From the sequence record OR352942.1: a DNA stretch of 64,000 nucleotides; one strand, written 5' to 3'. Position 1 is the stretch's first letter, and each line of letters begins with the position of its first letter. The DNA comes from Escherichia phage AV112. Below the pieces are notes generated by a model. It saw only the letters and a list, made by a program, of their open reading frames with translations. It had not been told where the DNA came from and did no database searches. Made by a program: the position numbers and the translations under genes. Of this stretch, positions 1 through 64,000 are shown piece by piece.

Positions 1-489
1 AGGACGAGTTAGTCCAGAATCTTCAACTTTATTATAGCCATTGATAACAATTTTACCATCTTTATTTGTAATAGCAATTGTATCAATCTGAAGACCACGT
101 GAAACTCGAAGCAATTGTTGAAGGTCTTCAGCTTTAATTTCAGTAATCACAGAAGCCACTGGGAATTGAATTGGTTTATTAGGAAAAACAATGGTGCTCT
201 TGTCAGCGGCAGGCCAATAAACCGTGGAACGTGTATCTGCAATTTTAATATTACCATCGGTGTGCATTGAAATTTCAGCATCATCAGACACTAGACTCAA
301 AATGCTTAAGAAGCTATTCAAATCATAAAGTGCTACGTCAAAATCAATTTCATCGGAGATATTTGCTTCCGCATAAGTGGTGCCATTAACTGCACGAGTC
401 ATAATAAATTTACCTTGACTCAGCAGAATGCCGGAGTTAATAGAGGCAAAGTTTTTCAGAATAGCGATAGTATCTTTAGACAGTTTCAT
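1..489 (-). CDS. 45: gp45 sliding clamp (partial; C-terminal part lies beyond the window start)
   Basis: Manual reverse-complement translation from the ATG at 487-489 gives MKLSKDTIAILKNFASINSGILLSQGKFIMTRAVNGTTYAEANISD..., closely matching T4 gp45 as recalled. Not in the ORF track because it is truncated. Confidence 0.85.
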   Translation of the reverse strand, partial: MKLSKDTIAILKNFASINSGILLSQGKFIMTRAVNGTTYAEANISDEIDFDVALYDLNSFLSILSLVSDDAEISMHTDGNIKIADTRSTVYWPAADKSTIVFPNKPIQFPVASVITEIKAEDLQQLLRVSRGLQIDTIAITNKDGKIVINGYNKVEDSGLTRP

Positions 490-531
490 TTTATTTCCTT
501 TCAAGACAATTCAAAGTTTATAACAAATTTA

Positions 532-948
532 TTACGCAGCAACCATTTGCTTTTTAATAGCTTCAGGCAGTGATTCAATATATTCTGGAATTTTAGAAGC
601 AACAATTTCGCCAGCTGCAATTAGTTGTTCGTCGGCATCAACACAGTAGAAATCTTCCAGACGCTCAGAACCATCTTTATCAAGAACGATTTTTCCGCCG
701 GCTTCAATAGAATCTTTATAGTGCTTACGCATCAGATGAATCCACATATCAGATACATCATTATCAATAAAACCATAAATCATAAAACGAGTTTCTTGTG
801 GCAAAGATTGGAGTTTTTTAGCACTTGCGTCATCACAATGCAGGACCCATGCTTTACGAACACGATTATGGTTATGTGGGTTAGCGTCAGTACGGATAGA
901 AGTAACTTTCAGATCAGCAGCGGTGAAACCTTTAGCAGTAGTAAACAT
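532..948 (-). CDS. rpbA: RpbA-like RNA polymerase-binding protein (assigned by position between 45 and 46)
   Basis: 138-aa ORF in the position T4 rpbA occupies; assignment is positional, sequence not verified. Confidence 0.5.
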   Translation of the reverse strand: MFTTAKGFTAADLKVTSIRTDANPHNHNRVRKAWVLHCDDASAKKLQSLPQETRFMIYGFIDNDVSDMWIHLMRKHYKDSIEAGGKIVLDKDGSERLEDFYCVDADEQLIAAGEIVASKIPEYIESLPEAIKKQMVAA

Positions 949-960
949 ATTATTTCTCTC

Positions 961-1161
961 TTATTCGTAGAAGTCGGTAACTGTCCATGCGGAATTGCGA
1001 TTAGACATTATTTTATTATACTCATCTTTAAAAGCAGATTTGAGCATTTGTTCAGTAACAATATGTTCTTCACCTGAAAACGTATTGGTCAAAACATATT
1101 TTTTAATTTCAGGGACAACGAGAAGATGTTGGCCGGTTGAATACTCCATGTTGTTCTCCAT
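961..1161 (-). CDS. hypothetical small protein (45.2-like by position)
   Basis: 66-aa ORF between rpbA-like gene and gene 46. Confidence 0.4.
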   Translation of the reverse strand: MENNMEYSTGQHLLVVPEIKKYVLTNTFSGEEHIVTEQMLKSAFKDEYNKIMSNRNSAWTVTDFYE

Positions 1162-1203
1162 TTAATTTGATGTGGTCATTATAACCACATCTTGTTAAAG
1201 CGT

Positions 1204-2892
1204 TTATGAAACAGTCATTACCGTAAATCGTCCAACTTTGCTCATTTGAAGATGTTGTCCATAACGTTGAGGGTCATGGTCTCGATGAGAGATAATGAAC
1301 ACATTAGTATTTTGTAAACTTCCAAGAATGGTATCTATAGCCTTAACAGCCTCAGAATCGACAGCACCATCAAAAACCTCATCAAGAATCAGAGTGTTGA
1401 TTTTAACACCAGAGACCTTTTCAGCAATATCTCGCCATGTAAACAACAATGCGATATCGATACGTGCCTTTTCACCTTGACTAAATGAAGCATAACTAAA
1501 ATCTTCACGACCACGTGATTTTATAGATTCATTGAATTCTTCGTCAATAGAAAACACGTAATCAGCTTCCATGATTTTAAGATAATAGTTAATCTGCTTG
1601 TTGAACAGAGGCACATATTTTTTAATGATAGCACCTTTAATACCAGAATCTTTTAACATATCTGTGATAATACCACGATGGTATTTTTCAAGAACGATAT
1701 CAGATTTTGTTTTAATGATTTTATCAAGTTCTTTTTGAAGCAAAGCTATCTCATCAGCATGGTCGATAAATTCCGCCGAGGCTTGTTCTATTGCAGCTTT
1801 AACTTTCTTAGCTTTATCAATAGTGGCAATCATTGCTTGTTTCTTGGTACGAATATCAGATGCAAGGTCCTGTTTAGTCTTAACATTAGCTCTATATTCG
1901 TCCACTAGGACACTCAGATTATCTCTGTGGCATGTAAGTTGCTCGAATGAGTGATTACATTCGTGAAGCTTATCGGTAATCTTAGAGACAATAGGATCAC
2001 CCTGGTGCAACTGCGATGCACAAGTAGGACATGTACCACCATCATGATACATCTTAATAACTTTGTTATATGAGTCGATTTTAGATTTAATCAAGAATGC
2101 TTCTTGTCCGATCTTGTTGAATGCCTCAGTAGGGTCTTCGTCAAGAACGATATTAAGTAGACGCTCATTAGCTTCTTCAATTTCTGCTTTTAATGAACGA
2201 GCTTCTTTGGCTAGGTCGTCATACATATTCTGTAGACGCGCTACATTATCACCAGATAATTTCTTTTGTCGTTCGATATTCTCGTTATAAATCTTAATTT
2301 GTTGGATAACACCATCTTTCTTGGCATCGAGAACTTGTCCCTGGGAATTAAGTTCTCGAACTTGAGACTTATTGATTTTATCCATTTCAGCGAGTGTGCC
2401 GACTTCTAAAAGGTCTTCGACAAGTTTTCTGCGAGCAGGGGTGCTAAGAGCCATGAAAGGGGTATACCCTGCCGTCCCAAGCACAACGATTTGTTTAAAA
2501 GACGCGTATGACATTCCGATGCTGCGTTCAAATTCTTCTTGGAAGTCACGACTGCTGGCAGATTCATCAAGACGAACACCGTCAACGGAGATTTCGAAAA
2601 TATTGGGCTTTTGGCCACGTTTAATGAAGTATTTTTTACCATCGAATTCCATCCAAAGCTCAACTAAGAGCTCTTTCTTGTTCGTGCTATTAATGATTTG
2701 CCCTTTCTTAACATCACGAAATGGTTTACCGAAAAGTCCGAAAGTAATGGCTTCTAACATCGTAGATTTGCCACCACCATTTTTACCAGTGATTAATGTC
2801 TTTTGGACTTTATCTAATTGGATATCGATAAAATTTTGCCCAACAGACATTATATTTTTATAACGAACACGATTTAATTTAAATGTTTTCAC
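1204..2892 (-). CDS. 46: gp46 recombination endonuclease subunit (Rad50/SbcC-like ATPase)
   Basis: 562 aa; Walker A GKNGGGKST near the N-terminus, long coiled-coil middle with CPTC zinc hook, C-terminal LILDEVFDG Walker B/signature region; same length class as T4 gp46. Confidence 0.92.
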   Translation of the reverse strand: MKTFKLNRVRYKNIMSVGQNFIDIQLDKVQKTLITGKNGGGKSTMLEAITFGLFGKPFRDVKKGQIINSTNKKELLVELWMEFDGKKYFIKRGQKPNIFEISVDGVRLDESASSRDFQEEFERSIGMSYASFKQIVVLGTAGYTPFMALSTPARRKLVEDLLEVGTLAEMDKINKSQVRELNSQGQVLDAKKDGVIQQIKIYNENIERQKKLSGDNVARLQNMYDDLAKEARSLKAEIEEANERLLNIVLDEDPTEAFNKIGQEAFLIKSKIDSYNKVIKMYHDGGTCPTCASQLHQGDPIVSKITDKLHECNHSFEQLTCHRDNLSVLVDEYRANVKTKQDLASDIRTKKQAMIATIDKAKKVKAAIEQASAEFIDHADEIALLQKELDKIIKTKSDIVLEKYHRGIITDMLKDSGIKGAIIKKYVPLFNKQINYYLKIMEADYVFSIDEEFNESIKSRGREDFSYASFSQGEKARIDIALLFTWRDIAEKVSGVKINTLILDEVFDGAVDSEAVKAIDTILGSLQNTNVFIISHRDHDPQRYGQHLQMSKVGRFTVMTVS

Positions 2893-3754
2893 TTAAATTT
2901 TTCCTCATGAATTCAGAAACTAAAGCCTGTAAAGAACTTTGTATAGGATATCCTAAATTGACTAAATTTTTAGAAAAAGTCACATATTTAGGTTTGTTCA
3001 TTTTAACCCATTCATCGTAAAGCATATCAAAATTTTCCCAATGATATCCTTTTCTTCTAGATTTCAAATGAGTGTCTCTAACTTTAGGATTTTTCCAACT
3101 GCGTGAAACTCCAGCCGATAATGATTCTCTATATTCGGCTGTTTTAGATATTTTACGACAAGCATCCAAATGTTTTTGTTTATTAATAGGGTCACTAAAC
3201 CACTTTTGGGTCATAATAGAGACGGTTTCTTTAAATTCCTTTGAACTTGTCATAATTCTGTGTTTCTTTAAATTTTCCGGATTTTTAAACCATGCTTTTA
3301 AAGCTTGACTAATCTTAATTCTATTATCCTGATTGGAATAGTATAATGTCATTTTTATAGAATTAACTTTACAAACATTTTCGAATTCTAAAGAATACGC
3401 CTCGGCTATATTATTTAGTTCATGCGTTGTACAATTTAAATTAAATCGCCCGGTATACATTCTTTGAAGCGCGTTAATCATCTTGTGGTTGCCAGTTTTT
3501 GCCAAAATGCTATGTGCAATAAAATGGTTATAATGACTTAAATGACACAAGTTCCATTTACATGTTTTAAAATCTGGAAAAATAGATTTTGGTAGTATAT
3601 GGTGAACCTGAGTCAGTCCTTTTACTTTATTAGTTGAATTAGTTTTTATAAAGTTTAAATACTCATCAAGTCCTTCCCACGAAGGGAAGGAGGTTTTAAG
3701 AATTTTATAAATTTGAGTTTCATAATCAGTCTTCGTCATTATACGCGTCCTCAA
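2879..3754 (-). CDS. free-standing HNH homing endonuclease (Mob-like)
   Basis: 291 aa; HNH-like motif QVHHILPKS...CHLSHYNHFIAH and repeated W-x-NP-x-K-H DNA-binding modules (KAWFKNPENLKKH, KWFSDPINKQKH, SWKNPKVRDTH); overlaps the start of gene 46 by 14 nt. Confidence 0.65.
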   Translation of the reverse strand: MRTRIMTKTDYETQIYKILKTSFPSWEGLDEYLNFIKTNSTNKVKGLTQVHHILPKSIFPDFKTCKWNLCHLSHYNHFIAHSILAKTGNHKMINALQRMYTGRFNLNCTTHELNNIAEAYSLEFENVCKVNSIKMTLYYSNQDNRIKISQALKAWFKNPENLKKHRIMTSSKEFKETVSIMTQKWFSDPINKQKHLDACRKISKTAEYRESLSAGVSRSWKNPKVRDTHLKSRRKGYHWENFDMLYDEWVKMNKPKYVTFSKNLVNLGYPIQSSLQALVSEFMRKNLSENI

Positions 3755-3983
3755 TACACGCTTCAGCCATTTTAAGAATAGAGCCAGGAGTATCGTTGTC
3801 CATTATATTAAAGCTAAATTCAACAGCCCAGTCGGTGCAGACATGAACTGCTTTAACTTCATTACCTTCAACGCGTAATGGCTCAATCCAATACTTGATA
3901 GTGTTCTCGAATCCATCATCATCTTTAACGTCCATTTCAACTTCAAGCCTGAGTCCAGCATTGTTAAATTCATCTAAAGTCAT
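3726..3983 (-). CDS. hypothetical acidic protein
   Basis: 85-aa ORF between the HNH gene and gene 47. Confidence 0.4.
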   Translation of the reverse strand: MTLDEFNNAGLRLEVEMDVKDDDGFENTIKYWIEPLRVEGNEVKAVHVCTDWAVEFSFNIMDNDTPGSILKMAEACIEDAYNDED

Positions 3984-4999
3984 TGTGTTGCCTCAATATA
4001 AAGTTCGTTGGAATATTTGACCAGCGCTTCTCTGTCTTCGTCTGAGATATCTGGAATCGCGTCAATATATTCTTTAATGATATCTTGAAGAGATTTAATC
4101 TCGATTTCCTGGTCGTCATCAGATTCAACACTGTTATCAACTTTAGAAACCATACGAAGAGAGTGAACTACTTTTTCAAGTTCAGATTCAAACTTAGTCA
4201 ACTCTGAATCAATTTCTGATACTATAACACGTACGGCTAGATTAGTATAATCAGAATAATTGATTTTGCCTTTAAACGGATAAGTGATTCGTCGATGCCA
4301 TGTTGTTTCGTTAGGAATAAATTCCATACGTTCAACATCAGTGTCAAATACCCAAAATCCGCGCGGGTCGTTCTCATCACCTGCAGTAAGGGTCCATGGT
4401 GTCCCAATATATTTGACGTTAGCAGCTTCAGAGATTGTGTGGAAGTGGCCGGACCAGACTTGTTTATAGGTCTTTAAGAAATCAGGTTCAAGCCCATGAG
4501 ACTTCATTCCTTTATAGAAATAAAAACCATTCAGTTCCCAGTGCCCAACACAATACGCTGCGGAAGAAGTCTTGATGTGCTCTAAGATTTCACCTGTATT
4601 TTCTTCGCACATCCATGGAACGATATCAATCAGACATCCGTCAAAATCTACAGTAGTTGGATGCTCGTAAATAGTAAAGTTTTCAAATTGAGTTAACAAT
4701 TCAGAAACAGTGTTAGGTGTTATTGTATTCTTAAACGCCATGTCATGGTTTCCTATCGTGACATGAACGTGAATGCCTGCTTTAGAAATCATATCAACGA
4801 TTTCACGATTGAATTCCATTGTACGATGTGTTATTGCTTTACGGACGTCAAACCAATCACCGTACTGAATCCAAGTTTTAATCCCATGTTTCTTAGAGTA
4901 TTCAATTGCTTGACGAATACCATCACGTTGAATATCTTGAACCCATGGGTCGTCTTGTTTGACTCCGATATGGAAGTCGCCTAAGTGCAAAATTTTCAT
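3980..4999 (-). CDS. 47: gp47 recombination endonuclease subunit (Mre11/SbcD-like phosphoesterase)
   Basis: 339 aa; N-terminal MKILHLGDFHIG and GNHD metallophosphatase motifs; same length as T4 gp47. Confidence 0.92.
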   Translation of the reverse strand: MKILHLGDFHIGVKQDDPWVQDIQRDGIRQAIEYSKKHGIKTWIQYGDWFDVRKAITHRTMEFNREIVDMISKAGIHVHVTIGNHDMAFKNTITPNTVSELLTQFENFTIYEHPTTVDFDGCLIDIVPWMCEENTGEILEHIKTSSAAYCVGHWELNGFYFYKGMKSHGLEPDFLKTYKQVWSGHFHTISEAANVKYIGTPWTLTAGDENDPRGFWVFDTDVERMEFIPNETTWHRRITYPFKGKINYSDYTNLAVRVIVSEIDSELTKFESELEKVVHSLRMVSKVDNSVESDDDQEIEIKSLQDIIKEYIDAIPDISDEDREALVKYSNELYIEATQ

Positions 5000-5040
5000 A
5001 TTATTTCCTCATTAGTTAATTCATTCTATCATCCGCTTAT

Positions 5041-5071
5041 AAAGCAAAAAAAGGAACTCCGAAGAGTTCCT
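5041..5071 (-). terminator. rho-independent terminator (8-bp stem, UUCG tetraloop, U-run)
   Basis: Plus strand aggaactc-cgaa-gagttcct preceded by aaagcaaaaa; on the minus strand this is a hairpin followed by UUUUUGCUUU. Confidence 0.55.
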
Positions 5072-5243
5072 ATCCACATAGTACACCATACAGAGGCTCA
5101 TTTGAACTTTTAAATCGAATGGGCTTGTATGTAATAGTTCCTTCGGCTTTAGCTTTATCATAAGACTCTTTAAAACGCCTCATTCTTTCTGCTTTGCCTT
5201 TACGGATTTTATCGAAATTTTCAGAGGTCAGGTCGTTCGTCAT
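5070..5243 (-). CDS. hypothetical small basic protein (57 aa, 47.1-like position)
   Basis: Manual translation MTNDLTSENFDKIRKGKAERMRRFKESYDKAKAEGTITYKPIRFKSSNEPLYGVLCG; GAGGTGA ribosome-binding site upstream; below the track length cutoff. Confidence 0.35.
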   Translation of the reverse strand: MTNDLTSENFDKIRKGKAERMRRFKESYDKAKAEGTITYKPIRFKSSNEPLYGVLCG

Positions 5244-5282
5244 GCATAATCACCTCTCAGAAAATACCTAAATCGATTTCTC

Positions 5283-5504
5283 TCATCGTTTCCACCATTT
5301 CTTAACTTGAAATGAGTCAACCCACACGAGTTGTTTTGGGTCGGCCCTTACAACAGGTGGACAAATTTCTGTAATAGAACTGTCGTGATATTCCTTTTCA
5401 GAGATTTTAACACAAAGAGGACCTCCCAATTTAAGGGTGAACCCTGCGTTCAGCTTAAGACGTTTAAACTTTGTTTGAACTAGCGCCATTAATGATGTCC
5501 TCAA
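5283..5504 (-). CDS. hypothetical protein
   Basis: 73-aa ORF in the interval where T4 carries alpha-glucosyltransferase. Confidence 0.35.
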   Translation of the reverse strand: MRTSLMALVQTKFKRLKLNAGFTLKLGGPLCVKISEKEYHDSSITEICPPVVRADPKQLVWVDSFQVKKWWKR

Positions 5505-5787
5505 TAGCCTGACGAGTAGTAACCCACTGGATTTTAATTAACTTGTCATTATATGGTTGTCGTAGAATATCCCGAGATTTCTTAATAGCATATTCGTAAG
5601 CTTCGAAGTTGTTTTGAATTGCTGCTTCTTGAGCATGAGCATAAAGACGGTTTAGTTCAAAACGATTCTTTTTAAGAATCTTTTCGGATTTTTTACGTGC
5701 TTCAGCTTCATTTTTCTTTTGGATTTCTTGTAGCATTTTAGCTACTGCATCTTCTGCTTCTTTATTTTCAATAATCTCGGTAGTCAT
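5464..5787 (-). CDS. hypothetical coiled-coil protein
   Basis: 107-aa ORF, Lys/Glu-rich. Confidence 0.4.
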   Translation of the reverse strand: MTTEIIENKEAEDAVAKMLQEIQKKNEAEARKKSEKILKKNRFELNRLYAHAQEAAIQNNFEAYEYAIKKSRDILRQPYNDKLIKIQWVTTRQAIEDIINGASSNKV

Positions 5788-5788
5788 A

Positions 5789-5998
5789 TTATCTCATTAA
5801 ATTAAAATAAAAACGTCCATCCTCTTCAATACGGAACTCATACTCAACCGGAGTCCCATTTATCGAAAATGACACGTCATGTGGGTTCAAAGGGTCGATG
5901 TCAAAATTAATTTTAAATTCACGACCCAACAGTTTTACCAAATAAGGGATTGCTTCGTCAAAAGGTTCTTCTAAGTAGTTAGAGATGTCAATTGTCAT
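5789..5998 (-). CDS. hypothetical protein (start uncertain)
   Basis: Track ORF 5789-6082 overlaps the 3' end of gene 55; an internal Met start would reduce the overlap. Confidence 0.3.
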
Positions 5999-6545
5999 CC
6001 TCATATAAAAAATCCAAACTAGGCGAATCGCTAACAACTTCCTTCTTTTCAGCCCCAGGAGCTTTATAAGCGGATTCTTCATAATGCGTCATTTTATCGT
6101 AGATGTCTTGAATAAACGTTTCATCTACCAACGCTACCATATCATCGTCATGACTGTCGTAGACGTTATGAACGAAGTAACTATATTTCTTTGCAACTTC
6201 CTTACGTTCTTTTTTGATACGTTGGACAAAAGCATTAAAACAAGCTCGAGTTATGTATGCATGTGGGTTATTGTACTTAGTTTCGTCGAAATTATGAAGT
6301 CCCTTAATAGAGGCTTCAATCCCATCTGCAATCATCTCCTGCTTCCAAGACTGGGTATATCCTGAAAAGTTGAAACGTTTGGACAGGCCTTCGGCGATAA
6401 GCATAATTGCTAAACCGATGGTATCATTCTGACGAATAATTTTGTTTGGGTCTTTATTATTTAAGAGCTCCTTTTTCCACTCGATTATAGCGGCGAGAAG
6501 CTCTTTATTATTCACATAGTTATTTTTAGGTTTTTGTTCAGTCAT
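5988..6545 (-). CDS. 55: gp55 late-transcription sigma factor
   Basis: 185 aa; near-identical over long stretches to T4 gp55 as recalled ([71 protein letters not shown]). Confidence 0.9.
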
Positions 6546-6574
6546 AAGTACCTCTTAGCTCAATTCATAGGTCT

Positions 6575-6610
6575 ATTATATCATAATATTTAGAGACCTA
6601 TCTTAAAGCA
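6575..6610 (-). promoter_or_regulatory. candidate promoter upstream of gene 55: -10 TATAAT inside an 8-bp inverted repeat, MotA-box-like TGCTTTA upstream
   Basis: Plus strand ataggtct...agacctat flanks attata (minus TATAAT); RC of taaagca is TGCTTTA, but its spacing to this -10 is about 23 nt, longer than I recall for middle promoters. Confidence 0.3.
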
Positions 6611-6700
6611 CGAGATACTACCAAAGATACGTAACTTTCATAAAGTTGTCGACTTAAAATTCACCAAACTTTTATTCGGTTATAGTAATTCGAGATAGTT

Positions 6701-6928
6701 TCATTCTATTTCCTTTGCTGCAAATAAGGCAGCATCCAACGAATCAAATTGGTCAACGAAATCAATATTCAATGCATCGTCATCCGTAGCATATAACCAC
6801 CATTGTTTGAATTCGTATTCTAGAATAAATCCAGGACCTTCAATCTGAGGAAGACCTAGACTATTTGTACTAACTTCATAACCAGCTAGACGCAGGTCAT
6901 TAATCAAAGTTTCTGTTAATACGTTCAT
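6701..6928 (-). CDS. hypothetical protein
   Basis: 75-aa ORF. Confidence 0.35.
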   Translation of the reverse strand: MNVLTETLINDLRLAGYEVSTNSLGLPQIEGPGFILEYEFKQWWLYATDDDALNIDFVDQFDSLDAALFAAKEIE

Positions 6929-7260
6929 TTTACCGCCTTAACAATTTTCAGGTCAACGAATTTTTTCTTACGTTGATTTTTCATACGACGGATAGTCTTT
7001 TCAGAGATTTCATGTTTCTGATAAGCTTTAGATTCAACACCAAATGCAGCAACGTCAAATTCAGAAAGAATATATTGTACTAGAATTTCACGAATAGAAT
7101 TACGTCCAATTTTCTGGTCGTGTTTTTGCATGATTTCATAAAGACGGAATTCCCACGCGTCAAGAACTTGAGGAGTAACAATATTGCCGGATTCAAGAAG
7201 AGCAACAACTTTATCGAAAGCGAAAGAATTAACTACGTTTTTGATTTTAGTAGACATATT
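6925..7260 (-). CDS. hypothetical protein (start moved to internal Met)
   Basis: Track ORF 6925-7296; the Met at 7260 (MSTKIKNV...) follows GAGGAAAATAAT and lies downstream of the promoter repeat at 7276-7321. Confidence 0.4.
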   Translation of the reverse strand, partial: NMSTKIKNVVNSFAFDKVVALLESGNIVTPQVLDAWEFRLYEIMQKHDQKIGRNSIREILVQYILSEFDVAAFGVESKAYQKHEISEKTIRRMKNQRKKKFVDLKIVKAVK

Positions 7261-7275
7261 ATTTTCCTCGGTTAT

Positions 7276-7321
7276 TTTATTATCCAATGAGAGCATTATA
7301 CTCTGCTCTCAAGAGTTTGTA
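7276..7321 (-). promoter_or_regulatory. early promoter/stem-loop cassette, copy A of a 46-bp perfect direct repeat
   Basis: tttattatccaatgagagcattatactctgctctcaagagtttgta is identical to 37920-37965. Minus strand reads TTTACA-17 nt-TATAAT with inverted repeat GAGAGCA/TGCTCTC flanking the -10. Confidence 0.6.
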
Positions 7322-7326
7322 AATCG

Positions 7327-7539
7327 TTATCCGAACTTTTTAGCGCCTTTCCAGCCTTCGTACATAACTGCACAAGTCAGTAATACAGCGTGCTGGCATT
7401 CTTTGTATTTGTAAATCCAGAACCAGCGTAAAAAGTCTTCATCCTCAACACCGTTGAGTTTCATGTTGGCAAAGAATTCGGCACGTTCTTCACGAAGTTG
7501 CCATGACACAATATTTTCAGGATTCATTTTGTGTTCCAA
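7327..7539 (-). CDS. hypothetical protein
   Basis: 70-aa ORF. Confidence 0.35.
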   Translation of the reverse strand: MEHKMNPENIVSWQLREERAEFFANMKLNGVEDEDFLRWFWIYKYKECQHAVLLTCAVMYEGWKGAKKFG

Positions 7540-7751
7540 GCCCCGTTTTCGTCGATGAACTTAATCCAGTCATTTACAGACCATTTAGTTGTATCACCCT
7601 TTAGATTAACATTTAAAGTATATAATCCCTGCTTAAAAAGCATTCGTTTGATATTCATAATTTCCTCAACTGTAACGATAACATTCGTTAGCTTTACGTT
7701 TGGCTTCAGTATGAGAAGTATTATAATCATAATCTTCTTTACTGTAAACAT
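7524..7751 (-). CDS. hypothetical protein
   Basis: 75-aa ORF. Confidence 0.3.
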   Translation of the reverse strand: MFTVKKIMIIILLILKPNVKLTNVIVTVEEIMNIKRMLFKQGLYTLNVNLKGDTTKWSVNDWIKFIDENGAWNTK

Positions 7752-7959
7752 CTTTTTTCAACTTACGAACTTCTTTGCGGAGTTGTCGATTCATTTCGTT
7801 CTTGACTTCAGAATCAACGCCTTTCATACGTTTCCATTTATCCGAGCGGAAAATGTTTTCAACCATGTCTTTGTGGCTAACACCGTCAGGAGCTTTACGT
7901 TTACCAAAATAGTCGTAATCACGAACTTTCAAATCTTTACGACGATACGTTTTACCCAT
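7666..7959 (-). CDS. hypothetical basic protein (start uncertain)
   Basis: Lys/Arg-rich ORF; overlaps neighbours in the track. Confidence 0.3.
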   Translation of the reverse strand: MGKTYRRKDLKVRDYDYFGKRKAPDGVSHKDMVENIFRSDKWKRMKGVDSEVKNEMNRQLRKEVRKLKKDVYSKEDYDYNTSHTEAKRKANECYRYS

Positions 7960-7966
7960 AAGTACC

Positions 7967-8335
7967 TCAGAGGTTGATTGATACAATGCGTTTGATAAAA
8001 TTCACTTCACTTACTGAAAGGTCTTTAAGACCGATTGATTCTAAACGCTGAGTAAGCGTCAACATCGGGATATAGTCCCAATGTGTTTTAGACGTTTGAT
8101 AAGTACGGGCGCCATTAGCAATTTCAACGTTCAAATCAGAAATGGTAATGAATACCAGACGTTCGTTGTTTACATTAAGAGTTAGAACAACTTTCTTCGA
8201 ATTCAGACTAATCATTTTGTTTTCCTCTATAGTAGATGGTTTAATCTTAACACATCTATTGAGGATGTAAACTGTTTTATGAAAATATTTTCGATTTGAG
8301 AGGGGCACAAGGAGATAGTGAAGTGAAGATTCCAA
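7967..8335 (-). CDS. hypothetical protein
   Basis: 122-aa ORF. Confidence 0.4.
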   Translation of the reverse strand: MESSLHYLLVPLSNRKYFHKTVYILNRCVKIKPSTIEENKMISLNSKKVVLTLNVNNERLVFITISDLNVEIANGARTYQTSKTHWDYIPMLTLTQRLESIGLKDLSVSEVNFIKRIVSINL

Positions 8336-8380
8336 TGGATTATATTAGAAATGAGATAAAGAAGACCAGGCGGCACCTGG

Positions 8381-8704
8381 TCAATCTTCTATGATATCAG
8401 AGTCATATCCTAATGAAATCAAGGACTTTTTAAACTCTGCAATATTCTTTTGTTTCTTATCATTTAAAAATATGACAGGATAACGAATATTAAGTGAAGT
8501 GAATCCTGCACGTTTAGCAAGAGATACGATTAAAGGACGGTCATATTCAATCTTACCATTATTAGTGAGGACTTTATAAAATGTATAAGGAGCATTGAGC
8601 TCCTTTAAAAGTTTTGTAACAGTATAACATCCTGGACAACGTCCTACTTCTTCAGGGATGCCATAGATTTCAATCTTGTTCTTTAAGTTCGAGTTTTGTT
8701 CCAC
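8381..8704 (-). CDS. nrdH: NrdH-like glutaredoxin (likely GTG start)
   Basis: KIEIYGIPEEVGRCPGCYTV...GYDSDIIED with a CPGC redox motif. The track ORF extends upstream with no in-frame ATG near the conserved N-terminus; a GTG at 8702-8704 follows AAGGAA. Confidence 0.7.
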   Translation of the reverse strand: MEQNSNLKNKIEIYGIPEEVGRCPGCYTVTKLLKELNAPYTFYKVLTNNGKIEYDRPLIVSLAKRAGFTSLNIRYPVIFLNDKKQKNIAEFKKSLISLGYDSDIIED

Positions 8705-8987
8705 GAGAAATAATTCCTTGGTAAGCCCAATAAGGAGGATTAACAGAATCCTCGCCAGAGTTTTCTTCAGGAAAATAAACCTGGATAACAAATCCAGATT
8801 CATCAAAGGTAAAATAAACTGTAGGTAATTCACCTAACAATTCAGCACGATTATTAATTTCTTCGAGTTCTCGTTCGCATCCAGCCCAAAAACTAGGATT
8901 TAGACTACATTCATAGAAATAATAGTCATTACCGAACATATCAAAACCATTCCAACTCTCAACCACATACCGCTCAAAACTAATCAT
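8670..8987 (-). CDS. hypothetical protein
   Basis: 105-aa ORF whose stop overlaps the nrdH start. Confidence 0.4.
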   Translation of the reverse strand: MISFERYVVESWNGFDMFGNDYYFYECSLNPSFWAGCERELEEINNRAELLGELPTVYFTFDESGFVIQVYFPEENSGEDSVNPPYWAYQGIISRGTKLELKEQD

Positions 8988-8989
8988 AA

Positions 8990-9229
8990 TTAAGCCTTTT
9001 TATCAAGAACAGAATTCAGTTTATTAGTAATTTTGTCCAAACGTTCATTGAATTCGCTGGAAGATAAACCCTTTTCAGGAGAAATTAAACTAATCACGAA
9101 AAATACAACAGTAAAAGGAATAAGAAAAATAGCTCCAACTGCCATAAACAAAAAGAACGTTACAGTTGTAAGAAAATCAGCTAAACCTTTACGAAATTTA
9201 TACATATTTACCCTTAATTGATTAACCAA
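8990..9229 (-). CDS. small membrane protein
   Basis: 79 aa with one long hydrophobic segment FFLFMAVGAIFLIPFTVVFFVISLI. Confidence 0.45.
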   Translation of the reverse strand: MVNQLRVNMYKFRKGLADFLTTVTFFLFMAVGAIFLIPFTVVFFVISLISPEKGLSSSEFNERLDKITNKLNSVLDKKA

Positions 9230-9319
9230 ACATTGATAAACACTAAACTATATTGCGAATAAAATTCTGGACCAAAACGAAAAATCATATCATTTATAGT
9301 ATCCATAGTGTAATTCAAT

Positions 9320-9790
9320 TTAATCATGTTTCCACACCCCGTCGGTATTTGTCCAAAGTCGCTGATTATCTGATCCTCGCCACAGTTTTTTGGTCGGAAG
9401 ATTTTTCTCATACTTCCCATCAATAATAACATCAACATATTTAAGCATTTCTAGTTGTTTAATATCTTCAAACTTATATCCTGTCCACAACCAAATGCTT
9501 TTATTGGGATAAAGTTTTTTTACTGTTTGAACAATGCAATGAACAACATCTTGGTTATCAGGATAGAGAGGGTCTCCTCCAGTTATAGTTAATCCTTCTA
9601 TATAATCATTATTCAAACATTCAATTAATTGTTCCAGCGTTTCACCGGTGAATGGGATACCATTTCTAGCGTTCCATGTTGATTTATTATAACACCCCTC
9701 GCATTTATGCAAACAACCTGTAACGAAAAGAACGACCCTGCAACCGGGGCCATTCACAAAATCGCAAGGATAAAATCTATCATAATTCAT
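9320..9790 (-). CDS. nrdG: anaerobic ribonucleotide reductase activase NrdG (radical SAM)
   Basis: 156 aa; CxxxCxxC-type cluster CLHKCEGC; same length as T4 NrdG. Confidence 0.9.
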   Translation of the reverse strand: MNYDRFYPCDFVNGPGCRVVLFVTGCLHKCEGCYNKSTWNARNGIPFTGETLEQLIECLNNDYIEGLTITGGDPLYPDNQDVVHCIVQTVKKLYPNKSIWLWTGYKFEDIKQLEMLKYVDVIIDGKYEKNLPTKKLWRGSDNQRLWTNTDGVWKHD

Positions 9791-11604
9791 TGGTGTTTAA
9801 CCCTATGCATGATTTCTTTATTTTTGCCGAGATTAAATCCGCGTTCGTTCGGATTTCCAAGATAACCGCATGTTCTTCTTATTGTGTTCATCTTTTTAGG
9901 ATCAGTTTCTCCGCAAACTGAACAAACAAATCCGGTTTCAGTAGGAGTCATTTCATGAGTACTTCCACATGTAAAACATTTATCTACTGGCATATTAACA
10001 CCAAAATAATCTAAATGTTGTGCAGCATAATCCCATACAGCCTCAAGACCTTTTAGGTTATTTTTCATATCAGGAAGTTCAACATAAGAAATGTGACCAC
10101 CAGTCGCAATGAAATGATATGGCGCTTCACGAGAAATCTTTTCAAACGGAGTAATATTTTCTTCTACTGAAACATGGAAACTATTAGTGTACCAGCCTTT
10201 ATCAGTAACATCTTTTACACTTCCATATTTTTCTGTATCAAGTTTACAGAAGCGATAACAAAGGTTTTCAGCAGGAGTAGAATACAAGCTAAAAGCAAAA
10301 CCGGTTCTTTCAGTCCACTGCTTAAGACGAGCATTCATTTTAGTTAAAATTTCTTGCCCAATATCACGTCCGGCAAGAATATTCAATTCGTGAATACCAA
10401 TGTATCCTAAAGACACTGAACTTCTACCGTTTTTAAATAACTCAATTATATCGTCATCAGGTTTAAGACGAACCCCGAATGCACCTTCTTGGTAAAGAAT
10501 AGGAGCAACAGTAGCTTTAACTCCTTTTAAGGAACTAATTCTACACATCAAAGCTTCAAAACACAAATCCATTCGCTCATTGAACAATTCGATAAATTTC
10601 TGTTCATTGAACTGTGTTCCAATATAAGAATCTAACGCAATGCGAGGAAGATTCAGTGTTACAACACCGAGATTATTACGTCCATCAAGAATTTCATTAC
10701 CAGTCGAATCTTTCCATACGCTCAAGAAACTACGGCAACCCATTGGAGAAACAGGAATAGACGAACCAGTGATAGCTTTATTGTTCTTAACTGAAATAAT
10801 ATCAGGATACATTCTTTTGCTTGCGCATTCTAAAGCAAGCTGTTTAATATCATAGTTCGGGTCGTCTTTATAAAGATTAACACCCTCTTCAACGAACATA
10901 ACAAGTTTAGGGAAAATAGGAGTTATTCCATCACGACCAAGGCCTTTAATACGATTTTTCAGAATTGCTTTCTGAATCATTCGTTCAGTCCAGTCAGTTC
11001 CAGTACCAAATGTAATTGTTACAAAAGGCGTTTGTCCGTTTGAACTAAAGAGAGTATTTACTTCGTATTCATACGCTTGGAATGCATCATATACGTCTTT
11101 TTCTGTTTTAGATTGAGCATAATTCAACGCATCAGCGATTTGCCATTTTTCTGCATCTTCAATATGTTTTGCATAGGTGCGTTTAACATAAGGAGAAAGA
11201 ACTTTATCGACATTCGCAAATGTAGTTCCACCATACTGATGCGAAGCAACCTGTGCGGTAATTTGTGCCATAATTGCAGTAGCAACACCAATCGATTTAG
11301 GCGTTTCAATTTGAGCATTGCCTAATTTAAATCCATTCTCAAGCATTCCTTTTAAATCTACTAAACAGCAATTAGTAAAAGGCAATGATATACTGTAATC
11401 TAAATCATGAAAATGAATTAATCCAACATTATGTGCATTTACAATATGACTTGGAAGAATACGACAAGCGATATGTTTAGAAACAATACCGGCCATTAAA
11501 TCTCTTTTTGTTGGAAAGACACGAGAATCTTTGTTGGCGTTTTCGGTATTTAATTCTTTATCTTTATTTGAAATAAAATTTAAAACATCTTTCTCTAAAG
11601 ACAT
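9787..11604 (-). CDS. nrdD: anaerobic ribonucleoside-triphosphate reductase NrdD, uninterrupted
   Basis: 605 aa; C-terminal glycyl-radical motif RRTCGYLG and C-terminal Cys zinc ribbon; continuous ORF. Confidence 0.92.
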   Translation of the reverse strand: MSLEKDVLNFISNKDKELNTENANKDSRVFPTKRDLMAGIVSKHIACRILPSHIVNAHNVGLIHFHDLDYSISLPFTNCCLVDLKGMLENGFKLGNAQIETPKSIGVATAIMAQITAQVASHQYGGTTFANVDKVLSPYVKRTYAKHIEDAEKWQIADALNYAQSKTEKDVYDAFQAYEYEVNTLFSSNGQTPFVTITFGTGTDWTERMIQKAILKNRIKGLGRDGITPIFPKLVMFVEEGVNLYKDDPNYDIKQLALECASKRMYPDIISVKNNKAITGSSIPVSPMGCRSFLSVWKDSTGNEILDGRNNLGVVTLNLPRIALDSYIGTQFNEQKFIELFNERMDLCFEALMCRISSLKGVKATVAPILYQEGAFGVRLKPDDDIIELFKNGRSSVSLGYIGIHELNILAGRDIGQEILTKMNARLKQWTERTGFAFSLYSTPAENLCYRFCKLDTEKYGSVKDVTDKGWYTNSFHVSVEENITPFEKISREAPYHFIATGGHISYVELPDMKNNLKGLEAVWDYAAQHLDYFGVNMPVDKCFTCGSTHEMTPTETGFVCSVCGETDPKKMNTIRRTCGYLGNPNERGFNLGKNKEIMHRVKHQ

Positions 11605-12416
11605 AATTCTAATTTATCCTTTTGAAATTCTTCGTCTAAATATGGGTTCCAACCCATTTTAAACCTTTTGATGAAATTATCAATTCTAAATTTCGGTAAG
11701 TTTAAATCCGCAAAAATAGATGATTTACTTTTAAAATCTGGACCTAAATAATCATATAAAATTTCTGCGTATTTTAACCATAATATACAAGTACCAGATT
11801 TAATTGCGTTCGGAGTTTTCCAAGGTTTTACACCATACATCGGATTTCCACTTCCTTTATGCCTGATAGAAGATGAAATTCCAATTTTAATTTTAGCTTC
11901 CTTTGTATGCGAAAATCCACGATGCGGATTTTCTTTCCAGTATTTTTTAGAAGCTTCTGATATTTTCTTTCTGGCTAAATTAGTATGATGCTTTCCATAA
12001 AATCCATGATTTTTGCCTTTATTACGATTTCTTTTAATCATGGTTATTGATTGCTTTTCTCTAGTTTCTTTAGAAGGAGAAATACCATATGTCGTAAATT
12101 TGCCATCAGCATATGCTAAATTAAAATACTCTTTATTCCATACATCTTTTTCTATATTCTTTTGAAATTCAGCTTCAATGCTAGTTATTTGTTCATCTCC
12201 GACTAATTGAAAATATAATATTTCAACTTTCGGCGTTTCTTTCAATAAGGCTTTTTGAAATTCGGAAGATGACGAAGACGAATAATAAAATTTACCATTT
12301 TTATCAATAATATTCGTTCCATCAAAAGTGCAATTGGTTTTACTTCCAATGTAATAATATGGTGGGGTTTTAGCATTAATTCTATTAATAAATGATAGTT
12401 TATATACTACATTCAT
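11595..12416 (-). CDS. free-standing GIY-YIG homing endonuclease (Seg-like)
   Basis: 273 aa; N-terminal VVYKL...PYYYIGSK GIY-YIG-like motif; NUMOD3-like repeats HTNLARKKISEA and HTKEAKIKIGISS; sits between gene 49 and nrdD, stop overlapping the nrdD start. Confidence 0.65.
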   Translation of the reverse strand: MNVVYKLSFINRINAKTPPYYYIGSKTNCTFDGTNIIDKNGKFYYSSSSSSEFQKALLKETPKVEILYFQLVGDEQITSIEAEFQKNIEKDVWNKEYFNLAYADGKFTTYGISPSKETREKQSITMIKRNRNKGKNHGFYGKHHTNLARKKISEASKKYWKENPHRGFSHTKEAKIKIGISSSIRHKGSGNPMYGVKPWKTPNAIKSGTCILWLKYAEILYDYLGPDFKSKSSIFADLNLPKFRIDNFIKRFKMGWNPYLDEEFQKDKLELCL

Positions 12417-12886
12417 TTTAAACTCTTTCTAAGCTGCTTTTTGAATGAAGCTATTAATTGTGTTTTGGTATCAGATTCATTATATTCAAATCCTCTTTGA
12501 AGCATCTCGGCCATCATTTCCTCTTTACCTAGTCTTGAGAACTCTTTAGTTTTGTCTGGAACAAAATTAGGATGGATATTATTATCAGAATAATCTTGTT
12601 TCAAATAAGCGAGAAGAGCTTCAAGCCATTCGAGGTAGTCGACATCACGTCCTTTAAGACCGGAACGGTTGAACTTATGCTTCATTTGACCTTCTGCTGC
12701 GTTGCACAGATTACAGAGTAATCCACGAACTCTACCGGCTTTTGGCCCGTTTAATTCATGGTCGTGGTCAAGATGGTTACCTTGAACATCAGGGTCTAAT
12801 TCACGGTGGCAAATAGGACACTTACCGTTCTGTGCATCATAAAATTTTTGTTTTTCTTCTTTATATTTTGCGCCTGATAATAACAT
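12413..12886 (-). CDS. 49: gp49 endonuclease VII (Holliday junction resolvase)
   Basis: 157 aa; near-identical to T4 endo VII as recalled (GKCPIC..LDHDHELNGPKAG.VRGLLCNLCNAAEGQMKHKFNRSGLKG). Confidence 0.92.
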   Translation of the reverse strand: MLLSGAKYKEEKQKFYDAQNGKCPICHRELDPDVQGNHLDHDHELNGPKAGRVRGLLCNLCNAAEGQMKHKFNRSGLKGRDVDYLEWLEALLAYLKQDYSDNNIHPNFVPDKTKEFSRLGKEEMMAEMLQRGFEYNESDTKTQLIASFKKQLRKSLK

Positions 12887-12921
12887 GATAAACCCTTACC
12901 TTAAATAGATAAGGGTATTTA

Positions 12922-13347
12922 TTAACTTAAACGTCTTTCTAAATATTCAATGTATTCTGCGGCTGCTTGCATCAGGTTACCTTCATAGCCGTCGTTATTT
13001 TCTTGTCCAGCTAATTTAGCTAATGCATAAGAAATTCGTTCACCTTCGAATTCACCAAGTTTACTACCTAGCACATCCGCAATATCAGCCGAATCAATTT
13101 CTTCGAGTTCATCTATTGAATGGGATTCCCAGAAGCACCAAAGAGAAGTATCACGGTCATAGATGCAAAGTTTCTCACCTGTGTTCAACATCACTTCGAT
13201 AATGCCATGGCCGCCATAACCATCTTCGGTAGTAGTACCAATTACCTTGATGATTGTTCCTTTCTTTAATTCAGGAAACTTGTCTTGTAGTTCTTCATCT
13301 TCTTTAACAATCTTGAACCATTTACCGCGAGTTTCAGAAATATTCAT
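12922..13347 (-). CDS. hypothetical acidic protein
   Basis: 141-aa ORF upstream of gene 49. Confidence 0.4.
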   Translation of the reverse strand: MNISETRGKWFKIVKEDEELQDKFPELKKGTIIKVIGTTTEDGYGGHGIIEVMLNTGEKLCIYDRDTSLWCFWESHSIDELEEIDSADIADVLGSKLGEFEGERISYALAKLAGQENNDGYEGNLMQAAAEYIEYLERRLS

Positions 13348-13647
13348 ATCAATATCCTCTATAAAAGTTGCGATGCGTGCGTTTCGCTTTGCGAAGCTGA
13401 CGTTTAGTTGGTCGAACCGTAAATGGTCGTCCGGAGAAAAAATTTGGTTCAGTTTTAATCAACACATACCAATCGTGTTCGCCACTTTTTAATAAACGGT
13501 ACAATAATTTAACTTGCATAATAATCTCTTCCCATTTCCAAATCAATCATATCGTTTACTGTAGGTTCATCATAACACGTTTCTTTGTCGTTGTAAACTG
13601 TTTCGACGTCTGGCTCGACAGTTTCCCATCGAGCCGAATACCATGGT

Positions 13648-13983
13648 TTAACCCCGGAGTTTATTGAGCTCTTCATAATCAATCCAGGATTCTAGCCCTG
13701 ACGGCAGGTCACATTCAATGTTCCACAGAAGCTCTTCGATGGCTTGTAGGCGATTATATTCTTCAACAGTAATAGTAACCATTGTTTCAGGCTTTTTAAC
13801 CATCATGTCATTCATCAGAATGTACAGGTCTTCACAAACAGCCGGGTCGTCCCATGTCCATATTTCAGCATCTCGAACTAATGAAGTCGGAATCGAATTT
13901 AAAACTTCAAGCTTAGTAGGAGCGTCAGGGCCGAGAAGAGTTGCTACAAATTTATACGCTCTGGCGAAATCAATATCATTCAT
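13648..13983 (-). CDS. hypothetical acidic protein
   Basis: 111-aa ORF. Confidence 0.4.
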   Translation of the reverse strand: MNDIDFARAYKFVATLLGPDAPTKLEVLNSIPTSLVRDAEIWTWDDPAVCEDLYILMNDMMVKKPETMVTITVEEYNRLQAIEELLWNIECDLPSGLESWIDYEELNKLRG

Positions 13984-14243
13984 TTAAAATATTCTCGCAG
14001 TTGGTCGAATCCACCAATGTGACTTCCGTCAGGAGCAAACACTTGAGGCATAGTCAATCCGACTTGTGATTCACGTCCAAGCTTAACCAGAAGCTCAGCA
14101 ATTTTCTCATCATCAAAAACACCTTTTTCTGGCATAACATTAATGAATTCGAATGGCTGTTTCTTAACAGTCAGTAATCGTTTCGCATTATCGCAATAAA
14201 TGCATTTATGAATAGTAGAGTCATACCCGTACACTTTAAACAT
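13980..14243 (-). CDS. nrdC: NrdC thioredoxin/glutaredoxin
   Basis: From the internal Met: MFKVYGYDSTIHKCIYCDNAKRLL...GGFDQLREYFK, CIYC redox motif; near-identical to T4 NrdC as recalled. Confidence 0.9.
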   Translation of the reverse strand: MFKVYGYDSTIHKCIYCDNAKRLLTVKKQPFEFINVMPEKGVFDDEKIAELLVKLGRESQVGLTMPQVFAPDGSHIGGFDQLREYFK

Positions 14244-14649
14244 TATTTTTCCTTTCATCGATTAAATATGCAACGCCAAATACAATACATGTAATAAAAC
14301 CTGTGATACAGATAGAAACCAACAACACTGTACCAAAGAACCAAATCAAGTTATCTTTAGTAGTTTGTTTGATATCCATCTCACGAATTTCTATAGCTAT
14401 TGTATCACCTTTATTCAGAAGCGTATAAAACGACGGTGATACATGCCTGTCAAAAACTCGACCTTGTTCATCTTTATAAACTGCAATAAATTCCAGTTTA
14501 GAATATTTTCCTGTAGATTGACCTGAAATTAATTCCACTACCTCCACAGGAATTACTTTAGTTTCCATGTAAGTATTCTGGCTGTTCCAAATGAATGGAA
14601 TGATGGCAAAAACTAAAGCTACAATAAAACAACGAAGGCTATATCTCAT
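14236..14649 (-). CDS. membrane protein
   Basis: 137 aa; hydrophobic N- and C-terminal segments. Confidence 0.45.
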   Translation of the reverse strand: MRYSLRCFIVALVFAIIPFIWNSQNTYMETKVIPVEVVELISGQSTGKYSKLEFIAVYKDEQGRVFDRHVSPSFYTLLNKGDTIAIEIREMDIKQTTKDNLIWFFGTVLLVSICITGFITCIVFGVAYLIDERKNNV

Positions 14650-14954
14650 TATAATGTTCTCTCAAATTTGTGGAAGCATTTACGGCATTTCAATTTCAAG
14701 TTATCAGTGGTCCAGTTAACCAGTTGGACTTGGATAGTTCCACATTCCGGGCATGGATGTTTTGCTGCCGATTTGGCAGCATTTTCACGTCGTTCAACCA
14801 TTTTCATTATTTCGTTCCATGCCGGAGGAACGAACTCTTCTTCACCGTGGATTTTATCTCGCTGAACAAATTCAATCTTTGAACTATCGTCAATAAACTT
14901 AACCAAGCTGTGATTAGTGCTCATGTCAATATCCTCTAAAAGACGTAGTTTCAT
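14649..14954 (-). CDS. zinc-ribbon protein
   Basis: 101 aa; CPECG ... CRKC paired-Cys motifs. Confidence 0.45.
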   Translation of the reverse strand: MKLRLLEDIDMSTNHSLVKFIDDSSKIEFVQRDKIHGEEEFVPPAWNEIMKMVERRENAAKSAAKHPCPECGTIQVQLVNWTTDNLKLKCRKCFHKFERTL

Positions 14955-15904
14955 TATAAAACCTCAATGGCATTTCGTAAACCATCCGCTTTTGCATTCA
15001 GAGCTTTTAATGATTTAGTTTGTTCTGCAATCTGGGCTTCAACTTCTTTCAGACGAGATTTGAGGTATTCGCGTTCTTCTCTTAAGTTATCAACTTTTTC
15101 TGCTTTAGGCTCTTTAATAGGCTTAGGTTTATACGTATTAGGGTTCTTCAGTTTAATTAGAATGCGTGAACTGTACAGCATTGAACCATTATCTTCGGTT
15201 TCGTCATACATTTCCACTACGTCCATCATCTCCACCATCGTGCAGAGTTTATAAGACAACGAACGAATAGTTTTGTTGTGCTTATTAATTTCTTTAGAGT
15301 TCATGGTGCCTAGATTACGCGAGTAGTAATAAGGAACCTGGATATCAACTGACAATGATGCGTTACCATTGCCAGTTGGTTTGAATACTGCAGTAACCCA
15401 ATCTTTAACATGAACTTTATTTGTACGGCCATCACCGCCAGTGAATAATTTACGAGAATGTTTAAAAAGCATATTCACTTGGTTATTGAATTCACAAGCA
15501 AATTTATCAGCAAATTTAGTTTCAGGAATGGTAGATAACCAATCAGCTAAATGAGTCTTTTTAACATCGTTAATAATAGTAAATTCAACCAAATCAGTTT
15601 TAGATGTCACAGATTTAATAAAGCTCGGCTTCATAAAGTTTTTAATGTTATCGCGAGCTACAGTAGAAGATAATAAACGAGAACGTTTGAACCATTGAAG
15701 CAGTGTCCCTAATGAATGAGAATACGCATTCTGAGTATCTTTACAGATATGATTTTCTTGGCCTGTGTATGTACCAAAATCGCGAAGAATACCGCTTACT
15801 ACAACTCGGTGTGGAACATCAAATCCTAATGAACCAGAAGCACGTTGGGCATGAACGTTAGCGATAAGACCTGCAAAATAATCAATGTAATGTGAACGTG
15901 TCAT
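14954..15904 (-). CDS. hypothetical early protein with C-terminal coiled coil
   Basis: 316 aa; heptad-like tail EEREYLKSRLKEVEAQIAEQTKSLKALNAKADGLRNAIEVL. Confidence 0.5.
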   Translation of the reverse strand: MTRSHYIDYFAGLIANVHAQRASGSLGFDVPHRVVVSGILRDFGTYTGQENHICKDTQNAYSHSLGTLLQWFKRSRLLSSTVARDNIKNFMKPSFIKSVTSKTDLVEFTIINDVKKTHLADWLSTIPETKFADKFACEFNNQVNMLFKHSRKLFTGGDGRTNKVHVKDWVTAVFKPTGNGNASLSVDIQVPYYYSRNLGTMNSKEINKHNKTIRSLSYKLCTMVEMMDVVEMYDETEDNGSMLYSSRILIKLKNPNTYKPKPIKEPKAEKVDNLREEREYLKSRLKEVEAQIAEQTKSLKALNAKADGLRNAIEVL

Positions 15905-15932
15905 AATATTTTCCTCTCGTTAAGATAGAAAG

Positions 15933-15961
15933 ATTATACTCCAACCGTCCTTGGTTGTAAA
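15933..15961 (-). promoter_or_regulatory. sigma70-like early promoter with spacer stem-loop
   Basis: Minus strand TTTACA-17 nt-TATAAT; spacer contains CAACC/GGTTG inverted repeat. Confidence 0.55.
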
Positions 15962-15966
15962 CTGAT

Positions 15967-16899
15967 TTATGATTTTAATGCATTCATTGCGTTAAAAAGT
16001 TTAGAGTACTGCAACTGGAGCTTGGTAACTACTTGTTGAGCATCACGAAGCTTAGCTTGTGCTTTGTCAAGTTCAACAGACAGTTGATCCACAGTGCCTT
16101 TGATTTGATTATAATAGTAATCTTCGGCAGGAAGAAGGCCGTTAGAGATTTCCAGTTTAGTCGTCGGTGTGCCGTTAAACATAACAGGTTGTGCTGAAGC
16201 TGCATTAATCTTACCGATAGTCGGGGCGACAATAATTGACGCTTCGAACGTTGCATTTTCCTTTTTAAGATTTTGATAGTATTCAGAGTCTTTGTGCCAC
16301 CATGGCGCAGGAACCTTTTTACCAATAGATACACGAGCCTGGATAGCGATATGGCCCTTATTCTTGATAACGTCGATAATATTAAGCTCACGAGAATAAA
16401 TTGCTTTAATCTGGTGAATATTATCACCTAACACTTCCAACGCTTGGTGGAATACACGAGCAACGTTATCATTCTTAGGTTTATACGTAAGAGTGAACTC
16501 GTTCTCACTGATAACCATGATTTCTAACTTATCGTAAGTATATTTCAAATGTTTCATGTTAATTGCTTGAGGACGAATACGAGAAGCAATGGCCATCAGA
16601 TTGTTAAGGTTATTCCGGAACTGCTTAGCGAAATATTGTCCTTCACCACCAATACAAAAATTACGAAGTTTCTGTTTGGCTAATAAACGGCTGAACTCAC
16701 CGTTTTTAATGAACTCTTTAACGGGTGTGTTAGTAACGCATTCAAATTGAGTAAACTTACGAGAAGTAATCCCATAATATGAACAGATTTCCTCAATCTC
16801 TTCAGGAGTCTTTACAGGCATACGGATAGGATTAGGACCTGGGGTATATGCGTTCGAGGTAAATTCTTTGATAAGTTCTCTACGTGTAATAGAAGCCAT
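15967..16899 (-). CDS. hypothetical early protein with C-terminal coiled coil
   Basis: 310 aa; C-terminal LSVELDKAQAKLRDAQQVVTKLQLQYSKLFNAMNALKS. Confidence 0.5.
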   Translation of the reverse strand: MASITRRELIKEFTSNAYTPGPNPIRMPVKTPEEIEEICSYYGITSRKFTQFECVTNTPVKEFIKNGEFSRLLAKQKLRNFCIGGEGQYFAKQFRNNLNNLMAIASRIRPQAINMKHLKYTYDKLEIMVISENEFTLTYKPKNDNVARVFHQALEVLGDNIHQIKAIYSRELNIIDVIKNKGHIAIQARVSIGKKVPAPWWHKDSEYYQNLKKENATFEASIIVAPTIGKINAASAQPVMFNGTPTTKLEISNGLLPAEDYYYNQIKGTVDQLSVELDKAQAKLRDAQQVVTKLQLQYSKLFNAMNALKS

Positions 16900-16925
16900 T
16901 TTATATTCCTCATGTTGAAAAATTT

Positions 16926-16954
16926 ATTATACTCCAACCATCCTTGGTTGTACA
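16926..16954 (-). promoter_or_regulatory. sigma70-like early promoter, same cassette type as 15933-15961
   Basis: Minus strand TGTACA-17 nt-TATAAT; spacer shares ccaaccatccttggttg with the neighbouring cassette. Confidence 0.5.
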
Positions 16955-17950
16955 TCATTCCTTAAGAAGTTTTACTACTTGAATAAGATTAGCTCGTTCT
17001 GTTTTATTTTTACCGTTTAAGCCTGCTAATCGTGAGATTTCATCGTCAGTCTGTTGAATAGTTACATTAAGTTCGTTAATCAAAGCTTCAAAGTATTTGA
17101 TTTGCTCAGCATGTTTTGATTCAAATTTCTGAACCGGAATAACGTCTTGGTTTAGTTCATCAATAAGGTCTTTAAGAGCATCTTCTTGATTGATATCATA
17201 TTCAACTTCTTTTATTTCTTCAACGAGCTCGTCTTTATATCTAACGTCTTTTAGTCCTGGTGCTGGTCCTGAAATCTCTTCTTTAAGAGTACAAACATAT
17301 CCAATACGGTATCCAATGCCGTCTCGCTTGATATCAACTTCGTCAATAAATCCACAATGTTTAAGACCAGAGCCGATTAAGTCAAAATATCCTTGACGAC
17401 GTCCTTCAAACGTTACACGAACTACTAAGACAGTTTTACCTGCAACCTTTTGAAGCTCACATTTATAAAAGTTTGTTGAACCTGAATAACGTGGATGAGT
17501 TTTAAAGTTCATCTGACGATCTAGGCCCATTTGTAAGCGTGCTGATACGGCCATAAAACGTGTTTGGTTCTCGTTAAGATGAGCAACAATCCATTTCAAA
17601 GGCATTTTACACTGTTCACGACCGAACAAATCAGTACGTCCTAGATTACGCAGGATGTTGTTAGAGTTAATCATCGACAGAACATTAAGTTTATTCAGCG
17701 CGCTGAAGATTCCATCAGCCATTGATTTTCCGTAACCTTTACACGCTTTAATAAGCGCTCGCGGTAGATTAGCATAGATTTCAGACGGCATATGAAAATC
17801 AAATTTACTAGTCAGTAATTGATGAACTTGGATAGCAATTTGCTCATAATTAAGTGCTCTGCGATCATTATGATCTTTAAACCACACTTTAATCTGTGAA
17901 GCACATAAACCGTTAATTTCATGTTTTACCGCATCAGATGTAATGCTCAT
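16955..17950 (-). CDS. hypothetical early protein with C-terminal coiled coil
   Basis: 331 aa; acidic coiled-coil tail. Confidence 0.5.
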   Translation of the reverse strand: MSITSDAVKHEINGLCASQIKVWFKDHNDRRALNYEQIAIQVHQLLTSKFDFHMPSEIYANLPRALIKACKGYGKSMADGIFSALNKLNVLSMINSNNILRNLGRTDLFGREQCKMPLKWIVAHLNENQTRFMAVSARLQMGLDRQMNFKTHPRYSGSTNFYKCELQKVAGKTVLVVRVTFEGRRQGYFDLIGSGLKHCGFIDEVDIKRDGIGYRIGYVCTLKEEISGPAPGLKDVRYKDELVEEIKEVEYDINQEDALKDLIDELNQDVIPVQKFESKHAEQIKYFEALINELNVTIQQTDDEISRLAGLNGKNKTERANLIQVVKLLKE

Positions 17951-18012
17951 ATCTATTTCCTCAGATTGAATTGGAACTCAAAACCATTATAACCCGTCCT
18001 TGGGTAAAGCGT

Positions 18013-18540
18013 TTATGCGTGAACCGTCTTTAAACGTTCTTCAAATTTCCGAAGAGTACTAATACGTTCTGCTTTCTGTTTTGTATAGTTTGCAATACGT
18101 TCTGAAGTGAGAGCGTATCGTTCGTTTACTGTTTCTTTCATGAAGTCAGGGATTTCACGAGAAGCTTTAATTTCATCAAACTTATCGAGTACTGCCTGGT
18201 CTTCAGCGATTAAATTTTCGTACATCTCGATATCTTTCTTGATGAAGTCGATATCTTCCTGGGTTACTTTGGATAAACGAGATGCTTTATCCTTTTTGTA
18301 TTGCTCGTTAGTTTCACGAGACCAGAATAATGTACGTTTTTTGTTAGTGTTTTTGTAGACTTCCACAATTCCAACTGAATCGATGATAGCAATCCAATTC
18401 CAGCGAGATTTGAAAATCTGACCTCCGTCCACGGTAATCTCGTTACCATAAGCAACATCATTAAAGAACTTGCTTTGTGCTTCAGATTTAAATTTACCGT
18501 CGTTATAATTTACCAGGTTGAAAATATCTTTAGCGTTCAT
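18013..18540 (-). CDS. hypothetical protein
   Basis: 175-aa ORF. Confidence 0.45.
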   Translation of the reverse strand: MNAKDIFNLVNYNDGKFKSEAQSKFFNDVAYGNEITVDGGQIFKSRWNWIAIIDSVGIVEVYKNTNKKRTLFWSRETNEQYKKDKASRLSKVTQEDIDFIKKDIEMYENLIAEDQAVLDKFDEIKASREIPDFMKETVNERYALTSERIANYTKQKAERISTLRKFEERLKTVHA

Positions 18541-18564
18541 GTTTTACCTCCAGTAGTTGATAGG

Positions 18565-18597
18565 TCTATAATAACACAACCATAGACCTTGTAAACA
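18565..18597 (-). promoter_or_regulatory. early promoter with inverted repeat around the -10
   Basis: Minus strand GTTTACA...TGTGTTATTATAG; plus-strand taggtctat...atagacct inverted repeat. Confidence 0.5.
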
Positions 18598-18598
18598 A

Positions 18599-18886
18599 CT
18601 AAAAGAAACTTTTTTCGGTATTTTTTCCACTGAACCAAACCGACTTCGGGACTTTCTGTAATTTTTCGGATTTAAGTTTCTCTTCCTGTTCTTTCTTATA
18701 TGCATCCTTGTCGTACTGGAACAATTCTAAGGCATTCTTTTGTAGACGGTCTAAGGTAATTAAGGCTTTAGTTTTTCCTTTCAAGGAAGAGTCCTGGCGA
18801 ACCTCCTCGCTATATTGCATCGTAGAACTAACCATACGATGAGCATACAGTTCGACTGCGGCTTTAATTTTTTGCATAAAATCCAT
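18599..18886 (-). CDS. hypothetical protein
   Basis: 95-aa ORF. Confidence 0.4.
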   Translation of the reverse strand: MDFMQKIKAAVELYAHRMVSSTMQYSEEVRQDSSLKGKTKALITLDRLQKNALELFQYDKDAYKKEQEEKLKSEKLQKVPKSVWFSGKNTEKSFF

Positions 18887-19024
18887 AACATATCCTCTTT
18901 GATTTGTACACCATTATTTTTAAATATTTCTATGCCCTCAGTAGGTTCCTGGTGTCCTTCTTTGAGGTAAGCCATATGATTATTCATCTTTATGGCTTTT
19001 GTTACCTCAGAACTTCCTATAAGC

Positions 19025-20026
19025 TTATTTCAGTAAAGTAACTTCAGAGATTTCCTCCCAACCATCTTTATCAGTTGAAATAAAATCTGCTACATAAAGA
19101 GCCGTACGTAATGATACATTGCGAAGACGAGATACATTAGCCTTCATCCAGGACAATGCTTTATACGTTTCTGCATCTGTCAGACCACGTTTCTGCATCA
19201 TGTCAGTAGATAATATTACATCTTCAACTCGAACCATAATCTCTTCATTAGAGTGTACTCCAAGGTCGAGATACACTGAACGAGATACTAAAGCTTGAAG
19301 GTGTGGGGCAAGTTTCGAACCGCGTTCTAACTCTTTATCGATATCAACGTTTGTAATGAAAACGATAGTACCTTCAAACTCAAATTCTTTATCAATACCC
19401 TTATCATCGAGATAAGATGACGCAGTGCTCCAACAAACTTTGCGTTTATCTCCAGTATCTAATGCTGCTTTAAGAAGGTTCAAGATGTCCATATCTGAGA
19501 ATACGTCAACGTCGTCGATTAAGAGAACGCTGTCTGCATCACGGTTGAGCCAAAGTTGTTCGTAAAGGCCAATACCGGAGATTTTACCATTAATGCTTTT
19601 GTATTTGATGAAACCATTATCATTAGCGTTATTAAGTGCTTTATCCAGAGAATACGTCTTACCAATACCGGCTGCACCTGAAATAATGAGTGAACGAATT
19701 TTGCCATCGATAATGCCATTCGTCATCATGTTCATTACTTTAAAGCGTTTGTTGATACGAGTTTTCATATCTTCAGTGCTTTCAACAACTGCAACTGGTG
19801 ACGTCTCAACTCCTTCCATTACGATGTCTGATTTGAAGACCCATACTCCACGTTCAGACCCATCAATCATAACGAAAATTTTACCATCACCTAAGTGGGA
19901 ACATTCAGGATTAAGCTTTGCTGGGAACCATGTCTTTGTGGCAACATAAGAACCAGAGATTTCGTTATTACGATAAATACCTTTTTTGATTTGAACGTTG
20001 AACATTTTATTCTCCAATTTACTCAT
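19025..20026 (-). CDS. P-loop NTPase (AAA-like ATPase)
   Basis: 333 aa; Walker A ISGAAGIGKTYS and Walker B VLLIDDVD. Confidence 0.6.
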   Translation of the reverse strand: MSKLENKMFNVQIKKGIYRNNEISGSYVATKTWFPAKLNPECSHLGDGKIFVMIDGSERGVWVFKSDIVMEGVETSPVAVVESTEDMKTRINKRFKVMNMMTNGIIDGKIRSLIISGAAGIGKTYSLDKALNNANDNGFIKYKSINGKISGIGLYEQLWLNRDADSVLLIDDVDVFSDMDILNLLKAALDTGDKRKVCWSTASSYLDDKGIDKEFEFEGTIVFITNVDIDKELERGSKLAPHLQALVSRSVYLDLGVHSNEEIMVRVEDVILSTDMMQKRGLTDAETYKALSWMKANVSRLRNVSLRTALYVADFISTDKDGWEEISEVTLLK

Positions 20027-20039
20027 TTCGTTTCGATAG

Positions 20040-20072
20040 GTCTATAATAACATGTTTAAAGCAAAAGTAAAC
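20040..20072 (-). promoter_or_regulatory. early promoter (GTTTAC, 17-nt spacer, extended -10 TGT-TATTAT)
   Basis: RC reads GTTTAC-TTTTGCTTTAAACATGT-TATTAT, about 40 nt upstream of the ATPase start. Confidence 0.55.
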
Positions 20073-20074
20073 AA

Positions 20075-20293
20075 TTATTTGCGACGAGATTTTTTGGTAA
20101 GAGGTTGAAAGAACACTGCTTTACCTGCTGGGGTTAAGGTGACTCGTAATGCATTACCGATTCCTAAGGATGCTTTAACTAGACCTTTAGCTTTCAGTTC
20201 ACCGAATGCTTGACGTTGGTCTGCATCACGAGTGTTAACCATAAGACCTTTATCACCTGCTTCACGAATCATTTCTAACATTTTGGTTTTCAT
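20075..20293 (-). CDS. hypothetical small basic protein (start moved to internal Met)
   Basis: MKTKMLEMIREAGDKG... preceded by GAGGAG; the longer track ORF would run through the promoter. Confidence 0.45.
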   Translation of the reverse strand: MKTKMLEMIREAGDKGLMVNTRDADQRQAFGELKAKGLVKASLGIGNALRVTLTPAGKAVFFQPLTKKSRRK

Positions 20294-20379
20294 TTTGTTC
20301 TCCTCTTGTTTTGATAGGTCTATAATAACATATCCTAAAAGCATGTACACTACTTTTTAAAAATATTTTAACCCCCTAA

Positions 20380-20395
20380 AGGGACCCGAAGGTCC
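20380..20395 (-). terminator. hairpin GGGACC-UUCG-GGUCCC just after the stop of 20402-20683
   Basis: Plus strand gggaccc-gaag-gtcccc; minus-strand UUCG tetraloop hairpin followed by UUUAGGGGG rather than a clean U-run. Confidence 0.35.
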
Positions 20396-20401
20396 CCACA
20401 T

Positions 20402-20683
20402 TTACTTATCGCACTTAGCAACATAATTAGGCATATCACAGAATACGGAGCGAGTAACTACTCGGCCCTTTGACCATGCTTCAGTTGCTTGTCCGGCTGT
20501 GCTATTAATATAGCTTGATCTAATGTTCTCAATACCCTGAGAATGTGATGCATTTACCGAACCATTAGAAGACCCAGAAGACTGGTTACCACCAGCTCCT
20601 GCGCTACCGCTGGCTGCACCCGTGGTAGCACCAACAGAGAATGCCATCATTACTGCGAATAAACCAATTACTATTTTTTTCAT
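20402..20683 (-). CDS. small secreted Gly/Ser-rich protein
   Basis: 93 aa; N-terminal signal-peptide-like MKKIVIGLFAVMMAFSVGA, then a Gly/Ser/Asn-rich low-complexity stretch. Confidence 0.5.
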   Translation of the reverse strand: MKKIVIGLFAVMMAFSVGATTGAASGSAGAGGNQSSGSSNGSVNASHSQGIENIRSSYINSTAGQATEAWSKGRVVTRSVFCDMPNYVAKCDK

Positions 20684-20714
20684 ATTTACCTCAAGTTAAT
20701 GGTTATTTATCTAC

Positions 20715-21704
20715 TTATTTATAGTAAGAATTATGATTTTCGAGATAGACTTGTTCAAGGAAGTCATCCCAGAAACTCATATCTACTTTTTGTTGCATAC
20801 CGTTCTTGGCAGCTTGTTCTGATGCATGTTCAACTTGGTCAACGATATCTTCTAGGAATTCTTGTACAGTTTTAAACGTATGTTTACCAAGCTTAACATC
20901 GAGAATAAATGGAGCATCCTGAAGTGGGTAAACCAGGTCGCCGGTTTTATAAATTTCTAATAGTTGAAGTCCACCACGACATGCATGACTCAATGCTTTC
21001 CAGTCAATACCTTCGTTAGCTTCTGCCTTACGAGCACGTTCACCATAGTTCTCTTCCAGTTTAACCAGGATGGCATTGAACTCTTTATTGGTTAACGTGT
21101 CTTGGAATTTACGGTCTAACAGATTATAGAATGTTTGCTTACCTGTTTTCTCGTTTTCAGTTTCAACCCACGAAGCAAATTCACCTACAGGCAGAACATT
21201 CTTCATATGTGATAAACGAATTACTGCACCATTATCAAAGTATTGTCCCCATTCATTAGAACGTTTAAGGGCTTGACGAAGAACAGCCAGTCGAGAACCC
21301 TTGACACCGTATTTAGAAGCTTGTTTACGGACATACCCTAAATAAGATTTCATGTTAGTGGTATAGAAACGAGACCTGTTATCTTGAATATACTTCCATA
21401 CATCAGGCAAATCGGATTTAACTACTAAACTTGGTGGAGTGTGAAGCATATCTAATGCGACGGTTTCGCCATCTGCAGCTAGTTTAAAGAAATATTTGAG
21501 ACTATACAACTCATGGTCCACGTCGTCTTTTGTGTTCTTAGAAGATGTGTTATTTGTGTTCTTGCTCATATGTTCTTTAACGTTACCGGTCAAGATATCA
21601 CGAGCATGAGGGACATAAATTTCTTTAAAATCGACGTCAGATTCAGGAGTAGACGTTCCATAAAGGTGGCTACCAAAGTAGCCTTTCATAATTGTTTTCA
21701 TCAT
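20715..21704 (-). CDS. Pol-beta-superfamily minimal nucleotidyltransferase
   Basis: 329 aa; N-terminal GSHLYGTSTPESDVDF fits the hG[GS]-x(9-13)-D-x-[DE] nucleotidyltransferase signature. Confidence 0.55.
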   Translation of the reverse strand: MMKTIMKGYFGSHLYGTSTPESDVDFKEIYVPHARDILTGNVKEHMSKNTNNTSSKNTKDDVDHELYSLKYFFKLAADGETVALDMLHTPPSLVVKSDLPDVWKYIQDNRSRFYTTNMKSYLGYVRKQASKYGVKGSRLAVLRQALKRSNEWGQYFDNGAVIRLSHMKNVLPVGEFASWVETENEKTGKQTFYNLLDRKFQDTLTNKEFNAILVKLEENYGERARKAEANEGIDWKALSHACRGGLQLLEIYKTGDLVYPLQDAPFILDVKLGKHTFKTVQEFLEDIVDQVEHASEQAAKNGMQQKVDMSFWDDFLEQVYLENHNSYYK

Positions 21705-22174
21705 TTGGCCTTATATTCGAGAGTAGGACAGATTTTTTCTTTACGAGCTTTAAGGTATTCACCTATTAATGATTTCTTACGTTCAATAGGCTCAAGACCA
21801 TTTTTAATTCGTTCTTGGTTTTGTGCAATGAGCTCAATTTCTTTATAATATTTTCTGTCGTTATATTTGTCTAACAACCAAGACGGACCAATTACCAACC
21901 CGGTAGCAATAAAAGCCATGACTGCTACCATTAAAATGCCTACACCAATTGAGGCCGGAACTAATGTCCATAGACTGCTAAAAACAAAGAATCTAGTTAA
22001 AATTTCCTGGCCAATGATTACTACTGCTGCTAAAATAGCAAATCCAATAATTGAAACAGACAATACTGGGATTAACGTTTTCCAAAAATAAGCACACAAC
22101 GTTTTCGGGCGATTCCATGTACTATTGAACGCGGCATAAATTTTAAAGTGCCAAGAGTTTTCATTGATAATCAT
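21701..22174 (-). CDS. membrane protein (multiple TM segments)
   Basis: 157 aa; several hydrophobic segments; stop overlaps the nucleotidyltransferase start. Confidence 0.5.
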   Translation of the reverse strand: MIINENSWHFKIYAAFNSTWNRPKTLCAYFWKTLIPVLSVSIIGFAILAAVVIIGQEILTRFFVFSSLWTLVPASIGVGILMVAVMAFIATGLVIGPSWLLDKYNDRKYYKEIELIAQNQERIKNGLEPIERKKSLIGEYLKARKEKICPTLEYKAK

Positions 22175-22183
22175 AATAATTCC

Positions 22184-22714
22184 TTATTTCAAAGTCGGGA
22201 TAATAGAATCAAGATAAGCTTTAAGAGCAACTGCTTCATCTTTGTCTAATGTAATGATATGTTGACGAAGGTCATCAATTTGACGAATAACTACGACATC
22301 GCCATCTTCATAAGAAGGATTAACGCCTAAGACCGTTGTAGAGTCAGGGTTGGCCGGATTTGTAATAAAAGCATTACGGCATTTAGCCCATTGAAGTTTG
22401 GCCTTTTTGGCTGTTTCAGATTCCACGAATTCTTTCACCTTAGTGACGAATGTTTTCCAATTATTAATAGAAAAACATTCGTCTTCAGTTTCGATATTAA
22501 CCCCACTATAAAGTCCATGATAAAAACGAACTTGAAGGTCTTCGTCAATGTTAATTACAGATGCATGGCCCGGTGGATTGAGTTTCAAAATCTTGTCCAG
22601 TTCCATAGGAAGAATAGTAGCAGCATCATCTTCTTGTGTCAGAACATACACATAACCACGTTTTTCGATACATAAATCACCAAACAACTCGGTTGTTTCA
22701 ATTACAGTTTTCAT
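22184..22714 (-). CDS. hypothetical protein
   Basis: Track ORF 22184-22726; likely start at MKTVIETT (ATG at 22712-22714). Confidence 0.45.
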   Translation of the reverse strand: MKTVIETTELFGDLCIEKRGYVYVLTQEDDAATILPMELDKILKLNPPGHASVINIDEDLQVRFYHGLYSGVNIETEDECFSINNWKTFVTKVKEFVESETAKKAKLQWAKCRNAFITNPANPDSTTVLGVNPSYEDGDVVVIRQIDDLRQHIITLDKDEAVALKAYLDSIIPTLK

Positions 22715-22715
22715 A

Positions 22716-22895
22716 TTATTCACCAATTAAAGTTTCAACAAAATTCACCAAAGCATTCTGGCAAGCATCAACCTGATTTTCATAAAAGTCTCCGTTATCA
22801 TTTACCGCATGATAAGCTACATCATTCAAATCTGAATCGGCTTCACGTAAGTCACGGATAAGGTCCATCAATTTATTAGCTTGTTCACGGGTCAT
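22716..22895 (-). CDS. hypothetical small protein (59 aa, below track cutoff)
   Basis: Manual translation MTREQANKLMDLIRDLREADSDLNDVAYHAVNDNGDFYENQVDACQNALVNFVETLIGE; stop abuts the next start. Confidence 0.3.
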   Translation of the reverse strand: MTREQANKLMDLIRDLREADSDLNDVAYHAVNDNGDFYENQVDACQNALVNFVETLIGE

Positions 22896-23020
22896 TTTAC
22901 CATACTCGTTTCAATAAGATTCACTATGCCGTTTACCATGTTATAAGTAAACATCGGATAATTGTATTGTACTACAACATAAGCGATAAGCAAAAGTTTC
23001 ATTTTGTTCTCCATTTGTTT

Positions 23021-23060
23021 TGGTAGGATTACTATATCATAGTCCTACCAAGACGTAAAC
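23021..23060 (-). promoter_or_regulatory. early promoter with inverted repeat (gtagga...tcctac)
   Basis: RC reads GTTTAC-N18-TATAGT; the -10 is flanked by a 6-bp inverted repeat. Confidence 0.45.
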
Positions 23061-23293
23061 TACCGATTGTGTTTTAAATGTTGATAAAGTTCTTCAACTT
23101 GTTTAGGGTCCAAAACAATTAAGTCATTTTCTTGGCGAAGATAAATCCATCCCTTATCCCCAGGGCCATTTTTACAAAACATCACCACCGTATCATCATC
23201 TTCAGCGCTTTCAGGTAAAAGTTCAAGTACACCGTCTTCAGATTTTCCAGTATAATCGTAAAGCATAATGTCCTCACATAATCTCGTTAACAT
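23060..23293 (-). CDS. hypothetical acidic protein
   Basis: 77-aa ORF. Confidence 0.4.
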   Translation of the reverse strand: MLTRLCEDIMLYDYTGKSEDGVLELLPESAEDDDTVVMFCKNGPGDKGWIYLRQENDLIVLDPKQVEELYQHLKHNR

Positions 23294-23492
23294 ACATTTG
23301 TAATTCGGTGTGGGCTTCGGCCATCTTTTTCATAGCTTTGTTAATGTCGATGTCTCCATCTTCGCATCCATGAGCATTTTCCCAATCAGATACCGCATTA
23401 GCGTACTCTTCAATCAAAAACATTAACTTAGAAATTTTTTCTTTACGTGTCATAACGTTCTCCTCTAGTAAGTAAAGACTACTATAACACAA
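23274..23492 (-). CDS. hypothetical protein
   Basis: 72-aa ORF. Confidence 0.4.
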   Translation of the reverse strand: MCYSSLYLLEENVMTRKEKISKLMFLIEEYANAVSDWENAHGCEDGDIDINKAMKKMAEAHTELQMYVNEIM

Positions 23493-23509
23493 CCTGAGGA
23501 GAAGTAAAC
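23477..23509 (-). promoter_or_regulatory. early promoter GTTTAC-17 nt-TATAGT
   Basis: RC of gactactataacacaacctgaggagaagtaaac. Confidence 0.5.
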
Positions 23510-23519
23510 TGCTAAACGC

Positions 23520-23547
23520 AAAAAAGCCCCAACCATAAGGAAGGGGC
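23520..23547 (-). terminator. rho-independent terminator, copy 1 of a conserved GCCCC...GGGGC hairpin
   Basis: Plus strand aaaaaagcccc-aaccataaggaa-ggggc; minus-strand hairpin followed by UUUUUU, directly after the rI stop. Confidence 0.6.
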
Positions 23548-23554
23548 TAGTAAA

Positions 23555-23857
23555 TTAGATAGATGTAGGCTCTAATTTTATTTTCATGAACTCGGCAAAT
23601 TGTCTGGCAGTTTTTATGCCTTGTTCATGACATTCAAATGCATCATCACAGGGGCTATTTTTGTAATGCTTTGCCATATACTTATAGAATTTTTCAGAAT
23701 TCTCGACATTTTGAATTTCAAACAAAGTATATACGTTTTTAATCCCTGATTCCATAAAGTTATCAAAATATGGGTCGGTATACGCAGTACCAACGTTAGG
23801 AGTTGTTGCTGCAAAAAACCCCAGCATCGCCATGACAGCTATCGCTCTTAAGGCCAT
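23555..23857 (-). CDS. rI: RI lysis-inhibition regulator (periplasmic antiholin)
   Basis: 100 aa; MALRAIAVMAMLGFFAATTP signal/SAR-like N-terminus, then DPYFDNFMESGI...YKNSPCDD.FEC...MKIKLE, resembling T4 RI as recalled; sits next to tk as in T4. Confidence 0.7.
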   Translation of the reverse strand: MALRAIAVMAMLGFFAATTPNVGTAYTDPYFDNFMESGIKNVYTLFEIQNVENSEKFYKYMAKHYKNSPCDDAFECHEQGIKTARQFAEFMKIKLEPTSI

Positions 23858-23869
23858 ATAGGCCTCCTG

Positions 23870-24082
23870 TTAATTTTGGCCAGTATTTATTTTTCGCCTT
23901 TGGACGGCCTTAACATCTGTGAGGTATTTTTCCAGCTTGCGCTTGCGTGTATAATCAGCTTTAGAACCAGTTTGACGGATATCCTCGTTTAAATGAGAAA
24001 TAGAATGTCCTAATTCTCTTCGGATTTCATCCAATTGGGTTACAGTAAGATTACGAAGTTGTCTTTCGTTTAATTGCTGCAT
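23870..24082 (-). CDS. hypothetical basic protein
   Basis: 70-aa ORF between rI and tk. Confidence 0.4.
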
Positions 24083-24109
24083 ATATACCTCTTGGTTAGA
24101 TATTAGTAT

Positions 24110-24691
24110 TTATAACAACCCTGTCAAATCATTCCAATGCTTCCGGCATAATGACACATATCTATCAGTATCACCAATTTCAATTTGACTGCCATCTGTA
24201 ATTGGAAGTCCGTCTTCCGTGACTCTAGCTACCATTGTGGCCTTTTTACCACAGTGACAGACACCTTTAAGTTCAACAAGCTTATCAGCAATAGCCATTA
24301 ACGCTTGAGAACCTTCAAATAGATTACCTTTAAAATCTGTTCGTAGTCCATATGCCATTACCGGCACATTGTATACGTCAACAATACGACTAAGTTGATA
24401 CACCTTTTCAGTAGTTAAGAACTGAGCTTCGTCAACAAATACACAATGAATATCCTTTTGTGCTGCAGCCCATTTATAGAATTCAAAGATATCCATGTCT
24501 TTTGTAATTATATTGGCGTCCTGACGAATACCAATACGAGAGACTATTTCACCTTTTGAATCACGAGTATCAATAGCCGGTTTAAGAACTAATACACCCA
24601 TGCCACGTTCTTTATAGTTATGTGCGGCAGTAAGTAATGAAGCAGACTTACCAGCGTTCATAGCGGCATATGTAAAAATTAAACTAGCCAT
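24110..24691 (-). CDS. tk: thymidine kinase
   Basis: 193 aa; P-loop AAMNAGKSASLL, VFVDEAQF Walker B, C-terminal CHCGKKAT...CRKH zinc motif. Confidence 0.92.
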   Translation of the reverse strand: MASLIFTYAAMNAGKSASLLTAAHNYKERGMGVLVLKPAIDTRDSKGEIVSRIGIRQDANIITKDMDIFEFYKWAAAQKDIHCVFVDEAQFLTTEKVYQLSRIVDVYNVPVMAYGLRTDFKGNLFEGSQALMAIADKLVELKGVCHCGKKATMVARVTEDGLPITDGSQIEIGDTDRYVSLCRKHWNDLTGLL

Positions 24692-24692
24692 T

Positions 24693-24881
24693 TTAATCCT
24701 TAGTTAAATTTTCTAAATATGTTTTTAAATCATTTTCAGCTTTATCGATAGATTTTACTAATTCGTAATATGTTTCGGCATCTCCATATTCAGAAGATAA
24801 TTCAAAAGACAAATCCTTTTCTAAACTAATAATTTCACCAACTAAAAATAATATTTCGTTCTTTTGTTCGCGAGTAATCAT
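24693..24881 (-). CDS. small acidic protein, tandem paralogue 1
   Basis: 62 aa; similar N-terminal pattern to the adjacent 63-aa ORF (REQKNEILFLVGEI vs KEQKDKLFSLIHEV). Confidence 0.45.
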   Translation of the reverse strand: MITREQKNEILFLVGEIISLEKDLSFELSSEYGDAETYYELVKSIDKAENDLKTYLENLTKD

Positions 24882-25069
24882 AAGGAATTTATATAATCAA
24901 TGAGTTCTTGTTCTTTATTATCGAATTCTTTAGAAAGTTCTTCGTACTCGTTTGCACTAAAAGGACCGCATTCATTACAAACTTTTTCCAATTCACTATT
25001 TTTATCCATAACTTCATGGATAAGAGAAAAGAGTTTGTCTTTTTGTTCTTTACTTAAACTCATAACCAT
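24878..25069 (-). CDS. small acidic protein, tandem paralogue 2
   Basis: 63 aa; see previous. Confidence 0.45.
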   Translation of the reverse strand: MVMSLSKEQKDKLFSLIHEVMDKNSELEKVCNECGPFSANEYEELSKEFDNKEQELIDYINSL

Positions 25070-25287
25070 GTCACCTTTAAGCAGTATTCTTCTACATGCT
25101 GTTTACGACCTTTCTTATCAATAAAGGTATATTCAACGAATGTTCCGATGTAGTCTTTATCTACATCATGTGGACTATTAATTGGACATTTGGTACGACA
25201 AATGCGTTCCCATTGACGAATAATTACTGCCTTATTCTTTGGGTCATATGGATGTGGATAATGTATATTCATAATAATGGTTCCCAA
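25060..25287 (-). CDS. hypothetical protein
   Basis: 75-aa ORF. Confidence 0.4.
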   Translation of the reverse strand: MGTIIMNIHYPHPYDPKNKAVIIRQWERICRTKCPINSPHDVDKDYIGTFVEYTFIDKKGRKQHVEEYCLKVTWL

Positions 25288-25766
25288 TCAACAATCACAA
25301 TTTCTAGTTTAGTGGAATACGTATCTAAAATCTCTTCGATGACATCCCAGTTTCCACCACCGATACCTGCACCAATTCTTGGCATATAAATTACAGGCTT
25401 TGTTATCTTATTCTTTCCGAATTCATTTAATTCTATTATACAATTCATTAAAGCATAGTACTCAAAATTAGGTCCAGGCTCAAACTGTGTATAAAGATTA
25501 AAGCAATAAGCTTTATGGGTCTTAAAATATTTTTCATAAACCGAATAAGTCCCGAGTTTAGACTCGTCTCCGAATTCGGTTTGAAGTTTATCGGCTTCTA
25601 AAATTTTTGGATAAGCCTTTGCTAATTGTCCTGCCACACCAGCGCCCATTGTATGAAAACAATTACACCCATGAGCAATATTATTACCTTTAGAAAACAG
25701 GGCGACAATATCGCCCTTGATATAGTTTTTAATCACTTGCTGCAAGTCCTCTAGTATAAGAGTCAA
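25269..25766 (-). CDS. macro domain protein (ADP-ribose binding/hydrolase fold)
   Basis: 165 aa; macrodomain-like Gly-rich motifs HGCNCFHTMGAGVAGQL and PRIGAGIGGGNW. Confidence 0.6.
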   Translation of the reverse strand: MTLILEDLQQVIKNYIKGDIVALFSKGNNIAHGCNCFHTMGAGVAGQLAKAYPKILEADKLQTEFGDESKLGTYSVYEKYFKTHKAYCFNLYTQFEPGPNFEYYALMNCIIELNEFGKNKITKPVIYMPRIGAGIGGGNWDVIEEILDTYSTKLEIVIVDWEPLL

Positions 25767-26076
25767 CTAGACGGTCCACCATAGAATTGCATGCTGCCTT
25801 ATCTTTAGGTTCCGCCACCGAGCATTCTAATATTTGCCATTTTTTATAGTATCTTTTAATTAAGGTAGACGCCTTGAACCTACTAGTCGCCCCATCTTTT
25901 TCTCCGTCTTTATACGCATATAACAATTTTTGTGAAAAATCTACTTTACACTCTTGACTTTTACCACAATAATCAGACGCTGTTCTGTTTGTATACTCCG
26001 TTACATCAGTATATGTAGTATTAGCAAGAGCGTTAAATGAAACCAAGCCAACTATTAAAGCCAACATTTTGGTCAT
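25729..26076 (-). CDS. secreted/periplasmic protein
   Basis: 115 aa; signal peptide MTKMLALIVGLVSFNALA. Confidence 0.45.
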   Translation of the reverse strand: MTKMLALIVGLVSFNALANTTYTDVTEYTNRTASDYCGKSQECKVDFSQKLLYAYKDGEKDGATSRFKASTLIKRYYKKWQILECSVAEPKDKAACNSMVDRLVDSYTRGLAASD

Positions 26077-26615
26077 TCTTTTATTTCCAGTAGTTTGTTT
26101 GATTTAAGGTAATTAGCCTTTTCTAGGACTTCAGAAGCATATTTACTTCCAGCACTTGTCTTCCATCCCGCATTATATGAGGATATAGCTTTTCTTATAT
26201 CCCCGTTATGTATATTTAACCAATAAGAAAATTCGATATAAGCCCATCTGGCTGAATTAGACCGCTTAGATAGCATTTTCTTAATTTGGGCATCAGTCAT
26301 ATTATAACCAAGCTGGTTAATTCTTGCCCTCATTGTTGGTAGATAATTTTGGAACATTCCATACGCATGGTGACCTTTCTTATCTTTAAGATTAATACCG
26401 GCAGATGATTCCTGCCATAGTATTGCGGCCATTATGTATCCAAGTCCTTTCTTATGCATGTTTTCATGCGTTTTAAATTTTCCATCCTTAGAAAACTGTT
26501 CCCCAAACTGATAAGCATAATTCAAGTTATCGAGTTGGACATTACTAAAAGTATGCTCGGAGCTATGTGCTGATAATGAAAGAGCAAATAGACCAGCGAG
26601 TAGTGCTTTTCTCAT
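26073..26615 (-). CDS. secreted lytic transglycosylase-like (SLT domain) protein
   Basis: 180 aa; signal peptide MRKALLAGLFALSLSAHS; SLT-like motifs ILWQESSAG, GMFQ, SYNAG. Confidence 0.6.
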   Translation of the reverse strand: MRKALLAGLFALSLSAHSSEHTFSNVQLDNLNYAYQFGEQFSKDGKFKTHENMHKKGLGYIMAAILWQESSAGINLKDKKGHHAYGMFQNYLPTMRARINQLGYNMTDAQIKKMLSKRSNSARWAYIEFSYWLNIHNGDIRKAISSYNAGWKTSAGSKYASEVLEKANYLKSNKLLEIKE

Positions 26616-26623
26616 GTTTACCT

Positions 26624-27082
26624 CTAGATTTTAATCACTGCTTTAGAAGCTTTTCCTGGTAGTCGTTTACTGTTAATAATAGCCATTCTGCATTGAAGAG
26701 TCTTCATTTTGAACGCTGGATTTTCGCGACAAACTGTAAGTCCTAACCAAAGATTTCCGTCAGTTATTTCTAAACGGCCTGGGCGATATTCGACACCTTC
26801 GACAAAATCTTCATCAACATCTGGACGTGCCGGCATTGATAAAAATTCTGTAACTTCTTTAACATGATTTTTTACTTTACGAAATAATTCAAAAACGTAG
26901 TTCTCATCTATTTCTCTCTGGATGGCACGATCTAAGAGATGTTGAGAATACTTGATATGAAAGCCTGGTAGTCCAAGAGACTTTGCAGCATCTTTTATAC
27001 CGGCATTTATTTTGCGGAACTCCGTTTCAAAGATTCGACGGAGTTTATTACGGCGGATAAAAACGTCAGAATTGATAGTCAT
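26624..27082 (-). CDS. regB: RegB endoribonuclease
   Basis: 152 aa; closely matches T4 RegB as recalled (MTIN..VFIRRNKLRR.FE.EFR...KYSQHLLDRAIQREIDE.YVFELF...ITDGNLWLG.TVC...CRMAIINS.RLPGKASKAVIK). Confidence 0.85.
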   Translation of the reverse strand: MTINSDVFIRRNKLRRIFETEFRKINAGIKDAAKSLGLPGFHIKYSQHLLDRAIQREIDENYVFELFRKVKNHVKEVTEFLSMPARPDVDEDFVEGVEYRPGRLEITDGNLWLGLTVCRENPAFKMKTLQCRMAIINSKRLPGKASKAVIKI

Positions 27083-27104
27083 TTTTTATTTCTCCTCTAG
27101 TTGA

Positions 27105-27141
27105 CAGGTCTATAGTAACACATCTAGAGGAGAAGTAAACT
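27105..27141 (-). promoter_or_regulatory. early promoter with flanking inverted repeat CCTCTAG/CTAGAGG
   Basis: RC reads GTTTAC-N17-TGTTACTATAG; the -10 is enclosed by a 7-bp inverted repeat. Confidence 0.5.
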
Positions 27142-27144
27142 ACT

Positions 27145-27360
27145 TTATTGATAAAATGGAGTTAAAGCCCAAGATTCTTTAGATACCATATCGGCGAAAT
27201 GCCTCATCTCTTCGATTTGGCGACGACGCTGGTCAGCATAGTCTTCTTCGCCTTCTTCCTTACAATCTTCAAGGTCTTCTTCAAGATACTTTAAGTATTC
27301 ACTACAAATTTTGTTGATCTTTTCTTGAAAGTCCAATAACCCTGTAATAGTAGAAGCCAT
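27145..27360 (-). CDS. hypothetical acidic protein
   Basis: 71-aa ORF. Confidence 0.4.
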   Translation of the reverse strand: MASTITGLLDFQEKINKICSEYLKYLEEDLEDCKEEGEEDYADQRRRQIEEMRHFADMVSKESWALTPFYQ

Positions 27361-27626
27361 TAGTATTTTTCCTCAGGTCGAAATACTGCACGACACGCCC
27401 ACATGCTGGCTTCTTTTAGATGTTGCTTAGCATACTTAAGAGCCTGCACTGCATCCATATCTTCTTTGGTTTGTTGCTCTGATTCATTTTCTTTCAAGAT
27501 ATATGCTTCTTCAATCAGAGCATCAAACATCAATCCAAGACGGACTTCTGCATCTTTAATAGCGTTCACTTTACTGATTTTATCATCGGTATGCGGCTTG
27601 TAGCCTTTGATGTCTTCAATCGACAT
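27360..27626 (-). CDS. hypothetical protein (start moved to internal Met)
   Basis: Track ORF 27360-27794 overlaps the upstream ORF; MSIEDIKGYKP... is the likely start. Confidence 0.35.
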   Translation of the reverse strand: MSIEDIKGYKPHTDDKISKVNAIKDAEVRLGLMFDALIEEAYILKENESEQQTKEDMDAVQALKYAKQHLKEASMWACRAVFRPEEKY

Positions 27627-27840
27627 AAGGAATTTCCTCATCGGTGGCAAGGTCATATTCGACCAATTGGATAGGCTCATTAATACCGTATCCGCGTACA
27701 GTGATATCGGTTGACGGATATTTTCCAGTAATATCACCAATTCTAAATGATTCAATGAATGATTGCTCGCCTGAGCAACTAAACCAGGCGGCAAAACATT
27801 TTAAAACATCTTCAGACCCTTCTATAATCAATTTAGCCAT
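27616..27840 (-). CDS. hypothetical protein
   Basis: 74-aa ORF. Confidence 0.35.
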   Translation of the reverse strand: MAKLIIEGSEDVLKCFAAWFSCSGEQSFIESFRIGDITGKYPSTDITVRGYGINEPIQLVEYDLATDEEIPYVD

Positions 27841-28202
27841 TATAGGCTCTCAGTAAAGGTACGAGCGATAACGTCGCGCTGCTGTTCCGGAGTCAGAGAG
27901 TTAAAGCGAACTGCATAACCGGATACACGGATGGTCAGCTGTGGATATTTTTCCGGATGCTTAACTGCATCTTCCAGAGTTTCACGACGCAGAACGTTAA
28001 CGTTCAGGTGTTGACCACCTTCAATTTTAACTTTAGGTTGATGTTCAATTTCAATTTCACGGGCATTCAAACCGTAGAAAATTTCTGGGTCTACAATAGC
28101 GTCTTCTTTAAAAGTCTTAGAGACAATAATCCGGGCTTGAGCACCGTCTTCAAAATAAATAGTGCCTTTATGTACACCTTCAAGAATTTGATATGCTTTC
28201 AT
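27840..28202 (-). CDS. grcA: autonomous glycyl-radical cofactor (GrcA/YfiD-like; T4 Y06I-like)
   Basis: 120 aa; C-terminal [61 protein letters not shown] matches E. coli GrcA as recalled, including the glycyl-radical RVSGYAV motif. Confidence 0.8.
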
Positions 28203-28208
28203 ATAACC

Positions 28209-28565
28209 TCAATTAGAAAATAAATTTATCCAAGATTTTTCTTTAATCAAAAATGGGTCGGAATTAAACGCCATTAAACTTTGGGTGATTAATCCCTTAA
28301 ATGGTCCATCAATAAATTCCATTTTGAAATGTGGAATACTAGTCATCAACCGTGCATTAGGAGCAGTACAAAGAACCTGCTGACCTGCGAACGGACCTTT
28401 AGTCAAACGATATCGTTTAGGTTTAAAATGGTAAATCTCGTAATTTTCTACAAGAGCCCTTTTATTGCATACTGGGCTGTTATAACAATACTCAAAAACT
28501 TCAATAGTGGTCATCATTGCATTCCAATCACAAAAAATTGAGGACGAGCAATACCGCCGATGCAA
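28209..28565 (-). CDS. hypothetical protein
   Basis: 118-aa ORF, Cys-rich N-terminus. Confidence 0.35.
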   Translation of the reverse strand: MHRRYCSSSIFCDWNAMMTTIEVFEYCYNSPVCNKRALVENYEIYHFKPKRYRLTKGPFAGQQVLCTAPNARLMTSIPHFKMEFIDGPFKGLITQSLMAFNSDPFLIKEKSWINLFSN

Positions 28566-29053
28566 TATTTGCTTTTGCAGCAGTGCTGTATTGCTTTAAT
28601 ATGGACATTGTAAATCTTATCCATATCAGGAGCTTTAATAGGCTCGTCAATTATATACAGAATACGAGAAAGCGTTAATCCACGGAATTTAGAACCTTCA
28701 TTACCAATAAAACTACGGACAGAATCAGTAAATAAACGGAATCGAATATCATCGCTAGAATAACGTGAAAATTCTTTTTTAATGTTGCCAGCAGAAATTT
28801 TAGCATAAGCTGAAGTATTAGAAAGAACAATAACTGTTCCACCATCGAGCAGCCAATTAGCGGCAAAATTAGTTACTGCGGTAGATTTACCAGATTGTCT
28901 GCCACCGTCTAAACGAAGTGTACAGTACTGCTTGAGTACGTCTTCAAATGGTGGGGCACAACCGTTCTTACAAATTTCTTCTACTCTAGCATCAGAATGG
29001 TGTGTAAAAGCATTCATCAGGGATAGATAAGGTCCAGTTAAAAATGTTCTCAT
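28514..29053 (-). CDS. P-loop NTPase
   Basis: Walker A GGRQSGKST and Walker B ILYIIDEP; start placed at MRTFLTGPY. Confidence 0.5.
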   Translation of the reverse strand: MRTFLTGPYLSLMNAFTHHSDARVEEICKNGCAPPFEDVLKQYCTLRLDGGRQSGKSTAVTNFAANWLLDGGTVIVLSNTSAYAKISAGNIKKEFSRYSSDDIRFRLFTDSVRSFIGNEGSKFRGLTLSRILYIIDEPIKAPDMDKIYNVHIKAIQHCCKSKYCIGGIARPQFFVIGMQ

Positions 29054-29294
29054 ATTATTTCTCTTAAGGTTTGGGCCATTCCATGGCACATGTTAGGTCC
29101 TTCGATTCGCTATGTAAACCCATTACCGCACTTGGGCTCGACCTTATTACAGGTTGGCGGGAATCCCTCATAGAATCATGAGGTCCAGGTTGTTCCCATG
29201 TTATTTGAATGTAAATATTTTTGCCGTAATACTTATACCAGTGTGGCTTCGTTAAAATTTTTTCATCGAGTCATTTTACCTCTCCAAGTAATTA

Positions 29295-29328
29295 TGAATA
29301 TACTATCACAATTTTAGGAGAAAGTAAA
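29295..29328 (-). promoter_or_regulatory. early promoter upstream of the structured leader 29090-29294
   Basis: RC reads GTTTAC-N18-TAGTAT. Confidence 0.4.
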
Positions 29329-29331
29329 CTG

Positions 29332-29634
29332 TTATTTACCTTTAATTACTTTAGCTGCTTCGATAGCCGCTTGCTGAAGGTCATCCATCGACATACCGAA
29401 TTTAGAAGCAAAGTTATCAATTTTCTTTTCGACAGCATTCAAAGGCTTGGCCTGTTTACCTTCATTAGCGCCAGGAAGAGCGAGAATACGCTCTTTGTCA
29501 ATATAAAGGCTTACAAGTTTCTTACGGTCTTTATCGGACAAATCATGAAATGAATGGGCCTTTTTATTTATAGCGGCTTCTAATTTACCTGCACTCACTC
29601 GCGCTTCAGTAATAAATTCTTGATATGTTTTCAT
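29332..29634 (-). CDS. ipII: internal protein with capsid-targeting sequence (IPII-like)
   Basis: 100 aa; N-terminus MKTYQEFITEA matches the T4 internal-protein capsid-targeting sequence MKTYQEFIAE; same length as T4 IPII. Confidence 0.7.
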   Translation of the reverse strand: MKTYQEFITEARVSAGKLEAAINKKAHSFHDLSDKDRKKLVSLYIDKERILALPGANEGKQAKPLNAVEKKIDNFASKFGMSMDDLQQAAIEAAKVIKGK

Positions 29635-29675
29635 ATGTTTCCTTTAAATGTAAATAGGCCTAAATATAGGCCTTA

Positions 29676-30254
29676 TTAATTACCACGGGCTGCATTAGCA
29701 ACGGCGTAAGCGTACTGAACATTAGCGTCTTTAAACGTACCTTTAGAGGTATCTAGTTCTGCCTTAAAGCCACCTTTAGCCATAACATCGGCAAATTCTT
29801 TACGGAAGGCCATTGCATCAAGACCTTTCCATGATGATTTGTGCTTGGCGAATTCAAGACCAGCGTAGTTGACAGCCTTAGCTAATTTATTATCAATGAC
29901 CCATTTACCGGCTTTAGGCACAAACACCGGGCCTTTCTGTTTAGAGAATAGTTTTAAATTCCAGCGACGAAGATCACTGTCGGCTTTAACAAAAGCTGCG
30001 TCTAAGTTACTAGCAACAACATCTTGAATATGGCCAAATTTAAGCCCATCAACTTCAATATTTAAATCGGTACGCCAGCGAAGTCCTTCCCAAGCGAAGG
30101 CTTTAAAATCAGAAGCTTTTGTGGCTAGATATCGTTCAAGTGGAGCAGTTTTAGGGTCAAAGCCGTTACCGCCACGATAAGTCCACTCGTCCTTATTAAT
30201 GCCTTGAGCTTTTCCTGCAAAGGCCTCGGCGATAAATTCTTTATATGTTTTCAT
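29676..30254 (-). CDS. ipIII: internal protein with capsid-targeting sequence (IPIII-like)
   Basis: 192 aa; N-terminus MKTYKEFIAEA; length similar to T4 IPIII. Confidence 0.7.
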   Translation of the reverse strand: MKTYKEFIAEAFAGKAQGINKDEWTYRGGNGFDPKTAPLERYLATKASDFKAFAWEGLRWRTDLNIEVDGLKFGHIQDVVASNLDAAFVKADSDLRRWNLKLFSKQKGPVFVPKAGKWVIDNKLAKAVNYAGLEFAKHKSSWKGLDAMAFRKEFADVMAKGGFKAELDTSKGTFKDANVQYAYAVANAARGN

Positions 30255-30277
30255 TTTTGTTTCCTTGTTTGTTTTGA

Positions 30278-30314
30278 TAGAGTAATTATACCATATTAAT
30301 ACTTAAGCGTAAAC
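30278..30314 (-). promoter_or_regulatory. early promoter GTTTAC-N18-TATAAT
   Basis: RC of gatagagtaattataccatattaatacttaagcgtaaac. Confidence 0.5.
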
Positions 30315-30317
30315 TGT

Positions 30318-30578
30318 TTAAGCTTTACCGCCGGAAATAATTCCGAAGTTGTTAAAATCGTATCCAATATCGTCAACATCTACTTTAGGACTTGTAGCAA
30401 CATAAGCAATTTCACTACGTTTTGCATAGGTGTTGATTTCTTTACCATCGCCACCTAAGAAAAAATACCCATTACGTTTTAATGAGCCAAAGTCTTCCGC
30501 ATCACCAATGAAAGCTTTAACTTTAAATTTAGGACCTTTGGCATCTGCTTCAGCGATAAATTCTTGATACATTTTCAT
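30318..30578 (-). CDS. internal-protein-like small protein with capsid-targeting sequence
   Basis: 86 aa; N-terminus MKMYQEFIAEA. Confidence 0.6.
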   Translation of the reverse strand: MKMYQEFIAEADAKGPKFKVKAFIGDAEDFGSLKRNGYFFLGGDGKEINTYAKRSEIAYVATSPKVDVDDIGYDFNNFGIISGGKA

Positions 30579-30584
30579 TTTTCC

Positions 30585-30998
30585 TTAGTAAATTGATTTA
30601 CCATAGTATTTGTACCAAGTAGGACGTTGAGCAATTTTTTCATCTAAGCGTGCTTGACTTATCGCAATGGACGCTTCGGACGGGACATAATTATTACGAA
30701 ATTCGGCAGGGATGTCGGAAATATCCTGGACAGTCGTGTCCTTGATTTTGAAACCACGTTTCAAGCATTCAGCGATTAGCTCGATTTGTCGTAAACGTAA
30801 AAATTCGAGTTTGTCGTAAAAGAATGTTACGTGGCCGGTGCCTAAGATAAATGTTGGAGAGATTTTAAAATCCTTTACACGTTTACCATTTTGAACATGT
30901 TTACGGACTGCACCGAATACACGAGGTAATTCACGATACTCAGCCATAAGATGTTGGTCGGTCAGTTCAGAAACAAGTGTTAAATTGATACGGGTCAT
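30585..30998 (-). CDS. denV: DenV endonuclease V (pyrimidine-dimer DNA glycosylase)
   Basis: From the internal Met: [92 protein letters not shown], near-identical to T4 DenV as recalled. Confidence 0.92.
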
Positions 30999-31003
30999 AA
31001 TTT

Positions 31004-31055
31004 CCTCCAAGTAGTTGATGAATGTATAGTATCAAAACCCTTGGAGGAAGTAAAC
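31004..31055 (-). promoter_or_regulatory. early promoter enclosed by 8-bp inverted repeat CCTCCAAG/CTTGGAGG
   Basis: Plus strand cctccaag...tgtatagtatca...cttggagg-aagtaaac; minus -35 GTTTAC, -10 in the loop. Confidence 0.45.
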
Positions 31056-31056
31056 A

Positions 31057-31338
31057 CTATTTTTCTGAAGCGCCTGAAATATATTTTTCAAGACGTTGTT
31101 TCATCAGCGAGCCGTTCTTAGCGATTTCTTCCGGTTTATCGCACATACGCAACAAGGCTTCAAGCTTAACGATATCACTGGTGCGTTCAAATTTGCGAGT
31201 ATCTATCTTACTAGCAAGTTCAGAAATACGTGCTAATAGACTTTCGGCTTCAACCAAAGCTGCACCTAGCTTAGTTGCAAATGTGTCAGTAGCTTCGTTA
31301 AGAATAGATTCTGATAAAAATTCACTATATGTTTTCAT
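31057..31338 (-). CDS. internal-protein-like protein with divergent capsid-targeting sequence
   Basis: From the internal Met: [16 protein letters not shown]..., a diverged match to MKTYQEFIAE. Confidence 0.5.
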
Positions 31339-31823
31339 ATATACGCTTTCCAAGTTCCTGTTTTAAATGTTGAGATTACGCGTTTCGCGCGATTAGGTGT
31401 CTGACGATACCATTTAGATTGGGCTAGATTTACTGCCGCTTCGTCCCAACGTTTCTGTTGAAGCATACGAAGAGAATTAGTAAAACCGGCGACGCCTGCT
31501 ACACCCATTTGGAAGACCATATTGACCAGTGCACATCGACGAACCGCATCTAAAGAATCGTATACCGGTTTAAGTTTAGCATTACCCAAGATTCCGCGAA
31601 CGGCTTTATCAACGTCTTCATTAAATAACTTTTCAGCCTCATCAAGGGTAATTGTACCGTTGCATTTACGTCCGATCATTCTGTCAAGTTCAGCTTTAGC
31701 TACGGTTAAAGACGGGTTCTTTGTTACTAAATGACCTATGCCAATCGTCCAAAAGCCTTCAGTGTCTTTGTATAAAGTCAGTCTAAGACCTTCGTCATTA
31801 CGAAGCATTTCAAATATATTCAT
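31335..31823 (-). CDS. e: lysozyme e (endolysin, T4 lysozyme family)
   Basis: From the internal Met: [88 protein letters not shown], near-identical to T4 lysozyme as recalled. Confidence 0.93.
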
Positions 31824-31850
31824 AATACCTCCCACGTTTATAGGAGGTAT
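31824..31850 (-). promoter_or_regulatory. hairpin sequestering the lysozyme e ribosome-binding site
   Basis: Plus strand cctcc(31828-31832)-cacgtttata-ggagg(31843-31847); on the mRNA the GGGAGG site pairs with upstream CCUCC, and the loop carries a TATAAA late-promoter-like element, as in the classical T4 e arrangement. Confidence 0.6.
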
Positions 31851-31857
31851 TTATTAC

Positions 31858-32331
31858 TTATAGGAGGGTAGTGAGCACCTTATATAATGATTTGCCCATT
31901 ACATATTCCCATTGAGAAGGTTTAATTAAAGCGAATGCATCAAATTCAGGAATCTGACGTCCGTCTTGGAATGTATGATAGGAATTACAAACACTGTTTC
32001 TGAATTGCTCGTGCTCTACAGGGATGGTATATAGGAACAGATGAATATTCTTATTGTCTGAGTAATGATGTTCACCTAGGTCTTTCAGGAAGGCAGGGTC
32101 ATATTGTGTAAACCCAGTTTCTTCTTCGCATTCACGAACAGCGGCTTCGATAGGAGATTCACCTGGCTCGACACGGCCTTTAGGAATATCCCACCGATGA
32201 GCTAAAGAACCTTTAGGACGAGAACCAGTTACACGCCCCATGAATAATTCTTTATCTTCGGTAAGGAAAATAATACCGGCTGATAGTTCTTTCACTTTAT
32301 TTTTCTTACTCATCATCTCAAATTCCTGCAT
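31858..32331 (-). CDS. nudE: Nudix hydrolase NudE
   Basis: 157 aa; Nudix box GRVEPGESPIEAAVRECEEETGF. Confidence 0.85.
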   Translation of the reverse strand: MQEFEMMSKKNKVKELSAGIIFLTEDKELFMGRVTGSRPKGSLAHRWDIPKGRVEPGESPIEAAVRECEEETGFTQYDPAFLKDLGEHHYSDNKNIHLFLYTIPVEHEQFRNSVCNSYHTFQDGRQIPEFDAFALIKPSQWEYVMGKSLYKVLTTLL

Positions 32332-32804
32332 TCGGTAATAAAACGTTCAACTTCATTATTCTTGGCCTTTATCTTGTCTTTACGTTCCTGTAAACTACTT
32401 TTAACAAGATTAATAATGATGGCGGCGGTACCGCCGCCAATGATGCCACCAACAACACTTATGATACTAGATGCTAATAAGATAGCAATAATATCAACAA
32501 AACCGAAAGAACTCACCTTAGTACTGAAAAACCATATAGACGGCACAAATATAATCCATCCTGTTATCCATTGGCACTTATTGAAAAACTTTTCAAGCTC
32601 AGCTTGAGTTGTTCGTATTACTTCATCGATAGGTTTATATCCATTAATGTATCTGTTCACGATAATACCTGCTGGCTGGTCGATTTTAAATTCTTGGCAA
32701 ATATGTTTAACTAAGTAGGATGGACATCCTGTCCAATCTACTGAATAGTATGAAATACCTTCATTGCCATCGTCTATATTAGACCAATATGTTTTGTTAA
32801 TCAT
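32313..32804 (-). CDS. membrane protein with C-terminal xFIxECR tail
   Basis: 163 aa; hydrophobic segments; ends ...NNEVERFITECRNLR. Confidence 0.5.
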   Translation of the reverse strand: MINKTYWSNIDDGNEGISYYSVDWTGCPSYLVKHICQEFKIDQPAGIIVNRYINGYKPIDEVIRTTQAELEKFFNKCQWITGWIIFVPSIWFFSTKVSSFGFVDIIAILLASSIISVVGGIIGGGTAAIIINLVKSSLQERKDKIKAKNNEVERFITECRNLR

Positions 32805-33475
32805 TACCAGCCTTCCATAGGGAATTCCAGATAAACTTGAGCATTGACACGAATTTCATTGGTAATCTTTTTAACTCGGTCTGTATTACGAGATACACGT
32901 CCGAACCAACGCCATCCATTACTAATTGCACGAGAACCAGTGTGCCATGTTTGCCAATCAAACTGAAGAAGAGTACGATCTGGAGCTTCCCATTTCTCTA
33001 GTTCACCTTTTTCGATTTTTTCGAGGACTTCTTTGTGCCACTGGCGATAGATAAGTTCGCCATCAGGAATCTGACTGAACTCTGCAGTTCCTGTTGCAAA
33101 ATGAGTAGGACACACATCAGCGTTAACAAGACCAAGAATATGTTCAGAATGGTAACGAGGGTTGTCATAGTCAGGTTGTCCTGCAGTAATAAAGTGTTGA
33201 CCAACTGGAATATCAGGGCGTGGTACGTCATCATGGTGATAGCCTGGGATTGCAGGATACCAACCAGGCATCAGCATGTGGACTCGTGAATCAAATACAA
33301 CCTGGTCGGTGTTCCAATCATCAGGAAGATTTTGGATAAAGCTACGAGTAATTGGGCCACCATTATCAAAAGCAAAATTCAAATCGCAGTTAAAGAACAT
33401 AGGCTCGTTTTTAATCTGGTTGTTTTTAATCTCATGAGCAAAACCACCTACTGCACGAGCTTGGCTATTAAACAT
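32804..33475 (-). CDS. hypothetical protein (His/Asp-rich)
   Basis: 223 aa; motifs GYHHDD and YHSEH suggest metal binding; no secure family assignment. Confidence 0.4.
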   Translation of the reverse strand: MFNSQARAVGGFAHEIKNNQIKNEPMFFNCDLNFAFDNGGPITRSFIQNLPDDWNTDQVVFDSRVHMLMPGWYPAIPGYHHDDVPRPDIPVGQHFITAGQPDYDNPRYHSEHILGLVNADVCPTHFATGTAEFSQIPDGELIYRQWHKEVLEKIEKGELEKWEAPDRTLLQFDWQTWHTGSRAISNGWRWFGRVSRNTDRVKKITNEIRVNAQVYLEFPMEGW

Positions 33476-33491
33476 ATTATTTTCCTCGATA

Positions 33492-33797
33492 TTATTTTCC
33501 TCGGCATTCTTTAATGAAATTTTCTAGATTGGTAGATTCAATAGCTTTTTTACGAGCTTCTGCGTGTTCTTCTTCAGACAATTTACATTTATAATTGACC
33601 CAGGCATTATGGTCGAAACTAGTCGTGGCATATAATAACAATGCTCCGACGAATAATAAAAACGGTGATAAGAATACAAAACCAGGAACACCATCCATAT
33701 CGTAAGCCTTTTGTAATACTGCAACAGAAAGGGCCGCGTAAAAAGGTGATGCAAATATTGTTAAAAGACCAATTCGGTTGGTTTCTGTTAATTTCAT
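33492..33797 (-). CDS. membrane protein with C-terminal xFIKECR tail
   Basis: 101 aa; two hydrophobic helices; ends ...NLENFIKECRGK. Confidence 0.5.
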   Translation of the reverse strand: MKLTETNRIGLLTIFASPFYAALSVAVLQKAYDMDGVPGFVFLSPFLLFVGALLLYATTSFDHNAWVNYKCKLSEEEHAEARKKAIESTNLENFIKECRGK

Positions 33798-33826
33798 ATT
33801 ATTCTCCTCATGTTTTAATAGGACTA

Positions 33827-33854
33827 CTATAACATAGTCCTATCATGTTGTAAA
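33827..33854 (-). promoter_or_regulatory. early promoter/stem-loop cassette (palindrome ataggactactataacatagtcctat)
   Basis: Minus strand TTTACA-17 nt-TATAGT with the -10 inside a 9-bp inverted repeat; near-identical copies at 35112-35150 and 41876-41915. Confidence 0.55.
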
Positions 33855-33867
33855 CAGTTTTGTGAAG

Positions 33868-34824
33868 TTATTTGAAAGGTTTCACCATATGAAAATTTTC
33901 TTTAAACCGTTTGATGTAATCATTTTTGCCGAGCTTATGATACATAGCCACTACTTCATAATAGTTCTCGTATGCGTACTCACGGAACCAACCAGAGGTG
34001 ATGCTTGTACAGACCTTTTCCAATGCCATCATGAAACTGGCTTCAGGGTTAATTTTAAAGTCATTAGGAATCTGAGAACGTTCTAATGCTAGTACACATG
34101 ATTCTTCGTATACACCGGCCAATTTGACCATTTCTGGTAATGATTCGAACTTCTCTCGTGAGGTCATGACTTCAGAACCGTCTTTCATATAAAATGTATA
34201 CGCTGGACGGTCTGTTAGCGCAATGGCTTCATGAATAGTATCATGGTCATATGTATAGATGTCATCTTTAAAGAACGCACTTTTAGAAGTGTCAAGAACT
34301 GGGTGAGCATAGTTCAAGGTTTCTTTCTGGCGTTTCAGCATAATTTCAGTAAGTTCATCGTTCAGTGTAACACCTTTACCGCGAAGATACTGAATATGGT
34401 TCATAGTCTTTAAAAAGAATGGATTATTTTTCTTGAAACGATGAGACATCTTAATTGCAAGACACATCTCAGGAGTTGCCCAGTAAAACCCGTTCAAACG
34501 GTCTTTAGTCAAATTTTTCTTGGCGTATTTTAAAAGGTCATAAGAAGACGTGAAATCTTCAGGAGTGAGTTCACCGACTAATTCACGGACATTAGTGATT
34601 GCCGGAACAATATATGCTTCAAAATGAGTTTCGCGTCCGTTATGGAAACATTTGAAAACTTGGACACCAGGGTTATCTTGATGAACGTATACACCCATCA
34701 TTTGATTTTTGAATGCATTCCAAGAACCTTGGTCTGCAATAAAGTCCCAGTCACTATTTTTGATAGCGTTAGAATCAATAAGACCGTGATAGTGAAGTGC
34801 ACGAGAACCAATAACTAACATCAT
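33868..34824 (-). CDS. hypothetical protein (318 aa)
   Basis: N-terminal VIGSRALHYHG...SDWDF vaguely nucleotidyltransferase-like but spacing atypical; no secure assignment. Confidence 0.4.
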   Translation of the reverse strand: MMLVIGSRALHYHGLIDSNAIKNSDWDFIADQGSWNAFKNQMMGVYVHQDNPGVQVFKCFHNGRETHFEAYIVPAITNVRELVGELTPEDFTSSYDLLKYAKKNLTKDRLNGFYWATPEMCLAIKMSHRFKKNNPFFLKTMNHIQYLRGKGVTLNDELTEIMLKRQKETLNYAHPVLDTSKSAFFKDDIYTYDHDTIHEAIALTDRPAYTFYMKDGSEVMTSREKFESLPEMVKLAGVYEESCVLALERSQIPNDFKINPEASFMMALEKVCTSITSGWFREYAYENYYEVVAMYHKLGKNDYIKRFKENFHMVKPFK

Positions 34825-34852
34825 AATATTTTCCTCGGATTAATTCATTAAC

Positions 34853-35104
34853 TTAAATTTCACGACATGCGATATCATATTCATCCCATAGGTCATCGTG
34901 TGAAGCCTCTACTAATGGAACGATTGTACCATTTATGTCTTCATTATAAGGGCAAATTGTACAGTGTGCATCTTCGAATCGGATGCCTTTGTGTTCAGAT
35001 TTTTTATAACGCATATCGAATATCTTTGCAAACTTTTCACGAGTAATGGTTTTAGCAACCACTTTGGTTCCAACACTTTCGTAATAAATCATTGTGGACT
35101 CCAT
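34853..35104 (-). CDS. hypothetical Cys/His-containing protein
   Basis: 83-aa ORF. Confidence 0.4.
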   Translation of the reverse strand: MESTMIYYESVGTKVVAKTITREKFAKIFDMRYKKSEHKGIRFEDAHCTICPYNEDINGTIVPLVEASHDDLWDEYDIACREI

Positions 35105-35111
35105 TTAATTT

Positions 35112-35150
35112 GATAGGACTACTATAACATAGCCCTATCTTGTTGTAAAC
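35112..35150 (-). promoter_or_regulatory. early promoter/stem-loop cassette (copy)
   Basis: gataggactactataacatagccctatcttgttgtaaac; RC TTTACA-17 nt-TATAGT. Confidence 0.55.
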
Positions 35151-35154
35151 TGTT

Positions 35155-35352
35155 TTAGCAAGAATAACTAGATGATACCCAGCCTTGAACAGTAATACTA
35201 TTATTTGATACCGAGATTGCATTCTGGAGATTCAAACCTGCATTATCTTCAATCCACAATGTAACTTCTTCGCGTTCTTCTGTTGCAATTTGGAACAGGT
35301 TTTCTAGGGCAGCTACTGCCGTACGTACAGCACAATCCAATTCACGAGACAT
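35155..35352 (-). CDS. small protein, C-terminal W-V-S-S-S-Y-S-C tail family, member 1
   Basis: 65 aa ending ...ITVQGWVSSSYSC. Confidence 0.45.
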   Translation of the reverse strand: MSRELDCAVRTAVAALENLFQIATEEREEVTLWIEDNAGLNLQNAISVSNNSITVQGWVSSSYSC

Positions 35353-35361
35353 GTAGTTTCC

Positions 35362-35634
35362 TTAGCAAGTGTGAGAAGATGCAATCCAACCACCAGTTTC
35401 AAGGCTCAGGTTGTAGTCGTATTGGTAAACGTCAGCCCATTCAGCATAGCCGTTTTTTGTACAACGTTCAAGATCGGCTTTAAGTTGTCCGGGTGAATGA
35501 TATGTTCCACCCATACCATAAGCTGGATACAAGTCGAATGTTGTGTTTTGTTTATCAGCAATTTCTTTGGCAGCCTCAATAGCTGCATAGATTTTTGCTA
35601 CGGCTTCAGCCAGTTCGGTTTGTTCTTTAGACAT
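35362..35634 (-). CDS. small protein, C-terminal W-I-A-S-S-H-T-C tail family, member 2
   Basis: 90 aa ending ...LETGGWIASSHTC. Confidence 0.45.
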   Translation of the reverse strand: MSKEQTELAEAVAKIYAAIEAAKEIADKQNTTFDLYPAYGMGGTYHSPGQLKADLERCTKNGYAEWADVYQYDYNLSLETGGWIASSHTC

Positions 35635-35643
35635 AATGATTCC

Positions 35644-35949
35644 TTAGCACAACGCAGAAGACGAAACCCAAGCACCTTCAGTAATAACGTAACCATTACC
35701 TTCACGCTTAACATCGCCACCATTATTTTCAATTTCATCTTTCATCCACTGGGATACGATTTCACCCTTAGGATAATAAGTACGACCGCTACCATAATCA
35801 CCTACAGAAAATGATACGGCGTATTGGTCTGCGATCTTTGTTGCTTCTTCTTCGATACGTTCAGCTTGATTCAGAAGTTTATAAATTGCATCTGAAGCGG
35901 ATTTGGCATCATTAAACTCTGGTACTTTAATTTCAATAATCTTACTCAT
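35644..35949 (-). CDS. small protein, C-terminal W-V-S-S-S-A-L-C tail family, member 3
   Basis: 101 aa ending ...ITEGAWVSSSALC. Confidence 0.45.
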   Translation of the reverse strand: MSKIIEIKVPEFNDAKSASDAIYKLLNQAERIEEEATKIADQYAVSFSVGDYGSGRTYYPKGEIVSQWMKDEIENNGGDVKREGNGYVITEGAWVSSSALC

Positions 35950-36305
35950 TTTCTACATTCCTTAATAAAGTTTTCGATTGTTTCATTTTCACGTCTAGCT
36001 AGGAGTTCATTATAACTAATCATTTGAGAAGCGTAAACCTTTTTATTTTTCTTGTTATGGTTTATAAAATCGTAGTAAAAATAGACTACAGTACAAAATG
36101 ATGCGATGGATGCAAAGGCTTGGGTATACCGTAAGTCCTGCCATTGGTCTGTGAATCCACCAGTGTTCCCTATAAATCCTAACACAACGCCGTCAATAAG
36201 AAATCCAACTAATCCAAAGGCAAATCCCATGCCAATACTCATAATAAAAATTAGAATGTTCTCACCAAGAGAAGGCCATACGGTTAAGAGTTGAGGCTTT
36301 TGCAT
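35946..36305 (-). CDS. membrane protein with C-terminal xFIKECR tail
   Basis: 119 aa; hydrophobic core; ends ...ENETIENFIKECRK. Confidence 0.5.
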   Translation of the reverse strand: MQKPQLLTVWPSLGENILIFIMSIGMGFAFGLVGFLIDGVVLGFIGNTGGFTDQWQDLRYTQAFASIASFCTVVYFYYDFINHNKKNKKVYASQMISYNELLARRENETIENFIKECRK

Positions 36306-36709
36306 CTTATTTCCTTAACGAATTCCATAGCTTCTTCATATTCGTACTTTTTAACAGCTTCATCATACTGAGCTTGGGCTTTTGCGCACTGAACTTTCCA
36401 TTCTCTTAATCGGGCTCTATAATGACGTCCTTGGTGCCAATATCCTACCCAATTAATAGGCATTAATAAAAACGGTACAATAAGTGGTGCGACGAACATT
36501 AATGAAAATGCTGCATCAGACGATATAACTTCACTAGAATCTAAAACAGCTCCTATAATCGTAAAGATTAAAAATGCTAAAGCTAAAATAGGGCCAAATA
36601 GTACTTCGTTTGGGATTAATTTACGCTTGTATTCATACGCCCAGGGCTTAATTGGCATGTATAGGGTTGGCTTTGACATATTCTCTACATTCCATAATAA
36701 ATTGCTCAA
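36284..36709 (-). CDS. membrane protein with related C-terminal tail (EFVKEIRCK)
   Basis: 141 aa; hydrophobic segments; ends ...EEAMEFVKEIRCKSLNS; start probably an internal Met. Confidence 0.45.
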   Translation of the reverse strand: MSNLLWNVENMSKPTLYMPIKPWAYEYKRKLIPNEVLFGPILALAFLIFTIIGAVLDSSEVISSDAAFSLMFVAPLIVPFLLMPINWVGYWHQGRHYRARLREWKVQCAKAQAQYDEAVKKYEYEEAMEFVKEIRCKSLNS

Positions 36710-37265
36710 GGATTAAATTGTTAGTGAAATTAGGACTAACAACCATGGTTTCATAAAGCGCATCAATAGCACTTAAAGCATCAACTCTTTTAAGCAAAGG
36801 CTTGCCTTCATACATAGTTTCAGAATCGACGATTAACGTAAAGTAATATTTTTTATTATTGACCAGAACTTCTGTATCAATATAAAACATGTTAGATCTT
36901 AAAAGCTTATCTCTAAAACCATAATAATCTTCAGAGCGTTCGCTGATATATTCCAATTCAGTGTTTAAACAACAAACAGACCACGTAGGAGCAACGAAAT
37001 CAGTGAATCTAATATCATGGTCTGCAACTAGTTTAGCAATAGCTCCGATATCATGAATCATAATACCTGGGGCTAATAAAGATTTTCGGTTATTTGCATA
37101 TTCAGTTGTCTCATAAGAAGACGACCAGTACCATTTACGTCCAGTTGCAACATATCGTAATGAATCAACTAAAGACGTAGGTGGATTTACCTTATTTCGG
37201 AACTCTTCGAACATTGAGTCAATATCATTATTTTGGTTTCGCATGTTAACTCCTTTATTATCCAA
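36648..37265 (-). CDS. soluble protein with xFIMECR motif near the C-terminus
   Basis: 205 aa; ...NNLILEQFIMECREYVKANPIHAN. Confidence 0.45.
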   Translation of the reverse strand: MDNKGVNMRNQNNDIDSMFEEFRNKVNPPTSLVDSLRYVATGRKWYWSSSYETTEYANNRKSLLAPGIMIHDIGAIAKLVADHDIRFTDFVAPTWSVCCLNTELEYISERSEDYYGFRDKLLRSNMFYIDTEVLVNNKKYYFTLIVDSETMYEGKPLLKRVDALSAIDALYETMVVSPNFTNNLILEQFIMECREYVKANPIHAN

Positions 37266-37293
37266 AAGGAGGACCGGAGTCCTCCGTATTATT

Positions 37294-37887
37294 TTATTTC
37301 AAAGAGTTAATATATTCTTGTACATCAGCAGAAGTGGTTTCGACACCAGCTGGAGTGCCATTGAACGTTTCAACACGAGTCAGAGTGTCTTCGATATCAA
37401 CCTTAGTCAGTGCAGCGATTTCAATTACATCGTCAGCCGTAGAGATACCAAGGGCATTGGCTGCTCGAGTTTCACGAATGTATTCGAGTTTGATTGCCAG
37501 GTTCTGACGAGCATCGTCAAGTTCAACCACCTTACGAGCAATTTCAATTCGCATAGCAGCGTACCCGTCAGCTTTTGTATTAAGTTGTTCGGCGGTTCGA
37601 CGATACAGAAGACCAAGCTTAGCATGCATGGTAACATCTTGTCCTTCAGCCAGGAGCTTACGAATTTCAAGTTCCTTAGAAGCGGCTTGCTTATTCTTTT
37701 CATTAACAAGTTCGCGAATACGTTTTTCTTCATTAATAGATTTAACAGAAGCCGTTTTTAGTTCTTTGATTTGGGTAATCAACTTATCTGCGGCTGCGTT
37801 ATACTGTTCTTCGACAGTCAGATTTTTAGCCATAGCAGTACCCAGTTTAGTGCGGATGAATTCAACAAGTTTCTTCAGTGTGTTCAT
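37294..37887 (-). CDS. coiled-coil protein (possibly PspA/IM30-like)
   Basis: About 197 aa from MNTLKKL; long predicted helices; the PspA-like call rests on composition only. Confidence 0.4.
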
Positions 37888-37919
37888 ATTATTACCTTTC
37901 AATTGGTGGTTTATTATCC

Positions 37920-37965
37920 AATGAGAGCATTATACTCTGCTCTCAAGAGTTTGTACACTTATTTG
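37920..37965 (-). promoter_or_regulatory. early promoter/stem-loop cassette, copy B of the 46-bp perfect direct repeat
   Basis: Identical to 7276-7321. Confidence 0.6.
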
Positions 37966-38240
37966 TACGAATTAATAATCTCTTCCATTTTATCCAGAAC
38001 ATGGATATCGATTATACGAGGAAGTGCCGAAAGATTAGAACCGTCGAAAGATTTAAGGTCTTCCAAAATAATATTTTCAATGGCCTTTAAAGCTTCCGCA
38101 GATTCTGATGCAGAATTAAATTCAGGAATTTCTCCAAAAAGACGTAAGAATGAACCAAAGTATTCTGCGGCGATTTCTTTAGCTTGTTCGATATCAGACT
38201 TAAACATTTTGTTTTCCTCATTTGTTGGTGGAGTAATCAT
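37959..38240 (-). CDS. hypothetical acidic protein
   Basis: 93-aa ORF. Confidence 0.4.
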   Translation of the reverse strand: MITPPTNEENKMFKSDIEQAKEIAAEYFGSFLRLFGEIPEFNSASESAEALKAIENIILEDLKSFDGSNLSALPRIIDIHVLDKMEEIINSYK

Positions 38241-38264
38241 ATCACCATCCTTGGCGTTTGTACA

Positions 38265-38768
38265 TCATTTATTTTTAATTTTGCAAATTTTTTCTGCTTC
38301 AGCAATTGCAGCGTCAATGATGCTTTGTGCAATTTTATTACTAGTTGACCTGGCAATCACACTAAGAACAATTTCTTTTTCTTCACCACCCCAACCCCAA
38401 GTCCTTTGTTCGTGGGTACCTTTAACTACAGCTGAAACTTCAACAGAACGTCCACCATCAGAAGTTTTAACATCTACAACCCAATCACCATCTTTCTCTT
38501 CTACCCTTGATTTATCCCAAGAAATACTAATATATGATTCGTTGTCAATAGAAGTCGCCGGGTTTTTCTCTACCGTAAGACCTTCACTTTCCAGCCATTC
38601 AATAGTATTTGCGCATAAATCGGAGGAACACCTCATCGGGAACCGGCAAGATTTTTCACCTTTAGATGCGGCGTTATACATCTTTTCTAAAATACGCTTT
38701 TGCACGTTTTTAAAAATAGTTTCAGCAGATTCTTCAGATTTTTTATTCAGTTCAGTATAAAGACTCAT
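38265..38768 (-). CDS. hypothetical protein
   Basis: 167-aa ORF. Confidence 0.45.
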   Translation of the reverse strand: MSLYTELNKKSEESAETIFKNVQKRILEKMYNAASKGEKSCRFPMRCSSDLCANTIEWLESEGLTVEKNPATSIDNESYISISWDKSRVEEKDGDWVVDVKTSDGGRSVEVSAVVKGTHEQRTWGWGGEEKEIVLSVIARSTSNKIAQSIIDAAIAEAEKICKIKNK

Positions 38769-38789
38769 AACATTTTCCTATGTTGTTGA

Positions 38790-38825
38790 TAAGTCTATAG
38801 TATCATGTCCTTAGAAGAAGTAAAC
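38790..38825 (-). promoter_or_regulatory. early promoter (gataagtctatagtatcatg...gtaaac)
   Basis: RC shows GTTTAC then TATAC/TATAGA -10-like element. Confidence 0.4.
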
Positions 38826-38857
38826 ATCTTTATGAAATATTTTTATGCCCTAGATAC

Positions 38858-38885
38858 CAAAAAGCCCCAACCGTAAGGAAGGGGC
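38858..38885 (-). terminator. rho-independent terminator, copy 2 of the conserved GCCCC...GGGGC hairpin
   Basis: aaaaagcccc-aaccgtaaggaa-ggggc; U-run on the minus strand. Confidence 0.6.
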
Positions 38886-38891
38886 ATTCTA

Positions 38892-39356
38892 TTATTTAAT
38901 TTGTTTAGCAGACCAGATACGGTCTTTAATAAGTTTTTGGATATCTTCAACATACTCAAGGCTATGAGCGTGAGGATTATCTTTGAAGCTATGTGCTCGT
39001 GCCAGTTTCTGGCCTTCTGTTTTGATTACTAAAAGCTCTTTAAGAATTGCTTCATACTTAGAAATAATTCCTTTGGCGATATTTTTTTCTTGAGCGGCTT
39101 TAGGGTCCGCTTTTGGCGCAGGTGCTTTACCTGTAGCTTTCTGGAACAATTCACCTGATGCAGCTAGGCTTTTAAAAACTCGGCTAACAGTATTAGCATT
39201 AGTAAAACCTTCGGCTTTAAAATCTCTAATAAAACGGAAACGTTCTTCATCAGAGGCGTCTTTGTAAGAATATTTACCTGCTCTAATTGCTGCAATCGCA
39301 GCGGCTTTTACATCTGAACTAGATTGTTCAGTCAAAAATTCAGCGTATGATTTCAT
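38892..39356 (-). CDS. internal-protein-like protein with capsid-targeting-sequence-like N-terminus
   Basis: 154 aa; N-terminus MKSYAEFLTEQ, a diverged MKTYQEFIAE. Confidence 0.5.
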   Translation of the reverse strand: MKSYAEFLTEQSSSDVKAAAIAAIRAGKYSYKDASDEERFRFIRDFKAEGFTNANTVSRVFKSLAASGELFQKATGKAPAPKADPKAAQEKNIAKGIISKYEAILKELLVIKTEGQKLARAHSFKDNPHAHSLEYVEDIQKLIKDRIWSAKQIK

Positions 39357-39400
39357 GTTGCTTTTCCTAAGTTAATTAACTTATCTATTTATTATTATGC

Positions 39401-39428
39401 AAAAAAGCCCCAACCTTTCGGAAGGGGC
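39401..39428 (-). terminator. rho-independent terminator, copy 3 (GNRA-loop variant), downstream of the tRNA/stable-RNA unit
   Basis: aaaaaagcccc-aacctttcggaa-ggggc; on the minus strand a GAAA-loop hairpin then UUUUUU. Confidence 0.6.
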
Positions 39429-39479
39429 TATGCCTTGCGGCAACCTTGTCGGGGTTCCACCTGCTAAGGCAAGTGTTTG

Positions 39480-39740
39480 TACGAAACGCCGGGATTCGAA
39501 CCCGGTTATTAAGCAGTTGACGCTACTCAATATTTTTAAAAGGCCATATCTCGACCATATCCGAACGTTCCGTCAAAAACGCTACTCGGCTTACGGCAAA
39601 GATATTTCCTCGAATCGATAATTCTGTGCGCCGTTTCAGCTGTGATAGTAAAGAACCAGAACACAGTAAAACTGTGGGAGGAACTATACTCCAGGGAACA
39701 TCAGTCCGACGACTTACCGGTAGCGACCCGGTTTCTTGTT
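39480..39740 (-). ncRNA. probable stable small RNA(s) with tRNA-like 3' domain (T4 species 1/2-like)
   Basis: No ORF; minus strand contains a T-arm CCGGG-TTCGAAT-CCCGG followed by an acceptor-like strand CGTTTCG that could pair with CGGAACG about 85 nt upstream, but the D/anticodon region is not canonical. Confidence 0.35.
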
Positions 39741-39816
39741 TGGTCGAGACAGTAGGGGTCGAACCTACGACCTAGGACTTAGAAGGTCCTTGCTCTTCCT
39801 TCTGAGCTATGCCTCG
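39741..39816 (-). tRNA. tRNA-Arg (anticodon TCT), CCA encoded
   Basis: Manual fold: acceptor CGAGGCA/TGTCTCG, D-arm GCTC..GAGC, anticodon loop CTTCTAA, T-arm GTAGG-TTCGACC-CCTAC. Confidence 0.8.
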
Positions 39817-39820
39817 GATT

Positions 39821-39895
39821 TGGCGGACATGCATGGATTCGAACCATGGACCAATTGATTAACAGTCAACTGCTCTACCACTGAGCTACACATCC
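39821..39895 (-). tRNA. tRNA-Asn (anticodon GTT), CCA encoded
   Basis: Manual fold: acceptor GGATGTG/CATGTCC, D-arm GCTC-AGTGGTA-GAGC, anticodon loop CTGTTAA, T-loop TTCGAAT. Confidence 0.75.
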
Positions 39896-39899
39896 AAAT

Positions 39900-39986
39900 T
39901 GGTTGGGAGTGATGGAGTCGAACCACCTGAGTCGCAATGACAATGGATTTACAGTCCACACCGCTACCTCTACGGGATAACTCCCC
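39900..39986 (-). tRNA. tRNA-Tyr (anticodon GTA), long variable arm, CCA encoded
   Basis: Manual fold: anticodon stem GTGGA/TCCAT, loop CTGTAAA, about 15-nt variable arm, T-arm GGTGG-TTCGACT-CCATC; pair 1:72 appears as G-A, so the 5' end is uncertain by 1 nt. Confidence 0.6.
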
Positions 39987-39995
39987 AAATTAATT

Positions 39996-40070
39996 TGGTG
40001 GCCCTGGGTGGAATTGAACCACCATCTGGCGATTATGAGTCGCTTGCTTGAACCTTCCAGCTACAGGGCC
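39996..40070 (-). tRNA. tRNA with anticodon CAT (Ile2/lysidine type or elongator Met), CCA encoded
   Basis: Manual fold: acceptor GGCCCTG/CAGGGCC (1:72 paired, so not initiator), anticodon loop CTCATAA, T-arm GGTGG-TTCAATT-CCACC. Confidence 0.7.
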
Positions 40071-40071
40071 T

Positions 40072-40147
40072 TGGTGCTGATTGACGGAATTGAACCACCG
40101 ACCTTCTCATTACAAGTGAGTTGCTCTACCTACTGAGCTAAATCAGC
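40072..40147 (-). tRNA. tRNA-Thr (anticodon TGT), CCA encoded
   Basis: Manual fold: acceptor GCTGATT/AATCAGC, D-arm GCTC-AGTAGGTA-GAGC, anticodon loop CTTGTAA. Confidence 0.8.
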
Positions 40148-40152
40148 AAAAC

Positions 40153-40242
40153 TGGCGGAGGCGATAGGATTTGAACCTATGAGTCGCCGGAGCGACTGCC
40201 GGTTTTCAAGACCGGTGCATTAAACCACTCTGCCACGCCTCC
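40153..40242 (-). tRNA. tRNA-Ser (anticodon TGA), type II, CCA encoded
   Basis: Manual fold: acceptor GGAGGCG/CGCCTCC, anticodon stem CCGGT/ACCGG, loop CTTGAAA, long variable arm, T-arm ATAGG-TTCAAAT-CCTAT. Confidence 0.8.
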
Positions 40243-40244
40243 AG

Positions 40245-40318
40245 TCTCCATACAAGGATTTGAACCTTGGACCTCCTGATCCCAAATCAGGCGCTCTACC
40301 AAACTGAGCTACACGGAG
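40245..40318 (-). tRNA. tRNA-Pro (anticodon TGG), no encoded CCA; 2 nt upstream of tRNA-Ser
   Basis: Manual fold: acceptor CTCCGTG/TATGGAG, D-arm GCTC-AGTTTGGTA-GAGC, anticodon loop TTTGGGA, T-arm CAAGG-TTCAAAT-CCTTG. Confidence 0.8.
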
Positions 40319-40328
40319 TAAATTAAAT

Positions 40329-40402
<74 letters not shown>

Positions 40403-40407
40403 AAATT

Positions 40408-40494
40408 TGGTGCGAGAAGTGGGACTCGAACCCACAAGGAAATCATTCCGCAGCATTTTAAGTGCTGTGCCTTTACCAATTTGACCATTCTCGC
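40408..40494 (-). tRNA. tRNA-Leu (anticodon TAA), type II, CCA encoded
   Basis: Manual fold: acceptor GCGAGAA/TTCTCGC, anticodon stem CAGCA/TGCTG, loop CTTAAAA, long variable arm, T-arm GTGGG-TTCGAGT-CCCAC. Confidence 0.8.
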
Positions 40495-40495
40495 G

Positions 40496-40568
40496 CTGGG
40501 AATAAAGGACTCGAACCTTTGCATCCTGGAATCAAAATCCAGTGCCTTACCAACTTGGCTAATTCCCA
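40496..40568 (-). tRNA. tRNA-Gln (anticodon TTG), no encoded CCA; 1 nt upstream of tRNA-Leu
   Basis: Manual fold: acceptor TGGGAAT/ATTCCCA, anticodon stem CTGGA/TCCAG, loop TTTTGAT, T-arm AAAGG-TTCGAGT-CCTTT. Confidence 0.8.
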
Positions 40569-40665
40569 ATTATTAACAAAGGCTCTCAAGCAAGAACCCT
40601 TGATGATAGAGGGTATTAATCAGTGCGATATGAGTTAATAATAACAAATAATTCTTAAAGCATAT

Positions 40666-40959
40666 TTACCATTTATGATAATACATATTTACGATGCATT
40701 CAAGACCCAAAGGATTCTTGAAAATATCATATTCAAGAGGACCTTTTTCCGTTTCAATAAAGAAATCAAAGTTAACTGTGTTAAATTTACGGTCTTCCTT
40801 TACTAATTTAACTTGAGAAGATGAACGGTCAATGTAAACCTTTTCAACTTCAAAACATGTTAAAATGCCATAATCATCAATCAAGGCTTTAGCCGCATCT
40901 TGATCATATTTATATCCATTTTCAATGGATGATACTTTCGCATAAAGAATCATTATCAA
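40666..40959 (-). CDS. hypothetical protein
   Basis: 97-aa ORF upstream of the tRNA array. Confidence 0.45.
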   Translation of the reverse strand: MIMILYAKVSSIENGYKYDQDAAKALIDDYGILTCFEVEKVYIDRSSSQVKLVKEDRKFNTVNFDFFIETEKGPLEYDIFKNPLGLECIVNMYYHKW

Positions 40960-41375
40960 CCTTCATCAACAATAGTATGCGTATTGGCATTTACAATTTG
41001 CCACCAATCAAAGCGATTAGAACCATACATCAGTTTGTTTTCATTTTCTTTGATAATATCACGGAGTTCATCTTCAGTGGCGGCTTTCGCGATTAAATCA
41101 GCATATCCACCACGAGGATAATAATTATCACCTGCAAAAAGTAAAAAGTTTGGTTTAATGTTATTGAACTCTTCAAGAGTAATAACTTTTCCTGACGGTT
41201 GAACAATCTCTACATATTTATATCCCAATTTTTGAGCAGCATCTACTGCTTCAAGCAAAGTATCATGAGCCCATCCAATTTGACAACCTGGCTTTTCAGA
41301 TGGATTAGCCTGATAATCCGCATACACTTTGTACATTCTATTCACCTTTAGAAATTTTATCCATAACGATAGCAA
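40956..41375 (-). CDS. hypothetical protein
   Basis: 139-aa ORF. Confidence 0.45.
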   Translation of the reverse strand: MLSLWIKFLKVNRMYKVYADYQANPSEKPGCQIGWAHDTLLEAVDAAQKLGYKYVEIVQPSGKVITLEEFNNIKPNFLLFAGDNYYPRGGYADLIAKAATEDELRDIIKENENKLMYGSNRFDWWQIVNANTHTIVDEG

Positions 41376-41523
41376 TTAAACCAATTAAAAATGCTACTAC
41401 AAGTGAAAACACATTTTCTGCTGTAGTTAATAATCCGCATATAAATCCAACAAACATTGAAAAACTAAAAGCGGAAGCAGAAATTGCAATAGCAACATTT
41501 CGAATTAATTCACAACGTTTCAT
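41338..41523 (-). CDS. small membrane protein
   Basis: 61 aa; two hydrophobic segments. Confidence 0.4.
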   Translation of the reverse strand: MKRCELIRNVAIAISASAFSFSMFVGFICGLLTTAENVFSLVVAFLIGLIAIVMDKISKGE

Positions 41524-41581
41524 TTTATTCTCCTCTGTAGTTGATAGGGTAATAGTATCACTACCCCATCTAAAAGTAAAC

Positions 41582-41854
41582 TCATTTTAAATAAATTGCG
41601 TATTTTTTATAGCCACCAGGCTCGTGTCGAAGACCCTTATCATTAGCAAAACGCTCAATGTTGTTAATTTGATTCTGGTCAAGTTCAGAGATGTCAAACA
41701 CGAAATAGTTACGTTTGTTACCAACTGTTACATAGTCAGTTAAATCAATACCATATAGGTAATTGATGTCAGCAATCATAGTCTTGACAGCTTTGCTAAT
41801 TTTTACTTTTTCGTTAAAAGTAGCTTCATTGATAAATTCTTTAAATGTTTTCAT
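41582..41854 (-). CDS. internal-protein-like protein with capsid-targeting sequence
   Basis: 90 aa; N-terminus MKTFKEFINEA. Confidence 0.6.
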   Translation of the reverse strand: MKTFKEFINEATFNEKVKISKAVKTMIADINYLYGIDLTDYVTVGNKRNYFVFDISELDQNQINNIERFANDKGLRHEPGGYKKYAIYLK

Positions 41855-41875
41855 TTTATTTTCTTAATTAATTTT

Positions 41876-41915
41876 GATAGGACCTACTATAACATAGTCC
41901 TATCAACATGTAAAC
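41876..41915 (-). promoter_or_regulatory. early promoter/stem-loop cassette (copy)
   Basis: gataggacctactataacatagtcctatcaacatgtaaac; RC TTTACA-17 nt-TATAGT inside an inverted repeat. Confidence 0.55.
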
Positions 41916-41917
41916 TA

Positions 41918-42181
41918 TTAAATACCTGCTTCGCGCTTAACATAAGCAACATAAGCTTCGATAGCTTTCTTGCTGGTAATTTTTACCTGACCGCGTCCGT
42001 TGCCTTCTTTAGAGTTTTTCTTAACAACTACATTACCATCTTTAACACCCCATACATGGACATAAGTACCGATGTTTCGGTCGTAGAACATTGCATGGTC
42101 GTTGTTGTAAGAGAATGATTCGTAGTTCTCTGTCAGAGTAGAAGATTGAGATTCAGCGATAAATTCTTTATACGTTTTCAT
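41918..42181 (-). CDS. internal protein with capsid-targeting sequence (IPI-like by position)
   Basis: 87 aa; N-terminus MKTYKEFIAES; sits between the tRNA region and 57B, where T4 carries ipI. Confidence 0.6.
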   Translation of the reverse strand: MKTYKEFIAESQSSTLTENYESFSYNNDHAMFYDRNIGTYVHVWGVKDGNVVVKKNSKEGNGRGQVKITSKKAIEAYVAYVKREAGI

Positions 42182-42206
42182 TTTATTTCCTTGAGGTCGT
42201 TTATTT

Positions 42207-42245
42207 GATAGGATGATAGTAACACACCATCATCCTTATGTAAAC
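42207..42245 (-). promoter_or_regulatory. early promoter with inverted repeat aggatgatag...catcatcct
   Basis: RC reads GTTTAC-N17-TGTTACTATC. Confidence 0.45.
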
Positions 42246-42257
42246 TGTTTTGTGAAA

Positions 42258-42943
<686 letters not shown>

Positions 42944-42947
42944 TTTA

Positions 42948-43682
42948 TTACCTTAAGATTGTTTCAATTTTAGAATAAAGCTCTTCTAAAGAGCCGTCGT
43001 TTGTAATAACTAAATCGCCTTCTTCAATAGGCAATCCAGCTTCTGTAATATGTTTATCAGTGGATTCCGTACCAGAGCGAACCACATGAATAACTGTAGC
43101 ACCCATCGCTCTAGCGGTTTCCATTTCATGGACTTGGCGTGTATCGGTTACAACATAGTAATCGAAATCACTTCCAATATAATCCATATAGTTTAATGCA
43201 AAAAGTTTAACCCAATACATACGGTCAAATAAATTAACGACAACATCCGTACCGAGGGCTTGCATAAGACGGCGGATTGACCATGTGTCGTTGATATTAT
43301 TTATAGCTTCACGCAGTGCTTCATATGGTTTAATATCTAGATATGAATACCCACCTTCTAATGATGATAATACTTTAACATTATTAATTGGTAAATATTG
43401 ACTTTGTAAATAAATTAGCGCTTCTTCAATTAATTCAATAACATCCAACTTATTGATATTTAATGGTGTTTCACGGTCATATCCAATACCTTCAAAGTAT
43501 TCATATTTCAACTCAGTGAATACAGCAGGGTTTTCGGCGTGTCTACGTCCCCAGGCTATTGCTAGAGCGTCTTTAATCGGATATGCCAATTGGTATTTTA
43601 CGGATTTAAAGTTTGAATTGATGTAATCAGCAGTAGTGTCTTTACCACTACGTTTGATGCCGCTTAAAAAGATTAGCTCCAT
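42948..43682 (-). CDS. 1: gp1 deoxynucleoside monophosphate kinase
   Basis: 244 aa; N-terminal P-loop FLSGIKRSGKDTTAD and extensive similarity to T4 gp1 as recalled. Confidence 0.9.
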   Translation of the reverse strand: MELIFLSGIKRSGKDTTADYINSNFKSVKYQLAYPIKDALAIAWGRRHAENPAVFTELKYEYFEGIGYDRETPLNINKLDVIELIEEALIYLQSQYLPINNVKVLSSLEGGYSYLDIKPYEALREAINNINDTWSIRRLMQALGTDVVVNLFDRMYWVKLFALNYMDYIGSDFDYYVVTDTRQVHEMETARAMGATVIHVVRSGTESTDKHITEAGLPIEEGDLVITNDGSLEELYSKIETILR

Positions 43683-43735
43683 AGGTTTTCCTCATATAAT
43701 TTATGAGTGATTATAACATACGGAGCTAGAAGCGA

Positions 43736-44320
43736 TTAACGCAAGGAAGGGTGTCTAGAAATGGAGTTAGATTCGACTGCTTGACGTGGTTGTTGAGATA
43801 CAATGACCTCGCCATCCTTTTCTATCGTCATATACGCGTAGTGAATAGTTGCTACGCACGTAACGGCAGGGTCAGAGTCTTCGGTGTAACTAAATTCAAT
43901 TTCACTCAAATCAGAAATCCATGGTTTATAGAAATTTGCTGTCAAAACTACTTCGGTCTTATTGTTGTTTAAAATGTGCAAAGTAACAAACTCAGGACCA
44001 TCGGAGTGGGCCGTATTATGTCCGGTTATATAGTTATTAGTGCTGAGCATCCATTTATACATGTTCATCCAGGACGTCATGTCTTCATCAACTATAAATC
44101 GTACAACAAAAGGGTCGTATTCAAATGTGGTGCCTGCACGCATTGCACGTCCTAGCCCCATTGTGCCTGTCACAGTTTCAACAACAGGAATTCTCACACC
44201 TGGTAATGGAGCCGTTTGGGCATTGAGCACAAAACCTGAAGTTCGTGTACTATCTGGGATATCCACAACAAAGTTTGTTATATTTGTTTGGTTAAAAATC
44301 TGTCTCGCTGGACGAGTCAT
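43736..44320 (-). CDS. 3: gp3 tail completion / sheath stabiliser (by position)
   Basis: ORF between genes 1 and 2; ATG at 44318-44320 follows GAGGTG (the track start appears to be a GTG 6 nt upstream). Confidence 0.6.
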   Translation of the reverse strand: MTRPARQIFNQTNITNFVVDIPDSTRTSGFVLNAQTAPLPGVRIPVVETVTGTMGLGRAMRAGTTFEYDPFVVRFIVDEDMTSWMNMYKWMLSTNNYITGHNTAHSDGPEFVTLHILNNNKTEVVLTANFYKPWISDLSEIEFSYTEDSDPAVTCVATIHYAYMTIEKDGEVIVSQQPRQAVESNSISRHPSLR

Positions 44321-44422
44321 AAGCACCTCAAAAACGCTTTAATAAAAATGCAGTATAATGGTTTTAGGTCTCTTCCATTAATCTGGTTCAACAGAATATC
44401 AGAAGAACGGAAGAGAATAGAA

Positions 44423-45244
44423 TTAAGATTTCCAAACAGTATTCGCAGAGAAACGTTTTCCTTTTGACATAAACTGCTGAGTAGGTAACATGATTATGTT
44501 AGCCCAGTCTTTAGGAGCTATTTCTGTTATTGTTCCTCTAATGTGGCCTGGCAGGTATGCTTTAATCATTTTGTCAGCACCTTGAAATCCTTTCACCTTG
44601 CTCCAGTCTATCTTCAACTTTGTGTTATTAGTAATAGTAGTTGTGCTAGCATATTGCTTCAGCAATTCTTCAAGAAACTGTTGACGTGCTTTAGGTGGGA
44701 TATAGTGCAAGTTTAACCCATACATCAAATTATGTTTACCTAATCCTAAATAAATAATCAAAGGATATCGGTCCCAGTATGGCAGAGTATCTTTATGTTT
44801 AGCATCATACACGTAGGTATAAATTTTGCCTGGCGTAGGCTTGACTACTTTATGACCTTTTACACTTTTCTTAATTGTTTCAACAAACCACTTAGATGAT
44901 TTGTTGTTTACTGCTGCACCTTCATTTCTAATCTTTTCTCGTATTGAACTGCGAAACGAGTTTATCATCAGAAGTTGACGTTCTTGCTTATTTAGTTTAT
45001 TTTTAGGTTTAGATTCAAGCGTTTCAATTTTCTGTTCAGTTTTAATAGCTGATGCATATTTAGACATTGCAGACTTAAACGTCGAGTATTTTATTCCTTT
45101 TGATTCTGCAAATGCTTTTGCAGTGATTCCTTTCTCTTTAGCTTTCTTGTACTCTAATCCTACCTTAATCCATTTTCTTTCGTTAATAGACCTTGCGATC
45201 TTAACTACTTGCACCCCTTCAGATATAACTTGGAATATACTCAT
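44423..45244 (-). CDS. 2: gp2 DNA end-protector protein
   Basis: 273 aa, basic; length and position match T4 gp2. Confidence 0.75.
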
Positions 45245-45246
45245 AA

Positions 45247-45696
45247 TTACCCCTTGTATCCGAGTTTTCTAAGACCATCTTCGGTTAGAACTCGGAATTT
45301 TATATTTCTCTTTTCAGCAACAGCTGAGGCAGCTTTCCATTTGTCGCAGTTCACAGACCAGGTATATATTTCATTCATATAACGTTTCTTTGCTGCAGTC
45401 GTAAGATTTGCAGGCTTAATAGGTGGTTGAGTTTCTTTCTTTGGTTTTATTTCTACAAAGAACTCTTGACCTGATGCATCTTTCATCCATATGTCCATAA
45501 AGTATCGACGTTTCTTACCTTCAGCATTACAAAAATATGGAATTACTGCCGTTTCGCTGCCCCATGCAATAATTTCTGGATTTTTATCTAACCATTCGAA
45601 AAAGAATTTTTCCCAGTTTGAACGATACGTTATTTTGGTATGGTCTCCACGGTATTTTTTTAAATTTTTTGGGACCCATTTACCAGAGTAGGCCAT
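45247..45696 (-). CDS. 4: gp4 head completion protein
   Basis: From the internal Met [19 protein letters not shown]..., 149 aa; the longer track ORF would run through the divergent late-promoter region. Confidence 0.75.
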
Positions 45697-45707
45697 GTTG
45701 TCCTCCT

Positions 45708-45715
45708 TATAAATA
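45708..45715 (+). promoter_or_regulatory. T4-type late promoter TATAAATA upstream of gene 53
   Basis: Exact TATAAATA about 43 nt upstream of the gene 53 start. Confidence 0.7.
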
Positions 45716-45722
45716 GTATTAT

Positions 45723-45730
45723 TATTTATA
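45723..45730 (-). promoter_or_regulatory. T4-type late promoter TATAAATA (minus strand) upstream of genes 4 and 2
   Basis: Plus strand tatttata is TATAAATA on the minus strand, about 27 nt upstream of the gp4 start; divergent with the gene 53 promoter. Confidence 0.65.
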
Positions 45731-45757
45731 CCAATTTCATATTGGAAGGAGACTATC

Positions 45758-46333
45758 TTGTTATTTACATTCTTCGACCCAATAGGATATAGTGCTAAAA
45801 CAGTTAATAAGAATGCACCTACTATTCCTATGACAGACATATTTCGTAACTATAAAGAGTACTTTAAACGTGTTGCTGCCAATTATAGATTACGTTCTTA
45901 TTACATTAAAGGCTCTCCGCGTCCTGAAGAACTAGCAAACATAATTTATGGCAACCCTCAATTATACTGGGTCCTTTTGATGTGTAATGACAACTATGAT
46001 CCGTATTATGGCTGGATTACATCTCAGGAAGCAGCGTATCAAGCTTCTATTCAGAAATATGCTAATGCCGGCGGCGACCAAGTTCTTTATCATATTAATG
46101 AAAATCATGAGAAATTTTACAATTTGGTTTCATATCCGGACGAGCCTTTAGTGTGGTACGATAAAGGTGATGAAGCTCGTAAGTATCCGCAATATAAAGG
46201 ACCTTTAGCTGCAGTAGATACTTATGAAGCGGCAGTATTAGATAATGAAAAACTTCGTAAAATAAAAATTGTTGCAAAAGAAGATATAAACTCGTTTATC
46301 ACAGATTTGATTCGTGAGATGGAGATTGCATAA
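45758..46333 (+). CDS. 53: gp53 baseplate wedge protein
   Basis: 191 aa; MLFTFFDPI..AKTVNKNAPTIPMTDIFRNYK.YFKR matches T4 gp53 as recalled. Confidence 0.9.
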   Translation: MLFTFFDPIGYSAKTVNKNAPTIPMTDIFRNYKEYFKRVAANYRLRSYYIKGSPRPEELANIIYGNPQLYWVLLMCNDNYDPYYGWITSQEAAYQASIQKYANAGGDQVLYHINENHEKFYNLVSYPDEPLVWYDKGDEARKYPQYKGPLAAVDTYEAAVLDNEKLRKIKIVAKEDINSFITDLIREMEIA

Positions 46334-48066
46334 TGGAAATGATTAGCAGTAGCCTTAATTGGTTCGTTGGTGTTGTCGAGGACAGAATGGACCCATTAAA
46401 ACAAGGGCGAGTTCGAGTTCGAGTCGTTGGTCTTCATCCGGCGCAGAGAACACAAGGTGATGTACAAGGTATTCCTACAGAAAAACTTCCATGGATGACT
46501 GTTATTCAACCTATTACGTCTGCATCAATGTCAGGTATTGGTGGTTCTGTTACAGGTCCTGTTGAAGGAACTCGAGTATATGGTCATTTCTTAGACAAAT
46601 GGAAAACAAACGGGATTGTACTTGGTACATACGGTGGAATAGTACGTGAAAAGCCTAATAGACTTGAAGGTTTTTCAGACCCGACAGGCCAGTATCCGCG
46701 ACGTTTAGGTAATGATACGAACGTACTAAACCAAGGTGGTGAAGCTGGTTATTATTCGAACTCTAACGTAATTCAAGATAACAACTTAGATTATGGTATA
46801 AACCCAGACGATACAGATTTAGCAAATATTCCAGAAGATGATGACCCTAATTTTACAATAACAGAAATGTTACGTCGTGACGAAGGTCTTCGTGATAAAG
46901 TGTATTGGGACCATCTAGGGTATCCTACAGTAGGTATTGGACACCTTATCGTAATGGAAAAGACCCGAGACATGACTCGAATTAATAAATTGTTATCCGA
47001 TCAAGTAGGGCGTGAAGTAACAGGAAATCCGGGAACTATTACATTAGAAGAAGCAACAGCGTTATTTGAGAAGGACCTTGCTAAGATGCAGAAAGACATT
47101 CGTTCTAATTCTAAAGTAGGTCCTGTTTATGCTAAAATGAACAGATCTCGCCAAATGGCATTAGAAAACATGTGCTTCCAGATGGGCGTTGGCGGTGTAG
47201 CAAAATTCAATACTATGCTTAAAGCAATGGCCACAGGCGATTGGAAAACCGCATACAAATCTGGGCGCGATTCGTTATGGTTCCAACAGACTAAAGGGCG
47301 TGCTTCACGTGTAACAACAATTATTTTAACTGGTAACATGGAATCATATGGCGTTCCTGTTAAAACACCACCTTCACCAGGAGTTGGTGCCGATTTAGTT
47401 ACTAGAAATACCGATCCAGAAGACCCAGCTGGTCCTCCTGTTCCGTTAGATTCACGTATCCTTTTTAAAGAACCGGAATCAAGTTATCGTGGTGAGTATC
47501 CATATGTTCATGCTATGGAAACAGAAAGCGGTCATATCCAAGAATTTGACGATACTCCAGGTAATGAACGTTATCGCTTAGTTCATCCAACAGGGTCATA
47601 TGAGGAAGTTTCTCCGTCTGGGCGTCGTACTCGTAAAACTGTAGAAGACCTTTTTGACATCACTAATGGCGACGGGAACTTCTTGATTTCTGGTGATAAA
47701 CTTGTTAACGTTGGTGCTAATGAAATATATTATAATATGGCAGACCGCCTCCATCAAATAGACGGCAATGACACAATCTTTATTCGTGGTAACCAATCTA
47801 AAACTGTTGAAGGTGATGGAACTCTTTACGTTAAGGGTAATATCAAAATAGTCGTTGACGGAAATGCAGATATTCTTGTTAAAGGTGATGCTAAAACTCA
47901 GGTCGAAGGGAATCATGATTACACCGTCAACGGAAACGTTAAATGGACTGTTAATGGTAATGTTGATATGACTGTTGCTGGGGATTGGGCAGAAACAATG
48001 TCTACAATGAGCTCAGTAGCTTCAGGACAATACACTGTTGACGGATCTCGTATTGATATTGGGTAA
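46333..48066 (+). CDS. 5: gp5 baseplate hub / tail lysozyme (needle)
   Basis: 577 aa; N-terminal MEMIS..LNWFVGVVED, central lysozyme domain (DEGLRDKVYWDHLGYPTVGIGHLI) and C-terminal VxGxxxxxV beta-helix repeats. Confidence 0.93.
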   Translation: MEMISSSLNWFVGVVEDRMDPLKQGRVRVRVVGLHPAQRTQGDVQGIPTEKLPWMTVIQPITSASMSGIGGSVTGPVEGTRVYGHFLDKWKTNGIVLGTYGGIVREKPNRLEGFSDPTGQYPRRLGNDTNVLNQGGEAGYYSNSNVIQDNNLDYGINPDDTDLANIPEDDDPNFTITEMLRRDEGLRDKVYWDHLGYPTVGIGHLIVMEKTRDMTRINKLLSDQVGREVTGNPGTITLEEATALFEKDLAKMQKDIRSNSKVGPVYAKMNRSRQMALENMCFQMGVGGVAKFNTMLKAMATGDWKTAYKSGRDSLWFQQTKGRASRVTTIILTGNMESYGVPVKTPPSPGVGADLVTRNTDPEDPAGPPVPLDSRILFKEPESSYRGEYPYVHAMETESGHIQEFDDTPGNERYRLVHPTGSYEEVSPSGRRTRKTVEDLFDITNGDGNFLISGDKLVNVGANEIYYNMADRLHQIDGNDTIFIRGNQSKTVEGDGTLYVKGNIKIVVDGNADILVKGDAKTQVEGNHDYTVNGNVKWTVNGNVDMTVAGDWAETMSTMSSVASGQYTVDGSRIDIG

Positions 48067-48069
48067 CAT

Positions 48070-48585
48070 ATGGCACAAATACTTCCTTTAAATACCGACT
48101 TAGGAGAAGACATGGAAGGGGCGTCTATTGACGTCCTTTTTACTCCACAGTTAGAAACAACCGAAACTTTAGTGTCAATAAATATAACAGATTATGAACC
48201 GACACAAGGCATTACGGTAGATGGTAATCGTTTATATGGAACATATGAAAGTGTGTTTAGCTTTTCTTCGGATGCATTGAAATACCGATTAAATGACGAT
48301 TTTGAAACCGCATCTTCATGGGACGATTTACCAAAAGATGAATCCACACAGTTATATTTGTGGAGAGCTCCTCAGAATCTTCGTAAAGTGTTTAGTTATA
48401 CGGTTGAAATGATTTATAACTACCAAGAAGAAAGTTCATCAGGCGGCTCTAGAAGTGACTCTGGTACAGAACCTCCACCGGCTCCAGTACAAAAAACTCT
48501 TACTAAGGTTTATACAAAAACTATAGTAGGAAATTGGAGCAAATGGGCTCGACAATTACGAAACTATGTTTATGTGAGGCCGTGA
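48070..48585 (+). CDS. 5.1: gp5.1-like protein
   Basis: 171-aa ORF directly after gene 5. Confidence 0.6.
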
Positions 48586-48587
48586 AA

Positions 48588-48881
48588 ATGTCTGGCTTAA
48601 GTTACGACAAGTGCGTTACAGCAGGTCATGAAGCATGGCCTCCTACTGTAATAAATGCTTCCCAATCTAAAGTGTTCACCGGTGGTATTCCTGTTCTTGT
48701 GGCAGGAGACCAAATAACACCTCATACAGAAACTAAAAAACCATACGAGACTCATGGAGGTGTTACTGAACCTCGTACATCTAAAGTATACGTCACCGGT
48801 AAAAAGGCCGTTCAAATGGCCGACCCAATTTCATGCGGGGATACTGTTTCTCAGGCCTCGTCAAAAGTCTTTATAAAATAG
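48588..48881 (+). CDS. 5.4: gp5.4 PAAR-repeat spike-tip protein
   Basis: About 97 aa from [14 protein letters not shown]...; Cys/His metal ligands typical of PAAR proteins. Confidence 0.75.
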
Positions 48882-48889
48882 GAATTAAA

Positions 48890-50863
48890 ATGGCAAACAC
48901 TCCTGTAAATTATCAATTAACCCGAACAGCGAATGCTATTCCCGAGATTTTTATCGGGGGCACATTTGCCGAAATCAAACAGAACATTATCGAATGGCTC
49001 AATGGACAGAATGAATTTCTTGATTATGATTTTGAAGGTTCGCGTTTAAACGTATTGTGTGACCTTTTAGCATATAACACTCTTTACATCCAACAGTTCA
49101 GTAATAGTGCAGTGTATGAAAGTTTTATGCGTACTGCAAACTTGCGTAGTTCTGTTGTACAAGCGGCTCAAGATAACGGATATCTGCCTTCATCTAAATC
49201 AGCAGCACAAACAGAAATTATGCTCACATGTACGGATGCATTAAATAGAAACTATATCACCATTCCACGCGGCACTCGTTTCTTAGCATACGCTAAAGAT
49301 ACTTCTGTTAACCCGTATAACTTTGTTTCTACTGAAGATGTCATTGTAGTTAAAGACAAAAATAACCAATATTTTCCACGTCTTCGATTAGCTCAAGGAC
49401 GTATTGTTCGCACTGAATTAACATTTGATAGATTAAAACCTATCATTATTCGTGATAAGAATATTGACCGTAATTTGGTTAAGTTGTATGTTGACGGAGC
49501 AGAATGGATTAACTGGACTCGTAAGTCGATGGTTCACGCTGGTTCTACGTCAACAATCTATTATATGCGTGAAACAGTTGATGGGAACACTGAATTTTAT
49601 TTTGGTGAAGGCGAAATTTCTATTAACACATCAGAAGGTGCGTTAACATCTAACTATATTGGTGGCCTTAAACCTGTTCAGGGTTCTAAAATTGTAATTG
49701 AGTATATTTCTACTAACGGCGCAGATGCTAACGGTGCTGTAGGATTTTCTTATGCCGATACATTAGCTAATATCACGGTAATCGGTATTAACGAGAACCC
49801 TAGCAATAACCCAGACTTTGTTGGGGCTGATGGTGGTGGCGACCCTGAAGATATTGAACGTATCCGCGAATTAGGCACAATTAAACGCGAAACTCAACAA
49901 CGTTGTGTAACTGCTTCCGACTATGACACATTCGTCTCTGAGCGGTTTGGTTCTATTATTCAAGCGGTTCAAACATTCACAGATTCATCTAAGCCTGGGT
50001 ACGCATTTATTGCTGCTAAACCTAAGTCTGGGTTGTATTTGACTTCTGTTCAACGTGATGATATCAAAAACTATTTAAATGATTATAACTTAGGGACTAT
50101 TACACCTGTTGTTATTTCGCCTGATTATTTGTTTATCAAAATGAATATCAAAGTTACGTACGCGTTGAATAAACTCCAAGAATCAGAACAATATCTTGAA
50201 GGGCAGATTATTAATAAAATAGACCGTTATTATATTGAAGATGTAGAAATTTTTAACTCATCATTTGCAAAATCTAAAATGCTAACTTATGTCGATGATG
50301 CAGATATTTCTATTATTGGTTCTTCAGCTACTATTCAAATGGTTCGCGAAGTACAAAACTTCTATAAAACGCCTGAGGCCGGTATTAAATACAATAATCA
50401 GATTAAAGATAGATCGATGGAATCTAATATATTCTCGTTTGATTCACACAGACCTAATCCAGAAAATGCAAACGAAACTATTAAATATGGTGTTCGCATA
50501 GTATCTTCTGACCGTAATGACCGTGGCATAGGTCAAGTTATTATTGGTCCATTTGCAGACGGCGATGTTGTTGAAAACGAAAATATACAACCTTATACAG
50601 GTAATGATTTTAATAAACTTACTGTTACTGACGGACGAAACAAATACTATTCAATTGGTGAAGTGAATTATCCTGCCGATTCGATTTATTGGAACATTGC
50701 TAAAATTGACCTCACTTCAGACCGTTTTGAAGTTCAAACAATTGAACTTTATTCCGACCCTGCAGATGATATTATTTTTACAAAGGATGGTTCTTTAATC
50801 GTATTCGAAAATGACTTACGTCCTCAGTACTTAACTATAGATTTGGAGCCTATTTCACAATGA
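48890..50863 (+). CDS. 6: gp6 baseplate wedge protein
   Basis: From MANTPVNYQLTRTANAIPEIF..., matching the T4 gp6 N-terminus as recalled; the track start lies upstream in the gp5.4 overlap. Confidence 0.9.
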   Translation: MANTPVNYQLTRTANAIPEIFIGGTFAEIKQNIIEWLNGQNEFLDYDFEGSRLNVLCDLLAYNTLYIQQFSNSAVYESFMRTANLRSSVVQAAQDNGYLPSSKSAAQTEIMLTCTDALNRNYITIPRGTRFLAYAKDTSVNPYNFVSTEDVIVVKDKNNQYFPRLRLAQGRIVRTELTFDRLKPIIIRDKNIDRNLVKLYVDGAEWINWTRKSMVHAGSTSTIYYMRETVDGNTEFYFGEGEISINTSEGALTSNYIGGLKPVQGSKIVIEYISTNGADANGAVGFSYADTLANITVIGINENPSNNPDFVGADGGGDPEDIERIRELGTIKRETQQRCVTASDYDTFVSERFGSIIQAVQTFTDSSKPGYAFIAAKPKSGLYLTSVQRDDIKNYLNDYNLGTITPVVISPDYLFIKMNIKVTYALNKLQESEQYLEGQIINKIDRYYIEDVEIFNSSFAKSKMLTYVDDADISIIGSSATIQMVREVQNFYKTPEAGIKYNNQIKDRSMESNIFSFDSHRPNPENANETIKYGVRIVSSDRNDRGIGQVIIGPFADGDVVENENIQPYTGNDFNKLTVTDGRNKYYSIGEVNYPADSIYWNIAKIDLTSDRFEVQTIELYSDPADDIIFTKDGSLIVFENDLRPQYLTIDLEPISQ

Positions 50864-53800
50864 CAGTAAAAGCGCCAGCAGTCACAAGTCTCAGAATATC
50901 CAAGTTGTCCGCTAACCAAGTTCAAATACGCTGGGATGACGTTGGTGCTAATTTCTACTATTTCGTAGAAATCGCTGAGACTAAAACGTCAGACGGGGAA
51001 ATAATTCCACCTGCCAACTACAGATGGGTAAATTTAGGATATACTCCTAATAGCAACTGGTTCGAAAATAGCTTAGACCCATTAACTTCTTATATTATTC
51101 GTGTATCAACTGCCGCCGAAGGCTTCGAGAGATCTGATTGGGTATATACCGAAATATTTGAATCATTTCAGACCAACGCGTATACATTTCAACATATGAT
51201 TGAAATGCAATTGGCTAACAGTTTTATTAGAGAAAAATTTACAAATAACAACATGGCTTATGTCGATTTTAATAACGACACTATAATGGCAGCTCTAATG
51301 AATGAATCGTTCCAATTTAGCCCTGCTTATGCGGATATTTCATCTATTAAAAATTTCATTATTGGCGAAAATGAGTATCATGAAATTCAAGGTTCGATTC
51401 AACAGGTGTGTCATGATATAAACCGTGTTTATTTGATGGAATCCGAAGGAATTCTTTATTTGTTTGAACGGTATCAGCCTGTGGTTAAAGTCTCTAATGA
51501 TAAGGGACAAACCTGGAAATCGGTTAAATTGTTTAATGACCGTGTAGGGTACCCTGTATCAAGAACAGTGTATTACCAGACGGATCACACCACGTATGTT
51601 CTTGGGTATGATAAATTATTTTACGGCCGTAAATCAACCGACGTTCGTTGGTCTGCCGATGATGTGAGATTTAGTTCTCAAGATATAACATTTGCTAAAA
51701 TTGGCGACCAATTAAATTTAGGATTTGATGTAGAAATATTTGGTAACTACGCATCATTACCTGCTAACGTATCACGTATTGCAGAAGCTATCGTTTGCAA
51801 TGACGATTATGTATACGTTGCTGCTCGAGATAAAGTTCGTTTTATTAAAACTAGTAATGCCCCTATTGATTCGGACCCGTTATCTCCGACATATTCCGAA
51901 CGTTTGTTTGAACAAGAAACATTTAACATCACAGGTAACCCTAAGGCAGTTTGCTATAAAATGGATTCTGTCGGTGGTAAAATATTTGCACTGATTGTCG
52001 GTGAAGTTGTTAATCTTAATGACGACCCGAGGACCACTCCTATTGTTGATTCTGCTGATAAGGGTGTTTACGTTCTAGACCATGATGCTGGCACATTTAA
52101 ACGTGTGTTTGGTAATACTGAAGAAGAACGCCGTCGTATTGAACCTGGGTACACCAGTATGTCTACTGATGGTGTTGAGTTATCTATTTCATCTAGTAAT
52201 TTTAAATTTTTAGAATCAGATATTGTTGATGACCAAAAAACACAAGTCAAGTACGGTTTAAACGGTGCTGTTAAATACGAGTATCCTCGCGAATGGTTGG
52301 CTGATAAACATTATCATATGATGTCATTTATTTCAACTGAAGACTCTCAATGGGAATCGTTCACTCCTCAACCGATGGAATACTATGCTGAGCCATTCTT
52401 TAGTTATTCTAGAAAGTCTGGTACTCGTTGTTGGATTAATAACTCAGACAAGGCCGTTGTAATTTATTCTGATTTACTTTACACTAAGGTTATTGAGAGT
52501 CATCCACTTAGTTCTCCAGACCGTGAAGTTCATGAATATTGGAAGGACGGTGACTGTACAATAGTGATGCCTAACGTAGATTTCACCGGATTTAAAAAAT
52601 ATGCATCTGGCATGATTTTCTATAAAGCATCAGGTGAGATTATTTCTTATTATGATTTTAGTTACCGTGTTAGAGATAATGTTTCTATAATTTGGAAGCC
52701 TACTAATGTATTCTTAACAGCATCGTTACAAAACCAAGAAAAAGATACCACATGGTCTCCTGTGGAAGAGAACGGTATTGCGGACCCAGATTTACGACCA
52801 TTGCTCACTACAATGATGCCGGAGTCTTATCTTTTAGATAATACAAACTTCGAAGCATTCTGCGAGGCTTATATTCAGTATCTTTCTGACGGCTATGGGA
52901 CCCATTATAACAACCTTTTAAATCTTATTAAAAATCAATATCCGCGAGAAGAACATGCGTGGGAATATTTATGGTCTGAGATTTATAAACGAAACATTTA
53001 CTTAAACGCCGAAAAACGCGATTTAGTGTCTCGTTTCTTTGAATCAAGAAGTTATGACTTCTATTCAACTAAAGGAACTGAAGCATCATATAAATTCTTG
53101 TTTAAAGTGCTTTATAATGAAGATGTTGAAATTGAAATTGAATCTAGTTCCGGGACCGAATATGATATCATCATTGAATCTGATTCGTTGACAGAAGATT
53201 TGGTCGGACAAACCATATACACCGCTACAGGACGTTGTAATGTGACGTATATCGAGAGAAGTTACTCTAAAGGTAAATTACAATGGGCTGTAACAATTCA
53301 CAACCTCTTAGGTCGTTTAATCCAAGGACAGGAAGTTAAAGCTGAAAGACTCCCTGGTTTTGAAGGTGAAATTGTTCGTGGTATTAAAGGTAAGGAGCTT
53401 TCTCAGAACAACATCGATTACATAAATCGTGGTAGAGCATACTACGTAATGAAGATTAAATCTAAACTTCCATCATCTCGTTGGAAATCAGACGTATTAC
53501 GTTTTGTTCATCCGGTTGGATTTGGATTTATCGCAATTACCCTTCTCACAATGTTTATTAACACCGGATTAACACTTAAACATGTTGAAACCATTATTAA
53601 TAAATACAAAAACTATAAGTGGGATTCTGGATTACCGACTAAATATGCAGACCGAGTGGCTAAATTAGACCCACAAGGAAATGTTGAGTTTAACCCTATT
53701 ACAGGTGAAGCGATATATGAAATAGGCCCTATGGCTGGTCAAGATTATCCATTGCCTGAAGATTATAACGCTGAAAACAATAACTCCATATTTCAAGGTC

Positions 53801-53958
53801 AACTTCCATCGGAACGACGTAAACTGATGAGCCCATTATTTGATGCGTCCGGAACAACATTCTCTAGATTTAGAGATTTGGTTGAACAACGGTTAATCGA
53901 TAATGTAGGAAATCCAAGAGACCCCGTGAATCCACCACAGGTTAAATTAGATGAATGA
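50860..53958 (+). CDS. 7: gp7 baseplate wedge protein
   Basis: 1032 aa, same length as T4 gp7; ATGA-type overlap with gene 6. Confidence 0.9.
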   Translation: MTVKAPAVTSLRISKLSANQVQIRWDDVGANFYYFVEIAETKTSDGEIIPPANYRWVNLGYTPNSNWFENSLDPLTSYIIRVSTAAEGFERSDWVYTEIFESFQTNAYTFQHMIEMQLANSFIREKFTNNNMAYVDFNNDTIMAALMNESFQFSPAYADISSIKNFIIGENEYHEIQGSIQQVCHDINRVYLMESEGILYLFERYQPVVKVSNDKGQTWKSVKLFNDRVGYPVSRTVYYQTDHTTYVLGYDKLFYGRKSTDVRWSADDVRFSSQDITFAKIGDQLNLGFDVEIFGNYASLPANVSRIAEAIVCNDDYVYVAARDKVRFIKTSNAPIDSDPLSPTYSERLFEQETFNITGNPKAVCYKMDSVGGKIFALIVGEVVNLNDDPRTTPIVDSADKGVYVLDHDAGTFKRVFGNTEEERRRIEPGYTSMSTDGVELSISSSNFKFLESDIVDDQKTQVKYGLNGAVKYEYPREWLADKHYHMMSFISTEDSQWESFTPQPMEYYAEPFFSYSRKSGTRCWINNSDKAVVIYSDLLYTKVIESHPLSSPDREVHEYWKDGDCTIVMPNVDFTGFKKYASGMIFYKASGEIISYYDFSYRVRDNVSIIWKPTNVFLTASLQNQEKDTTWSPVEENGIADPDLRPLLTTMMPESYLLDNTNFEAFCEAYIQYLSDGYGTHYNNLLNLIKNQYPREEHAWEYLWSEIYKRNIYLNAEKRDLVSRFFESRSYDFYSTKGTEASYKFLFKVLYNEDVEIEIESSSGTEYDIIIESDSLTEDLVGQTIYTATGRCNVTYIERSYSKGKLQWAVTIHNLLGRLIQGQEVKAERLPGFEGEIVRGIKGKELSQNNIDYINRGRAYYVMKIKSKLPSSRWKSDVLRFVHPVGFGFIAITLLTMFINTGLTLKHVETIINKYKNYKWDSGLPTKYADRVAKLDPQGNVEFNPITGEAIYEIGPMAGQDYPLPEDYNAENNNSIFQGQLPSERRKLMSPLFDASGTTFSRFRDLVEQRLIDNVGNPRDPVNPPQVKLDE

Positions 53959-54955
53959 TTCAAGTGTTATCTATCGTGCAATAGTTACATCAAAATTTAG
54001 AACAGAGAAAATGCTGAATTTTTATAATTCAGTCGGGGATGGAGATGATAAGAACTCCATTTATATTACGTTTGGACGTTCAGAGCCTTGGGCGTCAAAT
54101 GAAAATGAGGTGGGCTTCGCCCCACCTTATCCTACAGATTCTGTTCTTGGTGTTACTGATATGTGGACCCATATGATGGGTACCGTTAAAGTTTTACCTT
54201 CAATGTTAGATTCTGTTATTCCTAGACGTGATTGGGGAGATGTGCGATATCCAGACCCTTACACGTTTAGAATTAACGATATAGTCGCATGTAATACTGC
54301 TCCGTACAACGCGACAGAAGTTGGAGCTGGTTGGTTAATTTACCGTTGTTTAGATGTCCCTGACGTAGGGCTCTGTTCAATAGAATCTTTAGATAATAAA
54401 GATGAATGTCTTAAATTAGGTGGTAAATGGACTCCGTCTGTTCGTTCTATGTCTCCTCCTGAAGGCAGAGGCGATGCTAATGGGGTTATCGAAACTGGTG
54501 ATGGATATATTTGGGAATACCTTTATGAGATTCCTGCCGATGTGTCAATTAACCGTTGCACTAATGAATATCTTGTAGTTCCATGGCCGGAAGAAATTAA
54601 AGAAGACCCAACCCGTTGGGGATATGAAAATAACTTAACTTGGCAACAAGACGACTATGGCTTGATTTACCGTGTTAAAGCCAATACGATGCGGTTTAAA
54701 GCATATTTTGATTCTGTTTATTTCCCTGAGGCAGCTTTGCCTGGTAACAAGGGTTTTAGGCAGATATCAATTATCGCAAACCCGTTAGAAGCTAAGAAAA
54801 ATCCAAATGACCCTAATGTTAAAGCAGAAAAAGATTATTACGACCCTAGAGACCTGCAGCGTCATTCCGGTGAAATGATTTATATGGAAAACCGACCACC
54901 TGTTATTATGGCAATGGACCAAACAGAAGAAATTAACATTTTGTTTATGTTTTAA
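53951..54955 (+). CDS. 8: gp8 baseplate wedge protein
   Basis: 334 aa, same length as T4 gp8. Confidence 0.88.
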   Translation: MNDSSVIYRAIVTSKFRTEKMLNFYNSVGDGDDKNSIYITFGRSEPWASNENEVGFAPPYPTDSVLGVTDMWTHMMGTVKVLPSMLDSVIPRRDWGDVRYPDPYTFRINDIVACNTAPYNATEVGAGWLIYRCLDVPDVGLCSIESLDNKDECLKLGGKWTPSVRSMSPPEGRGDANGVIETGDGYIWEYLYEIPADVSINRCTNEYLVVPWPEEIKEDPTRWGYENNLTWQQDDYGLIYRVKANTMRFKAYFDSVYFPEAALPGNKGFRQISIIANPLEAKKNPNDPNVKAEKDYYDPRDLQRHSGEMIYMENRPPVIMAMDQTEEINILFMF

Positions 54956-54958
54956 TTA

Positions 54959-54983
54959 GGGAGCCTTCGGGCTCCCATTTTTG
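54959..54983 (+). terminator. rho-independent terminator after gene 8
   Basis: gggagcc-ttcg-ggctccc followed by atttttg. Confidence 0.7.
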
Positions 54984-54987
54984 TATC

Positions 54988-54995
54988 TATAAATA
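54988..54995 (+). promoter_or_regulatory. T4-type late promoter TATAAATA upstream of gene 9
   Basis: Exact TATAAATA about 33 nt upstream of the gene 9 start. Confidence 0.7.
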
Positions 54996-55027
54996 GAATA
55001 TAATATCGGACAACAAAAGGCAGAATT

Positions 55028-55900
55028 ATGGCATTTTTTAAGCAAACTCCTAAACAATTAATCGATACCGGCGAAATTGGTAATGCCTCAACAGGTGATA
55101 TCTTATTCGACGGTGGTAATAAAATAAATGACGATATCAACGCTATTTACAATGCATTTGGCGATCAACGTAAAATGGCTGTAGCAGATGGAACCGGACC
55201 TACAGGTCAAACTATTCATGCCACAGGTTATTATCAAAAAGGAAAGGCGGTCGATTATCAAACTCCTATTAAACCCGGCACCATGCATGATATTGATGCT
55301 TCTGATGGTGGTGTGATTGTTATTATTGACCGTCCTGAATTAGGTGACTCTGTAGAATTCATAAACTCTAATGGGTCTATTTCTGTTAACAATCCTTTAA
55401 GTATCCAAGTAACCGATGGTTCAATTAAAGGCGTTCTTAATAATCTTGTTATTTCCACCCCTTATACCCATGTTGTTCTTCGTTGTATTGAACTTAATGG
55501 GACAACTTCAGTATGGAATTATTCTACTGATAGCATGTTTGGGCAGAAAGAATCTCCTGTCGATGGGACCTGGAGTCTTACAGGAAACACAGTTTCTATT
55601 CCTCTGTTTTATCGCACAGATTATAACATGGCTAAATTGCTTGTTACATGTCAATCCGCCGACGGTAGAAAAATAAAAACATGCGAAATAAATATTCTAA
55701 TAGATACAATTAACTCAGAAGTTCTTTCTACCGAATTTGCAGTAATGCGAGTTGGTAATGTAGATGAAACCGACGAGATTGCTAATATTAGCTTTAGTAT
55801 TATTAACAACTTTGTTACTATGACGATTACATCTGATATTATTGGATTACGTTCAGCAGTTAAAATTATCTCAACTCAGAAAATTGGGGTCGCTCAATAA
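55028..55900 (+). CDS. 9: gp9 baseplate protein (long-tail-fibre socket)
   Basis: 290 aa; LIDTGEIGNASTGDILFDGGNKIN...AIYNAFGDQRKMAV matches T4 gp9 as recalled. Confidence 0.9.
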   Translation: MAFFKQTPKQLIDTGEIGNASTGDILFDGGNKINDDINAIYNAFGDQRKMAVADGTGPTGQTIHATGYYQKGKAVDYQTPIKPGTMHDIDASDGGVIVIIDRPELGDSVEFINSNGSISVNNPLSIQVTDGSIKGVLNNLVISTPYTHVVLRCIELNGTTSVWNYSTDSMFGQKESPVDGTWSLTGNTVSIPLFYRTDYNMAKLLVTCQSADGRKIKTCEINILIDTINSEVLSTEFAVMRVGNVDETDEIANISFSIINNFVTMTITSDIIGLRSAVKIISTQKIGVAQ

Positions 55901-57705
55901 TGAAACAAAATATTAAAATTGGTAACGTCGTTGATGACGGACAAGGCGATTACCTTCGTCGAGGTGGTGAAAAAATAAATGAGAACTTTGACGAAATCTA
56001 TTATGAATTAGGTGATGGTGAAGTTCCTTATTCCGCTGGTGCATGGAAGACTTATGATGCGGCTGATGGTCTTAATCTTAATGCTGCTTGGGGTAAATCT
56101 TATGCAATTAATACTACTTCTGGGCGAGTTTCGGTAAATCTTCCTAAAGGGACAATTGCAGACTATAATAAAGTTATTCGTGCTCGTGACGTATTTGCAA
56201 CTTGGAACATTAACCCTGTTACTTTAATTCCGGCAAACGGAGACACGATTAAAGGTTCTTCATCTCCGGTAGAAATTAACGTTCAGTTCTCTGATTTAGA
56301 ATTAGTTTATTGTGCTCCTGGACGTTGGGAATATATCAAGAACAAACAAATTGATAAAATAGTTAGCTCTGACATTAGTAATGTTGCTCGTAGAGAATAT
56401 CTGGTTGAAACCCAAGGTCAGACCGATTTCATGGATGTTTTTAACGGGACCTCTTATAACGTTAACAACATTCGTGTAAAACATCGTGGCAACGAATTGT
56501 ATTATGGTGATGTATTCAGCGATAATAGTGATTTTGGTTCTCCAGGCGCTAATCCTGGTGAACTGGTTGCACTTGATGGATTTAATATTAGATTACGCCA
56601 ACCATGTAATGTTGGGGACACTGTACAAATTGAGACATTCTTAGATGGTGTTTCTCAGTGGCGCAGTTCATATACTCGTCGCCAAGTTCGCATTTTAGAT
56701 AGTAAATTGACCGCTAAAAAGTCTATTGATGGAAGTATTTACGTCACTGATTTGAGTACGTTCCGGTCTATTCCATTTACAGCATTTGGTATTAATCCTA
56801 CGGAACCACCTAACCCGAATTCGTTAGAAGTTCGCTTCAATGGTATTCTCCAAGAATTAGCTGGTACTGTTGGAACTCCTATTTTCCGTTGTGAAGGTGT
56901 GGATGCTGATTCTGAAGAGACATGCGCTAATCTCGGTGGGACATGGACTCAATCATATACAGATTATGCGATTGAATATACTGATAATATCCCTAGCGCA
57001 ATTTTGTTTGACCGTCAATTTGAAGACCAAGACATTATTACCATCACATGGTTTAATAACGATTTAGGAACTCTTCTTGAAATGGAAGAAATCCTTGATG
57101 TCGCTGATGAGAAATATGTTTCTCAAGGGTCTAACATTGAAATTACTGGTGACGTTGCATTAACCGATTTCGATAAAATTGGATGGCCTAATGTAGAACC
57201 TGTTCCTAAGTATGAACGTGAATTCTCGACTATCTCAGCAATATTTGATACAATTTATCCTGTCGGGACTATTTACGAAAATGCGGTTAACCCTAATAAT
57301 CCGGCAACTTATTTAGGTTTTGGTTCGTGGAAAATTTGGGGACAAGGCAAAGTATTAGCAGGTTGGAATGATGACGCGTCAGATCCTAATTTTGCATTAA
57401 ATAATAATGACCTTGACGTCAATGGTAACCCTACTCATACCGCAGGTGGGACCGTTGGTGTAACAACCATCACATTAGAAAATGCTGATTTACCAGCTAC
57501 ACAAACCGATGAAAAGGTTCTTATTTCTGATGATAATGGTACAGTAATTATAGGCGGTTGCCAATATGACCCAGATGAAGAAGGTCCTATTTACACTAAA
57601 TATCGTGAAGACCATGCAAAGACTAATGGATCTCATGTTCCAGCGCGTTCTATAACTAATATTCAGCCATCTATAACTGTATACCGTTGGGTAAGGATTG
57701 CATAA
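55900..57705 (+). CDS. 10: gp10 baseplate wedge protein
   Basis: 601 aa (T4 gp10 about 602); N-terminal GD-x-L-x-x-GG-x-KIN motif shared with gp9. Confidence 0.9.
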
Positions 57706-58364
57706 TGACTGTACTTAATACAAAGGCGGGAGTTATTTCCCGTCATGCTGATTTTTTGAATTACAGAAAAAATCCAGCTCAAATTGATGTTTTAAACAAC
57801 CAAGCTGTAGGTTCCGTGACTATTTCTCAGTTAGCTCGCGGTTTTTATGATGCCAACGTAGAATCTGCAATAAATGATGTCCATAATATGGCACGAGCTG
57901 ATATTGGTACTGTTGTCACAAACACTTCAGGCGTATCGCCTGAAGGTGCAGCACAAGTTGATTATTGGACTTTTTCCGGTGATGTTCTCGACGATACTTT
58001 GGACACTGGAACGCCAGTCGTTATTAACGTATTTGGACTTGCCGTTAAAGCAACAATCGGTATGACTGATAACGAATTAACGGCACAAGTTCGTATAGCT
58101 TTACAAGAAGCCATTGCTAATCAAATCGCTATTTCTTCTTATAAAGACCATCCGTCCGAAGGTAATAAACTTCAGGTGACATATTTAGATAACCAACGTC
58201 ATGTGTTGCCAACATATGCTTCGTTTGGTGTAACAATTTCGCAAGAAATTTTGTCTGAAGCAAAATCCGGATACGGAACATGGAATTTATTGGGTGCCCA
58301 AACGGTTACTCTTGATAACCATAGCACTCCTACCGTTTTCTACCACTTTGTGAGAGCCTCATGA
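57705..58364 (+). CDS. 11: gp11 baseplate wedge / short-tail-fibre connector
   Basis: From [18 protein letters not shown]..., matching T4 gp11 as recalled; start overlaps the gp10 stop. Confidence 0.9.
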
Positions 58365-59944
58365 GTAATAACAATACATACCAACACGTTTCAAACAAAT
58401 CCATTTACGTTGAATTCGACCCCGTAGGGTCGAATTTTCCAGATACAGTCACTAATGTCCAAGCCGCATTAGCTGCTATTTCTCCTTCAGGTGTTAATGG
58501 CGTACCGGAAGCAACAACTACTACACCAGGAATTATTCAAATAGCTACTCCACAAGAAGTTATTGATGGATTAGATAATAGTAAAGCTGTTACTCCGGCA
58601 ACACTGAATGCTCGTCTACAATATCCTAATGCAACCGAAACTCAATACGGCTTAACTCGTTATGCTACTGAAGATGAAGCAGTAACCGGAGCTATTGACG
58701 ATGCATCAATTACTCCGCTTAAATTGAATCAAAAAATAGACAATGTATTTCAGACAAAAGTGTCAACAGAAGCAACAAATGGTGTAATTAAAATTTCAAC
58801 TTCTGCCGCGGCATTAGCTGGTTCTGACGATACAACGGCAATGACTCCGTTAAAAACGCAACAATTAGCAATTAAACTTATTTCGCAAATTGCTCCAAAT
58901 AATAGTGACGCCACCGAATCTATTACAGGTGTTGTTCGTTTGGCTACAGTTGCTCAAGCACAGCAAGGCACCCTGCGTGAAGGATATGCAATTTCACCTT
59001 ATACCTTTATGAATTCAGTAGCGTCAGAAACTAATAAAGGTGTCGTTAAACTAGGGACACAGACTGAAGTAAATAGTAACAACTCTTCAGTTGTAGTGAC
59101 CGGTGCAACATTAAACGGGCGTGGGGCTACAACTTCTTTACGTGGAGTTGTTCGTTTAACTACACAAGCTGGTAGTCAATCAGGTGGTGATGGTTCTTCT
59201 GCCCTTGCTTGGAATGCTGATGTTATCCACCAACGAGGTGGACAAACTATTAACGGCACGCTTCGCATTAATAATACGTTGACGGTTGGTTCTGGTGGAG
59301 CTAATATAACTGGTAATGTCAATATGACAGGTGGTTATATTCAAGGCAATCGTATTGTGACTCAAAATGAATTAGACCGAATTCTTCCAGTTGGCGCTAT
59401 TACAATGTGGGCTGCGGATAGTTTACCGAGTTCTGACTGGCGCTTCTGTCACGGTGGGACTGTTTCTGCTTCAGAATGTCCGGTATATGCTTCCAGAATT
59501 GGGACACGATATGGTGGTAGTTCTTCTAACCCGGGCTTGCCTGATATGCGTGGATTATTTGTTCGCGGCTCAGGTCGTGGTACCCATTTAACTAACCCTA
59601 ATGTTAATGGTAATGACCAATTCGGTAAGCCTCGTCTGGCGGTAGGTTGTACCGGTGGATATGTTGGTGAAGTGCAAAAACAACAGATGTCATATCATAA
59701 GCATGCTGGTGGTTTTGGCGAGCATGACGATTCCGGTGCATTTGGTAATACTCGTCGTTCAAACTTTGTTGGTACTCGTAAAGGACTTGACTGGGATAAC
59801 CGTTCGTATTTTACTAACGAGGGATATGAAATTGATCCAGCGTCTCAGCGTAACTCTAAATATACCATGAATCGTCCAGAATTAATTGGAAATGAAACTC
59901 GCCCATGGAATATTTCTTTAAACTATATCATTAAGGTAAAATAA
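58361..59944 (+). CDS. 12: gp12 short tail fibre
   Basis: 527 aa, same length as T4 gp12; N-terminal [11 protein letters not shown] and repetitive Thr/Gly-rich fibre sequence. Confidence 0.9.
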
Positions 59945-61392
59945 TGACTGATATAACTCTGGTAGATTTACCATATGTTGACGGCCCACCAGACGCGGGT
60001 CAGAGTCGTATTGAATGGATTAAAAACGATGAAGAAATAACAGGTGCTGACACAAAATACGGTTCTGAAGGTGTAATGAACCGTCCTATTGTTGAAGTTC
60101 AACGTAACGTAGAAGCGTTAGATGTTAATATTAAAACTATAGCATCTTCTCTGAATACAGCCAATGAAGATATCAAAGTTATTCAAGGTATTTTAGATGT
60201 TTCTGGGGATGTTGATGCTCTTGCACAGATAGGCCAGAACACCCAAGATATCGATGTCATTAAAGTCACAGTTCAAACCCATGCTAGTGAATTGAATGAT
60301 TTGAATGAACATATTGATGCGAATACTGATGATATTGGTGTTTATAATCAGGAAACAGATTCAGTTTATAGAACTGTTCGTAACGACCTGCTTTGGATTA
60401 AAAATGAATTAGGACAATATACGGGTCAAGATATTAACGGGGTTCCTACTCCAGGAAATGATAGCACCGGTATGAAACGCCGTATTATGACTAATAGCTC
60501 CGTGATTGTTGACCACGGTGTTCGATTAACTGATTTAGAAACTAAATTTGCTGATTCTGACGTCGGCTCTTTAACTAATGAAGTCGAACACTTACGCGAA
60601 GAAATGGGACCTCGCACTTCTTTCACTACTCCAGTATTTAGTCGTCTTTCCGGTATTGATTTAACTTTGTCGCGTCAAAATGCTGACTTAGATGGCATTA
60701 AACAGTCTATTGGGTATCCTAATACGACTTCTATTATCACTACCACTAATGCAAATAGTTCAGCAATAAACGACATTAATCTTGAGCTCAATCAATCGGG
60801 TGGTATTAAACCTCGTTTGACTACAGTAGAAACTGCCATCGGCACCGATGATTTGCCTACTACAATCCAAGGACGTATTAAACTCAATACTGATGCTATC
60901 GGAGCATTGAACACTGTTGTCGGCTCTGATTCTTCGTCAGGATTGCGTTTTAATGTGTCATGGTTAAATAACGTAGTTGGTGTTGACGCTTCAGGTGGGA
61001 AACCGGAACCAGACGGCTCTTTGCTTTATCGTACTCGAGTGCTTGAAGGATCTATCAGTGAGATGAGTAATGACATTCAGAACGTTCAAACTGATGTTGG
61101 GACTAATACCACAGGAATTAAGGGTTCTGTAAACACATTAAATACTCTTATAAACGGCACCAACCCAAATGGTTCGACTGTTGAAGAACGTGGTATATTG
61201 CCTACAGTTAAAAGTCATGATACGACAATTAATGGTTTAACTTCTAGAATTGCTACTCTTGAAACTGATTTGGCCGCTGCAGAAGCTGAAATCCAAACTC
61301 TTAAGGACGCTGGATATATTGAAGATGCTCCTTCAGACGGTAAATTCTATGTTCGCAAAGATGGTGCATGGGTTGAACTTCCTACAGCTTAA
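59944..61392 (+). CDS. wac: fibritin (whisker antigen control, Wac)
   Basis: 482 aa; long coiled-coil repeats and C-terminal foldon-like GYIEDAPSDGKFYVRKDGAWVELPTA. Confidence 0.9.
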   Translation: MTDITLVDLPYVDGPPDAGQSRIEWIKNDEEITGADTKYGSEGVMNRPIVEVQRNVEALDVNIKTIASSLNTANEDIKVIQGILDVSGDVDALAQIGQNTQDIDVIKVTVQTHASELNDLNEHIDANTDDIGVYNQETDSVYRTVRNDLLWIKNELGQYTGQDINGVPTPGNDSTGMKRRIMTNSSVIVDHGVRLTDLETKFADSDVGSLTNEVEHLREEMGPRTSFTTPVFSRLSGIDLTLSRQNADLDGIKQSIGYPNTTSIITTTNANSSAINDINLELNQSGGIKPRLTTVETAIGTDDLPTTIQGRIKLNTDAIGALNTVVGSDSSSGLRFNVSWLNNVVGVDASGGKPEPDGSLLYRTRVLEGSISEMSNDIQNVQTDVGTNTTGIKGSVNTLNTLINGTNPNGSTVEERGILPTVKSHDTTINGLTSRIATLETDLAAAEAEIQTLKDAGYIEDAPSDGKFYVRKDGAWVELPTA

Positions 61393-61398
61393 TGAAAA

Positions 61399-61412
61399 GG
61401 GCCTTCGGGCCC
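61399..61412 (+). terminator. hairpin GGGCC-UUCG-GGCCC after wac (weak U-tract)
   Basis: gggccttcgggccc immediately after the wac stop; followed by taaaggattt rather than a clean T-run. Confidence 0.4.
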
Positions 61413-61424
61413 TAAAGGATTTAT

Positions 61425-62351
61425 ATGTCAGGTTATAATGCACAAAACCCTAAAGAATTAAAGGACGTAATATTACGTCGTTTAGGCGCTCCTATTGTAA
61501 ATGTTGAATTAACTACAGATCAAATTTATGATTGTATTTCACGAGCGTTAGAACTTTATGGCGAATACCATTTTGACGGGTTGAATAAAGGTTTCCATGT
61601 ATTTTTTGTTGATGACGAAGAAAAATACCGTCACGGCGTATTTGATATGCGTGGTTCTAACGTATTTGCTGTAACAAGAATTATAAGAACAAACGTTGGC
61701 TCTATTACTTCAATGGACGGTAATGCAACTTATCCATGGTTCACTGATTTCCTTTTAGGAATGGCCGGTGTTTCAGGTGGTATGGGTAGTAATTGTGGTA
61801 AATTCTACGGCCCAAACGCTTTCGGCGCTGATCTCGGGTATTATTCTCAATTAGTATCTTATATGGGTATGCTTCAAGATATGATTGCTCCTCTTCCAGA
61901 TTTTTGGTTTAACTCTGCAAACGAGCAATTAAAAGTAATGGGTAACTTTAGACAGAAAGATGTAATTATCGTTGAATCGTATGTTCGCTCTTATATCGAG
62001 ACCCATAAGATGGTAGGAAATACAGTAGGGTACGGTCAAGTAGGTCCTCGTGATTCATGGTCTATTTCTGAACGTTATGATAATCCAGACCATAATTTGG
62101 TCGGACGTCGAGTTGGTGAAGATCCTGCAACTAAACAAGGCGCATATAACAACCGCTGGGTTAAAGATTATGCAACTGCATTAGCTAAAGAGCTTAATGG
62201 ACAAATTCTTGCTAAACATCAAGGTATGATGTTACCGGGTGGCGTCACTGTTGACGGTGTTCGATTAATTGAAGAAGCTCGTTTAGAGAAAGAAGCTTTA
62301 CGAGAAGAGTTATATTTACTGGACCCTCCTGCAGGTATTTTGGTAGGTTAA
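61425..62351 (+). CDS. 13: gp13 neck protein
   Basis: 308 aa (T4 gp13 about 309), position after wac. Confidence 0.85.
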
Positions 62352-62352
62352 T

Positions 62353-63117
62353 ATGGCAACTTATGATAAAAATCTTTTCGCCAAACTAGAAAATCGTGGT
62401 GGGTATTCTCAGACAAATGAGACCGAAATCCTCAATCCATTTGTCAATTTTAATAACTATGAGAATAGTCAGACATTAGCTGATGTTCTAGTGGCAGAAA
62501 GCATACAGATGCGCGGTATTGAATGTTTTTATGTTCCACGTGAATATGTTGCTGTGGACCTTATCTTTGGTGAGGACCTTAAAAATAAATTTACTAAAGC
62601 ATGGAAATTTGCTGCATATCTGAACTCATTTGAAGGTTATGAAGGAGCGAAATCGTTCTTCAGCAACTTCGGAATGCAAGTTCAAGACGAAGTTACATTA
62701 TCTATTAACCCAGGTCTTTTCAAACACCAGGTCAACAATCAGGAGCCCAAGGAAGGTGATTTAATATACTTCCCAATGGACAACAGTTTGTTTGAGATTA
62801 ACTGGGTTGAACCATATGACCCATTCTATCAAGTAGGTAAAAATGCGATTCGTAAAATTACTGCAGGCAAGTTTATTTACTCTGGCGAAGAAATCAATCC
62901 GGTGCTTCAGAAAAATGAAGGTATCAATATACCTGAATTTAGTGACTTGGAACTTAACCCTGTTAGAAATCTTGACGGTATCCATGACATTAATATCGAT
63001 GAATATTCTGAAGTTGAGCAAATCAATTCAGAGGCAAGTGAATATGTTGAGCCGTACGTAGTAGTTAACAACCGTGGTAGACAAAATTCACCATTTGACG
63101 ATGGGTTTATGAATTAA
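62353..63117 (+). CDS. 14: gp14 neck protein
   Basis: 254 aa (T4 gp14 about 256). Confidence 0.85.
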
Positions 63118-63166
63118 TAAATAGATAAGATAAAGCAAACACCGGTCGAAAGGCCGGTTAGGAGAA

Positions 63167-63991
63167 ATGATGTTTGGTTATTTTTACAACTCGTCGTTCA
63201 GGCGATATATCACAATGATGGGCGATTTGTTTTCAAATATCCAAGTTAACCGTCAATTGTCTACAGGCAATAAATTAATTAGAGTTCCTATTACGTATGC
63301 ATCTAAAGAGCACTTTATGATGAAACTTAATAAATGGACCTCTATAAACTCACAAGAAGATGTGGCTAAAGTCGAAACTATTCTACCACGTATAAATCTC
63401 CAAATGGTAGATTTCGTTTATAACCCAACGTTTAAAACGAATATATTGAATAACTCTCTTTTGAGTAAATCGACTAAGGATATTGTAGACCAATACAACC
63501 CATCACCAATTAAAATGATTTTTGAACTGAGCATCTTTACTCGTTATGAAGATGATATGTTCCAAATCGTTGAGCAAATTATTCCATATTTTCAGCCGCA
63601 TTTTAATACGACTATGATTGAGCAATATGGGCAGGATATTCCATTTGAAAGGGATATTAAAGTCGTATGGATGTCAGCAGCAATGGATGAACAAATAGAC
63701 GGCGATAATTTATCCCGTCGACGTTTAGAGTGGTCATTAACATTTGAAGTAAATGGATGGATGTATCCTCCGGTAGGCGCAGCAGAAGGCCTTATTAAAA
63801 CGACTTATCTTGATTTTCATGCTAATGAACGAGACCTTCAATCAGCCGCCAGCGTTTTTGAATCAGTTGATACAGAAATTAAACCGAGAGACGTTGAAGC
63901 ACAAGATTGGAATGGCGAAGTTGAACAAACTTATACTCATGATATTCCAATCCCGACTCCACCAACCCCTCCTGGTCCTAGAAAACAATAA
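63167..63991 (+). CDS. 15: gp15 tail sheath stabiliser / tail terminator
   Basis: 274 aa (T4 gp15 about 272), position after gene 14. Confidence 0.85.
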   Translation: MMFGYFYNSSFRRYITMMGDLFSNIQVNRQLSTGNKLIRVPITYASKEHFMMKLNKWTSINSQEDVAKVETILPRINLQMVDFVYNPTFKTNILNNSLLSKSTKDIVDQYNPSPIKMIFELSIFTRYEDDMFQIVEQIIPYFQPHFNTTMIEQYGQDIPFERDIKVVWMSAAMDEQIDGDNLSRRRLEWSLTFEVNGWMYPPVGAAEGLIKTTYLDFHANERDLQSAASVFESVDTEIKPRDVEAQDWNGEVEQTYTHDIPIPTPPTPPGPRKQ

Positions 63992-64000
63992 GAGGTAAAT

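Follow-up and report, generated by a model that had tools for sequence, protein, structure and literature searches.

Predicted orthologs of the phage T4 stable RNAs rnaD and rnaC downstream of the tRNA array of Escherichia phage AV112

The window analyzed here is a 64,000-nucleotide stretch of DNA from Escherichia phage AV112 (OR352942.1), and its source genome is T4-like (Tequatrovirus). An array of 10 tRNA genes runs along the minus strand (40568->39741), with tRNA-Arg(UCU) as its final member. Immediately 3' of this gene, on the same strand, lies the stretch that we followed up, which a first-pass annotation had correctly placed downstream of tRNA-Arg within the tRNA transcription unit. That annotation had treated the stretch as a single element of about 300 nt; we found instead that it comprises a pair of RNA genes together with a spacer and a trailer (Table 1).

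Table 1. Features at and around the stretch downstream of tRNA-Arg(UCU), in window coordinates
Feature	Position	Strand	Basis and remarks
tRNA-Arg(UCU)	39741..39816	-	ARAGORN; Rfam tRNA model, 64.9 bits; CCA encoded; upstream neighbor of the element
rnaD (T4 species 2 RNA homolog)	39625..39739	-	Alignment with T4 rnaD; 115 nt
Spacer GAAUUA between rnaD and rnaC	39619..39624	-	T4 alignment; T4 spacer is AAAUUA
rnaC (T4 species 1 RNA homolog)	39480..39618	-	T4 alignment and covariance model; 139 nt
rnaC P3 apical loop UUGACG (rnaC nt 43-48)	39571..39576	-	Comparison of 35 distinct sequences
rnaC P4 apical loop CGUCAA (rnaC nt 97-102)	39517..39522	-	Comparison of 35 distinct sequences
rnaC T-arm CCGGG / UUCGAAU / CCCGG	39489..39505	-	Direct sequence reading
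3' trailer of precursor	39430..39479	-	91% identity to T4; alignment of 10 variants; folds
Intrinsic terminator of tRNA/stable-RNA transcription unit	39401..39429	-	Fold; T4 comparison
ORF, 74 aa	39397..39621	+	Mechanical ORF list
ORF, 49 aa	39381..39530	-	Mechanical ORF list
ORF, 42 aa	39536..39664	-	Mechanical ORF list
ORF, 49 aa	39626..39775	+	Mechanical ORF list

The possibility that the stretch is the counterpart of the T4 species 1 and 2 RNAs had been raised in the first-pass annotation, and alignment with T4 bore it out. The match to the features rnaC and rnaD of the T4 genome (NC_000866; T4s001, T4s002), which immediately follow tRNA-Arg in T4, was colinear and base for base. Gene order is the same in both phages (tRNA-Arg, rnaD, a 6-nt spacer, rnaC, trailer, terminator), and in both rnaD starts 2 nt past the tRNA-Arg CCA. 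Identity to T4 reached 98.6% for rnaC (137/139 positions without gaps, the gene being 139 nt long in each phage), 76.6% for rnaD, and 91% for trailer and terminator together, compared to just 60% for the divergent upstream tRNA-Arg. The AV112 locus further differs from that of T4 in having an array of 10 tRNAs without segB and a downstream gene unlike T4 e.8. The stretch also matched Escherichia phage AV113 at 100%, and at least 80% of the query was covered in 679 phage records. On the strength of these alignments, we concluded that the stretch almost certainly carries the AV112 orthologs of the T4 stable RNAs rnaD (species 2) and rnaC (species 1).

Both stable RNAs came to light in phage T4 in the 1970s, and because the stretch holds T4-like copies of them, it is to that extent ordinary. 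T4 RNAC has been seen by northern blotting and assigned to the late RNAs (PMC9697503), and the T4 precursor of ~1.75 kb contains eight tRNAs together with species I and II and ends after the species I gene (PMC2330249). By analogy with the T4 northern blot, a discrete, stable rnaC of ~140 nt is predicted in AV112; the processing sites of the AV112 RNAs given here are carried over from the T4 annotation. We put the probability of the complete explanation, namely, rnaD and rnaC orthologs followed by a 3' trailer that is processed and then by the tRNA operon terminator, at roughly 0.85.

Structure prediction, one of the checks suggested with the first-pass annotation, put the fold of rnaC far from chance (minimum free energy z = -4.55, with 0/200 shuffles folding equally well), and the RNAalifold consensus was the same as the minimum free energy structure. 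The 7-bp acceptor stem, P1, joins nt 2-8 with 131-137 through pairs 2-137, 3-136, 4-135, 7-132, and 8-131 and a tandem U.U at 5.134 and 6.133. Within it lie P2 (nt 9-11 with 76-78), the long arm P3 (nt 14-73), the 10-bp arm P4 (nt 87-112), and the T-arm P5 (nt 114-130; stem 114-118 with 126-130). A perfect T-arm and an acceptor-like strand had been noticed at the outset; the motif CCGGG-TTCGAAT-CCCGG is exact at 39505->39489, the 3' strand that follows it reads CGTTTCGTA, and both belong to rnaC.

Comparative evidence pointed to the same structure. In an alignment of 35 distinct rnaC sequences, 96.7% of cells were paired and changes on both sides were seen at 31/51 pairs, although these counts are biased toward structure because the alignment was fitted to the model. 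In 500 shuffles the observed pairing and covariation were never reached, and slid controls were 36-48% paired. Acceptor pair 4-135, for example, covaries between A-U and G-C (13 versus 22 sequences), and the middle pair of the T-stem changes from G-C to U-A in 15 sequences. We concluded that rnaC very probably has a cloverleaf-like secondary structure. A K-turn at the 3-nt bulge of P3 was ruled out by eye because tandem G.A pairs are absent. When the whole precursor was folded, long-range pairing among rnaD, rnaC, and the trailer differed between AV112 and T4.

Covariance-model scans had likewise been suggested. Those with Rfam models matched no family at the element (see below), and our rnaC model (R1), which scored the AV112 copy at 165.9 bits (E = 3.5e-41) and T4 itself at 166.3 bits, recovered 44 rnaC copies (35 distinct) from enterobacterial T4-like phages of no fewer than 10 genera. 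At least 750 phage genomes carry rnaC. Two tRNA genes, mostly Trp and Gly, flank it in Karamvirus, Gelderlandvirus, Kagamiyamavirus, and Erwinia phages, with spacers of 4-11 nt; altogether, in at least six genera or lineages other than that of AV112, rnaC is array-internal or standalone, lacks rnaD and an AV112-type trailer, and retains the fold and the invariant loops. Kanagawavirus copies of the ZX14 type have a noncanonical T-loop, UGCAUGC, and strict mimicry of the tRNA elbow is therefore not universal. Most copies are unannotated in GenBank or are labeled "hypothetical protein" or as a spurious tRNA (tRNA-Met, tRNA-Lys, or tRNA-Phe); since Rfam has no rnaC family, a covariance model would correct many records.

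Searches further afield returned the same types. A metagenome scan for rnaC gave 12 loci, none of a new type. Gapped pattern scans of IMG/VR yielded ~120 extra loci, which the covariance model classed as chance matches except for copies of the Tequatrovirus, Marfavirus, and Kanagawavirus types. A scan of bacterial and archaeal genomes produced no match, implying that rnaC has no cellular homolog at that stringency, and BLAST walks starting from divergent rnaC members reached no further clades.

The apical loops of P3 and P4 are complementary to each other, forming 6/6 Watson-Crick pairs in 35/35 distinct sequences. UUGACG with CGUCAA is invariant in 28 of these, and the remaining seven, all from Marfavirus, carry UUGGCG with CGCCAA; this A-U to G-C covariation is a single evolutionary event in one clade. 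Across relatives, the loops are unchanged while the stems below them are wholly rewritten. The predicted energy of the loop duplex is -5.5 kcal/mol for the common version and -7.6 kcal/mol for that of Marfavirus, compared to -0.4 kcal/mol for a mixed pairing of UUGACG with CGCCAA, and we estimate the probability of a chance match between two such loops at ~5 x 4^-6, roughly 0.001. Complementarity in all 35 sequences, together with the one covariation, suggests that the P3 and P4 loops touch as a 6-bp kissing contact, for which we would give slightly better than even odds. The geometry of the pairing would favor two molecules, joined as a symmetric kissing dimer, and the contact may also be intramolecular. 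A scan that required the P4 loop and the T-arm and left the P3 loop free returned no new rnaC member, and it therefore supplies neither a counterexample to the complementarity nor fresh support for it. We did not find the rnaC fold or the loop-loop contact described in the literature searched, a set that lies outside the classic papers on species 1 RNA.

rnaD is 115 nt long in AV112 and 119 nt long in T4 (L001 2672->2554). A hairpin, ACCGG-GUCGCUA-CCGGU, lies at its 5' end; the closing stem, GUCGUCG/CGGCG(C)AC, is long, and the apical domain is variable. The first 48 nt and the last 25 nt of rnaD hardly differ from those of T4, whereas the central ~55 nt are of a different sequence type, and 3-4 unrelated versions of this central domain have been exchanged among phages. 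A consensus fold of 14 rnaD variants showed compensatory changes at 9/33 pairs. When a T4-like phage was evolved experimentally, the identical rnaD SNP appeared in all three populations (PMC12685909), and this convergence is a hint at biological relevance. The 6-nt spacer that separates rnaD from rnaC is A/U-rich and single-stranded, and it is presumably removed in processing.

The trailer downstream of rnaC has a hairpin, CACUUGC-CUUA-GCAGGUG (39475->39458), plus the invariant single-stranded GGAACCCCGACAAGG, and its alignment over 10 variants contained one compensatory change, from G-C to A-U, in L173. It is probably a 3'-processing region; on the basis of the older literature, RNase III may be involved. 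As the first-pass annotation had stated, the unit ends at a conserved terminator. The GC-rich hairpin AGCCCC-UUCC-GAAA-GGUU-GGGGCU, followed by UUUUUU, folds with six outer and two inner base pairs around a GAAA loop; T4 keeps the terminator as an unbroken 10-bp stem with a GAAA loop, and across 10 variants it is conserved with compensating changes. A simple terminator scanner missed the hairpin at 39429->39401 because its outer loop exceeds 8 nt, flagging a hairpin inside rnaD instead.

Following the T4 literature, we propose that rnaD and rnaC would be made as the tail of a polycistronic tRNA precursor and build up as stable RNAs. The 7-bp acceptor stem of rnaC stacked on its 5-bp T-arm would present a minihelix to the tRNA-processing machinery, so that rnaC would be excised like the adjacent tRNA, with RNase P cutting its 5' end and endo- and exonucleases trimming its 3' end. 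We regard excision by this machinery as likely. rnaD would then be the leftover that reaches from the 3' end of tRNA-Arg to the site cut by RNase P, stabilized by its own long hairpin.

What the two RNAs do has stayed unexplained for ~50 years (PMC3014915, PMC9697503, PMC12685909). The likeliest role is a speculative one: during infection, a host or phage protein that binds tRNA could have rnaC as its non-aminoacylated tRNA decoy or sponge, or as its scaffold, and we rate even this role as possible but rather unlikely. T4 mutants with the tRNA region deleted are viable on laboratory hosts, and any function of rnaC or rnaD would therefore be conditional. More doubtful still is the fuller proposal that rnaC represents a distinct class of self-associating tRNA mimic, excised in the manner of a tRNA, forming a kissing homodimer or a closed monomer, carried as a cassette in the tRNA arrays of enterobacterial T4-like phages, and possibly serving as a decoy or sponge for a host factor that binds tRNA, such as an anticodon nuclease, another tRNA-targeting defense, or a processing enzyme.

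Four other explanations were weighed, and the best of them is that the whole stretch acts in cis, as a structured 3' trailer that keeps 3' exonucleases off the tRNA precursor and directs how it is processed, the "stable RNAs" being inert by-products. In AV112 and T4 the stretch does close the operon, with the terminator coming next; rnaD spans precisely the segment from one processing site to the next, with its central domain swapped among unrelated versions; and the final 50 nt form a hairpin and are conserved, like a processing signal. The first-pass annotation had itself allowed that this might simply be the trailer of the tRNA precursor, a description that suits the final ~50 nt, at 39479->39430, and possibly rnaD. 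It does not suit rnaC, which is internal to the array or standalone in the other genera described above. Moreover, rnaC is nearly identical to its T4 counterpart next to a tRNA-Arg that is not, and its loops are invariant over rewritten stems, which indicates contacts in trans beyond bulk structure. We therefore consider a purely cis-acting stretch improbable.

A less probable alternative is that rnaC, rnaD, or both are sRNAs whose conserved single-stranded parts, such as the UUUAAAAAU linker or the loops, base-pair with mRNAs of the host or phage and so control them. Within this A/U-rich linker of rnaC, A83, A84, and A86 are unpaired and conserved, the convergent rnaD SNP arose during host adaptation, and rnaC and rnaD have been termed "small regulatory RNAs" (PMC9697503). 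The best-conserved loops, however, complement each other and covary, a pattern more in keeping with pairing between the two than with one external target for both.

rnaC could also be a decaying tRNA pseudogene, a functionless relic of a long-arm tRNA. Such an origin would explain its perfect T-arm and acceptor stem, the tRNA-Met, -Lys, and -Phe labels in GenBank, and the ARAGORN reading of a Karamvirus copy as a 96-nt "tRNA-Phe(GAA)". It would also accommodate a weak tRNA-Sec-like Rfam alignment (16.6 bits, E = 1.6, threshold 47), which we treated as chance, as we did sub-threshold matches to isrK and to tmRNA_permuted (10 bits, E = 8). Within 39430-39740, however, ARAGORN called no tRNA and Rfam RF00005 gave no match even at E <= 10 (gathering threshold, 29 bits), in keeping with the earlier observation that canonical D and anticodon arms are missing. 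At gathering score, just the 10 tRNAs passed Rfam 15 within the window, and nothing in 39300-39800 rose above threshold with permissive filters. The inner acceptor pairing required by the tRNA-Phe reading (nt 46-53 with 131-138; KKP_3262) was rejected because its G.U turns into A.C in 6/16 aligned sequences, whereas pairing in the terminal stem is kept, with covariation. Nor would a relic be expected to show 31 compensated pairs and invariant loops over ~10 genera, the opposite of divergence at a neutral rate. A pseudogene is thus very unlikely, and the first-pass suggestion of a degenerate tRNA finds no support: strong structural selection acts on the body of rnaC and favors a non-tRNA fold.

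The statement that no ORF of any size covers the stretch was mistaken, as mechanical ORFs of 37-74 aa overlap it on both strands (Table 1). None was conserved when close relatives were compared, the 74-aa ORF being missing in T4 and in L008, and L033 has no ORF of at least 35 aa at this stretch; the conclusion that it is noncoding therefore stands. That it codes for small proteins, as CDS features labeled "hypothetical protein" in many GenBank records would have it, is scarcely credible, since ORF position, frame, and start codon vary even between close relatives, the substitutions are paired compensatory stem changes with no codon pattern, and the curated T4 record has misc_RNA only.

The comparative fold of rnaC points to positions that can be tested, namely, the A46/U99 loop pair, the tandem U.U of the acceptor stem, and the invariant G75 and C121. 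It also allows rnaC to be set beside better-known RNAs. HIV-1 TAR/TAR*, ColE1 RNA I/RNA II, and the HIV-1 DIS dimer are kissing complexes with fully paired loops of 6-7 nt. The 6-nt loops of rnaC resemble them in being perfectly complementary, carried on stable stems, and covarying, but both lie on one 139-nt molecule, so that the contact would be intramolecular or that of a symmetric homodimer. This likeness is one of mechanism and not of family membership.

With tRNA (RF00005), rnaC shares a 7-bp acceptor stem abutting a 5-bp T-stem with a 7-nt T-loop (UUCGAAU), a four-way junction, and tRNA-like placement and spacing in arrays, and its invariant G75 and C121 are reminiscent of tRNA G19 and C56. 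It departs from tRNA in having a ~60-nt arm in place of the D-arm, an "anticodon" arm of 10 bp with a 6-nt loop (canonically a 5-bp stem with a 7-nt loop), a 10-nt linker in place of nucleotide 26, a tandem U.U within the acceptor stem, and no CCA encoded after its 3' end (...CGUA|CAAAC). rnaC is, in short, a tRNA mimic whose body lacks the tRNA fold. In the tRNA-like structures at the 3' ends of plant viruses, in mascRNA, and in the tRNA-like domain of tmRNA, an acceptor/T minihelix recruits RNase P and other enzymes and does not serve decoding. Although rnaC has no sequence or model similarity to these mimics and builds its other arms differently, it has such a minihelix and, by analogy, may recruit processing enzymes in the same way.

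The genome containing the window is T4-like (Tequatrovirus), and the flagged stretch lies directly 3' of tRNA-Arg(UCU), the final tRNA of a ten-gene, minus-strand array (40568->39741) that reads Gln, Leu, Gly, Pro, Ser, Thr, Met, Tyr, Asn, and Arg. In the T4 reference genome (NC_000866), tRNA-Arg is directly followed by two misc_RNA features, rnaD ("species 2 RNA") and rnaC ("species 1 RNA"), and alignment showed the window to be colinear with this segment; the rnaD, spacer, rnaC, trailer, and terminator coordinates in the table are T4 boundaries carried across by that alignment. Identity to T4 is 98.6% for rnaC (137/139), 76.6% for rnaD, and 91% for trailer plus terminator, compared to only 60% for the tRNA-Arg adjoining rnaD. 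Positions 39400-39760 are 100% identical in Escherichia phage AV113 and match 816 phage records, 679 of them with at least 80% query coverage. From a T-arm and a following acceptor-like strand, the first-pass annotation had suggested either a counterpart of the T4 species 1 and 2 RNAs or a degenerate or novel tRNA-like RNA. Both elements are present, as the T-arm of rnaC and the 3' strand of its terminal stem. Given that they belong to rnaC and that the stretch aligns with T4, the first suggestion is correct: the feature is real, and it is one already known.

Features of the stable-RNA region; rnaC nucleotides are numbered down the minus strand from window position 39618
Feature	Window position	Strand	rnaC nt	Details
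rnaD	39739->39625	minus		115 nt; T4 boundaries
Spacer	39624->39619	minus		GAAUUA; between rnaD and rnaC
rnaC	39618->39480	minus		139 nt; T4 boundaries
P1, acceptor-like stem				C2-G137, G3-C136, A4-U135, U5.U134, U6.U133, C7-G132, G8-C131
P2				A9-G11 with C76-U78
P3			14-73	long interrupted arm
P3 apical loop	39576->39571	minus	43-48	UUGACG
Linker				10 nt; UUUAAAAAUA
P4			87-112	10-bp arm
P4 apical loop	39522->39517	minus	97-102	CGUCAA
A113			113	single nucleotide between P4 and P5
P5, T-arm	39505->39489	minus	114-130	CCGGG-UUCGAAU-CCCGG
8-bp alternative pairing	39566-39573 with 39481-39488	minus	46-53 with 131-138	5' strand ACGGAACG
9-mer, first copy	39579-39587	minus	32-40	GAGUAGCGU; 5' strand of upper P3
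9-mer, second copy	39520-39528	minus	91-99	GAGUAGCGU; 5' strand and loop start of P4
Conserved trailer	39479->39430	minus
Terminator	39429->39401	minus		hairpin and U run
Second hairpin	38858-38890	minus		GCCCCTTCC-TTAC-GGTTGGGGC and T run

The surroundings differ from those in T4, which has eight tRNAs with the homing-endonuclease gene segB between Ile and Arg; the window array has 10 tRNAs and lacks segB, carrying Met, Tyr, and Asn in place of the T4 Ile-segB segment. The flanking genes, all on the minus strand (38892-39356, 38265-38768, 40666-40959, and 40956-41375), belong to PHROG families of unknown function (phrog_2280, 6869, 2023, and 1411), and the gene next downstream of the terminator is different from T4 e.8.

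The terminator forms a GC-rich hairpin that is capped by a GAAA loop and has UUUUUU behind it. A simple terminator scanner passed over it because of the 12 nt inside its outer stem; T4 has a continuous 10-bp stem where the window has two U.U mismatches. Some 540 bp downstream, past a 154-aa ORF (38892..39356), lies the second hairpin, almost identical in sequence to the rnaC terminator, which suggests a repeated terminator module. Within the trailer, a hairpin (CACUUGC/GCAGGUG) shows one compensatory change, in the related phage locus L173, and a single-stranded GGAACCCCGACAAGG does not vary; in T4, RNase III reportedly cuts here and helps to form the species 1 RNA 3' end. That the flagged stretch is purely a cis-acting trailer is a reasonable account of its last 50 nt, possibly also of rnaD, but is less well supported for rnaC.

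For rnaC, a defined fold is favored. The window copy has a minimum free energy of -50.2 kcal/mol (z = -4.55), and the RNAalifold consensus matches this fold, in which P1 abuts the T-stem directly, as in tRNA. Across 35 distinct sequences, 96.7% of cells are standard pairs, with both sides changed in 31 of 51 pairs, in an alignment that was fitted to the model and so favors structure, although the effect far exceeds this bias. None of 500 shuffles matched the observed values, and sliding the 3' partners by 1 to 3 columns reduced pairing to 36-48%. In divergent genera the P3 stems are wholly different in sequence, with pairing kept. Unpaired bases that never vary include the tandem U.U positions (5, 6, 133, and 134), A12, U35, G75, A83, A84, A86, A113, and U138, as well as U119 and C121 in the T-loop.

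ARAGORN instead chose an inner acceptor stem, pairing nt 46-53 with 131-138. Its G.U pair becomes A.C in 6 of 16 aligned sequences, whereas P1 pair 4-135 alternates cleanly between A-U and G-C, identifying the terminal stem as the true acceptor stem. This 8-bp alternative, which competes with P1 and upper P3, occurs in every Tequatrovirus-type copy without covariation support and could be relevant in the unprocessed precursor. A 9-mer present twice in rnaC may be a trace of internal duplication. In a single clade, the Kanagawavirus ZX14 type (L004:2500-2639 and L019, two related phage loci), the T-loop is UGCAUGC, containing the palindrome GCAUGC and lacking the usual U54/A58 bases, and the otherwise conserved G74 is C. 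The shift from G74/U120 to C74/G120 might reflect correlated substitution at an elbow-like tertiary contact; alternatively, the palindromic loop might dimerize with itself.

The P3 and P4 apical loops are perfect complements. Both are invariant in 28 distinct sequences, with almost no common sequence across genera in the underlying stems, and the seven Marfavirus sequences have UUGGCG and CGCCAA, an A-to-G change answered by U-to-C at the pairing position, so that all six loop-loop pairs are standard in 35/35 sequences. Nearest-neighbor energies for the 6-mers are -5.5 kcal/mol for the common type, -7.6 kcal/mol for the Marfavirus type, and -0.4 kcal/mol for a mixed UUGACG/CGCCAA pair. With three hairpin loops giving ~5 placements of a 6-mer, we estimate that a perfect match would arise by chance with a probability of ~5/4096. 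Because the covariation represents a single evolutionary event, it is suggestive, short of proof; a scan for a P4 loop accompanied by a different P3 loop found no members. P3 extends ~23 bp beyond P2, and P4 is 10 bp long, so an intramolecular kiss would be possible only if the long arm bent back at its internal loops. Closure would come naturally in a symmetric homodimer, with P3 of one molecule on P4 of the other and the reverse.

We seeded a covariance model (R1) with 16 distinct rnaC sequences and used it to sort pattern matches and BLAST leads. It recovered 44 copies (35 distinct; 72-167 bits) in Tequatrovirus, Mosigvirus, and other T4-like genomes, Karamvirus (KKP_3262 and EnC15), Kanagawavirus (ZX14, PEi20, and Kosakonia 305), Moonvirus (NM4.3 and KM16), Kagamiyamavirus (EcS1), Gelderlandvirus (CF-SP2 and Proteus ABTNLPp2), Marfavirus (P545, Marfa, and EI), Erwinia phage COW86c, and Citrobacter phage Ursula. 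By BLAST, at least 758 phage records carry rnaC. A metagenome scan returned only the same types, and bacteria and archaea, scanned at one genome per species, gave no rnaC matches; ~120 other IMG/VR loci, picked up with loose patterns, proved to be chance matches. The rnaC gene of Karamvirus, Gelderlandvirus, Kagamiyamavirus, and Erwinia phages sits inside the tRNA array, usually flanked by tRNA-Trp and tRNA-Gly, at 4-11 nt from its neighbors, the same as the tRNA-tRNA spacing. This placement argues that rnaC is excised as a unit by the tRNA-processing machinery. These phages have neither rnaD nor a T4-type trailer, which argues that both are additions peculiar to T4, Mosigvirus, and Dhakavirus-type phages.

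Public records very often annotate rnaC as one or two "hypothetical protein" coding sequences, and many GenBank records place such a protein over the flagged stretch. The earlier statement that no ORF covers it fails literally, as both strands carry overlapping ORFs of 37-74 aa; none of these is conserved, and the non-coding conclusion stands. Small ORFs are accordingly a less well supported reading of rnaC: the 74-aa ATG ORF (39397..39621, plus strand) is missing from T4 and the closely related L008, in another relative (L033) the whole region lacks any ORF of >=35 aa, and substitutions follow paired RNA stems. Elsewhere, automatic annotation has mislabeled rnaC as tRNA-Phe(GAA) (96 nt; KKP_3262, L003:2547-2642), tRNA-Met, or tRNA-Lys, with further cases in H41, H69, H153, and H155. 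The label "rnaC" appears in only a handful of records, and Rfam 15 contains no family for rnaC or rnaD.

Fourteen rnaD variants share invariant 5' and 3' parts, the former with a hairpin (RCCGG-GUCGCUA-CCGGY) closed by a pair that covaries from A-U to G-C, and a long closing stem (GUCGUCG/CGGCG(C)AC); 9 of 33 pairs in the consensus fold are compensated. The central ~55 nt exist in three or four unrelated versions, like a swapped cassette between invariant ends, and the window's version differs from that of T4. It contains a hairpin (CACAG-UUUUA-CUGUG) and then a U-rich run (39676->39662), flagged by the scanner as terminator-like. In a 2025 experimental evolution study, a T4-like phage (BW1) adapting to E. 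coli ECOR34 acquired one SNP common to 3/3 populations, in rnaD (PMC12685909). The paper places rnaC "upstream" of rnaD (positions 164080-164336) and the SNP at "position 41 of the transcript"; contrary to this, the true minus-strand orientation puts rnaD upstream of rnaC. By the paper's coordinates the SNP falls within the variable apical domain of rnaD, ~73 nt after the 5' end and ~41 nt before the 3' end.

The homology, synteny, structure, and family distribution of rnaC and rnaD are our own observations. Beyond them, we propose that the P1/P5 minihelix would lead RNase P to cut the rnaC 5' end, with tRNA-type 3' trimming, that rnaD would be a stabilized remnant between tRNA-Arg and this cut, and that the P3 loop would pair with the P4 loop. 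More speculatively, rnaC might mimic a tRNA without decoding, binding or titrating a tRNA-recognizing protein. Two other readings of rnaC, as a tRNA pseudogene or as a base-pairing sRNA, are less well supported. According to earlier work on T4, the two RNAs are co-transcribed with the tRNAs, transcription terminates after rnaC, and the products accumulate as stable RNA: a ~1.75-kb primary transcript is the precursor of eight tRNAs and the species I and II RNAs and ends after the species I gene (PMC2330249), and a 2022 study of transcriptome and proteome detected RNAC on northern blots, classed both stable RNAs as late, and called their function unknown (PMC9697503). To these results we add a covariation-backed rnaC fold, a family range of about ten genera, tRNA-like placement within tRNA arrays, and a candidate kissing-loop contact, which together make the old question of the role of species 1 RNA more testable.
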